DNA of 64,000 nt, taken from contig NC_043006.1 in NCBI RefSeq assembly GCF_006345805.1, positions 11,904,001-11,968,000 on the forward strand. The letters are read 5' to 3'. A program made the position numbers and the translations under genes. Positions 1-64,000 of this stretch are shown one piece after another. Under the pieces are notes generated by a model, which saw nothing but the letters and a program-made list of their open reading frames with translations, searched no databases and was not told the origin of the DNA. How positions within the stretch are numbered: the stretch's first letter is position 1; the number at the start of each line of letters is the position of its first letter. Source of the DNA: Octopus sinensis. Taxonomy: Eukaryota.

Positions 1-164
1 TCCGGGTTAACTTTATTGCCATCATTATGATTGTTAGAGGATGTTATATACCTGCTCTAAAATACAAGAAGAATCAACGAGGGAATTCTACTTTGTTATT
101 CAATATGTTAGAAATATCAGCCAACAATTCCCCAAACCATGCCATACTTTTTTAGTAACTAACT

Positions 165-613
165 GTGACCTCCTTCGGTCATGAATGACCATGGAACCCA
201 GAAAGTTAACCTCCGAGGTATAATTCTGGGCAAGGTCGTTTATGGAAGACCAGCAGTCGCCCACGCATACCAGTCTCCCCTCTCTACACCACCAGTGTTA
301 TCCAAGGGAAAGCCAAAGGCTTGGCACCAATGATGTCGCAGCTTATTTATTAGTGGCTGTACACTTAACGTAGTTCTCGAGGAGATTCAGCGTGACACAG
401 AGTGTGACAAGGCTGGCCTCTTTGAAATACAGGTACAACAGAAACAGGAAGAAAGAGTGAGAGAAAGTTCACCACCACCCCCTGCCGGAGCCTCGTGGAG
501 CTTTAGGTGTTTTCGCTCAATAAACACTCACAATGCCCGCTCAGGGAATCGAAACCGCGATCCTACGACCGCGAGTCCGCTGCCCTAACCACTGGGCCAT
601 TGCGCCTCCACAT
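165..613 (-). mobile_element. tRNA-derived SINE, chimeric (head A + partial tail X + tail Y)
   Basis: Head GTGGAGGCGCAATGGCCCAGTGGTTAGGGCAGCGG...GGTTTCGATTCC with A/B boxes; 3' end shared with the 59917-60259 element; 9-bp direct repeat TAACTAACT at 156-164 and 614-622. Confidence 0.85.
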
Positions 614-1015
614 TAACTAACTACGCTTCTAAAAATATGATCTTTCATTCACTTGTAATTACAGAAAAGATCGAAAGGTCACAGTTTCAGTGTCCTGAAA
701 ATAGTTCAGAGTTGTCCAGGGGTAATCTAAAGCAATAAAGGTGTAAATCACACTGGGTTCATTACAAACTACAAAGATGCAATTGTTTGAAGTAGAGTTT
801 TGAATTAGAATTCTTTTATTTAATTTCGTTTCTTCAGGAATATTCTTAGTCTTTAAAACTACAGTATTTATAAAAGAAGCTTTGCTATATTCTAGGGTTT
901 ATTCAGTAGATTGCATCCTTCCCGAGAGATTCTGACCACACAAACACACACACTCGCACACGTACACACGCATACATGCACACATACATACACACATACA
1001 TACATACATACATAT

Positions 1016-1411
1016 AGGAGTAGCTGTGTGGTAAGTAGCTTGCTAACCAACCACATGGTTCCGGGTTCGGTCCCACTGCGTGACATCTTGGGCAAGTGTC
1101 TTCTGCTATAGCCCCGGGCCGACCAATGCCTTGTGAGTGGATTTGGTAGACGGAAACTGAAAGAAGCCTGTCGTATATATGTATATATATATGTATGTGT
1201 GTGTGTTTGTGTGTCTGTGTTTGTTCCCCTAGTATTGCTTGACAACCGATGCTGGTGTGTTTACGTCCCCGTCACTTAGCGGTTCGGCAAAAAGAGACCG
1301 ATAGAATAAGTACTGGGTTTACAAAAAGAATAAGTCCCGGGGTTGAGTTGCTCGACTAAAGGCATGGCCGCAGTCAAATGACTGAAACAAGTAAAAGAGT
1401 AAAAGAGTAAA
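1016..1411 (+). mobile_element. tRNA-derived SINE family 'S' with internal (TA/TG)n and (GTAAAAGA)n tail
   Basis: GGAGTAGCTGTGTGGTAAGTAGCTTGC...GGTTCGGTCCC...CTTGGGCAAGTGTCTT...GACTGAAACAAGTAAAAGAG; about 9 near-full copies in the window. Confidence 0.9.
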
Positions 1412-4079
1412 ATATTATACACATATATACATAATAAAATTCAAAATTCGAAATAGTATTGTGTTAAAATATAAACCTCGTTGTATTCAGTTATTCGTCA
1501 GTCTTGTAAGTGTTATGAATTCAGTGATGCCTGCTTTCAGTTCATAAACAACAGAATAATGAATTTAATTCGTTATCATCCTGTACCGGAAAGCAAAGTA
1601 CGTGACTCTAAGTTTAAACGTTCTTGCGAGTTATGACTGTAGTATTTTAAACCCCATTAAAACTCTCTCACCGTGTTCAGTGCCAAAAGGAACCAATATC
1701 CTAAATATAAATGAGTTTGGAATGGCCTAAGTGGTAATAAAAGGAAACCAAATTTTTCACAGTATAGGAAAATTCCAATGCCAATAAGCAGTTCCTAGAG
1801 GTTTAAGGTGGCACCAGTACAGATATTTGTGTTGTTGGTGACATTGTTGTTGCTATAGTTGTTTAGCCAATGGTCGGCGTTGGTACAGGAAACCTATCAT
1901 CACATTTTCTTATATTTTACATCGAAGCCTACATTACCTGGTGTGCCCTTTTATTTTTTAAGATAGTAAAACGTGATTTGAAGAATATTCGGCTGTTATT
2001 TCTAGGTGGTTAAGCAACTACATAATTGATCTCTCCCCCCCTCTCTCTCTTTCGTTCGTCTTCTCTTTCAAAAGTCGTAACTATGACAGCGAAATTTAAA
2101 AAATTGAAATGGATTTGTAGAAGAACGGGCAACTGCGAAAAGTTTCCTTCTTTGAATCAGTTACATGATTCAATTCCTAGAATTGGTAGAACTAGTGTAG
2201 GACCAATTCCCAATAGAAGAAAAATACTAAACATACAATGAATCGTTTCTTGAAGTCAAATATGGAATTTTACTGAAAGACAATGTTTTTACTATATATA
2301 TAAAGAAAAAGGAAAGAAAAATCCTTCAAAACCAATTCTCTCACTCTTACGAAAAAATAAAATGTTCATTTATTATCAGAACCAATGACTGATCACTCAT
2401 AAAGCCAAATATAGGACCTGTATGTAGTTATTCGGGTTGCTAAAAACAGCAGCAAAATCATTCTGATATTACACCTTACTGTATTTTGTAAATTGAAGGA
2501 CGCATTGGGCATTATGTCATTGATATACAAAATTCCATGAAAGCAGCGACTGGAACACCTTAAGCCACAAGTCTATTCGATGTTCGCTGATTTGGGTCTT
2601 AACAGCCAATAATAACTTATAGAAAATATAACAATTTCTCTCGGCTGAACCAATTATGTTTTGGGTTAGTTCCAGGTCACAGAAACTATAATACATAATT
2701 ATAAAGTATAAGCAATGCAGTTAATTAATATGTCTAGAGACGCGATCGAAACATCTATCGAAATTATTTCTAGATGAAAAAAAATGAACTCACTGCAACG
2801 ATGTCAAGAACAATGACCTGCTTCTTCCTTACCGCACTTACATATTAAAATTACAAGGGATATGCATGATATGTACCATTTTTCTAATTCGCTTCATTGT
2901 CTTAACTTGTTCCAGATAATTTTTCATTAGAGTTTTGCCGCCCCGACACGAGCGTCTGGACTCTCGGTTGCTGCTCAATTCCACATTTTACTGGGTCAAT
3001 GATTATTATTTAAAAAAAAAAATTTGATACATTGTCTTTCGATATTTCCATATCAGCATTGACCGTACAGTTCTATAATCAAAGATATTACAGCCATGAG
3101 CATTTTGGTTTCCCATGTGCTTAGCATATCTACGACTACATTATGTAATGCATCCTCTCTATGTTTTAAGTCGGGTGCAGTCTGATAGAGATTAACCTAT
3201 TAATTGTAGCAGATTGAGCAACTTCATAGAAACACACATTCTAGCTTGTAAAAAAAATGTTCGTCTTTTCATGCGGGTGTCATACATGCCTCAATGATGA
3301 GGGGAATGATATAAATAATTTAAATGATTTTGGTTTCTCTCTCAAATTAGATTATAAAACTAAATCAGTTTTTCTATATTTACATTTTTAATAGTTTCAG
3401 TCAAGGACTTTAATCATTCATAATGACCTGAGTACTTACTTCAGCCTTGTAGTCACTCACTGGTAATTATTAATCGGTCATATACAACGAATAGCTGAGT
3501 TACTCTAAGAAGAATCAAAATTCATGCACAAATATATACAGACAGGCGTATGCATGTATCTAAGCTAACCTTTAAGTAGGCAGTATTCAGGCTAAAATTT
3601 TGTTATCCCCACAAACGTGTCCCTTATATTGGTGCTGTATATCTGACCAAATGCGAACTAAACTGTCTCATTTTCTACAAGATACATTTCTCACTACATA
3701 ATAATTTACTTTTGCTATATCCAGTACGTGTCAGCTTTCAGGACATTGTTTTCGTTATCGTAAAATTTGCCAGAGCAAATCGCTGTATATAAATCCTTCT
3801 GATTCTCATTCATACCTTAGTTATTCTTCTTTTCATGTTACATCTCACAAATCCACTATTTTTTCTCAATTTCTCCATCTGTGTCATCTGAACCCCATGC
3901 TTTGCTATGCGCCACTTTATGGAACCTTCTTTTACGGTCTATCACTCTCGCTATCACACTAACTGTCTCCTCTTTAACGAGTAACTCAAATTACAGTGAC
4001 GGATTATTTAGAATCTCGCTAACTCTCAGTCACACACATTCTGGTACTTTTATATATTCTTATTCTAGATATACTATGT

Positions 4080-4464
4080 TGGAAGCACTCCGTCGGTTAC
4101 GACGACGAGGGTTCCGGTTGATCCGATCAACGGAACAGCCTGCTCGTGAAATTAACGTGTAAGTGGCTGAGCACTCCACAGACACGTGTACCCTTAACGC
4201 AGTTCTCGGGGATATTCAGCGTGACACAGAGAGTGACAAGGCCGGCCCTTTGAAATACAGGTACAACAGAAACAGGAAGTAAGAGTGAGAGAAAGTTGTG
4301 GTGAAAGAGTACAGCAGGGATCACCACCATCCCCTGCCGGAGCATCGTGGAGCTTTAGGTGTTTTCGCTCAATAAACACTCACAACGCCCGGTCTGGGAA
4401 TCGAAACCGCGATCCTATGACCGCGAGTCCGCTGCCCTAACCACTGGGCCATTGCGCCTCCACT
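4080..4464 (-). mobile_element. tRNA-derived SINE (head A + tail X), full length
   Basis: Near-identical to 30188-30570; 12-bp TSD GATATACTATGT at 4068-4079 and 4465-4476. Confidence 0.92.
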
Positions 4465-5687
4465 GATATACTATGTCTTTCATCTTAAGTTACCACAACT
4501 ATAACTGTCCCGATATTTCTAGCACATAGTCATACATAACTTCAACTGAACCTCTGTAATGTTTGTAATGCATTATATATACATAAGTTGAAAGAAGGCA
4601 CCGATTAAACGCGAACATTACTCGCATCATCGGCATCCTGTTGCGAGAGCATTTCTATGGAATTAAGGACTGCACTCAGACCTGACTGTTGGTTTAACAT
4701 CTCAACTTATCTCACCACTCCATTGTCAAACATTCAATAGCTGGAACAGTTGGCGCAGCTTTGGCAATAGGTCACAAAGAACATTCTTCTTTTCGGATAA
4801 AAGTTAAATTAGTGTTCTTAAGAGGTATTCTTTTATAAAATTAAATATCGCCTATCCATTTTGTTCCATGCATTCTCACACTTTTTCTTTTCATTATTGC
4901 TCTCACTTTAGGTGTTATTTTACTAGGACAACTCTGTCATTCGACCTTTTCCAAGTCACTCTTAAATAGATTCCGTTATTCTCAAACGGTCAGAAACTTA
5001 TGGCTCTCATTCGAATTAACAAAATAGCCATACAATTTATTTTCCTTTCAAATCGTTTCCTTATTCAACCCTACACAAACTGAACCTGGTAACTTTTGCA
5101 CATTAGCATGTTTAACTGCTTGCAAAACCAACATAAAATAGCTTTGTTATTCACCCACGTACTCATTCTAAACTTTTCCGTCCATGTTTATTGACTTAAA
5201 AATTCTTGCAATAGTATTTATTACTCAAACCAAAATGATACTGAATTTGTCAATTTTTATTCACTGACCTCTAGTTACAAGGTAATACATAAAGTTTAAA
5301 ATATTTAAATCGTTATTCTAAAGCACATTACTTCCAGAACTTCTTTTGTTCATCTCTTCTATGCCTTCCTTTTTTCTCAACGTAATCTATAGTCTCAGTA
5401 CAATGTGAATAAAAAAACACCTATAATACACGTTTTCTGTTATACGAATGGTCTGATTCTTCGTTCATACTGCTTATATAGATTTACTCAAAAAAGATTC
5501 ACTCAGGAACAGAAAAATTTGTGTGAAAGGTGTCCAGCACAATGCTCAAGGCTACTCATTAAGTTATAAAGTAATTCCAGATTCAGAACTCATAAAAAAT
5601 ATTACAATACACAATGTTTTGTATTCTCATTTCCCATTTTTGCAAAAATCAATCGCACGTATATATACACATCCGTACGTGTACATT

Positions 5688-5748
<61 letters not shown>

Positions 5749-5751
<3 letters not shown>

Positions 5752-5881
5752 TGCATGTTTGTAAGTATCTAGGTAAATATATATATGTATGTGTATGTAT
5801 GTTTATTTGTTAGTTCATCTGGCTGTGTGTCTATCATTCCCTCTTTATATCTCACTGATTGTCCCTGCCTGACTTTCTGGC

Positions 5882-5916
<35 letters not shown>

Positions 5917-6397
5917 CTATCTATCTATCTATCTATCTATCTATTATAATCTATTTCTGCATGTATGTATATATATATATATATTATATATATATATATG
6001 TAAATATATATAAATGCATGCGCATATCTGCATGTGCGAGCCCGCATGTTTGTGAATGTTTGAATATAAAAGTATATGCTTAATGGTAGATCAATATTCT
6101 TGATATTTCTTCAGTCATGAAAATATGAAATTTTCTTTCGTTACTACTCTTTATATACTTCTATATTTCAGTTTATATTTCGGCTTGGAATAATTTCATT
6201 TTGCCTCATCACTATTGATATATTGTTGTTGCATAGCAAGCTTCAATGCTTATACATAGAAATTTGCGAGGATCAATGAAGAAAATGTCAAATTGCTTCC
6301 AGTGAATATTATTGATATTATTTACCTTATATTTTAAAGGTTTTTCTTTGTTAAATAGCTCTTCGATATGCATATATCCTTGTAGTTTTCGATTTGA

Positions 6398-6484
<87 letters not shown>

Positions 6485-6636
6485 CATACAAACATATATA
6501 TATATACATACATATATATATATACATATATATACATACATACAAACTATATATATAACATACTATATATATACATATATATACATACATACAAACATAT
6601 ATATATATACATACATATTATATACATATAATACAT

Positions 6637-6676
<40 letters not shown>

Positions 6677-6681
6677 CATAT

Positions 6682-6715
<34 letters not shown>

Positions 6716-6739
6716 GCATACATATATACATATATATAC

Positions 6740-6771
<32 letters not shown>

Positions 6772-6942
6772 CATACATACATACATATATATATATATAT
6801 ATGCATATATGCATGCATTTTGTAAGTATCTAGGTAAATATATATATGTATGTGTATGTATGTTTATTTGTAGTTTCATCTGGCTGTGTGTCTATCATTC
6901 CCTCTTTATATCTCACTGATTGTCCCTGCCTGACTTTCTGGC

Positions 6943-6990
<48 letters not shown>

Positions 6991-7511
6991 CTATCTATAT
7001 ATATATATCTATTTCTGCATGTATGTATATATTATATATAATATATTATATAATATATATGTAAATATATATAAATGCATGCGCATATCTGCATGTGCGA
7101 GCCCGCATGTTTGTGAATGTTTGAATATAAAAGTATATGCTTAATGGTAGATCAATATTCTTGATATTTCGTCAGTCATGAAAATATGAATTTTCTTTCG
7201 TTACTACTCTTTATATACTTCTATATTTCAGTTTATTTTCGCGCTTGGAATAATTTCATTTTGCCTCATCACTATTGATATATGTTGTTGCATAGCAAGC
7301 TTCACAATGCTTATACATAGAAATTTGCGAGGATCAATGAAGAAAATGTCAAATTGCTTCCAGTGAATATTATTGATATTATTTACCTTATATTTTAAAG
7401 GTTTTTCTTTGTTAAATAGCTCTTCGATATGCATATATCCTTGTAGTTTTCGTTGATTATATGTATATTGATATAATATATATATTATATATATATATAT
7501 ATATATATCCA

Positions 7512-7548
<37 letters not shown>

Positions 7549-7786
7549 TACATACAACATATATATATATATACATACATATATATATTATACATATATA
7601 TACATACATACAAACATATATATATACATACATATATATATACATATATAACATACATACAAACATATATATATATACATACATATATAATACATATATA
7701 TACATACAAACATAATATATATATTATTACTATATATATATGTTATATACATACATACATATATATATATAAAATATATATATATG

Positions 7787-7828
<42 letters not shown>

Positions 7829-7865
7829 GCATACATACATACATAATATAATAGATATATCATAC

Positions 7866-7897
<32 letters not shown>

Positions 7898-7900
7898 TCA
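5749..7900. repeat. Tandem duplication, about 1.06-kb unit, bounded by (TA)n
   Basis: GCATGCAT.TTTGTAAGTATCTAGG... starts at about 5749 and 6811; the unique parts are near-identical apart from small indels. Confidence 0.9.
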
Positions 7901-7909
7901 TAATACTAC

Positions 7910-7941
<32 letters not shown>

Positions 7942-8021
7942 TGCATACATACACATACATATATATATATATAATATATGCATACATACATACATACATA
8001 TATATATATATATATGCATAC

Positions 8022-8091
<70 letters not shown>

Positions 8092-10244
8092 GTAATGTAC
8101 CTATCCATATACATGCAATCTTTATACATCATCTGTATTATTTAATGTTTTGAAAGTTTTAAATTTTTAAAAAATATAAATAATCAAAATTCTTTTTAGC
8201 TGATATGATATTAAGCATTTCTGTCACATTGTTACAACTTCTCAATTCTATTTATATTTACACCTAGTTGTGTAATAATCCTTCGTTACTATCCATCCTT
8301 TTATAACATTAGAAATATATGTTTCAAGGATGTGAAAGGAAATAACTTTGTTTTGTTATGTAAAACACGATGAGAGAAGCTTTTAGATATAATACCACTT
8401 CATATCGACATATATTACCGTGATACTTCATTAGGGCTTAAGCTACGTAAAACAAGATCGCACACAATTTTCTTTATATGTTTTAAAATTGTATTTGCTC
8501 TGTATGCCTTGGTTGTAAAATATAAATATCGAAAATGTATTTTAATAAAATCTATATAAGGAATTTACATAAATTTCTTTAACTATATTAACTATTTTAC
8601 ATAAACCTGTTCTTCGTTCTTTTTATATAGTTATTCGACCTATACCTAAACTACAGTCATAAATTATTGTTTAAATTTAAAATATATGTTGAAAGCATTT
8701 GAGAAATACATTAAATGATTGATCAATATGTATAAATAGTACAGAAATTATTTATGCTTTATTGATTACATCAGTATCTGTTTGATTTATTTCGAACATT
8801 ATTAATATGACTTTCGGTTTTAAATTTTCTTTTGAAGACTGGAAGCAAGAATTCCATAATAATTGTGGGTTACCGAAATTGTGTTTATTTTCAATATTTT
8901 AAAGCCTATACGTTTTGTTTTAATTTTGAACAGAACATTAAAGAAAATATAATTTTCAAGATGAATAAATCATTCATATTGAAAACCATATGTGAAATGC
9001 ACTTACGAGGATTTCCTATACACATGGAGATTGTCATTTTCAATAATGCTATTAATATTCTGACGACTACCATATTAAAATCAAAGGTAAAATAAAAACT
9101 ACAAAAAAAAAAAAAACTAATTAAACTAATAAAACATTTTTGCTTGCAAGTTTTCCTCTTCTATCCATTTCTTTGAATTTATTAATTATTCTTCATTTGT
9201 TATTGATTTTAATTTCATTTGCGATCGTTAAATATATGTTAAATCTCTCATGGTTCGAATAGCTTCGTCTCATTGTATATTGAAATAAAGGGTAGACACT
9301 CAAGAGCCTCGCAACCGAATTCAACACGTTTCTTTTCTTTGAAGCGAAATTTTAGCTAATGTTTATTTCTTTCAGTCAACCATCAACGAATTCATAGACG
9401 CAGCTCTTAATTAGAAACTTTCAATATTGCAGCTTCCCAAAATTATATATAACCGTTTGATGTCATTGACATTTATGTAATGGTTGATTAGGAGTTCTTG
9501 AAAAGAGAATGCGTATGTCTATGTGCCTGCATTGGCATGAATAAAGGTTATGTCGTAGAACTTTTAAACATTCAAGATACAGAATACATAAAATCCACTC
9601 TCCTTCATAATTAATATATTTGATATTTGGTTTTGACCAGCATCTAATAGCATAAAAACACGAAAACAAATTGATGGTTATAAATTTCAGCATGCAACTC
9701 AATACCTTCACTAGTTGCAGGATACATTTTGTTTTTATATTATTAGAAAGTAGGTTGTTAAAACCGGGTATATATGAAAGCAGCTACTTAATTAAACAAG
9801 TTCGACTGTAATGGAATTGGGAAATGCAAATCTAGTGCTTCTATATCTCACATAATACGCAGAGTGTGGCTATTCTAGCTAGAAATCAAGCTGTTCCAAA
9901 TATGTTTGTGAGATGAATGGTATTGATTTTATGATTAGAAATATAAGTCTGAAAGAAGAAAAAAAATGAGTTATGTAACAGGGACATAAATACAAATATT
10001 CAATGAGATTTGGGCATATAATAACCATAGCCTTAACAACTTGCTAGTACAACATGCAAGAATTGTGTTTCTATAGAATTAATAAATCAGATTGTGATGT
10101 CTGGCCTGAATTAAAATGAGGCGATAATGGAGATGAATCGAACAAAAATCGAACAGCATATTTCGAAGTTATACGAGACTAAATAAATTTAATGGTTTTA
10201 GGCTGGAGCCAATGAATCCGAATAAGCGAAAAGAGAACAGTTAT

Positions 10245-10525
<281 letters not shown>

Positions 10526-10873
10526 AAACATTTATATATATGTATGTATATACATGCATACACACACATATGCATATATGTGTATGCATGTGTGCCAAAG
10601 TGCGCATGCGTGAATGAACGTGCATGAGTATATATGTAGAGATATGCCTACATAAGATATACAAATGCATATGCGTGTATGTATATATGTGGATATATAA
10701 ATGCACAGGTACGTGTTTGTAGCACATACTCATATACGGTTGCATTATTCTGCTATGATCTACAAATGTAACACCTTAAACAAATATTATCTTAATGCAA
10801 AGAAATCGAAGACAAAGCTTTTTTTATTACTCGTAAGACAATTGACTAACGCAGTGACAAATAGTTTAAGTGA

Positions 10874-10914
<41 letters not shown>

Positions 10915-10953
10915 ATATATACACATCTGTGTGTATGTATATATATGTATGTA

Positions 10954-10992
<39 letters not shown>

Positions 10993-11272
10993 ATATATTG
11001 TTCAGAGTCTACCGCTCAATGGAAGTGCTGTTGTATTTCGTTCATTACGACGGTCGGTGTTCAAATCAAACCTTTTAATCTTTTATGGAAAAATGGATGC
11101 AATATTGCATAATTACTGTTATTGTAGTGGATTGATATCGTTCATAACTTAATTGTATTGTGTTATTTGTTCTATAGTTAACATAGAGGAAATTACTTCT
11201 AATAACGTATATGAATGAATTTGGAGCTCTAGAAAACTATAGAACAAAGATGTATCACGTTGACAAGCGTAT

Positions 11273-11318
<46 letters not shown>

Positions 11319-11375
11319 TATATATAGCAATTCACAAACATAGTTCCTTTAACGTAGTTTTCTTTCGTATCACGT

Positions 11376-11429
<54 letters not shown>

Positions 11430-11732
11430 CTATATATATATATGTATATATGGGAGTTTAAAGGAATATATTATACAGGTAGATACCTTTCAGCTTTCGG
11501 AACAGTACTCAGAGCAGTGGTTCGGAAACACGTGCAGGTCATAGTAGCCACATAATTATGCTGTATGACTCATACAGCAAAATAGAAGGTACAAAATTTT
11601 GAGGATGTAACTGTCTCCGTTTCATTTATCGTCATAGTCATTGCATGTATATATATATATATGTGTGTGTGTGTATATATATATCGATATATACATATAT
11701 ATATATATATATATCATACATACACACACACA

Positions 11733-11819
<87 letters not shown>

Positions 11820-11834
11820 ATATATACAGCCTAA

Positions 11835-12543
11835 GGGGGTTTAGTTCCCTGGTGTTCTAAACGAATAGGTATAATGGGTGAGTGCTGTAATGGGTTATCG
11901 GGACTTGTAACTAAGATGGGAGCTATGTTTAAAGTGGACAAACGCGCCGCAGAAACTTTAAACATGCTGAAGATTATTTATGAGTTGGGCATTTGATGTT
12001 TTGCTGGCACAGGAGTTAGAGAGGAGGTAAGGGACAATGAGAAGTGAAGGGAACGTGAGAACATCAGAAATGGTTGAGAAAATTCGCAGTTTCTGGATGA
12101 AGACCGTCGTGTGTCAATAAGATAGTTATTGTACATTAATTATCTTTATAGACACACGATTTGGTATGGTAACTGTAATAATCATCTGTGTATGAAAAGT
12201 GAAACAAGCGCAAAAGGCCTCAGTGATCAGCATTTTGGTAATTATTTGAGATGAACATCAAAACTGTCCCTTCCGTTCCCTAAAGTCCATCCCTCGTCTC
12301 CTGCAAATTTTCGGTGTTCCCCAAGCTGAAGGGGAAAAATTTCGAAGGTTAAAAAGACTGTCAGAGGGATCCTGAATACTTTCATATTGGAGGCCTTCCA
12401 TGAGACCTTAACAAATGGAAGCCACGAGAGGTGCATTTAACTCAGAGGATCCTATTTTGTAGGAGATTAGAGTGTTTCACATCTCTGAAATTTATAAATG
12501 TCGCTCCTGAAACAGTCTGAAAACTTCTGAAACATTCCTTGTA
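11835..12543 (+). mobile_element. Decayed, internally deleted mariner-like transposon
   Basis: Remnant peptides FKVDKRAAETLNML and VRTSEMVEKIR..LDEDRRVSI resemble the mariner N-terminal HTH region; mariner-like 3' end ...GAAAACTTCTGAAACATTCCTTGTA. Confidence 0.55.
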
Positions 12544-14612
12544 ACTGTAAATAAAAAGCCGTGTGTGTTTCTGCGTGTGCAGTGTGAACAATATTATTTA
12601 TTCAAAAGTTTCTATGTTCCAACGTTCATTCGATTGTTATTATGCTTCCTCAATCACTCTTATACACACAACAACTGGATCTGCTCGTGTTGCGCTGAAA
12701 ACGACTAAACAGGAAATACAGGTTTTTTGTTGGACACATAAAAATATGCTGGGTTACTGTAATAAAACGCATAAAATACATCTAAACACTTCCAAAAAGT
12801 TTTCATAGAAAAATTTTTCGACTAATTCTATAAAGACTTCATTGTCAATTGTTCCAAATTTATTTAAAATATTTTTTTGCCTTTTCAGAACTGTTTTATG
12901 GTTTGGAATTTGAATGGCGCGTATCCTTTATTGCATATTACTTTTACCTAAAAAAATGTTTTAGTAACACTGAGTCTGGAATATTTTTGATGTGGTTTTA
13001 CAGACAAATATAAAACGTTGAATTTATTGAGTTGAAATTTTAATTAAAAGGCACGGAACATGCTTGGTGACGGATGACACTCGGTCGTCGTGTGTTTGCT
13101 AATATTCTGTTAATGTATACATTGCAAGGCACCACACACACACACACACACCACACACACACACACACGCACACACCCTCATACACACAGAGTTCAAATA
13201 TGTTTGTGTCATATTTTAACTGCTAAAGGTAATTTCACCGTACTTTACTATAGGTAAAGAATTCTCTACTATGGCACAGTTGTAAATTTAGTTTTATCAC
13301 CTCAGTGGCGCCCAATTTCGCACCCCTACACAATTCCTTGCCTATTATGCCTAAACATTATTTAGTTCTCATCACTATATTTCTTATGGGCGGGCGATGT
13401 GAGAGTGCACGTCAGTCACTAGTTATGATCGATATAATATAGAGCTACGCTGTTCCTAGTCTATTCAGGGAAATATATATCACATTATATAATTTATGTA
13501 TGTGTGTGTTTGTATGTGTGTGTACGCGTATTAACTTATACATCCGCACTCTCACGCATTTCTAACTTTTCACATGATTTACTAATTTTGCAATTTCTGC
13601 AGCGTATGCGAAGACAAACCTTGTAATTTCCATCCATTTATTGCGAAAGCTGTCGTTATTATTACCAGCTTTAACAGATTGTTAACGTATGCTTAAACAA
13701 TTCTTAAACAATACTTAGGCAACGTTTCTCAATACACCGTATTATCGTATTATTTCTATGCGCAACCTTCACACCTTCCTTATTTGCATATGTTTCCTGC
13801 ACGTATTCTCTGTACATATTCAATATTTAATCACCCCACGAATGCAAGACTCTTTCACCTTTCTACTCGTCAGATGCAAAATATAAATAAAATATAAATC
13901 ACTCTGTGAATTAACTATATATATACGAACCTTAAGTTTGCTGCACAATTGTTGAATTCTGTCTCTTTATTGTTAAAATTTTGTCATATGTTAGATATGC
14001 ACTTTGGTTTTCGAAATTTTGTATTTTTATAAATTTGTACATTGAGTATTTTTTCTATTTTTTTTGTATGCTTGTAGCTTTTCATCCTGAAATTATTTAT
14101 TTCGAATTATATATTTCTGCATTTAGTAATTTTGCAATTTTTCTATTTTTCTATTTCTCTATTATTCCACACACCCACGTATACTAATACTCGTGCGCGC
14201 ACACACTCACAGAGAAACACACACAGACACAGATATATATATACACACATACACAAAGCGACACGCACGCGCACACACACACATGCTCACACAAACACAT
14301 ACGCACACACACACCGACACGCACGCACAAACAAATAATTTGCGTATTTTGTATTCATTCAAAGTCGCACACTTGCACGTTTGCTGGTGTAAACACACGG
14401 AGGAGTTTTAACATTTACATACATCTCTACACACCTACGTGTCACCATACGATCAAAAGTAAGTATCGTTTTATATTAAAAATGTCGCTTCTGAAATTAC
14501 CTTTAGATTATATATATACACATTTATATATGTGTGTGTGTGTGTATAAATATATATATACACACATACAACTACGTACTAGCAGACACATGCGCGCGCG
14601 TACACATACACA

Positions 14613-14841
14613 TTACTCTTTTTCTCTTTTACTTGTTTCAGTCATTTGACTGCGGCCATGCTTGAGCACCGCCTTTAGTCGAGCAAATCGCCCCCACGAC
14701 TTATTCTCTGTAAGCCTATTACTTATTCTATCGGCCTCTTTTGCCGAACCGCTATGTTACGGGGACGTAAACACACCAGCATCGGTTGTCAATCGATGCT
14801 GGGGGGACACACACAGACACACAAACATATACACATACACG

Positions 14842-14889
<48 letters not shown>

Positions 14890-15050
14890 CATATATACGA
14901 CGGGCTTCTTTCAGTTTCCGTCTACCAAATCCACTCACAAGGCTTTGGTCGGCCCGAGGCAATAGTAGAAGACACTAGCCCAAGGTGCTAGGCAGTGGGA
15001 CTGAATCCGGTAGCATGTGGTTGGTAAGCAAGCTACCTACCACACAGCCA
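14613..15050 (-). mobile_element. SINE family S copy
   Basis: Reverse complement of the 1016-1411 family, with an expanded internal (CA)n. Confidence 0.9.
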
Positions 15051-16262
15051 TACACACACACACACACAGAATGTAGTTTGTGCATTAGTGTATGACCTAA
15101 TACGTTGAAATGTTAAATTACTTTTGCCCATCCGAAGTATCGTGGCCCGAGATACACTTGAGTGTGAATGGCGGAAGATATTTATCAACATCAAAGCCGA
15201 ACTGAGTATCTGAAGTGTTTCGAAATAAGTCACTGAAATTTTGTTTTTCATTGCATCACAAAGATCATACAGGTGAGATGCAAAGGACCATCCACTGAAG
15301 CAAAAGCATCCTTGTTCATACTTCCATTTATTTGTTCTAACCTTGAAACCCGTTGCATAATAGTGCAACTATTGTAGGAGTATAGTAAATTTAGACCATC
15401 ATCAGAAGGTTCCTTACAAGATCTAATCTCGTTGGAAAATTTCAATTCCCGAATGTCTCATTATTTGTCTTTGTATTTTCAACATTAAATACAAGCGCTG
15501 AATAGCAAATGTGCTCTACCGAACTAGAATACTTTTGAGACCCTGCTTCAAAGAAATCTATTTGCGAACACACTATTTATTCTCTAAAGGCAACGATGCG
15601 TCTTTACTATTTTTTCCTCACTGTTTAACGACCATCTTTTTTTTTTCTGCGAACGATCCAGAAAAATAAATCTTGATGAATACATCCATTTCTGATTACT
15701 TCTCTCGACGAGTATACATCTTGTGATAAGTTTTGTCCCCCCTACACATTTACAGTTTCCAATTTATTTTCGTGTTAAAACAAACTATATCTATTGAACT
15801 TAATTTACTTTACTGATTTATATAGCGATTTACAGTAGATGTTGTTATTGTTGATGTCAACCACTATCTGATAGATTTTGTGAGGAAAGGTGCTTTATTA
15901 TTGGCGATTCAGACGCTTTCTATAGCATGGTCTATGAAATCTCGTTATATTAGGCGGCTGGAAGTTATTTCTGGCAAATGGAACGATGGTGTAGAAGCTT
16001 TAGCATGTGATAATTAAACTTAAATGTTACCCAAGGTGTTTGTGTAATTTTGAAATTTTCTGAAATTAATTATTGAGTTAAAATGAATCACTGATACATT
16101 CATGGATGAGTGTTTAATAAACGTGCTTTCAAATTGAGATACCCCGGGGTTTATTCCATTCTGTCGCCTGTCGGCAAGTGAATTTACTGTAGATTCTAAG
16201 CAATCTAAGTCTTGTGACCGTAGTTGGTCATGCGGAAACTATAGAAACCCGTCAAATGGAGG

Positions 16263-16338
<76 letters not shown>

Positions 16339-18351
16339 GTATTTATAATAAAATTTACAGTGTTGTTGCATATGTGTCGTGATAATTCTACGTTTCAGTG
16401 TTGTTTAAATTGTTTTAATATTCTGAAGTGTTCTCACTCTCATCAAAACACCGCAGCTCGTAAGGTCTATATGCGGTACAGTGGTTTAATATCAGGTTTT
16501 GAAGTATATTGTTTACAGTATTTACTGACGATCTCTCATTTTCTGAGTTAATATCCTAGCACGTGCGCATGTGGAGGCTCTATGTTTTCTTGAAACTCCT
16601 GTCACCGTCTCTCAAATATGATGCTGTCATCATGCGTTGGATATATAGGATATTTTAGTTCTACGAAAACGAAATTGTTGTGGCGGAATGAATATGTCAG
16701 CTGGGTCAGAGTTGACGAGAACTGGGGCCAAGAAATAACACTGGCATGATATTTATACAGGGTTGACTAAGTTCTCCCTCTCACTTGAGATGACACCTAT
16801 ATCTATCATGTTTTTAATGGATTCGATTGTAATAAATGAGAAAATTCTGCTCATAATATCTGTGATCTTGTATTAATGTTAGAAATTTAAGTATGCTTTA
16901 CTTTCATATTTAATGGTTCTGGAGTATTAATTATGTTAATACTGATCCTATTATAAAAGCGTGTCACTGAGTAAATTTCCCTGGCCTTTGTGTCATGTTT
17001 TATTTTACGATGTACTTTTATTGCATCTGTATGTTTTCATTGGTTACTCTTCATTATTTTTAGTTCCATTTATGAATCATAGTTGTAGATATTTCGATAC
17101 GAATAACCAAATTGTTAAACAATAACGATTACTGATAAAGGCACACAAAAAGCGATTTTGCATTTGATCCTTCCGGGGCCGTTGAAATTGACTGCTGTAT
17201 TCATCTGATATTTTTTGTATGGACCTGACTCTTGTAACATGAAAAGTGAGTTCGACGTATTTGAATTCAGAATACAAACAGATAAAAAAAAAATGGCGCC
17301 AAGTGTTTTATCTGGTGTTGAACTGATTCATTCGCTTCATCGTCCTGATAATTTGAAATTGTAACAGCGCCTATAAAGTCCATAGATATACACTTTCTGT
17401 AATAAATTCTTGCATGAAACGTTTGTATCAGATTACTAACTAGCTTATAAATACAATACAAGAATTACAAGAATCTACCAGGATTACAATTATGCGATTA
17501 TTATCTCATAGCCATTGAGAGGATTAAATTTATCCAAGTCTCTGATTGTAACAAACACTGTAAAACCACAAATACAGTGTAGAATGCAACAGAAAGAGAA
17601 TGGAATATTCCGTTTGAGATCCCTGAATTCACTGGAGGGTATCGAATTGCTAAACAAGGCGAGATAATTAGATATTCCCCTTAGAAAGCTCACACGTTAC
17701 GAGCTTGTTTCTCTTCACCGATGCGTGTAGTTCAAAGGATGTATCTTAAGACAACATCATTTACTACAGTGTATGTGCAAGCGATCTGGTTCTACAGATT
17801 TTCGAAGCCGAAGCATTGATAACATTTTTGTTGTGATTTTCGTAATTGTGGTCTTTTATAATTTCTGTTTTTCATCGCTGTCTTCTAAACCAAATATTCC
17901 ATGTGAGCCTCTGTGTACCACAATGTCATTTTCACATGGTATTAGAACCGTGCAAATTTACATCATCAGCATTTCTCGAGGGTAAGATTAAGATCGAGCA
18001 AAACACCTGCATTTTAATTGTAAAGTTACGCTTAATGAGGCGTGAGATTTCCCCAGAAACAAACTGTTTCGGTTAGACACCATTAACGGTTCTCCATATT
18101 GTGCCAAAAAACACAAAGAAAAAACTCAGGAAAGTAAAAGAAAATGAAACAGCGAAAAAGAATGAAAGAGAAAAGTCTACACATAAAACGAAAATAATTT
18201 GAATCAGTCTCGTTAAATCGCATGCAGTGACGGTTCTAGCTGGAGCAAACAGCCGATGAGATACCAATCTCTTCGGCTGCGGAAGGAATCAGACATTAAG
18301 TTCTTAATTTCTTGATTTCGTTTGTTAATAAAGATATTTAGATTATATGCT

Positions 18352-18820
18352 GGAACAGACATGAATTTGTGGTTAAGAAGCTTTCTTTTCGATATGGTTT
18401 CTGGTTCAGGCCACTTCGCACAATTCTTTTCTACTAAAGCTTCCGACCGACCTATGACTTGAGAAAAAATTTGGTAAACGGAAACTGCCTGGCTGTGTGG
18501 TAACAAAGCTTTCTTCCCAGCCACATGGTTCGGTGTTTAGTCCTACTGCGTGGCGACTTTCCGCCTTTCCATAACTACGGTGTGTGTATGCGTGCATGTG
18601 CATCTATGTGTGCACGTACGGGTTTGTGCCCCCACCATATGACAAATGGTGTTGACTTGTCTACATCCTCGTAATGTAGGGTTTGATAAAAAGAAGTCGA
18701 GAGAATAAGCCCTAGACATAAAGAAAATAATAAGTACTACGGTCGATTTCTTTGGCAAAATCCTTCAAGGTGGTGTATCAACATGGCTACACTTCAACGA
18801 CCTAATCAAGTATTAGATTA
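18352..18820 (+). mobile_element. Old, degenerate SINE family S fragments (two heads)
   Basis: GGCTGTGTGGTAA...CCACATGGTTC and TAAGTACTACGGTCGATTT...GGTGGTG..CAACATGGC remnants. Confidence 0.6.
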
Positions 18821-19293
18821 AAAAATGATTGTTTTTGTTTGAGAACTTTGTTTAACAGTAATACAGTTGTTAGCAAACCTACACACACACACATATATAT
18901 ATATACACGCACGAACACACACACACGCACGTACATATACGCACACACGCCCACATAATTGTTTCAAGTTTTACGATTTTCCATCAGGCAATTCACAGTA
19001 TTTCTGAAAACAAATCTCAATATCTAAAAAACGAAAAACCTTGAACCGCTGTCGTGCATTCATCACAAGGAAAATATATTATTACACTCTGTATTTCACT
19101 CTATTGAGTTCTTTAATGTATAGATTAAGGATTCAATCTGTACATAAACAGATGAGCTACAAAGTTAGTGGTTTGAATCCTATTATATTTACGGTATCGT
19201 ATTTGTTTACAATCTCAAATAAATTACGGCTCACTCTATGCAGCTCTAAATAAATATTAGTGTATACAAAAGCACGCACCATACTAGTTAGTA

Positions 19294-19555
19294 AAACAAA
19301 TAATTAATGCGCTCTTTTTAAAGCCTAGCGAGGCTCATGGGCCCGGTTTCCCGGTTTCAATGGTGTATGTGATCCCCAGCTGGACGGGACGCCAGTCCAT
19401 CGCAGCGTTACTCAATTGTGACTGCTGAGTGGACTGGAGCAACATGAAATGAAGTGTTTTGCTCAAGGACACAACGCGTCGCCCGGTCCAGGAATCGAAA
19501 CCACAATCTTACGATCATGATACTGACACCCTAACCTCTAAGCCACGCGCCTCCA
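19294..19555 (-). mobile_element. tRNA-derived CORE-type SINE (head B + tail Z)
   Basis: Head GGAGGCGCGTGGCTTAG...TTCGATTCC; CORE-like TTGTGTCCTTGAGCAAAACACTT; tail GCGATGGACTGGCGTCCCGTCCAG...GAAACCGGG; TSD CATACT(A/G)GTTAGTA at 19280-19293 and 19556-19569. Confidence 0.85.
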
Positions 19556-19614
19556 CATACTGGTTAGTAGTGTACGTTATTTTATCTGTGGGTAATAACA
19601 AAAGTGTATTAAAA

Positions 19615-20006
19615 TCTTTATATATAAAAGTGAAGCTGTGTGTCTGTCTCCTACGATTTGGATTCCTAACTACTCCCACATTTTGCGGTGCAGTTTAACC
19701 CAAACCGGGTATCTTATAGTCGTGATTCATATCGAGCCCTTCTGGGTATTAGCGCACGTCTACGATGAGTCTACGATTAAAAAAAAAATTACCATCATTT
19801 TTTCCCATTTGTAATGCATTTTTTGCTATTATATAAAAGAAGTAACTCTCTAAAAACGTACTATCAAATCTCAGAACGTAAAAAGCTACGGTAACACCCC
19901 CTTTGTGGTTAGCCATATTGAGATGGTTATTATACTTTACATCTCTAAAAATGCTTATATAGTTATTTCCCTTATAAACCCGAGCAACGCCGGGCGATAC
20001 TGCTAG
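19615..20006 (+). mobile_element. Non-autonomous Helitron
   Basis: 5' TC (A|TCTTTATATATAAAAG), subterminal hairpin CCCGAGCAACGCCGGG, 3' CTAG|T; inserted between A and T with no TSD. Confidence 0.85.
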
Positions 20007-20417
20007 TATATTATAAAATAAGGCTCAGGCTATGTAGGTGTCAAAATGTATTGCCGTATGCAAAAATACAACATTAATTTGCCGTGAATACTATACTGAT
20101 CTGACTTTTGCAAACATCTCGTAGTTCTTCCTGTGGTATTTCTTCTGCGGATTACTTTGTTCATAGCAGAATATATTATGTCTAGGTCTTTAATAATGCT
20201 CTTAAGATGAAATCTCTTAGAGAATACATTTAGAAAATCTTGATATATATATTTCAATAAAATACATGATTCATTATTGAGGATCCCGGCAGTGTGACAT
20301 CTAAGAAAAATAACTGTGCCTATAACATCAGACTTTCGTGGGTAACTCCAAATGGCGCACATAAACACTGTGGCCAAATACTTGGAAGTTCCAAGACGTC
20401 AGAAGTCAAAGTAATAT

Positions 20418-20559
20418 AGGCGCAGGAGTGGCTGTGTGGTAAGTAGCTTGCTTAGCAACCACATGGTTCCGGGTTCAGTCCCACTGCGTGTCACCTTGGA
20501 GAAGAGACTTCTACTATAGCCGAATAAAGCTTTGGTAGACGGAGGCTGAAAGAGGCCCG

Positions 20560-20627
<68 letters not shown>

Positions 20628-20831
20628 ATGTATTTGTCCCCCAAATATCGCTTGACAACCGATGCTGGTGTGTTTATATCCCCGTAACTTAGCGGTTCGG
20701 CAAAAGAGACCGAGAGAATAAGTACTAGGCTTACAAAGAATAAGTCCTGGGGTCGATTCGCTCGACAAAAGGCGGTGCTCTAGCATGGCCGCAGTCAAAT
20801 GACTGAAACAGGTAAAAGAGTAAAAGAGTAA
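20418..20831 (+). mobile_element. SINE family S copy
   Basis: Head, internal (TA)n(TG)n and (GTAAAAGA)n tail all present. Confidence 0.9.
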
Positions 20832-21106
20832 TGTTTTCATGGTTACTGCTCATTTCGTAAGAAGAAACATTGTCAACTGGAAAGTAACTGATTCTCTTAA
20901 ACCTCTTTCAAACTGAAACATTGCAAATTTAGAGAAATCTAATCTTCATACTGCGGTAACCCTTCTTGTACAACATATCAATGTTAATCATAAATAATAC
21001 CTACAGCAAAATGTTCAAGTTTCTGTTATTTAAGGTCTCTGGGTGAAAGTAGAAACACCCTCGAGCAAAAGTAAACAACAATAACGTAAATTATAATATT
21101 GTTTAT

Positions 21107-21302
21107 GTGGAGGCGCAATGGCCCAGTAGTTAGGGCAGCGGACTCGCGGTCGTAGGATCGCGGTTTCGATTCCTAGACCGGGCGTTGTGAGTGTTTATTG
21201 AGCGAAAACACATAAAAAGCTCCACGCGGCTGTACTCTTTCACCACACTTTCTCTCACTCTTTCTTCTGTTGGCCTGCTCGCTTAGCCAGCGGGGTGGCG
21301 TG
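21107..21302 (+). mobile_element. Short SINE (head A + tail W)
   Basis: Head A followed by TTGGCCTGCTCGCTTAGCCAGCGGGGTGGCGT; 14-bp TSD ATAATATTGTTTAT at 21093-21106 and 21303-21316. Confidence 0.85.
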
Positions 21303-21321
21303 ATAATATTGTTTATAATAA

Positions 21322-21494
21322 CCCTTTCTGCTACGTGCACAGGGCTTGTTTAGGGGCGGGGGGTGTTACCTATTTCATCGGCCGCGAAAAGATAAAAGGC
21401 GAAGTCGACCTCGGCAGAATTTGAACTCAGAACGTGATGACAGACTGCTGCTAAGCATTTTTCCTGGCGTGCTAACTGTTCTATCAGCTCGCTT
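21322..21494 (-). mobile_element. Nin-domain-like SINE, degenerate
   Basis: AAAGGCGAAGTCGACCTCGGCAGAATTTGAACTCAGAAC; same family as 50766-50999. Confidence 0.7.
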
Positions 21495-21600
21495 ACTGCT
21501 ACTACTTCTACTACTGCTGCTGCTGTTGCTGCTACTGCTGCTGCTGCTACTACTACTACTACTACTACTACTAATAATAATCATTATAATATTGATAATA
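21495..21600. repeat. (CTA/CTG)n then (TAA)n trinucleotide repeat
   Basis: Seen directly; gives the poly-L and poly-S ORFs. Confidence 0.95.
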
Positions 21601-22775
21601 CTTTTCTAATTATGACTAAACGCCAACAATTTTGAGGGGGAGGGCTGAAGTTAGTTACATTGACCTCAGTATTTTACTGGTTCATTATCTTGTCGACTCC
21701 TAAAGGATGAAAAGCCAAAGGGAACTCGGAAGTATTTGAAGTTTAAACATAAAAAGACACGAAGAAATGATGCTCAACTTTTAGACCGACGTGTCATTGA
21801 TTCTGCGAAACCACTGGGAAAACAGTTTTAGTAGAAGATAAGTGTAGTCGGTTGGACTAACCAAAGTATATTACTGGTAGATATATTATCAAATTCTGGG
21901 TCACTAAAGTAAGACAAAGAAATGATATTTGAATAGTATGAAATATATATATCGCATGATTTTCAACCAACAGTGTAGCATTTCCTGCAACTAACCGACG
22001 CCGTTGTTAATTAATTAAATTGTAAAAACAAAACAATCTGTAAATTAAGTTTCATCGCAGAAACCATTGATCAACGATTATAAATTATGTGAGCTAAAAC
22101 CTATTGGAGGTTATCTGAATTGGTGATTCAAATAACTTCCTAAAGTGCTACCAAATAGAGGAGCGTAAATGGTTTGAAAGGAAAAGGTTAACTTACTCTA
22201 ACACCAAAATGAATAATAACATTATCTCATAAACTGGAGAATGCGGTAGAGCGAAAGGTCAAATTTTCAGCAAAACAAGTAAAGGCTTTCGATACCAGAT
22301 TGTTCCCAAATTGATTAATATTTCCATAAAGGCTCCAATTAAAATTCAGGAAATTTTAGTTTTTTCATATCAAAAATATTTATAATTCACTTTAATACGA
22401 TTTAGCTCGCAAACAAGCGAGAAGCTTCTATCTAGTCTTTAAACCATCGAGAAATATTGTCTTGTCCTTCTTCAAGCCATAGCCTACATTTTTTTGAAAC
22501 AGAATGACTCGCTGGGCGTTATTTCATTACAAAAAACATTTAGTTGCCTAAAGCTTATCTTTATTCCTTTACTTGTATCAGTCATTTGAGTTCAGCCATG
22601 CTGGGGCACCACTTGAAATGATTTAGTTGAACAAATATTCCCCATTAGTTATTTTTAAAGCGTGGCACTTATTCTATCGAAACCTTTGCCAAACCGCTGA
22701 GTAACGGGAACGTAAGCAAACGAACGCTGGTTGTCAAACGGTAGTGAGTCATAAACATCAAACATACATACACAC

Positions 22776-23156
22776 ATAATCATTGAAGCACTGGGTTATG
22801 TAACACAATGCCTAAATACCAATCATGAGAAATTAGGCTTCTCAAAGCAAGAAAGGAGAAAACTGATTCAAAGACTACAGATTCAAGCCATGACTGGAAC
22901 TGTAAAAATCTGTAAAACGTTACCGAAATTTATCATTTCAGTATATATGAGCATGTCTAGCTACGCAAGTATATGCATGAAAAGACATACATAAAAGAAA
23001 ACATACAAATCTGCACATATACATACATACATGCACGCCATGCATACATACATACATACATACATGCAAAAATACCCTGTGTAAGATCCTTGGATCTAGA
23101 TTAGAAACCGGCTCTTTCTCTATTGGAAAGATATCTTGAAATAAAACGAATAATGA
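22776..23156 (+). mobile_element. 3' fragment of an R4/Dong-like (restriction-like endonuclease) non-LTR retrotransposon, nested in an S-SINE
   Basis: Translates IIIEALGYVTQCLNTNHEKLGFSKQERRKLIQRLQIQAMTGTVKICK; homologous to 34952-35390; flanked by (CATA)n and by the two halves of a minus-strand S-SINE (about 22560-22775 and 23415-23532). Confidence 0.7.
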
Positions 23157-24222
23157 CATGCATACACACACACACATACATACATATTGCATGCATACAT
23201 ATATACCTACATACATAATACATACATTCGTAAATACATATATACATCATACACACACACATACATACATGCATACATACATGCATATATACATACATAG
23301 TACATACATTCGTACATACGTACATACATACATACACGTACATATATACATACATACATACATGCAGATATACATATATAATACATACATACATATACAC
23401 ATGCATACATAAATACAGGCCTCAGGTAGTCGTAGAAAACGTGCGTTGCCAAATGTGCCATGCATTAAGATTGAAACCCTCAAACTATGTTTTGGAAGCG
23501 AGTTTCTTAACCACACAACCACGTCTGTGCCTCAGTTTTTTTGCTTATTTCCCATTTCAACTAATTCTATTATACTGTTCGTTGTTTTGTGATTGGAAGT
23601 AGTAATCAGCGACTGAAAGGAATTTTCCAGGAACACAGTCTTCATTTTTACTTCCATTATCATTCGGAGCTATTTCAACCTTTTATCGTGTTTAATGGGA
23701 ATAAAAGTACCAAAGTATGATCATCAGCTATTCTAGTTTCTCCAACTTCATGAATATCAGCCGTATCACACACGAAAGGAAAAGTATATTGGCTTAGATA
23801 CAAATAACAGAGTTAGGTAAAATTCAATCAGAATTCTTTGAGAATAACTTATTATAAAGTGTGAAAAAAAACTGTTTCACTTATCAAAATTATACATCTA
23901 CTCATATTGACATTGAGTTGCAATGGGAAAAGAGACGCAAAAAGAGACTCTATTTTGAATGTAGAATATCTAAATTCAGCTGCGATATTATATCCATCGA
24001 ATATGAAAGAAATACATATTTAATATGCTGATATGAAAAGTAGGAAGCTGTAAGATGTGCTATATATGAATATTTATAATCTCTTTATCAGCGTTACAAT
24101 AATGACACCATTATGTCATGGAAAGTATCAGCTATGAAGAGAAATATCGTGTGTAAATACGAAGCTAAGTATTAATACTTAGTATATCTATATATCTATC
24201 TCTTTCTATGTATATATATACA

Positions 24223-24269
<47 letters not shown>

Positions 24270-24289
24270 TATATATATTATATATATAT

Positions 24290-24347
<58 letters not shown>

Positions 24348-24366
24348 TATATACATATATGTATAC

Positions 24367-24425
<59 letters not shown>

Positions 24426-24462
24426 TACATATATATATACATATATACATACATATATTTAT

Positions 24463-24532
<70 letters not shown>

Positions 24533-24533
24533 T

Positions 24534-24926
24534 GGAGTGGATGTGTGGTAAGTAGCTTCTCTACCAACCACATGGTTCCGGGTTCAGTCCCACTGCGTGG
24601 CACATTCCACAAACGTCTACTATAACCTCCGGCCGACCAAAGCCTTGTGAGCGGATTTGGTAGACAGAAACTGAAAGAAGACCGTCGTATATATGTATAT
24701 ATATGTGTGTGTGCGTGTGTATGTTTGTGTGTGTCTGTGTTTGTCCCCCTACCATCGTTTGACAACCGATGCTTGTGTGTTTACGTCTCCGTAACTTCGC
24801 GGTTCGGCAAAATAGACCGATAGAATAAGTACTAGGCTTACAAAGAATAAGTCCTGGAGTCCCAGGACTAAAGGCGGTCCTCCAACATGGACGCAGTCAA
24901 ATAAATGACTGAAACAAGTATAAGAA
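24534..24926 (+). mobile_element. SINE family S copy
   Basis: Same head, body and tail as the other S copies. Confidence 0.9.
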
Positions 24927-24940
24927 TATATATATATATC

Positions 24941-24974
<34 letters not shown>

Positions 24975-25414
24975 CACATAAGGAATCCACTTATAGAGAT
25001 TCTACACGCTAGAAAGAACAGCTAGGTTCTATAACCACAAAAAATTAAATGATTAAATACAGTTTTGGGATAATTTTCGATTAAAATTTGGCGGTTATTA
25101 TTATAGCCAGTGAAGGACTGCCACTGCGCACTAAAATTTGAAAAGGTAGTTCGTATAAGCACGAGACAAGTAGTTTTGTTTGTCTCGTGTATATATGTTT
25201 AACCCTAGGTTGGAACTGCTGAAGAAGATCAGACCTAGTGAGTTCTTGACTCGCTAAAAGAAGATCAGAAACCAATTGGTCCAGGAATCTAGACGGCAAA
25301 TGTTTTTCAGTTCCAAATTTATTCCTGTCGAATTCTATCCCCAATTTTTGTTGTTATAGAACCTAGCTGTTCTTTCCAGCGTGTAGAATCGCTATCAGTG
25401 GATTCTTTATGTGT
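24975..25414. mobile_element. Fold-back element with about 70-bp terminal inverted repeats and a central hammerhead-like motif
   Basis: ACACATAAGGAATCCACTTATAGAGATTCTACACGCTAGAAAGAACAGCTAGGTTCTATAAC.. mirrors ..GTTATAGAACCTAGCTGTTCTTTCCAGCGTGTAGAATCGCTATCAGTGGATTCTTTATGTGT. Confidence 0.8.
25216..25284 (+). ncRNA. Candidate type-I hammerhead ribozyme (extended stem II, palindromic stem III)
   Basis: CTG-CTGAAGA-A-GATC...(TAGTGAGT/ACTCGCTA hairpin)...GATC-A-GAA-ACCAATTGGT-C-CAG: core CUGANGA and GAAA, GUC cleavage triplet, stem I CTG/CAG. Confidence 0.6.
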
Positions 25415-26087
25415 TTAAACATACACTATATCGTATGACTAATATATAGTCTTTTTGACTAAATTTGATTACACGTTAGACCACTGGAAATGTAAATTTT
25501 AATTAATTTCCATTTCCCTTTGATATGATATGATATATATATATATTATATACTTTGATACTTTGATAGGTTTCGGCCATTATTGGCCCAGGCCATGTCT
25601 AGCTTAATAGTACCACCTGGGTGCTATATATATATATATATATATATATATTGTATACCTTCCAAACTATCTATCTATCTGTCTTTGTCTCTCTTTCTCT
25701 CTCTCTCTCTATTTATCTATCTATCTATTTACCTAGCTAACAGTTGTACGTACTGTTTGTTTGATGGCTGAATAGCCTCTGCTCAGGAATATGTCTTTAA
25801 CTGACCTTCACGTCGAAAACCGAACGATAACATGAAAAAAGTCATCGGAAGGACACTCACTTTTGGCGAACCGGAACTAACATCACTGATGCATAAAATA
25901 CCCTATAGATAATGCAGTTTCCTCCTTAGTCGTACAACAGGAGATATTACTTACATACGGTTTTCTCTTCAAAAAGAACGTAAGTGACGTCAAAAAAAAT
26001 TCAAAGTGGACTGTATTAATGTTCATATATACGTAGCCATGTTTACTTACGCATCCATACGCACATTCACCTGTGCATATATATATA

Positions 26088-26306
26088 TTTCTTTACTACC
26101 CACAAGGGGATAAACACAGAGGAGACAAACAAGGAGAAACAAGCGGATTAAGTCGATTACATCGACTCCAGTGCGTAGCTGGTACTTAATTTATCGACCC
26201 CAAAAGGATGAAAGGCAAAGTCAACCTCGACGGAATTTGATCTCAGAACGTAACGGCACGTACGCATTTCGCCTGGCGTGCCAACGTTTCTGCCAGATCG
26301 CCGCCT
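26088..26306 (-). mobile_element. Nin-domain-like SINE
   Basis: Full head and tail; flanking direct repeat TTCACCTGTG(C/G)ATATA at about 26066 and 26307. Confidence 0.88.
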
Positions 26307-26382
26307 TTCACCTGTGGATATATTTATGCATTTCCTTGCAACGTCTAAACATATAGGGAGTTGTTAGCTAGGTAGATAAGCA

Positions 26383-27236
26383 GTTTTCGGGCTAAATTGG
26401 ACTATATTATATGTCTCCTGTATTTAGGAGCAGTTTGACGTATTGGTGAACTGTCAACAGCATTGGAGAATATACACATTAAAGATGTAGTTGAAAAAAA
26501 ATTTAACTGACAAGGAACTCATTTGAATATTGGAAAAGAGTTACATGTGTCATGATGATTTGCACCGGGCATCAAAATGCTGACATCATGACTGCTATTC
26601 AGCGCTCTATGAACGCTGTACAGGTGTTCGTGTTATATGTGACACGAACACCTGCAACAGAGACTATGAAGCTGTGACCAGCAAGAAGGATGACCCTTAA
26701 GCGTGTCTCAAGTAAAGGTGACATAATGCTGCTCCACATCTCAGAACTGGACCTCAGGCTAGATTCAGCTGGCTATGCTTAATTTCTGAAGATTGTTGTC
26801 AAATTTCTGAAGATTGTGGGGAAGGTTGCTCCTGGAAGGACATATGCAGTTCTTTGTCATAAGAATTGGCTGTCGAAGAATTTCTATTACTTCACCAGCC
26901 CCAATCTCTACCATACCCCTAATTTCCACGCGTGTAATCTCTTGGATTATTATATGTGGCTAAGAAAGACACTAACTGCTCTACTTTCAACACCAAGGCT
27001 TAGATGGTGGCTAGGACCAAGGAAGTGTTCGAAGATCTTCCCAGGGACACATGTCTCTGGTTCCGGAGCCGTTTTTGTGGTCGTGTGGAAGCTGAGGGCG
27101 GCTACTTTGGGTAAAACTGTTATTATCCCACTCATAAACTAGTTGATATTTGATTCAATAAAAAAATTATCTTATATTTTTGGATAGGATATATTTTTTT
27201 TTCCTTTCATATAAATTGTCAAATTTTGTCCGAACA
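26383..27236 (+). mobile_element. Decayed Tc1/mariner-superfamily transposon (maT/DD37D-like)
   Basis: Peptide VAPGRTY...KNWLSKNFYYFTSPN..PNF...NLLDYYMW (degenerate WPPNSPD.NP.DYYVW) and C-terminal ..EAEGGYF; imperfect TIRs TTCGGGCTAAATTGGAC / GTCAAATTTTGTCCGAA. Confidence 0.7.
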
Positions 27237-27789
27237 AAATAGATTCACCCCACTGCTGGACAAACTGTGTGAGTTTATTTACGTCCTCTCAATATAACGG
27301 TTCACAAAAAGCGCCAGATAAAATAAGTACAGGGAACTGAATAATATCAGGACTGAGTTCGATTTTTAGACAAAATCTTTCCAAATGGTGCCCCAACATG
27401 TCTGCAGTCCATAGACAGAAACAAATGACATGATAAAAGATATAGAAGGTATCACTACTGTCTCTCCTGCAAATATATTTTTAACAAGTTCATTAGCTAA
27501 TCCCCAAAGTAGTGCCCCTTCAGGGGCTGATTCCCTATATTTCACCAGCAGAAGTTGTTATCTCCAACGGTCGAGTCTCCATCACAGATGAGATCAATGA
27601 AGGTCGAAATCACGTGAGTTGGCCGCCTCGAGGCTGGAGTTGATGGGCATTAATTATCCCTCGAGCGATATGAACAAGAGTGCACTTTGCACTAAAATCT
27701 TATATGTAAATTTCTCACAGAGCATCCCACCGCAGTAAAATTTGGTCCAATAGAACATCCAAGTTCAAGTGGGTATGAATATTACATAT

Positions 27790-28135
27790 CTCTCTTTCTC
27801 TGTGTGCAAAGACAGGAGAGGTACGCAGTGATATATGTATGGAAGATACTGGAGTGGCTCGCACCAAACTTTGAAATTGAGAGTTATGCCAGACTTCGAA
27901 ATTGACGTTACTGCACTGTTCCAAAAGTCCCAACTGTCACATCTAGAGCGAGGACCATGTACTGCAATACCTTGGGATATTCAAGGGCCCACAGCTGTTT
28001 AATTCCTTGCCAAAATGTCTGAGGGACTGCCATGGGTTGGGAGTAGATGATTTCAAGTAACAAATTGACCTCTTGCTATCCAAGATCCCAGACGAAAAGA
28101 GCGCAGCGATATCAAACACCTTCCTTCACCAGAAG
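27790..28135 (+). mobile_element. Decayed CR1/L2-group LINE ORF2 C-terminal fragment
   Basis: QRQERYAVIYVWKILEWLAPN...(frameshift) FKGPQLFNSLPKCLRD...FK*QIDLLLSKIPDE is typical of the C-terminus of CR1/L2-group ORF2; contains stops. Confidence 0.7.
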
Positions 28136-28247
28136 CCAAACCCATAGAATTGGCCAGTTAAATGTTGATTACAATGGCGCTGCCCCCTTCATAGCCTCAG
28201 TCTCGGGGTTAAAACATATAAAAGAATAAAGGAATAAAAAGAACACA

Positions 28248-28311
<64 letters not shown>

Positions 28312-28399
28312 TATATATATATTATATATATATGTATATATATATATATACATATATATATATACATACATATTTATACATACATACATACATACATGC

Positions 28400-28437
<38 letters not shown>

Positions 28438-28504
28438 CAGGTGGTGCTATTAAGTTAGACATGGCCTGGACCAATCTTGGTCGAAACATATCTAAGTATA
28501 TCTA

Positions 28505-28543
<39 letters not shown>

Positions 28544-28880
28544 TCATAGAAACAGAAGAATGATTTATCTGGCTCTACCTACTAGATAATCCAATCGTCT
28601 GTATATACTGTATTTTTTACGCCACACTTAAGGTTCCGTTCATCTTTGGATGCTATTGGTGTTGCGGATTACAAAGCATTTAAGTTCCCTTCATTGATGC
28701 ACTCTGCGCTATGATAATGGATTACTTAACTGTCTGATTTGCGTCATTCTGTCTGGCCAATAATCGTGGCGTGTTTGATAAGCTTTGAGCATAAATGGAC
28801 TGCTGTGTGTGTGTTTGGGTGTGTGTGTGTATGTGTGTGCCCGCGCGTGTGTGTGTCTTCCCATATATGTGTATATACAT

Positions 28881-28926
<46 letters not shown>

Positions 28927-29423
28927 GTGCATTTATATATATATATATATGTTGATATGTGTATATGTGTATACACTTGCACACCAACCTACGCAGACGT
29001 ATTCATACCTGTGCTAACACGCACACACACACACAGATTTATATACACTTTGCAACAATTATGAGTATATTCCAATAATTATGGGATTACAAACCTGTGG
29101 GGATTACCTATCAATTGGGTTATATGTTTTTTGCTATCTATACATATATGTGTGATTGTACACACATATATGTGTGTGCTTGGGTGAGTCTGTACGTATA
29201 TGTATATAACATATATGTATATATATATATATTATATATATAATATATATATATATATATGTGTGTGGTGTGTGTGTGCATATATATGTGTGTATATATG
29301 TATGTATATCTATCTGTTTATATATCTAACTACCTACCTGCCTATCTACATATTTATATATCTATCTATCTGTCTATCTATCTATCTATCTATTATCCAT
29401 CCATCCGTCCGTCCATCGATCCA

Positions 29424-29506
<83 letters not shown>

Positions 29507-29508
29507 AT

Positions 29509-29550
<42 letters not shown>

Positions 29551-30187
29551 ATATACAGCAGCAACAATTATAAGGACTTTCCAATAGTTATAGGATTAGA
29601 GGTCTATTGGTATTATCTATTAATTCGGCTCTATGATTTCTTGCTTTCTAGTATCATAGATAGAATGCCAGCGGATAAAAATACCGTCGTTTTGCTTTTT
29701 CAGACGTTAATGCCCTGAAAACTCAAGTGAACATATTTTGTTAAATTTCTCTTAGTGCGATCTCTGTAACTGTGCAAATATTACGTATAAAATAAATTCT
29801 CTGTGTCTTTTTCTCATTCTGCTTCGCATCTCTCTTTCGTTCGATAGCAATCTAAGTAGAATACCTTTGTATGTTGCCTAAACTTTTAGGATATTATTTA
29901 CAAATTTTACTTAGAAAATATGGATTTCAATTTTTGGTTGATATACATAGAAACCGGAATGTTAGAGGCGACAAAATTTGATAATATTTGCCCGGTATTT
30001 TGTTTTATTGATCCTGGAAGGTTCAAGATAATAAATTAAAGTCTGATCTATGTAATATAAACTAAACTTTGACTCAGGAGAGATATGAACTCAGAAAGTA
30101 CAGGCTCACAACTTAATAGTGTAAAACATTTTGCCCGTCGTTTTTATGATCTGCATACATCACAACCTTCGCTATTTAAGATGCAAA

Positions 30188-30570
30188 TGTGGAGGCGCAA
30201 TGGCCCAGTAGTTAGGACAGCGGACTCGCGGTCTTAGGATCGCGGTTTCGATTCCCAGACCGGCGTTGTGAGTGTTTATTGAGTGAAAACACCTAAAAGC
30301 TCCACGAGGCTCCGGCAGGGGATGGTGGTGATCCCTGCTGTACTCTTTCACCACAACTTTCTCTTACTCTTACTTCCTGTTTCTGTTGTACCTGTATTTC
30401 AAGGGGCCGGCCTTGTCACTCTCTGTGTCATGCTGAATATCCCCAAGAACTACGTTAAGGGTGCACGTGTCTGTAGTGTGCTCAGCCACTTACACGTTAA
30501 TTCCACGAGCAAGCTGTTCCGTTGATCGTATCAGTTGGGACCTTCATCGTCGTAACCGACGGAGTGCTCC
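30188..30570 (+). mobile_element. SINE (head A + tail X)
   Basis: Reverse-complement match to 4080-4464. Confidence 0.9.
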
Positions 30571-30607
30571 TATTATTTACAATGAATATTTACCATGTAA
30601 CATGAAT

Positions 30608-31046
30608 AGGCTCAGGAGTGGCTGTGTGGTAAGTAGCTTGCTAACCAACCTCATGGTTCCGGGTTCAGTCCCACTACGTGGCATCTTGGTTAGCCCCGGG
30701 CCGACCAATGCCTTGTGAGTGGATTTGGTAGACGGAATCCTTGTGAGTGGATTTGGTAGACGGAAACTGAAAGAAGCCTGTCGCATATATGTATATATAT
30801 ATGTATATGTATTTATGTATGTGTGTGTTTGTGTGTCTGTGTTTGTCCCCCTAGCATTGCTTGACAACCGATGCTGGTGTGTTTACGTCCCCGTCACTTA
30901 GCGGTTCGGCAAAAGAGACCGCTAGAATAAGTACTGGGCTTACAAAGAATAAGTCCCGGTGTCGATTTGCTCGACTAAAGGCGGTGCTCCAGCATGGCCA
31001 TAGTCAAATGACTGAAACATGTAAAAGAGTAAAAGAGTAAAGAGTA
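30608..31046 (+). mobile_element. SINE family S copy with an internal deletion and a 28-bp tandem duplication
   Basis: CCTTGTGAGTGGATTTGGTAGACGGAA occurs twice; the GCAAGTGTCTTCTGCTA segment is missing. Confidence 0.9.
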
Positions 31047-31127
31047 TGAACATTTATTGGTAATTTTGAGTGAAGTATTCGCGTCATTACTATCTCATCT
31101 TAATTCAACGGTCTTAGATATTATTCG

Positions 31128-31342
31128 TTTCAAGTTTTGTCACATTCCCAGCAATTTTCAGATTAGGGGCTAAGTCGATCACATCGACCCCATTGTTAAA
31201 CTGCTGTTACTCATATGATTTACCCAGAAATGAGGAAAGGCAAAACTCGACCTCTGCGGAATTTGAACTCAGAGCGTAAGACGGATGAAATGCCGCCAAG
31301 CATTTTGCCCGGCATGCTAACGATTCTGCCACGTCGCCGCTT
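31128..31342 (-). mobile_element. Nin-domain-like SINE
   Basis: GAAAGGCAAAACTCGACCTCTGCGGAATTTGAACTCAGAGC...CTGCCACGTCGCCGC. Confidence 0.75.
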
Positions 31343-34300
31343 GAGTCTTAGATATTATTGAATGCACTATTCTTTTTAAGATGGGAAAATGCTGCTTAAG
31401 CGTAACTTAGCATCTATTTCTAGCAGGCTAAATGACGAGGTACACGTAGGAATTTTGCTTGATAATATCTGCTTGTATGACAGAATTCAAATGAATGTTT
31501 CCACCTTTTATTAAGTTAATGAGCGAAAAAGACTCAAATATTGACCTATTCCGTTTATATAATACTTCTGCCCTCTTTTGTGCCCCAACTCTTCAAAGAG
31601 TTGTAGGGCTGCCATTTTGACATACTTCCTGTCTTGGACATCTTTAAAGGTGCAGAGCTGATTCCTCCCCAAAAATGAAGACAGCTAATATTTCCCCAGA
31701 CCGAAAAAGAACTTTTAAATAAAAGGGAGAAAATGGACCTTAGTATGGGTTTTCTGCTTTATTTACAGATTCAGAAAAGATAAATATTAAACTGGATTTT
31801 CTCCGAAATTTGAACTAAGAGTGAAAAGATTCGAAGAGAAAATTGCTTAGGTTGTATATTACGTCTCCGTAAATAAAACAGAGTAATACTATACAGGTAT
31901 TCAGATAATAGAAAAGTGGTTTTTGCCTTGGTTTTTTTTTTTATTTTCCTTTAGACTATACTGGAGCACCGCGACAGATTCCATCGATATATATCATGTT
32001 ATATTTTTCTTTGTTTATGTTGTCCACTTCAGAAATTATTGGTCACACAGTTTGAATTTATCAAATAATGAGGCTTGATGATTGCTTTAGAGTGATTTAT
32101 TATATCCATCATCAATAAATCTATACGCAGTTTTGCATTTCTTCGTCATTTCCAAGATATATATGTTTGCCAAGAATAAAAATCGTGACTAATCGATACA
32201 CCTACGATATTGATTTGCAGAATTTTTGTAAAAATGTATCCGTTAATATGATATGAAACATATGTTTTAATATGAAAATCTCGATTTTTGTACAAAAACA
32301 TTATAAAACATTCGCGATTATATTCGTGTTTATCATTTTTAGGCGATATCAAACGAGAACATATAGTGTAAGGTATCGTTTTCATTAAATTCAATCTATT
32401 GCTAATGTATGTACTGCAGCTCTTAAATCATCATGGGTTTCATTTTCCAAAGAATATGCAACGCAAGACGTATATCTTTTAATTTCCATGAGTTGGAACT
32501 TGAATAATGATTTTGTAATTTTCACTCTTTAAGCTGGGATTTTGTACCCATAAAATCGTCACCACATAATTTTTTTAGATAAAAAAAAAAATCTTCAAAA
32601 AATCCAAACATTAGTAAAAATGTTATGCTGTGTTGAACATCTAAAACATATGAAATCAAATTACGCTCCATAACCATTTCTAAATGTAGATAGTGCTATT
32701 TTTATCAATATCAATTTCTAGTTACAACCAGTAAGTTTGATGTATATCTACGTCTTTCGGTTCATGAGCCACCTGGTTAATATGGTAACGAAACTGCCCT
32801 CAAAATCACACACAACTATTTAAAAAGAAAGTACAATTTGTGTCATGACGTCCTAGACACACCGTTCCAATAATATTCGGGAGGATCACGACTAGACTGT
32901 CATTGGCTATGTTTGCTCTGTAAAGGCTTCCCTAGAACTAAACATCAATAAAAACTCGACTCCTTATTCGAAGAAAGACTATGGTTGACAAAAGCTGTGA
33001 GCACTCATCTTCCTCAGACAAGAAACAAATGCTTCCTTATTATTTAGTGTTGCTTCAACTAAGTCAGTCTTTTATATTTCTTTTTTATTTTCAGTTCCTA
33101 TAATAGATTCTTTCGGCATTCATTATACGCACTCTTTCATCATATATTAGTATAAAACTTCATTATTCATACATTCATCATTTTGTATGCCATGTCCACT
33201 CTACAATCTATGCGAATACTCACATTATTTTAATGTCTCTTCCTTTATACATATTTATATCTTACTACTTTGATTTTAAAACAGACGTATTCACGCAAAC
33301 AGACACATACGCAAAGCGACACACATCCACACACCTGTGCTCGCGCCGCGCGCACCTAATCATTGTGCTATATATATATATATATTCGTAATTTATGCTG
33401 AGGGTCAAAAATATAAAGCACAGATATATAACATTTGTGTTTTGTTAGAAGTGTTTGGAATGTAATACATATTGATATATGAGAGAGAAAAAGAGAGAGA
33501 GAGAGAACACAGCGCGAAGCGCGGTTTGAGATGACCAGTTCATTGTACACCTCAACAGATTTGAAAGTAATAAGATATCACCAGACGGTACACATAAATA
33601 CAGATCGTATTAAACGATAGGCTTTCGAAGATAACAGCTGTCATGCATGAAGGGTAGACAAATTTGAAATTATCAAGGAAGAATTTGTAAATGCATCGGT
33701 AAATCGAAATTAGTTCGTTTTTCTTTACTATTAGGTTTCAATATTGGAGGATGTAGAGTTTCTCTGTGAATCAGAGACAATATGATTTTACCTCGTTCAT
33801 AAATGCCTGTGCTTTATCTAATAAAGGCGGTGAGATATAAATGATCTCTCATCTATCTTAGGTTTTCCACATAAGCTTTCAACAAGCTGTAATATTTCTC
33901 CAGTTGCAACGACGGAAGGAGATTGTGCGCTGGCGGGAGTAATCTTAAATGAGTGGTCTGTAATTCCTAAGTAACTTGTTGATGTTTTGTTTATGGAAAA
34001 TCAACCTGGCTTACAATGATTGTCTCTTCTATATTTTCCATTGAGTACGAACAACTTTATGTTTCAGTAATGGAAGGCCAGCTACCTATGCTCTGTGTTT
34101 CGTTGAAGCCGTTGAACTTCATGGTACCTGATATGTTTCCGGCTCGCCTTAGCTCACCTTCGTGCTTGAGTTAGTAGTCGTTCGGTAAATATTTAATGAT
34201 TAGAAAGAAAAAAATTGCCTAATACGCCGAATATTCTAAGATATATAATTTTTTCTTTGAATCTTCGAGAGATTGCTAAAGATTTACGACTTACAATGAT

Positions 34301-34410
34301 CAAGGGAGTTGCGAAAGAAAACGAGCTTAGATTCGTTGCTGTTCTTACTGTGAATTGGCAAAGAGGTGATGAATGGTGACTGTAGTATGGACAGGGCGTA
34401 TCGTGTACTG

Positions 34411-34732
34411 AGGTGCGTGGCTTAGTGGTTAGGGCATTCGGCTCATGATCGTAAGGTTGTGAGTTCGATTCCCGGCGACGCGTTGTGTCCTTGAGCAAGA
34501 CACTTTATTTCACGTTGCTCCAGTCCACTCAGCTGGCAAAAATGAGTTGTACTTGTATTTCAAAGGGTCAGCCTTGTCACTCTCTGTGTCACGCTGATTA
34601 TGCCCGAGAACTACGTTAAGGGTACACGTGTCTGTGGAATGCTCAGCCATTTGCAAGTTAATTTCACGAGCAAGCTGTTCCGTTGATCGTATCAGCTGGG
34701 ACCCTCGTCGTCGTAACCGGCGGAGTCTTTTA
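34411..34732 (+). mobile_element. CORE-type SINE (head B + tail X)
   Basis: Head B, then TTGTGTCCTTGAGCAAGACACTT, then tail X; 11-bp TSD ATCGTGTACTG at 34400-34410 and 34733-34743. Confidence 0.9.
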
Positions 34733-34951
34733 ATCGTGTACTGTGAAAAAGGGTCGACCGGCAAAACTAGGTTTCTTGATTAGGGAATGCAAACAGAGGG
34801 TGGGGTTATAAGGTATTCATGTATATACATATATATACATACATATCTATATATCAACAGACATTACTGGATATATAAATCCATATCTATCTATAAATCT
34901 ATCCATCCATCCGCCCTTACATACATAGGTACGTACGTACATACATACATA

Positions 34952-35390
34952 GTGGAATGCCCCAGTGAAAACTTCAATAAAATATAAACACAATGGAGAT
35001 GATATAATGATCTGGAATTGAAAAAATAAACTGGGTGCTGTGGTGGAAATCAGCTGCCCAGCAGATGTTAACATAAAACTGAATAGCAGTTACAAAAAGA
35101 AACCTACGCTGAACTATTTAGAAATTTGAAGTCACTCTATTCAGATTACAAATTCAGGTTTATACCTGTAATTATTGGGGCACTGGAATATGTAACACTC
35201 TGCCTAAATACTAATCTTCAGAAATTAGGCTTCGCAAACCAGAAAGAAGAAAGCTGATTCGAACAGATCGAAGCCATCACAGGAACTGTAAAAATTTTCA
35301 GTTTATTATTTAAGTATATATAAGCATGTCTAGATATGCAAGTATATGCACGAGAATACATACATAGAGCAAAACATAAAGATCTGCACG
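34952..35390 (+). mobile_element. R4/Dong-like LINE fragment: restriction-like endonuclease domain
   Basis: KHNGDDIMIWN*KNKLGAVVEISCPADVNIK...ETYAELFRNL...FIPVIIGALEYV is a decayed PD-(D/E)xK REL motif plus the PVIIGALG motif; begins right after (CATA)n. Confidence 0.75.
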
Positions 35391-35574
35391 TATAGGCACA
35401 GGAGTGGCTGTGTGGTAAGAAGCTTGCCTCCCAACCACATGGATCCGGGTTCAGTCCCACAGCGTGGCACTTTGGGCAAGTGTCTTGAGTAATGATTTTG
35501 GAGGATGATAAAAATCATACGCACGCGTAAACACAAATTCATATATACATACATGCGTAAACATATATCATTGT

Positions 35575-35852
35575 ATGGACCAGGCTCTCGGATGTTATAC
35601 ACCGCTGATCACAATGGCCTTCCTCGCATTGTCGTGGATTTCGAATGACGCCACCTCGCTGCTAAAGCGTGATAGCCAAGGCACCCAGAAACAGAAAGCC
35701 AGTCCGTCGTCGAACTGCTCCAGTCCGCTTATATTTGCAGTTAAGTAAATCGGAGCAAAGTGAAATGAAGTGTTTGCTCAAGAACACAACGCGATATCGA
35801 AACCACAATCTTACGAACATGTTTGCAACAGACTAAGCATTTAACTGCGTGG
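35575..35852 (-). mobile_element. Degenerate SINE (head B + tail W)
   Basis: GACGCCACCTCGCTGCTAAAGCG...GCCAA is the reverse of tail W; GTGAAATGAAGTGTTTGCTCAAGAACACAACGC is the reverse of the head B core. Confidence 0.6.
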
Positions 35853-35889
35853 CAAGTGTTATCATATGTGTACACACACTCATATGCAT

Positions 35890-35937
<48 letters not shown>

Positions 35938-36066
35938 GTATACATTTAAAATTATGTATCTGCAACATGTGTATACATTGCAGTAAATATCGTTGTATAT
36001 GTATGTATGTAAGTACGTATGCTATATATATATGTATATATATATATATAATATATATATATATAG

Positions 36067-36101
<35 letters not shown>

Positions 36102-37799
36102 GCGTGTATTTGTGTGTGTGTGCGTGCGTGTGTGTGAAAACAGAAAAAGTAAACTTCAAACCTTCAATAAACATATGCATATGAGTATAAATATATCTCT
36201 TTAAAATATATCATACCATATTTACACATGTATACAATAATGTCGAAATGAGATTGAAAACACAAGAATGTATAACGCTTTGTTCTCCAAAAACTAAAAA
36301 ATATATATATATCGTAGGGAAATATTATGTGAAAATTGAATATGTTGTTACACTAAGCCTATGTTAGATTGCTCAAATGTTTTATGATCTGAAATTAAAA
36401 ATAGATTATATTTGTTTTGTATAGAGAAATATACCACTAGGTTGTCCTTCATATTTTATCTCTTTTTTTTTTCTATCTCTCTCTGTTTCTATATGAAAAC
36501 ATTCTTGAAGTGTGCCTTGGGGGTGGTCGATGACACACCATTATCTTCGATATTAAAATTACAACTCTGAGCTTACCTTCGGCTGAGTAAACACTAAACT
36601 CAATATCGATAGTTTCAACACACTTGAAAATATCAGAACCCTCCGGGAAATCACACAGTGAATGAGATCACCCAACTGAAAACCAATTTCAATCTGTCTT
36701 GTTTCACAAAGGAGGTAAAAAATGACATTGAATGCATGCAGCATAAAAGAAAAAAAAAGAACTCAACAAGCAGAGATTATAATTGTTCCACAATCGAACT
36801 ATTCCTTTCTTTAGATAAATACCGATGTTTAGATTTAGTTTCTATGTATAGAAAAAAATTACTTATATTTATATCATATATGTTGTAATTCCCGTATGCT
36901 GCAATATTCTTCCTAAGGTTTTAATACTACAACAAAGACATACGTTCATAAATAATGTAATTCTCAGAAATGGTTCTGGCAGTAAGAGAGCAAATGTGTG
37001 CCATGATTTAATATTCTTCTTCTGATGGTCTTCGTACGAAACTGCAATTTCCTTTTCTTAAGGGAAAGCATTAAGCCTGGAATCCTTTCTTTGTATCAAA
37101 AGCTTAACCACATCATTATAAATATGTTATGTTTTACGCATTCCTATATATTCAACTGAAGCAAAATCATTTCAATTTGAGTAACTACCGCCATTGTGGC
37201 TTAGATAAATATAACACTCTTTCTAATAACATTTTTCTCTGATTTCAATGTTGAATTTACACACAACATAAAAGAAAATTGTTTCACTAGAGTTAAAATA
37301 TTTTCGTTTTGCTTATCTGTTTATTCATGTACTTCTTCCATTCTATGTTGTGGAATCTTTAAATCTGTTCTTGTTCATCAAGTACTTATGTGTTGGTTTT
37401 GATTGGAATTGTCTTTACGTAGAATAGAATCGTTTCAGGCTACTCCGTCAAAATTGTTACTTAAATGACAAATACATGGTGCCTTTACTATTCGAATACA
37501 AGTGGTTTATTTCAAATCAATACTACAATATTTAAATAATCTCTATGCTTGAAACGATCATTTCTTTTTGTCATTTCCATACTATTAAGTGATATTTTTC
37601 ATTTTGCTAAAATACAAAAGATTGCTTACAGTTTATTAAAAAAAATATCGTTTACAATGAAATGCCCAAAAATTTCATTGCATTTCTGCGTCCTACTTAT
37701 TAACTCGATTCAGCTTCTGCATTAATATGTCTGGCTTCACTCATTTCAATATATCCTCTTAACATTATGCATGTATGAATGTGTGTATGTGTGTATGCG

Positions 37800-38132
37800 C
37801 GGGGACATAGAAATAATCAGACTGAATACCCGATCGCACGGTTAAACCATTAGGAGTGAAGGACTCCCAGCCTTTGTTAGGGCATCCTTCTAGGAGAAGG
37901 TAACTCAGGTAACTGGTATAACTCCGACATAAAACCTGCGGCTCAGTGGTTACCGATGATGTTGACTTGTTCTTCTTTTCGGATTATGGCTGCTGTTGCT
38001 TAGTGAGTGGGATTGACTCAGTGCACAGCCTTTCCTCACTTTAAAAAAATCTTCATGCACAGGCATTGCACGATAACAACATTGATTAAGCTACGTGCAA
38101 TGGCCATACTCTATAACGAGGGGGCAGGCACC
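37800..38132 (+). mobile_element. Probable non-autonomous RTE-type retroposon fragment
   Basis: GC-richer island with GGGCATCCTTCTAGGAGAAGGTAACTC, resembling an RTE 5'-UTR motif; followed by (TATG)n. Confidence 0.4.
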
Positions 38133-38231
38133 ATGTATGTATGTATGTATGTATGTATGTATGTATGTATGTATTTATGTATGGACGGATTGATGTATGA
38201 ATGGATGCATTGACTATGTCCCTCTCTGTGA

Positions 38232-38267
<36 letters not shown>

Positions 38268-38274
38268 ATACATA

Positions 38275-38630
38275 TAAATAAGAGTGCAGAGTAGCATCAA
38301 CAATTGCTAAAAACAACTAGAATAGCCACACAGAGTCACCAACATCATGAGAAGTTCAAAGGATGTGCAAGCGGCAAGCCACAACACCTTTCTCCTGCGA
38401 GATAAACCTCGCTGAATGGAGTAATTTGATAAGACCCTGCCATATGATTTCGAAACTTAACCAATAAGATTTCGTTTCTCTTCGGGGGTATCCACAAACT
38501 ACTCCAGGTTAAAGAGATAGCTTGCTTCTCGAACATCTCATGAGGCTGGTGATTTGGTGTGGATATTCGAGTTATATATTTTAGTTCTTATTTCTAGCAT
38601 CTGTAGGTTCTATGTTGTACCCTTATTTGT
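38275..38630. repeat. Diverged inverted-repeat (fold-back) element
   Basis: TCACCAACATCATGAGAAGTTC mirrors GAACATCTCATGAGGCTGGTGA; AAATAAGAGTGCA mirrors TGTACCCTTATTT. Confidence 0.6.
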
Positions 38631-38728
38631 GTATTCTGACTTTTTTTCTTTATTGTTTTAGCCACATATATTATAATGTATTTAGTATATCATAATATTA
38701 ATTTATCGTTATAATATCTTATTGAATG

Positions 38729-38784
<56 letters not shown>

Positions 38785-39923
38785 GGGAATAAATCCAAAT
38801 TTACAGGGAAAAAATCAGATTTAGGATTAAATCCAATTTTATAGTAAAATATTATATAATATTAATTCGAGACAAAACCACTATTTTGCAAAACAAACCC
38901 TAACCCTAACCCTATATGTATATGTGTGTGTATACACATATATGAGTATATACGCACGCACACACTTATGTACAACAGGCTTCTTTCAGTTTCTGTCTAC
39001 GAAATCCACTCACAACGCCTTGGTCGGCCCCAGGCTATAGTAGAAGAGACTTACTCGATATGTCACGACTGAATACGGAACACATGTGGTTGGGAAGCAA
39101 TCTTTGTATCATACAGTCATGCTTATGCCTATGTATAGTAATGATACCTTGTTGTCATTTAGAATAATTATGAAGGGCAAGTCTATCATTGTAATAACAA
39201 CGATGGTCATTATGTTTATAGTAAAGTATTTGATCTTCAGTCTCAATCGAAACGGCATTAACAGCATAGTGTATCTGCATGGAGCAGAGCGTATAACTGA
39301 TGATCATTGAGTTCAGAAATTTTTAATATGTACAGTATATTTTCAATATTTATCTACGATCTCTTAGAAGCAATAGAAATATATTTGAAGCCCTGAAAAT
39401 ATATCGTTGCCTGCTGGTCTCTGTTGGAGAAAGACAATGTAATTTCTTCGTGTCTTCCACAGCAACCGAAACCACGTTCAGGCATCCGTCTTGACGGATA
39501 GTAACATTCGTTGACAGCTAACACACCAAGGTGTTTCAAGGATAATTTGCATTCATAAAAAAAATGAGCGTTATTCTACATCTCTAGACTTGACGCTTAA
39601 TTGAGTGCAAAAACCTCATTATCGCTCAACTCTAATAACGCAACATTTGTTATCTAACAGCTGCTCTTCAATTTAGTTAGGTTGATTGATTTAACGGCTG
39701 TGTTAAAAACATCATTTGTCATTTTAAAAGAAGTATTTATCTTTCTTGACACATACTCTCGCTTAAAAGCCAATATATTACTCACACAAATATTACATAA
39801 AACATAGGTCTATATATGGTTGTATCAGATCACCAACACAATATATATATATATATATATATATACATACGTATATACATATATTGTATACACAGGCACC
39901 CATATCTACATGCATACCAACAT

Positions 39924-39957
<34 letters not shown>

Positions 39958-39958
39958 A

Positions 39959-40309
39959 AAAGGAAATGAAGAAAATGCTGACAAAATAATTTAAGTAAGG
40001 GAGAGTGTATTTAATTAGGTGAAAGTTCTTTTTACCGGTTGCGCATTTGTTATGCTTATCAAAAAGATAATTTTTTAAGAGAGATAGAGTTCCTTTCTGA
40101 TAGATTTTTTTCTCTTTTCTGATACATTTTTTTCTCTTTTTCTCTTTTCAGAAAAGAGAAAAAAATCTATCAGAAAGGAACTCTTTCTCTCTTAAAAAAT
40201 TATCTTTTGATAAGCATAACAAATGCGCAATCGGTAAAAAGAACTTTCACCTAATTAAATACACTCTCCCTTACTTAAATTATTTTGTCAGCATTTTCTT
40301 CATTTCCTT

Positions 40310-40310
<1 letters not shown>
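39959..40310. repeat. Near-perfect long palindrome (about 163-bp arms, 25-nt loop) within (TA)n
   Basis: Arm 39959-40122 is the reverse complement of 40148-40310 with about 3 differences. Confidence 0.95.
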
Positions 40311-40345
<35 letters not shown>

Positions 40346-40346
40346 C

Positions 40347-41268
40347 ACGAGTGGGTACCAGTAAGTTCCCGGACTAATTCTGTAGCGCGCCAACGAATGA
40401 CATCACATGGTTGCGTGTGCAGTGATCTCCATGAGGCAGTGCGCCTGCGCCGAGTGGCATTGCTGTGATTAGTTCGGGAGTTGTGAAATTTGTGCTTTTG
40501 TGATCACGTACATGCTGTGGTCAGCGATTCTTGTCACGGACAGTACGTTGGAACAAACGTGAAATTTTCCGTTAAGCTTGGTAAGTCTGGTACAGAGACA
40601 TTAAGCATTCTATGGTAAGCTTACGGCGAAGAGGCAATGGGTCGTATGCAATGTTTCGGGCGGCACGGGTGCTGCAAAATCGGAAAAACATTTCTGGAAG
40701 AGGATGAGCGATCTGGAGGTCCTGCTACGAGAGTCAACCCCAGAAACGTGAAGAAAATTCATCAGCTTTTGCATGATGATCATCGGAGTAGATTCAACAA
40801 CATTTTCAAGTTTTTGAAGGAGGATATTCGGCAAAAGCGGCCCGATGTGTGGAGCACGAAAAATTGGATTCTCACGACGACAATGCGTCCTCTCACTGAG
40901 CTCTTCTCACTCGTGATTTTCTCGCGAAAAGAAACAGGGTTTCGCTTCCGCGCTTGCCCTATTCGCCCGAGTTAGCACCTACGGACTTTCATCACTTACC
41001 CAAGATGAAAATGCTGCTCAAAAGTCACCGTTTTAGCACTGTTATCCAGATCAAGAGCGAATCGCAGAGTTCTCGATTCGCTTTACAGAAAATGACTTCC
41101 ATGACGGATTCCAAACGTGGCAGGAACGCTAAAGTGGTGGGGATCGCTGGGACCGGTGCATTGTGGCACAGGGTGACTATTTTGGAGATGTTGTTTTAAA
41201 CTTAGGTAAAGAAGTAATTTTTTTAATAAATTATAACTAGTACAGGAACATTTTTATAATACCTCGTA
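40347..41268 (+). mobile_element. Mariner transposon, internally deleted and frameshifted
   Basis: VKLGKSGTETLSIL..AYGEEAMGRMQCF...LEEDERSGGP and PYSPELAPTDF (YSPDLAP motif); imperfect TIRs ACGAGTGGGTACC..AAGTTCCCGGACTA / TAGTACAGGAAC..ATACCTCGTA. Confidence 0.88.
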
Positions 41269-41490
41269 TGTACACATCCATCTATCCATCTATCCATCCA
41301 TGTATCCTTCTATTCATCCATTCATCTATCCATCCATCCATTTATACACCCGTCCATCCGTATATATGTCTATATGTATTTCATTATCTATCAGCGCAAA
41401 TTCGAAATATAATCAGGAAACAGCCCCGTTATTCGAAATGCAAACACACACACACACACACACACACGCAGGCACACACACACACACATA

Positions 41491-41528
<38 letters not shown>

Positions 41529-41564
41529 TATTATATATATATATTATATATATATATACATATG

Positions 41565-41595
<31 letters not shown>

Positions 41596-41598
41596 TAT

Positions 41599-41665
<67 letters not shown>

Positions 41666-41682
41666 TATACATATATATATAT

Positions 41683-44225
<2,543 letters not shown>

Positions 44226-44246
44226 ATATATAAATAATATATATAT

Positions 44247-44339
<93 letters not shown>

Positions 44340-45535
44340 ATAGTGTAGTAGAAGGTATTCCACAAGGAACCATTCATCATTGTTTTCTTCGGAAATATCA
44401 TCATGGAACACCTGATGTCGACACCTCACTGTTCAGCAGTTACAAATTTCTTTAGTTACATGACAAAGCAGAAATCATATATGACGTAGAAAATTATGTT
44501 AAAACGAGTAGGATCTTAAAATCTTTTAACGTACTGACATGTGCAATCACATTCAAACGAACAGATACGTCTCTGGGTACAAAATCATCCGTTACGCTAT
44601 AGTCTGTTTCTATTTGTCGTATATATGTATGCATGGACATATATGTATACGACAAATAGAAATATACATATATACATACACATTCATACAGACACACAGC
44701 CACACACACATTCATACATACACAGACACACACAAATAGATATATAAATACACTCATAGTTTTCCTTCTGCAGTCGCCAGCTAAAGATTAAAGAAAAAAA
44801 AAGAAGAGATTTACGCACATAATGTTTTATAGAACCCGAAAAGTCTTCATAAAGTGTTCTGTTACTCAGTTTCTCCCATTTCGTGCAACTGATTAGCCGG
44901 CAACACTAACGAATTTGTACAAAACCCACGTGACGTTCTGAGGATATGTTACGAATAACAATTTGGGAAGTAATTTCAGTTTTAATAAAACTGTGTGTGT
45001 ACGCGCACTTCCGGATGGTGTGTGATCATTTACTGAATATGAAAATATTTCTTTGTGCCTATGAATATGTTTTCACGTGCATAAATTTTTGAGGTGAATG
45101 GTGAAAGGTCTGCGGTAATTTAATGACATATTTGATCGGTATTTGCGGCAATACTGTCCAGATAACTCTTGCAATTTTAAAATCACCCTGTAGGTGCAAA
45201 CGTCATTATCTGATGTTGATATTTAAGGCATCGAATATCAACTTCAGCTAAATCCAACAACTTATATATCAATTTAGCAATGAACAGATAGCAAGATTTC
45301 GTTACGCTTTTTCATGATAACTCATCAAAAATAATGTATTTGCGATCTAAACAATATGATCTGACCTGAGATTTAGAAATCCTTACTCATTCTCGATCGA
45401 TTTTGTTCACCAAAATGCCCGATACAGACAAGTGATCTTTATCAGCTTAAACAGTATCTCAGCTGCAACAGTTAATCATTTGATAATGTCTCCTTGGAAA
45501 ATTTGATGATACCTATTTCGATCTGGCTATATATG

Positions 45536-45752
45536 TTTCTTTGCTACACACAAGGGGCTAAACACAGAGGGGGCAAACAAGGATAGACAAACGGATTAAG
45601 TCGATTACATCGACCCCAGTGCGTAACTGGTACTTAATTTATAGACCCCGAAAGGATGAAAGGCAAAGTCGACCTCGGCGGAATTTGAACTCAGAACGTA
45701 ACGGCTACGCATTTCTCCCGGCGTGCTAACGTTTCTGCCAGCTCGGCGCCTT
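45536..45752 (-). mobile_element. Nin-domain-like SINE
   Basis: Near-identical to 26088-26306 and to the reverse of 50766-50999. Confidence 0.9.
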
Positions 45753-46051
45753 CAGCTTACTCAGTATCCGAGTACAGTTGTTCATCCTCTGATATTGTCC
45801 CCTTGGCAAATTTGATATCCATTTAGATCTTTCTTTAAATGTTAAATATTGCGGTATATATTTCGAAGCTTACACAATCAGCAGCATTTTTACCGGGTTC
45901 AGAGAACAGCCAATCTCCTCCTGCATAAAGTTATGTGGTGTGACTGTGAGAAAGGTATTTCTATAAACGAATATAACAGTGAAAATTAGTGAGTTTACGT
46001 GTTTCTGTCCTTTCTATGAATAAAAGTACATCTCTAAGAAATATATATATA

Positions 46052-46436
46052 CTAGCAGTATCGCCCGGCGTTGCTCAGGTTTGTAAAGGAAATAACTATA
46101 AAGCATTTTTAGAGAGTTATAGCCAAAAAATAGCGAAAAAAATGGGAAAAAATGATGGTAAATTTTTTTTGAGAGTAAAAAAAGGTGGAGTTGCGTCCCC
46201 TAGACAGTTTGCGGTTTGTGTTTCTGATTCTCGACCCCATGTCGAATTTATCGACTTTTTTCAGAACTGGGGGAACTTTTCAAAATTTTCACTGCGTTAG
46301 TTTTGAATTATGACATTGGGCTATGTGTGTATCAAGTTTCATCAGAATCGGTTGAAAGCCGTGGTCAGAGTGAGGGTACAAGCAAACAGACACACAGAAA
46401 CACGCACAGACAAACTGCCGTTTATATAGAGAGAGA
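46052..46436 (-). mobile_element. Non-autonomous Helitron
   Basis: On the minus strand: A|TCTCTCTCTATATAAAC ... CCTGAGCAACGCCGGGCGATACTGCTAG|T; 3' end shared with 19615-20006. Confidence 0.85.
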
Positions 46437-47156
46437 TTTTTAATAATATATTATTATTAATATTAGGAAATCAATATCAAAACTCTTCAGAAAAGATATA
46501 CATGTGTGAAAATATTTGTTGTATTAAAGATATATAAATAAATAAATATAAATATGTATAAAAATATATGTAAATATGTATAAATATATAATGTATATGA
46601 CAGTTTAAAAGTTTTGAATTATATCTCTTTTACTCTTTCTCTTTTACTTGTTTCAGTCATTTGACTGTGGCCATGCTGGAGCACCGCCTTTAGTCGAGCA
46701 AATCGACCCCGGGACTTATTCTTTGTAAGCCCAGTACTTATTCTATCGGTCTCTTTTGCCGAACCGCTAAGTGACGGGGACGTAAACACACCAGCATCGG
46801 TTGTCAAGCAATGGTGGGGAACAAACACAGACACACAAACATATACACACATACACATATATATACATATATACGACGGGCTTCTTCCAGTTTCCGTCTA
46901 CCAAATCCACTCACAAAGCATTGGTCGGCCCGGGACTATAGCAGAAGACACTTGCCCAATATGCCACGCAGTGAGACTGAACCCGGAACCATGTGGTTGG
47001 TTAGCAAGCTACTTACCACACAGCCACTCCTGCGCCTGTAAATATTATTTATTTATTTATGTATCTTTAATACAACAATTATTTCCACACGTGTATACCT
47101 TTCTGAGGAGTTTTGATATTGATTTCCTAATATTAATAATAATATATTATTAAAAA
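46437..47156. repeat. AT-rich fold-back element (about 115-bp arms) interrupted by an S-SINE
   Basis: 46437-46550 is the reverse complement of about 47041-47156 (TAGGAAATCAATATCAAAACTC / GAGTTTTGATATTGATTTCCTA). Confidence 0.85.
46625..47037 (-). mobile_element. SINE family S copy
   Basis: Full-length reverse copy. Confidence 0.92.
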
Positions 47157-48448
47157 TATATATGTATATGTATATATCGCACGTATTAAATATATAAATA
47201 CTTTAATAGTATTAATACTTTGATACAATTGAGCACTCAATATAAATTCAGTATATAATATTCTCATTGAATATATTTAACTAAAGATTTATCACCACGA
47301 AACAGGACCATTAAATGAAGATACTATGTTTTAGCGAAGAAATGTTTATATTCAGATTTGTACACAAGTGAACGGCAAATGGAATGTTATATGCACAGCC
47401 CCACTTTAACTCTAATATTCTAATACTATATTTAGCAACGTCCCCGAGGGATCGAAAAATAGAAGAGAATATTAGAATGAGCAAATTCTAATATTCCATC
47501 ATTCTATTTTGCCAAACTCACAATGCCCCTGGTAGTTTCTAACTGTTTGTGGCTTTAATTATAAATATGTCTACTTATAATGGTGCCGATTCTATAATCT
47601 TTCTGCACCAATGTCAAAGATGGTTAAGACTACCCTACAACTATCCTCAAATAAAACAATTATTCTTCACCAATGGAAAGATTGTGTAGCGTTTATAAGA
47701 GCCTGTCCGTGTGGAATCTGATTGTTAGAAATAGCAGCTATATCTCACTAAAAATCAGAATTTATCGTCTTAAGAAATGGCAGATATTGAAGAATATTGT
47801 CTTATCATTGCTAAACCAGAAAAAAAAAAGAATATTTTCACACTCCAAACCTTTGATCGGAGTTCTCCCTCAGAAGTGACTTACAGCTACACAACAGCAA
47901 TCCGTCATGCAGGTGGAGTATCACAATTGATGCGGTGTTATATATCGTAAATGATGATCCCATCCTCCATACTGCTTTGAAGCTCAGATTGATAGATGGA
48001 TCTTGAATAGCTTTCTCAATAATACATAGAATGTATTTGATCTGCTTAGATATGAGGTTTTCCCCTCTGATTTTAATAGTGTATGACACAAGTATTAGTC
48101 ACCGTTATGTAGACCTGTCCTGGTGGTGCCTCTCTATATTATATAATATATTTCCTTTGTGAACGACCCTTTATTTGCAAAACACGGGTGTATGTTTAAT
48201 AACAGTAACAATCAAATCTTTCTCTAAGCTGCCTGTACTCTTCAAATATGTTAAACTAGCTAAGACCGATAGAACGATGGAGTCTTCAACGGAACACTTT
48301 GACCATTGCTTTATTGACTCAAAGCTGAATTGAACCTAATAGCAACGAGTCATGGACGGGCTTTAGTTTCTTAGATAAGGTTCAGTGACATAATAACGGA
48401 CCCTTCCTATCATATTTTCACTGAAAAACGCAATGTATTTATTGTAAA

Positions 48449-48839
48449 CTAGCAGTATAGCCCGGTGTTGCTCGGGTTTGTTTTCTTTTCGACCCTTTAG
48501 AATTGGACTTTTTGAAAAGTAAAAATTTTGCATTATGTAGCTTGTTATTCTTTTTACGTGAACATTTTTCTGGTTGAAATACACTGAAAAATAGCGACAC
48601 AGCAGTCAAAAAATCGTAAAAAAATAGGGATGTTCATAGAAAAAAGCACCATTTTGATGTAAATAAGTTTTGGTCTTAGCATGGTCCGATTTAATTTTTT
48701 TTCTCCTACGGAAGTAAGAGTAAGCCTTCGTCTATCACACTCTCAATTTTGGTTAACTTGCGCCGCAGGGTCTCGGAGGAGATAGTGTTAGTTGAAGGCT
48801 ACCAAACCTGCCACACACACACAGCATTATATGTATAAA
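48449..48839 (-). mobile_element. Non-autonomous Helitron (different body, same 3' end)
   Basis: A|CTAGCAGTATAGCCCGGTGTTGCTCGGGTTTG is the reverse of the hairpin + CTAG terminus; 5' end decayed. Confidence 0.7.
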
Positions 48840-49322
48840 TTATTCTAAGAATATGTGGCTCATGTTATGCATGTCACCGTCAGTTGAAGAAAACAGGAAG
48901 TTACTATTTGGCTAAAACTACACAGCAAATATATCTGAGAAGTGAGGAAAACTATATGCTTGCATTTGTGATGTTACATAAGTCTTGGTCACTCATACTA
49001 AATTTATTGGAGTCTATTCAGTCATCGTTAGAGCGGTAGAGATTTACAATAAAATTGTAAGAAATTAGTCGTGTTTGTCTTCTAGTGAGTGGGGTAAGCA
49101 GTATCCATGACACTCACTGTGCCTCAAAAACTGCTTTTTTTTATCAAACCTTAAGAGTATGAAAAGCAAAGTCGACGTCAGCGGAATTTGATCTTTTAAC
49201 CCAAAGACGGAAAAAGTGCCGCTGAGCATTTTACCCAGCGTTCTAACGATTCTTCCAGTTCGTCGGCTTAACTTACCCACCACATTATTACCACCACATT
49301 ATCTTATTAAATATACATTCAT

Positions 49323-49763
49323 AGGCGCATGAGTGGCTGTGTGGTAAGTAGCTTGCTAACCAACCACATGGTTCCGGCTTCAGTCCCACTGCGTGGTATC
49401 TTGGGCAACTGTCTTCTGTTATAGCCCCGGGCCGACCAATGCCTTTTGAGTGGATTTGGTAGACGGAAACTGAAAGAAGCTTGTCGTATATATATATATA
49501 AGTGTGTGTGTATATGTATGTGTGTGTATATGTTTTAGTGTCTGTGTTTGTCCCCCTAGCATTGCTTGACAACCGATGCTGGTGTGTTTACGTCCCCGTC
49601 ACTTAGCGGTTTCGGCAAAAGAGACCGATAGATTAAGTACTGTGCTTACAAAAAGAATAAGTCCCGGGGTCGATTTGTTCGACTAAAGGCGGTGCTCCAG
49701 CATGGCCGCAGTCAAATGACTGAAACAAGTAAAAGAGTAAAAGAGTAAAAATGAGTAAAGAGT
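49323..49763 (+). mobile_element. SINE family S copy
   Basis: Full-length copy. Confidence 0.92.
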
Positions 49764-50765
49764 CTAATGGTCAGGGAGTTCAGTTCACAATTATGGGTTC
49801 CTGTTTTCAATCCCACCTCTTAGCAATTCAGGCGAGCAGAGTTTACTATAGTCATATATTTACATGAGATTTATGAGTGAAACTTTGTCAACTAGAACTA
49901 TATAGAACTCATCGAATGTACCTTAGCAGAAATTCACAAAGACAATGTTATCTACCGACGTGTCACGCTGCATTAGGATTAAATTAAGGGCGCAACTACT
50001 CGTGGAATAATAAGCCAACTACAATATAATCTAATACTTGGATTGTTTAATTGATCGAGCTTCTGAACATCAATCGTCGAGCTTGACGGAGGAGCCATCT
50101 TGTTTTTGTTACTCTGTACATTAATTCGAGAACTACTAAGAACTACCCCAAAACTGGACATTAATAATTACTTCACGTTTTGAAACAAGCCAGCAATTTT
50201 AGAGGAAGCGGGTAATTAATTACATCCAAATCAGTACTTGACTTGTACTTTATCTTATCGACCTAGAAAGGATGAAAGGCAAAGTTAACATAGGCAGTAT
50301 TTGAACTCAGGGCAGAAAGAAGCACAGCTTAGCATTTTGTTCGACTCCCTAACAGGCCTGCCACGTCCCCTCCTTAAACTGGGCATCAATAATAAAATCT
50401 TTCTAGACTGTCTTGTAGTTCTCTGTGGTGGGTCCTTGTTTTCTGGTCTTGAACCTGTTATCGCGGGAGCATTTAGCTACGTTTTATCACAATATGCGTT
50501 CGAAAGGTAAACTTTATTTTTCATCTTTCCGAAGTACTTATCAAGTACTGCATCCATTTAATCAACGTCTTGGTGTTTTATTGCTAATCAGTGGTGCAAG
50601 CATTCAGACTCTGTGTCCGATTTGAGGATACATACTTCCTTCTCTTCTGTCAATTGCGGAGGCCGTGCCAGGCATCATGGGCATTGCCTTCACTCCTGAC
50701 TAAAAAATAAGACGGTGACTAATCTAAATTCGAAATCAGTTATGGTGAATGGTAATAGTTAATAA

Positions 50766-50999
50766 CAAGATGGCGAGGTGGCAGAAACGTTAGCGCGCCG
50801 GGCGACATGCGTAGCCGTATATCGTCTGCCGCTACGTTCTCAGTTCAAATTTCGCCGAGGTCGACTTTGCCTTTCATCCTTTCGGGGTCGATAAATTAAG
50901 TACCAGTTACGCAGTGGGTTCGATGTAATCGACTTAATCCCTTTGTCTGTCCTTATTTGTCCTCTCTGTGTTTAGCCCCTTGTGGGTAGTAAAGAAATA
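50766..50999 (+). mobile_element. Nin-domain-like tRNA SINE, full length
   Basis: GGCGAGGTGGCAGAAACGTTAGC...GTTCAAATT..GTCGACTTTGCCTTTCATCCTTTCGGGGTCGATAAATTAAGTACC (Nin/Deu-domain-like); 15-bp TSD GGTAATAGTTAATAA at 50751-50765 and 51000-51014. Confidence 0.9.
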
Positions 51000-52701
51000 G
51001 GTAATAGTTAATAATTTTTTGTTGTTTTACTCGCGGATGATTTGTTTCAAACAGTACAAATTAAACACCAATCTGTATATGACCATCTGTCGTCTGAATC
51101 TCTCTCCCTCTGTTATTTCATACATTGACTTGCAAGGTCTATACGAACACCTCTACTGTCATCAGTTTCTCTTATATAGAAAAACACTCAGAGTCATTCA
51201 TAGATGATCACATATAACGGACAGATGTCTCGGTACAAGAGCATTCTGTAAGCTATGTTTCCCTTTATTCAAGTTATCACTTCCTGCACTAAACTACCCC
51301 ACCACACACACACATTCGTACGTGCACACAAACACGCATTCATTCATACATACGTGCGTACATACATAGGAGCGCTCTGAGATATAACCGATAGGCGAAA
51401 TATGTTTTCTGTTACATACTTAGAATAGAAGTTGAAAAGCATTAACGTCATATATAGTTCACACCTCATTTGTGTTCAATATCGGTTTCATTAAAATAAT
51501 CACCCCTAAATGTAAAGTTGCATAACTGTAACACTTAAATAATTAACTGAAATTAAATTGATTTAAACTGAATTAACCTGGAAGTTGCCTTTACCAAAAT
51601 CATTTGAATATTAAATAAACTCAATTTAAATAATCAAATTTAAATTAATCCTAAATGTATCACAATTATGCAAATATACAGTTACTGAAGTTTATCAGAA
51701 ACCGTTGGAGAATACGAAGTATTCTGTCCATGTGAAATGTGAAATATCATGCTTCTCTGCTTTTACTTTAAATATGCAGCTCTAATCGATCGTTTTAGCA
51801 GGTAATATTTTCTGTTATTACATTTGCGTCATGTAATTTCATAAATGAAGGCAGCTAACTGGCAGAGACATTAGATCGTCGGATAATATTCTTTGCTGTA
51901 TTTAAGCAGGGTCTTTACTTTCTGATTTAATATCCAGTTGAGAAGAACTTTGCCTTTCAGCATCTTGAGGTAAATAAAACAATGGCAATATAATATTTGG
52001 GTCAATAGTATTCACTAATTCGTTCCACTTAAAATTGCTGGCGTTGTCTCTCATTTAAAAACAGTATTTTAATTTCTTAATATTTAGATTAATGGAAATA
52101 TTTCAATCCATTAGTTTTAACATATCAAGGAGTGACACCGCTGAAATTAAAAATATTCGCGAACAATTAAGGAAAATAAATCTGTAACATTACAAGAAAA
52201 AAAAAACTGGTATTAAGAAATCTATCCTATTATAAAATTTCAGAAAATGAAAGCATAGTTGTGGAGTTGTGACGGAGGGATTCACAATTTGAAGTACAAG
52301 ATTTTAAAATAGGTTTAATGACTTTCAGAAATTAAACACGTTTTTACAAATGCTGTGTAATTATGAGATGAGATATATTTCAATATCTCGCACACTGAGG
52401 TGACTCATAATATAATTAATTTCAGTTTTCAAAGTAAAAGAAGAAAATGAAATTCAGAAACAAATATAATTGCAATAGCTTAAATTATTCTGTTAATTGA
52501 GGAGAAATTTAAGATTGGGAATTAACCAGACGATTGCGAAGATATTTCGGTAGAATCAATGCAAAAAACAATCATAAAAACAAAAAGAAACAAACAAAAC
52601 GATTCCAAACAAAGGCGAAAAACAAAAACAAAAGCGAATTCAAATAATGAAGAACTACAGACTCTTTTCCCTCATTTGACTCTAACATTAAGCACACACA
52701 T

Positions 52702-52716
52702 ATGTATATATGTATG

Positions 52717-52750
<34 letters not shown>

Positions 52751-52813
52751 TGTATGTATGTATGTATGTATGTATGTATGTATGTATGTATGTATGTATG
52801 TATGTATGTATGT
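52702..52813. repeat. (TATG)n microsatellite
   Basis: Seen directly. Confidence 0.97.
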
Positions 52814-53047
52814 TCATATATATGTTTCTGAAGACAACACTCATACACACACAACTATACACATATATACATGTATCATACTTATCTTACGAAATATGTA
52901 GATTGCTTAGACGTGCTCAAGTCGAACATAAGACGTTAGACAGGTATGGAAAATAAAAGGAAAATAATTCATATTAGGCAAACCACAATCAGCACATAGG
53001 TGTGCAGATTTTTGATCACGGTAAAATTCGTCCAAAATTTAAACCCA

Positions 53048-53885
53048 TATTAATATATCGAACATAGAAAAATATAAGGATATTAAAAGTATGTATAGAT
53101 ATCAATATATAAATATGAGTGTAGAAACATAGTGATAATATACTGAAATATAAGAACGTTTTTAAAGCATTTCAAAAGATAGTCAAAAGTTCATAATAAG
53201 CGTCTAATAATGTTTTTTGTTACTATTTTAGATGATAATATGCACTGAATGCATATCTACCGTGAATATCATATGTCTCCTGACGAAGGAGACATCCTCC
53301 GAAAATGGATTTCAAGATCCATTTATCATCCGGAAGAATAAATCCCAGAAACGGCTATCGGAATATTATCACCTAAAATTGTAACCCGAAACCTTATTAG
53401 ACGCCTATAATTAACTTTTGACTATTTTTTTCAAATCCTTTAAAAACGTTCTTTTACAATATTTTTTTCTACTCTAACCACAAGGCTCAGATCGAGCCCG
53501 GTACGAACCTGGTATTTAATTAATCGACCCCGAAAGGATGAAGAACATAGTCGACCTCGGCGGAATTTGAACTCAGAGCATAAAGACAGACGAAATACCG
53601 CTAAGCATTTCGCCCGGCGTGCAAACGTTTCTTATTTCCTTATTGCCTACATGGGGATAAACATAGAGGGGATAAACAAGGACAGACCGGCGCCAGTGCG
53701 GAACTGGTACTTAAATTATCGACCCGGAAAGGATGAAAGGCAAAGTCGACCTCGGAGGAATTTGAACTCACAACGTAACGCAGACGAAATACCGCTAAGC
53801 ATTTATCCCGTCGCGCTAACGTTTCTGCCAGCTCACCGCCTTTTATCTTTTATTATTTTATCACTATGTTCGATATATTAATATA
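53048..53885. mobile_element. Fold-back element with a central hammerhead-like loop; right arm interrupted by two tandem Nin-like SINEs (about 53462-53842)
   Basis: Arm pairs: GAACGTTTTTAAAG..AGTCAAAAGTT..GCGTCTAATAA..TACTATTTTAGATGATAATAT with ATATTATCACCTAAAATTGTA..TTATTAGACGC..AACTTTTGACT..CTTTAAAAACGTTC; TATTAATATATCGAACATAG with CTATGTTCGATATATTAATA. Confidence 0.8.
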
Positions 53886-53975
53886 TGCTTTAATTTTAGA
53901 CGCAATCTACCTTGACCAAATCCGCGCACATATGTGTTTTTAATGGTTTGTCTATCTGAATTTTTAATTTTTATT

Positions 53976-54028
<53 letters not shown>

Positions 54029-54042
54029 AACATACCCCTCCC

Positions 54043-54078
<36 letters not shown>

Positions 54079-54636
54079 ATATTTGTTATCCTGAGAATAA
54101 GGTCAGATGCCTTATATCTGAGATGAACTATAAGAATCGTACTATTCCAGTCCCAAATGACATTTAGAATCGCAATGTAAAAATATATGAATAAATATCG
54201 GAACAAATAGAGTTATTCTAATTTGAAAATGTTATTTCACATCTTGAATACACTAAAATTCCTTTTACACAGCCACACATTCATTACAACTGATAAAGTA
54301 TTTTTAGATAATGAGAAATGGTGTTTGTTATTATTATTATTATCGGTATTAGTATTTCCCGTGGAATTACCTTATTTCTTTGTAATGTTTGTATTATATT
54401 TGGATATTCGATTCCAATGTTTATGGAGAATCGTCCAAGTGTCCCCATTAAGCATGAGTTGTTACTAATTTCGGAAGTATTAAAATACTAATTTTAAATG
54501 TAATTTTAAAATTCATTAAAAAAATATTCATCGGATAATTTGGAAAACCGAAAAAAAATATTCATAATAAAAACGAAAGAAAATAACATTATGAACTACA
54601 AAAAGATAAAAAAAAATAAAAATGGTCTTAACTCAC

Positions 54637-55116
54637 ATCACTTGTGCCTGAGCCAAACAGTAGCAAGTCAAAAGGAATGGCAGCAATAGCATCAATAAGG
54701 AACCATCCTTTCACATAGTGTTTGGCAATTAACTGAGGATCACTGGCCACTTCACCATTTTGAAGGAATGTAGTTCGAAAGTTAATAAGAATGTCAGCTA
54801 TGAACATAATGTCAACAAGGAGGTCGATTATCACCAGGGGATCCGCCTTGCTTGTCTCGGCGTTTTTCAGGCGCGTCGCAGCATCCCTGTTTAGCTTCAT
54901 TCGGATTTCGTCTTCATTTAGAAGGAAGGCCGCTGAATAGGGAGTAAACACGGCTGTGTACAGAACTAGCAGCAGGATTATCCAATCCCAAACGGCTTTG
55001 AACGGAGAATAGTGGAGGATTATGAACTTCATTTGTGTCGACTGTTGACGTTTGCTTGGTTCCGGTTCTACTAAACTTCGGGACTCTTCATCACTTTTAT
55101 CTTGTTTGTTGGATTC
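54637..55116 (-). CDS. KCNH: Internal coding exon (160 codons) of an ERG-subfamily (KCNH2/6/7-like) voltage-gated potassium channel: N-linker plus S1-S3
   Basis: Translation ESNKQ...[38 protein letters not shown]...[25 protein letters not shown]...[31 protein letters not shown] matches the ERG S1-S3 signature ([39 protein letters not shown]). Acceptor is a pyrimidine tract + cccacag (AG at 55118-55117); donor is GTGAGT (54636-54631). Both are phase 0, equivalent to human KCNH2 exon 6. Confidence 0.95.
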
Positions 55117-55742
55117 CTGTGGGATATAAAATGGAAAAAGTAAGAAATTGGCAAAAAAGTAAGAAAATGGAAAATATAAGAAAATGAAAAAAAAGTAAGA
55201 GATTCACTCCAACTGTTTCAGATGCATTTTTATTCATGAAAAGATCAATTACATTAGAAAAAACAAAAGAAGTACCCATTTTCGTCGGAAGAATTTTAAA
55301 TTTAAATCTAAAATTTAACATTTAACATTTGGACCATTAAGTATATATTTTGACTCCCACATCTCAAGGATGACCAAAAGAGTTTATGTACGATTGTACA
55401 TATAGATATATATTTATATTCGATGAGAATATGGATTTGTTCATGCGCTTGTGTATGTATTTTCAAGGACAATTCTGCATGTATACATATGTGCGTAAGT
55501 GTCAATATATATACCGCTGATGCATATTGGCATAGAATTTTTTTTCTTTTGTCCTTATTTATAATTGTTTATAATTTTCACCTTTAAAGGTATTTTAATA
55601 TGCTGCCACTTTGATGAAATTCTTTTTGGAAGAAAATTTGTTATGCTATATTCCAAGTATATATATATATATATATATATATATAGGTGTATATATATAT
55701 ATACATATATATATATGTATATGTATATATATATATGTTATG

Positions 55743-55775
<33 letters not shown>

Positions 55776-55799
55776 GTATATATATATATATTCTTTTAT

Positions 55800-56012
55800 T
55801 CCCTTACTTCCGTCAAACATTCCGGATCGCAACATTAAAGGGGTTTAGTCGAAAATCTCGACCTCAGGAATTATTCTTTGTAAGACTAGTACTGATTCTA
55901 TCAGTTCCTTTTGATGAACTTCTAATTTACGGGGATGTAAACACAACAACATCGGTTGCAAAGCGATGCTGGTGGGTGGTAGACAAACTCAGACACAAAG
56001 ACACAAACATAT
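55800..56012 (-). mobile_element. Degenerate 3' half of an S-SINE
   Basis: TTATTCTTTGTAAGACTAGTACT..GGGGATGTAAACACAACAACATCGGTTG. Confidence 0.65.
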
Positions 56013-56141
56013 ATATATAATTTTTTCTCGCTCCTCCTTAATTCTTCTATCCCTCTGCCTCTACCTCTCTCACTTCCCTCCCCACCTGACCGGTGTTCTG
56101 CCAGGCCTGACTTTTCTTTTTTGATTCGACTACCAACCGTG

Positions 56142-56176
<35 letters not shown>

Positions 56177-56821
56177 GGGTGATCCCACTCCAGAAAAATA
56201 AACACACACATGCACACACATAAACACAAACATTACACAAATATTTATAATGTAGTAAATAGAATTACATTTTACCTTATATTGATTAGAGAAAATAGCC
56301 TAATACTAGGACATATAAAACCCATAGCGGGAAAATGGATATAAGTAAGCTGGGAAACCTAATGCCTATTTTTACGTCAAGAGTTTTATATGCCCTGATA
56401 TCATAATAAATTATATAATCAATAATCGGTGAAAGCTTATGGTTCTGCATGATAAACTTTCACTCTCCAGCGTCTTCTAATTCACACATAGTTCGTATAC
56501 ATATTTATATATATATATAAATCTATATTTCTAGGCGCGTACGTTTATGAATGAGTGCTCAACAATATTTACTAACCAACTGTTTCATTTCTAGCAATAT
56601 TTCTTTTAGACGTTTTATCTTGTGTCTTCAACTATCAGTTGAATAATTCCAAGTCTATTTTCTGTCAAAGGAACTGGAATTGCATTCAGATATGACTCTT
56701 TGACAGCATTCTATGACAATAGCTACGCAGTACAAACGGTAGCGCTATGAATATTCTTTCTGCTGAATGTCATATGCAACATACAAATCTCAATGACGTA
56801 AAATATTACGCAACTCAAATA

Positions 56822-56887
<66 letters not shown>

Positions 56888-57256
56888 GTAAAATATGAAA
56901 AATCAACGAAAATGTACATTGCAAATGAAAAATGGCTATTTATGACAGGTAACGACAGATATATACATTTAGATTGACTGAGGTAGTAATACGAGTCATA
57001 AAAGTCATTATTATGAGATGATTATAAGATGATAATAAAGTAAGAGAACAAAACGGACCATGGTTTATGCGAAGTATTCATCGTTTGAACAACACCGGTT
57101 GATATACGGTATCAGGTCTAATAGTTCTATATATATATAGATTCAGATGAATATGGTATTTAAGTTGAGGCACAAGAATTTAATATGGTATTATCCATAC
57201 AATTTCAAAATAAGGTGATTAAAATCAAAATAAGCAACAAGGATATCTGGAGGTAA

Positions 57257-57295
<39 letters not shown>

Positions 57296-58183
57296 TCAAA
57301 CTATATTGATATAAGTTTAGTATAAGCAGCTATATAAGCTTTATAAATGCATAAAGGAAACATTTGAGGGTGCTGAATAGCCCCTATATTAAGAAATAAG
57401 GCTTAAAGCCATTAAGGATGCATAAGGGTGCAGTTTATATACATTGACAGGGGAGGTAACCTTCCCACGAGCACACCTAGGAACACTAAACTAGACTACT
57501 TTCGTCTATTATTTGCAGAGTAGTCAGCAGTGAGTATGATGGACTCTTGCTGTATTCGACGCATGAGGGTTAAAACTTCTGCTTTTATCCTATTTTTTTT
57601 TCCTTTTTCCAGATGATGTTGAGTAAGCCAATCCCTTAGATGACCTTATCAGTGATTTGTTTAAAGTGGCAATGACATTTGGAGGTCCATTGAAACCTTT
57701 TGGTACTGCTGGTAGTATATATCGCTATACGTATGCCACCAGAGTGATGAAGAGCAGACCTCAATTGGATGACCGATAGCTCTCACGAGTTCTTCCAGCC
57801 CTTGCCGGGTCGGTTGTTTTCATCTCACCGGTATTCAATATCCATATCCATATAATCATCCTCTACTTCAAGTAAACTTCGTGGCGGTTTCGGTTTCATT
57901 ACCGACAACCCGACCATGGGAACGCTTGTACTGTTTACGTATTACTAGTAACACTCAACAGCAGCCTGACACATACTCATACTTATATATATATATATAT
58001 GATTATAATAAAGGTGGCTAGACGAAATATAAAACCCAAAAGGAAGAAATCGATTGTCAGTAATAGTGACTGAGGGTGCATTCTAGCCCCGACATTGCTA
58101 GAAATAAGAGTCAAAGACCCTTATAACTACAAACATAGCCTACGTCTAAGTACTGACAGGGGTGTTAACCGCCCCGTAACAAG

Positions 58184-58252
<69 letters not shown>

Positions 58253-58378
58253 CATATCTACATATATGTATGTATATCTATATATATATGCATATATATG
58301 TATATATACGTGCACAATGTATCACTAGCGATTTTTTCTCTCTCTGTCTTCCCTTCTCGGGATCTTTCCTTCTCCTAT

Positions 58379-58413
58379 GTTTCCGACGAAGAGCTCCGCT
58401 CGAAACGTCAAAC
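58379..58413 (+). ncRNA. Candidate minimal type-I hammerhead ribozyme (Penelope-like-element type), one core substitution
   Basis: GTTT-CCGACGA-A-GAGC-TCC-GCTC-GAAAC-GTC-AAAC: stem I GTTT/AAAC, stem II GAGC/GCTC, palindromic ACGT stem III, GUC site; core reads CCGACGA rather than CUGACGA. Confidence 0.6.
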
Positions 58414-58505
58414 CCTCTTTCTTCCCTTCTTTCCAGAGCGTCCAATAATACTTTATTTGTTCCACGTCCTTGCGTTGTTGTCTTTTTGTTTTCTTGTTTG
58501 GATTA

Positions 58506-58567
<62 letters not shown>

Positions 58568-59744
58568 AGTGTGTGTGTTATCGACTACTGAGAATAAGTT
58601 TTCTTTATCTTTGTTAAAATATTTGTGCTGGAGAAAGCTTGATGCAAAACACCTTTAAGTAAGGAATGAATCTGGCTCATTTGTGAATTTTCATCGCTAT
58701 TTGAAACTTGGGATGTTGCTACACTTACGCCTGTACCCTTTATTGACACCGTAATGCCGTGCCTCATTTTCGTTTATATAAATTACTTTAATCAATAGAT
58801 ACCTCAATGAAACATGTTTCAACACTTCGCCTAAAATATATACTAATAAAGAAATAGTTATGCAAATGACTAGACTCAGGGTGTAGAGTCATTAAGGTTT
58901 ATCACTGTACGGTAGTTATATGTGTTTTACATTAATCTTTAGGTGTTAAATATATGTGTTACAACATAGCTTTCGTTTTTATCATGAACTTCCTATTAGT
59001 CACATTCAAATATATTCATCTATTCATTTCTCTCTCAATAAAATACGCTCTAGACATCTTGAAACTTTGGAGGCTCTTTACGTAGTTTTTATTTCAATAG
59101 AAAATAATCAATGCATATGATTCAACATTTTATTTGTATAATTAGCATCACAACCGAAATGTTATCCTTGGCTACGACTCCTTATCTTTTGGAAGCATTA
59201 AAGAGAAATGTATTTCAATAAGATTCATTATTTGAAATACGCCGCGGTGTTTAAATTGTGTGTATTGCGCTCCGTACATATTATATTATTACCTGTCTTG
59301 TTGTCATAGCGATATAGACAATAGAGAAACATATGGTGTATGACTTCAAAAGAGAACGAAAATAGACGCAATATTATTTCTTTGGCTAGGACGGAATTAA
59401 ATGTTGGTGGATTGATAGGATATTAAGCCGTTAGTTCAAATCGTATCGGAATTAGTTTGCATTTTACATTTCCGCTCACGATATTTCGAAATCGTCTTCA
59501 TATGCAGATGTCAATGTAATAGACTATACATCCTCTCAGACCATAGGTTTTGTATCTGTGGTATAAACGCACTGGGGTCGATGTAATCGACTTAATACCT
59601 ATGTCTGTCCTTGTTTGTCCCCTCTGTGTTTAGCCCCTTATGTGTAATAAAGAAATAGGTATAAATCAATGTCACTTTTTTGCTACTGACTCTCTGCGAT
59701 ATGTTGTAACGTAGGAATCTGATAACTATATAGTTACCGACGTA

Positions 59745-60460
59745 TACACCTAACTGCGTATCGACATAGAAGTATATAGTCATAGGAGTATATGATCGAT
59801 ATTGGCATATATAGTCGAAGGAATACATGGTCTGTCTAGGAGATGGAGTCAATGGAGTATTTCGTTGATGTAGGAGTTTATAGTCGTAGTGTTATGTGGT
59901 TGATACAGGTGCATAAGTGAAGGCGCATGGCTCAGTGGCTAGAGCGTCGAGCTTAGGATCGTGAGGTTGTGAGCTCGAATCCCGGACCGGGCTGCGTGTT
60001 GTGTTCTTGAGCAAGACACTTTATTTCACGTTTTTCCAGTTCACTCAGCTGTAGAAATGAGTTGCGATGTCACTGGTGCCAAGCTGTCCTGGCCCCTTTT
60101 GCCTTTCCCTTGGACAACACTGGTGGTGTGGAGAGGGGAGGTCGGTATGCAAGGGATACTACTTGTCTTCCATAAATAACCTTGCCCAGACTTAAGACTG
60201 GAAGGGTAACTTTCTAGGTGCAATCCCATGGTCTGTGTCGTGACCGAAGGGGGTCTCAGACAGGTGCATAAATTTGTAGCAGTTTATAGTCGATATAGGT
60301 AAATTGAGTTGAAGGGTTATATGATCGATCAAGGAGTATGTAGTCTTCGCAGTATATGGTCAATGAAGAAGTATATAGTTGTTGGGTTATATGGTCGAGT
60401 GAGATGTTTATAGCCGTCGATGGCAAATATGATCGTTGTAAGAATATATTACTTGATGTA
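59745..60460. repeat. Degenerate minisatellite (16-19-nt units, AGGAGTATATAGTCG-like) interrupted by a SINE
   Basis: Repeated GxAGTATATAGTC/GATC motifs on both sides of the 59917-60259 insertion. Confidence 0.7.
59917..60259 (+). mobile_element. CORE-type SINE (head B + tail Y)
   Basis: GTGAAGGCGCATGGCTCAGTGG..CTCGAATCC..TTGTGTTCTTGAGCAAGACACTT; 12-bp TSD ACAGGTGCATAA at 59905-59916 and 60260-60271. Confidence 0.9.
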
Positions 60461-60462
60461 TC

Positions 60463-60854
60463 GACCTTTATTCTCTAGAAAAACGCCGCCGCCGTGGTGA
60501 TCTCATTCTCGCCCACAACATCATAAGCGGAAAGTGTAACCTCTCGAAAGAGCTGTTCTTCACTCCTGCTCCGGAGCGTCGGCTGCGGGGTCATTCCGAA
60601 AAGCTCTACCTGCGACGATTTCATCTCAATCGAAGGAGAGGAGCTTTCTCCGTCCGGGTTGCGGATCCGTGGAACAAGCTGCCAGACGAGATGGTGAAGA
60701 TGCCGACGACCGCTTTGTTCAAAGCCTCCCTTGACCTCAAGTGGCCTGAACTCTTTACATGAACACCACCCTGTACTTAACTCCATGTCCCCCTACATGG
60801 CCTTGCTATTTGCTTTTGAGCCAAATTAACTAACTAACTAACTAACTAACTAAC
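60463..60854 (+). mobile_element. 5'-truncated CR1-clade LINE: intact ORF2 C-terminus, 3'UTR hairpin, (TAAC)7 tail
   Basis: Open frame 60463-60762 DLYSLEKRRRRGDLILAHNII...RLRGHSEKL...RRGAFSVRVADPWNKLPDEMV...FKASLD...* carries CR1 C-terminal motifs; hairpin CCATGT/ACATGG at 60783-60800; (TAAC)n at 60827-60854. Confidence 0.9.
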
Positions 60855-61021
60855 ATTCGCAGATGGGTGTAGTCGAAGAATCTGCCTAATTGTAATACCA
60901 TTTTCATTTTCAGATGGAAGACCAGGTTAGGGACCTTTTGTGTTGTTCTTTAACCTGATAGAAATAGCAGTATAATCTCCTTCAAATCGTACTCTACCAC
61001 GCTAATGAAATGAAAGCTACA

Positions 61022-61445
61022 TTACTCTATTACTCTATTACTTGTTTCAGTCATTTGACTGCGGCCATGCTGGAGCACCGCCTTTAGTCGATCAAATCGA
61101 CCCCGGGACTTATTCTTTGTAAGCCTAGTACTTATTCTATCGGTCTCCTTTGCCGAACCGCTAAGTGACGGGGACGTAAACACACCAGCATCGGTTGTCA
61201 AGCAATGCTGGGGGGGGGGGACAAACACAGACACACAAACATATACACATACATACATACACACACACACATATATATATACGACAGGCTTCTTTCAGTT
61301 TCCGTCCACCAAATCCACTCACAAGTCATTGGTCGGCCCGAGGCTATAGCAGAAGACACTTGCCCAAGATGCTACGCAGTGGGACTGAACCTGGAACCAT
61401 GTGGTTGGTAAGCAAGCTACTTACCACACAGCCACTCCTGCGCCT
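61022..61445 (-). mobile_element. SINE family S copy
   Basis: Full-length reverse copy. Confidence 0.92.
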
Positions 61446-62625
61446 GGATAATATATTCATAAAAAAACGCTATGTTTGGAATAGAATGGAGGGGCTGTAT
61501 AGAACTCCACTAATTATAGGCCTGATCGATCAAAGCTGACCTGACCTACACTACAACCAAACATTATAACAGCAATTCACAAATGGATGAAAGGTACGTT
61601 TGTTTATCGTGAATATTTTAAACTCGTTAAGTATAAAGATAATTCTGAAAAGCAGTCATTAAGCAACGATCTACCGTTTTTTTTGGCCAACAAACAATAT
61701 ATAAAAGGAATCTCAAAATTAAAAACATGGTGAACTATAAATAACAATTACACAGACCTCCTAAATATATGTTTTTTAACAAACCCTAAATTTGGCTGTC
61801 ATCCCACCTGTGTGTGTGTATATATACACAGCATAAGTACCATCAATATGTTCTTGTTTCTTTAAAGACCGACAATGTCCTTTAATTATCATTCAGCTAA
61901 ATCTGTATTGAAGCATCACTATTTTCTATTCATTTTGCCCTCTGGCATCATCTGATGTTTCGTCAACAATTTCCCCTATTTGCGTATTCCTCAAATACTT
62001 TTTAAACAATGATTCCTATGCCTTTTCAATTTTGCTATTCTCTATCATGTGTCATCAACATTTCCAGAGTGAATGCAATCTTTTTTTTCATTTTTATTCT
62101 TTCTTTTGTTTTGCTCAGATTGGAAAGAAAATCTTTGCCAGATTTGCTGCAGGATATCTCATTGAAGTCCAAGCTCAAGTAAAAGATGTTTTATTCTCTA
62201 TCATGAATGAACATATTATAAATGAGCTGCCACTGCTACTGCTTTCATCTGAAGAATGAAAACTTTGTTGAATTTGTCTCTCTGGTCGATTTTACATGCT
62301 GAAGTAACTAATATAAACGGATTAGCGTTTTTACGGATAAAAAGAAATTATTTAAATAAAACAAAATAACGCTTTTTATGAAATCAATTCTACACAATAA
62401 AGATATTAATTATTTCATTAAAAACTTTTGTATTATTCGAAGCTGCTAGTCTTTTAAACAATATCGGTGAATATTTGATGCAGGCTTATTGTAGATTATT
62501 TGAATTACGATGTTCGAAGTAAACTTAATTTAGAAGAGACTAAATCACAAAGAAGTATTTATTGTTATAATTCTTTTTCTAAACAAAGCGAAAAGATTCC
62601 TAAAGGAATATATATATATGTATAT

Positions 62626-62699
<74 letters not shown>

Positions 62700-62963
62700 C
62701 AAAGTAATATTATTGTTGTTATTGTAAACTATTTGTTTTTGAATCTGTGGTCGCATTAAATGTCTTACTCGAAAACAGTTTTAGCTGTTTTAATTAAATA
62801 AAACTTTCGGATTTATGCGTATATTTATCTATACAGCCTTCATAATATCACTGGGATTTGATGCTTTGACAAGTATCTTTAAGAACTATTAAGTGAAAGT
62901 CCTTGATGTGCTAGCTTGTCCGATTCGTTCATAAAGCCTGAGATATTCTTAGAAATGTGAAAC

Positions 62964-63364
62964 GGAGTGGCTGTGTGGTAAGTAGGTTGCTTACCAAGCA
63001 CATGGTTCCGAGTTCATTCCCACTGCGTGGCACCTTGGGCAAGTGTCTTCTACTATAGCCTCCGGCCGACCAAAGTCTTGTGAGTGGATTTGGTAGATGG
63101 AAACTGGAAGAAGCCCGTCGTATATATGTATATATATGTGTATGCATGTGTGTATATGTTTGTGTGTCTGTGTTTGTCCCCCTAGCATTGCTTGACAACC
63201 GATGCTGGTGTGTTTACGTCCCCGTAACTTAGCGGTTCAGCAAAAGAGACTGATAGAATAAGTACTAGGCTTACAAAGAATAAGATCTGGGTTCGATTTA
63301 CTCGACTAGAAGGCGGTGCTCCAGCATGGCCGCAGTCATATGAATGAAACAAGTAAAAGAGTAA
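62964..63364 (+). mobile_element. SINE family S copy
   Basis: Near full-length copy. Confidence 0.92.
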
Positions 63365-63510
63365 GTTTGTCTTACATATTTGTATATTAAAGAAATTGAG
63401 TTAGAATATTAACTGAATATAGCTGTCATATTTAGTAGTTTCCTCAACAAAAAGTATATAATGGTTTCCACTTAAGAATTTTGCAGAATCATTAGTGTTC
63501 CGTTTCTAAG

Positions 63511-63850
63511 GTAACGAGTTGGTGGAATCTTAGCAGCACTTCGTCCGTCTTTATGTCCTGAGCTCAAATTCTGCTGAGATCCACTTTGCTTCTCATCCTC
63601 TTGTGATTGATGAAATAAGCACCAGTCATGTATTGGGGTCGATGCAATCGACTTATCACTCTCATAAAATTGCTGACCTTGTGCCGTAATTCGAAACCAA
63701 TATGCGTTCCGTTCCTTTACCTTTTGGGTTCAAAGTCAACTTCGCTTTTCATCTATCAGGGCTCAATAAAATAAAGTACCAGACAATTTCGTTTCTGTGA
63801 TCGACTTGCTCCGTTCCTCGAATTTCTGGCTTTTTACCAAAATTTGAAAT
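63511..63850 (+). mobile_element. Two degenerate Nin-like SINE copies in tandem
   Basis: GAGTTGGTGGAATC..CTTTGCTTCTCATCC..GGGGTCGATGCAATCGAC, then GTCAACTTCGCTTTTCATC..AAAGTACCAG. Confidence 0.6.
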
Positions 63851-63928
63851 CACTCTTCTTCTTATAATAATAATAACAGCATCGAAAAATACCTTAGAAA
63901 TAACAACCCAGGTTCGAAATTTCCCCAA

Positions 63929-63974
63929 GACACCTGATGAAAGCTGGAGGGTATATCAGCCGAAACGTTGTGTT
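63929..63974 (+). ncRNA. Candidate minimal type-I hammerhead ribozyme (Penelope-like-element type)
   Basis: GACAC-CTGATGA-AA-GCTG-GAGGGTATAT-CAGC-C-GAAAC-GTT-GTGTT: intact CUGAUGA/GAAA core, stem I GACAC/GTGTT, stem II GCTG/CAGC, palindromic ACGT stem III, GUU site. Confidence 0.7.
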
Positions 63975-64000
63975 AACAACAAGCCAGATGAGGACAGATA

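What the first reader, a model, noticed from the sequence alone, without database searches (positions are those of the whole stretch)
24975..25414. ORF-less fold-back element with a hammerhead ribozyme in its central loop
Seen: about 70-bp terminal inverted repeats, starting next to a (TA)n tract, enclose CTG-CTGAAGA-AGATC-[hairpin]-GATCA-GAA-ACCAATTGGT-C-CAG. This has the full hammerhead core, a GUC site and a self-complementary stem III. Established: minimal type-I hammerheads with palindromic stem III occur in the terminal repeats of Penelope-like elements (PLEs) and in retrozymes, and can cleave as dimers. Inference: this is a small non-coding, self-cleaving, fold-back mobile RNA rather than an ordinary MITE. 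Its transcript would be a long hairpin with a ribozyme at the tip. I do not know of a description of this architecture, but I cannot search for one.
Basis: partly seen in the sequence, partly recalled or inferred. Interest (0 to 1): 0.75.

Follow-up and report, generated by a model that had tools for sequence, protein, structure and literature searches.

The report
Octopus Penelope-parasite with atypical hammerhead ribozyme
This is an old copy of a common, protein-free jumping repeat in an octopus genome that carries a real but unusual self-cutting-RNA motif and was likely pasted in by a Penelope-type enzyme; its hairpin shape is a by-product of this one insertion, and elements of this kind are already known.

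Summary
The motif and the inverted arms are present, but the arms are not terminal repeats. The element runs on to about 25533, and the left arm is a locus-specific inverted copy of an internal stretch. The family is a 479-506 bp ORF-less unit with roughly 750 ribozyme-bearing copies (estimate). Across 144 loci it shows the published Penelope-like (PLE) footprint: scattered 5' ends, partial head-to-tail tandems (50 of 144), 5' inversions of variable length (63-67 of 144; 3' only 1), two fixed 3' ends (113 of 144) and (TA)n targets (105 of 144). The type I hammerhead behaves as a selected structure in 133 copies: N7 is free, pair 3:8 is C-G, U.G or U-A (125 of 131), and stem II covaries. But 10.1:11.1 is mostly A.A or C.A, never G-C as a clade, so cleavage is doubtful and untested. 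One locus joins the element 5'-to-5' to an autonomous PLE, a candidate mobiliser. Verdict: a new, aged member of the non-LTR retrozyme / non-autonomous PLE kind.

The parts
24953..24974 (.). (TA)n tract, left side of the target
   Evidence: the left arm merges into it
24965..25046 (-). Locus-specific 5' inverted arm: reverse copy of monomer positions ~302-383, its outer end at the family's first fixed 3' terminus
   Evidence: within the clearly aligned part it differs from the right arm at 5 substitutions and 1 indel over about 72 nt
25049..25534 (+). Main body: about one full monomer of the family, ORF-less, ending at the second fixed 3' terminus
   Evidence: longest ATG ORF in two reference monomers 52 and 97 aa; folds at z=-4.4 without the arm
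25216..25284 (+). Type I hammerhead motif (stem I 25216-18/25282-84; core 25219-25 and 25268-71; predicted cut after C25281)
   Evidence: covariation
25226..25267 (+). Branched stem II: A.A mismatch at 10.1:11.1 (25226/25267), 4 bp GAUC/GAUC, inner 9-bp hairpin 25236-25256
25271..25280 (+). Palindromic stem III (3 bp + 4-nt loop as a monomer; 10-bp duplex as a dimer, -13 kcal/mol predicted)
25343..25423 (+).
25534..25552 (.). (TA)n tract, right side of the target

Best explanation
It is one old, roughly unit-length copy of a ~500-bp protein-free retroelement family with a hammerhead motif, likely copied into (TA)n microsatellites by a borrowed Penelope-type reverse transcriptase/endonuclease. 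Shown: family membership, tandem unit, two fixed 3' ends, TA targets, 5' truncation, 5' inversions, covariation of the hammerhead. Inferred: (1) tandem loci are transcribed into more-than-unit RNA; (2) two hammerheads pair through the palindromic stem III and may cut weakly or with protein help, giving unit RNA that could be circularised; (3) a PLE protein nicks (TA)n and starts reverse transcription at one of two internal TA-like sites about 100 nt apart, copying an uncut multimer or a circle through the ribozyme site and past the unit junction; (4) the other target strand primes a second cDNA at the same two sites, and the two truncated cDNAs are joined 5'-to-5', which makes the inverted arm. 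In this copy the long cDNA began at site 2 and the short one at site 1. The copy lies antisense in a 112-kb intron of a KCNH7-like channel gene and is most likely inert.
For: 1337 first-look candidates, 40 scored; most match only query 75-440. 390 exact 17-mers against 0 controls. Of 144 loci: 5' inversion 63, 3' inversion 1, 3' end at two sites 113, TA after the end 105, longer than one unit 50, 5' starts spread over the whole unit. With a refined rule 67 inversions; 43 of 67 have their outer end at the same two sites, with TA outside in 33 of those 43 against 3 of the other 24. L205 joins a family fragment without a gap, 5'-to-5', to a truncated RT + GIY-YIG-like element with its own hammerhead, each outer end in TA. 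In 133 copies: 3:8 is C-G 72, U.G 32, U-A 21, C.A 5, G.G 1; N7 is A/G/U/C 78/31/13/10; 10.2:11.2 G-C 85 and A-U 25; 10.5:11.5 U-A 80 and C-G 45; 10.6:11.6 U-A 75 and A-U 27. All 6 clade-level changes at 3:8 keep a pair; a stem I insertion on one side goes with G on the other in 11 of 11. The published PLE footprint matches.
Against: No autonomous PLE shares sequence with the monomer (PLE-A; PLE-B). The chimera is 1 case among 57 loci with neither a self-inversion nor a 5' TA tract, and 0 of 30 PLE-B loci held the family. 10.1:11.1 pairs in only 14 of 130 copies (A.A 67, C.A 48); 13 copies also have A.C at 10.2:11.2; 32 have U3.G8. Such clades spread, so strict selection for catalysis is not shown. 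Invariance of 10 core columns against 50 of 206 variable columns is only P=0.058. The hammerhead fold is not the predicted minimum: +6.2 kcal/mol in this element, family median +5.7 in 63 copies. Copies are related, so pair counts are not independent events.
Confidence: 0.85

Rival explanations
1. Same element, but the hammerhead no longer cuts. It is kept as a folded binding or dimerisation scaffold, and copies are made from uncut tandem transcripts, never from circles. This rivals step 2 only.
For: Mismatch at 10.1:11.1 in 116 of 130 copies; clades with U3.G8 or a second mismatch spread. 5' ends do not pile up at the cut site (none of 9 inspected starts exactly there). In a Poseidon PLE, hammerhead mutants did not affect insertion in vitro (PMC11167929).
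Against: Repeated U.G to U-A restoration at 3:8, a pair that forms in the active fold, and free variation at N7. An axolotl retrozyme with a U.U mismatch at the base of stem II does cleave (PMC7229834).
Confidence: 0.4
2. The sequences are detached pseudo-LTRs or 3' ends of an autonomous PLE whose coding copies I did not find.
For: Same footprint and same hammerhead architecture as the autonomous PLEs of this genome (long branched stem II, palindromic stem III). Genome searches score only 40 candidates each.
Against: Past the 3' terminus the sequence returns to unit position 1 in the tandem loci instead of entering an ORF. In PLE-B it runs on into other sequence. No locus has a colinear RT/EN upstream in the same orientation abutting the unit.
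Confidence: 0.1
3. One reading: a fold-back RNA element with constant ~70-bp TIRs and a ribozyme at the hairpin tip; or a MITE.
For: 79-nt arms, z=-14 fold, TA flanks.
Against: 77 of 144 loci have no inversion; inversion lengths run from 25 to 426 nt; the right arm is internal; 5' ends are scattered and tandems are common.
Confidence: 0.03

Closest known systems
Animal non-LTR retrozymes (Cervera and de la Pena 2020, PMC7229834; Li, Clavereau and Pollet 2026, 10.64898/2026.07.22.740005)
   Same: ORF-less, low-GC tandem unit with one type I hammerhead per unit; PLEs proposed as mobilisers.
   Different: Unit of 479-506 bp is above the 150-450 bp quoted; loci are mostly 0.4-1.7 units (longest seen about 2.4) rather than arrays; core is non-canonical; cleavage and circular RNA untested here.
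EN+ Penelope-like element insertions (Craig et al. 2021, PMC8557442; Arkhipova et al. 2013, PMC3846280; Frangieh et al. 2024, PMC11167929)
   Same: 5' truncation, partial tandems, inverted 5' copy, two 3' termini (tail), microsatellite/AT-rich targets, hammerhead in the repeat.
   Different: No ORF; the tail is about 100 nt rather than 30-40; no sequence identity to the two autonomous PLEs examined.
PLE hammerhead variants (Cervera and de la Pena 2014, PMC4209133; Perreault et al. 2011, PMC3088659)
   Same: Type I, 4-5 bp stem I, palindromic stem III, extra base after A9, U3-A8 covariation already reported.
   Different: An almost invariant A before G12 (129 of 133) makes an A.A, C.A or U-A position at the base of stem II; the passages read report G-C or U.U there. 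C-G, U.G and U-A at 3:8 coexist within one family.

Membership tests
Type I hammerhead ribozyme | Core C3 U4 G5 A6 N7 G8 A9 / G12 A13 A14 / A15.1-U16.1 / H17 | tested here: met
   Present in the window copy; each of these columns >=123 of 133 constant except 3, 7 and 8, which covary or vary as expected
Type I hammerhead ribozyme | Stems I-III with compensatory changes | tested here: met
   Stem II G-C/A-U, U-A/C-G, U-A/A-U; stem I extension 11 of 11; stem III near invariant and so uninformative
Type I hammerhead ribozyme | Paired 10.1-11.1 (usually G-C) | tested here: not met
   14 of 130 paired; A.A 67, C.A 48, U-A 11; no Rfam hammerhead hit
Type I hammerhead ribozyme | Self-cleavage after H17 | not testable with these tools
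   Folding only: hammerhead state +6.2 kcal/mol in this element
Non-LTR retrozyme | ORF-less head-to-tail units with one hammerhead each | tested here: met
   50 of 144 loci exceed one unit; ORFs <=97 aa; two hammerheads in tandem in e.g. L014, L035, L049, L066, L087. The window copy itself has one
Non-LTR retrozyme | Unit-length linear and circular RNA | tested here: inconclusive
   Only contigs of runs guessed to be RNA; they cannot show strand, ends or circles
PLE-mobilised element | 5' truncation, partial tandem, 5' inverted copy | tested here: met
PLE-mobilised element | Two alternative 3' termini (tail) and microsatellite target | tested here: met
   113 of 144 at two sites; TA follows in 105 of 144
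PLE-mobilised element | Sequence shared with an autonomous partner | tested here: inconclusive
   None with PLE-A or with the part of PLE-B held; one 5'-to-5' chimera with PLE-B; other PLE families not surveyed
Autonomous PLE | RT + GIY-YIG ORF between the repeats | tested here: not met
MITE / fold-back DNA transposon | Constant TIRs at both ends, fixed TSD, uniform length | tested here: not met
   a TSD cannot be read inside TA tracts

The most novel reading that the evidence does not exclude
A retrozyme lineage whose ribozyme has shifted to a new core (fixed A at 11.1 with A/C/U opposite) and has walked C3-G8 to U3.G8 to U3-A8 while spreading, i.e. a protein-assisted or dimer-rescued hammerhead; and whose two-ended insertions include a chimera that names the Penelope enzyme (PLE-B) that copies it.
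Probability: 0.25. Interest if true: 0.6.

Novelty: new member of a known kind. Interest (0 to 1): 0.33.

Why it matters
Which enzyme moves animal retrozymes, and whether their ribozyme must cut, are open questions in the papers read (PMC7229834, 10.64898/2026.07.22.740005, PMC11167929). This family offers a natural allelic series of hammerhead cores to assay and one chimeric insertion that points to a testable RT partner. It also warns that PLE-type 5' inversions can be mistaken for MITE TIRs. The single copy in the window is old and probably has no function.

Tried and rejected
Rfam scan: no hammerhead model among 36 weak hits. Expression: no RNA holder listed; contigs of 4 of 20 runs carry family pieces but show no strand, ends or circles. 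Pile-up of 5' ends at the cut site: not seen. A-to-I edits written back: no strand bias (A>G 69, T>C 101, P=0.82). One template copied twice per locus: only 11 shared against 177 unshared private changes, uninformative at this age. PLE-A as partner: no similarity, different 3' end; Pfam found no RT or GIY-YIG family in its ORF, so its PLE identity rests on the pLTR-ORF-pLTR layout and recalled motifs. A family with the same stem III and a canonical core (105 hits against 31 controls) has no similarity to the monomer. The arm count of the inner hairpin was out of register and is discarded; one search replaces it. Microhomology at the chimera junction could not be checked: the 4 PLE-B copies fetched are truncated before it. 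The 12-nt direct repeat at 25222/25258 is not a TSD, since the two halves differ in other subfamilies. Lunse et al. (PMC5785218) is not held.

Full report
Observation. The arms are 79 nt and 90% complementary and the region folds at z=-14. Two qualifications apply. Positions 10.1 and 11.1 are both A, and stem I has 3 bp. Rfam gives no hammerhead hit at E<=10. A loose core pattern is found 8 times in the window against 8.9 expected, so one copy alone proves nothing.

Setting. An exon at 54634-55119 (minus strand) is 100% identical, over the 130 aa searched, to proteins named KCNH7-like from Octopus species. The next exon lies 112 kb further on. The element therefore sits in that intron, with its ribozyme strand antisense to the gene. 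The genome is G000, 2.7 Gb.

It is a family, and the arm is not part of the unit. The element gave 1337 first-look candidates; of 40 scored, most match only query 75-440. Alignment shows the family continuing to about 25534 and then re-entering at the sequence of 25049, a head-to-tail unit of 506 bp in L020 and 479 bp in a divergent subfamily, L055. A 17-mer from the ribozyme has 390 exact matches and 0 controls. 31 of 60 copies not selected by that pattern carry it, which suggests about 750 ribozyme-bearing copies (estimate). Nearest-neighbour identity has a median of 94% and is 93% for this copy, so the family is old.

Architecture. I mapped 144 loci, out of 150 fetched for the family; 5 re-fetched places and 1 segmental duplicate were dropped. 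The loci were chosen by similarity rank or by pattern and are not a random sample. 63 have an inverted fragment at the 5' end and 1 at the 3' end; 113 end at one of two sites about 100 nt apart; 105 run into (TA)n; 50 exceed one unit; 5' starts cover the whole unit. The window copy itself was binned outside the two sites because of a 22-bp indel, but it ends at site 2. A refined rule gives 67 inversions of 25-426 nt. 43 have their outer end at the same two sites, and TA lies outside 33 of these 43 against 3 of the other 24. The inverted arms thus look like second cDNAs primed from the opposite target strand (inference). Craig et al. describe 5' truncation, partial tandems, an inverted 5' copy, a tail and microsatellite bias for PLEs (PMC8557442, passages). 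Arkhipova et al. show inverted pLTRs and prefer self-priming on an antisense template (PMC3846280, passages), which remains an alternative. Frangieh et al. show two internal RT start sites, extension of both strands and a protein-assisted hammerhead not needed for insertion in vitro (PMC11167929, parts 1-2 of 4). Cervera and de la Pena note hammerhead pairs 100-700 bp apart on opposite strands (PMC4209133, parts 1-2 of 4).

The ribozyme. 141 copies spanning the motif were reduced to 133 (6 re-fetched, 1 segmental duplicate, 1 tandem unit identical in its centre). Many were selected by the 3' half of the motif, so its conservation was checked in 27 copies found with a query outside the motif: each position from G12 to C17 is constant in 24-27 of 27. 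For: N7 takes all four bases; 3:8 is C-G 72, U.G 32, U-A 21, C.A 5, G.G 1; stem II shows G-C/A-U, U-A/C-G and U-A/A-U swaps. On the tree all 6 changes at 3:8 on branches of 3 or more tips keep a pair, the stem I insertion goes with a G opposite in 11 of 11, and the inner hairpin shows GAGU/ACUC, GAAU/AUUU and GAGC/GCUU forms. Against: 10.1:11.1 pairs in 14 of 130; a 16-tip clade breaks 10.2:11.2 as well; 10.6:11.6 is A.A in 26; core invariance against background is P=0.058; and the hammerhead fold costs +6.2 kcal/mol here and a median +5.7 in 63 copies. U3-A8 and a U.U mismatch at 10.1:11.1 are known natural variants (PMC3088659, passages and section 8; PMC7229834, passages). That U3.G8 lowers activity is recalled, not from a call. 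I put the chance that founder RNAs cut at about 0.6, and that this copy does at about 0.3.

Partner. The genome has a young full-length element, PLE-A (895-aa ORF between hammerhead-bearing direct repeats in TA), with no similarity to the unit. At L205 a family fragment (unit 212-393, ending in TA) abuts, with no gap and in opposite orientation, a 5'-truncated second element, PLE-B. PLE-B is 32-36% identical to the PLE-A protein, has its own hammerhead, and ends in TA. Its copies are 88-95% alike, a similar age. This fits co-insertion by one enzyme, but it is 1 case among 57 loci without self-inversion or 5' TA, 0 of 30 PLE-B loci held the family, and no sequence is shared. Independent insertion plus deletion is not excluded. 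The RT and GIY-YIG labels rest on recalled motifs; Pfam gave none.

Known or new. It works like a non-LTR retrozyme moved by a PLE, the model of PMC7229834 and of 10.64898/2026.07.22.740005 (part 1 of 5 and passages); see also the review PMC6765202 (passages). It meets the structural tests, fails the paired 10.1-11.1 test, and cleavage and circles are untested. Five paper searches showed no description of this family or of an A.A/C.A core. Dfam, Repbase, Lunse et al. (title only) and all supplements were not seen. The scan's notes hold no match to this sequence but 59 findings on the same words, of which 8 were shown, all octopus retrozymes with PLE footprints. My reading was set before that look-up; one note prompted the RNA-editing test, which was negative.

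Verdict. A real feature, misread in its architecture: a new, aged member of a known kind, with a variant core and one informative chimera. Interest 0.33.

Noticed in passing
window 54634-55119 (-): Exon of a KCNH7/ERG-like potassium channel; the rest of the window below it is part of a 112-kb intron.
   Followed up: yes
L205 (G000:C4:79315500-79322200), junction at 6001: Family fragment joined 5'-to-5' to a truncated autonomous PLE (PLE-B) with an asparagine-rich insert between RT and endonuclease and a canonical hammerhead 32 nt from its 3' end.
   Followed up: partly
L171:1480-5670: Full-length young PLE (PLE-A): 895-aa ORF, direct repeats with a canonical hammerhead, (TA)n on both sides; 17372 first-look candidates; Pfam does not recognise its domains.
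   Followed up: partly
L175-L204: A second repeat family with a canonical type I hammerhead (G10.1-C11.1, GUA site, long stem II) and the same 10-nt palindromic stem III; about two thirds of these 30 loci; no similarity to the unit.
   Followed up: partly
window 53280-53325 and 63930-63975 (+): Two further PLE-type hammerhead-like motifs.
   Followed up: no
window 24533-24920: A very common repeat, found beside many loci; recalled as an octopus SINE, not tested.
   Followed up: no
L184-L187 (G000:C2:91.75-91.77 Mb): Four near-identical (97-98%) copies of a >1.2-kb unit spaced 5-9 kb apart.
   Followed up: no
L012 and L019 (G000:C8, 160 kb apart): The same insertion with shared flanks: a segmental duplication.
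   Followed up: no
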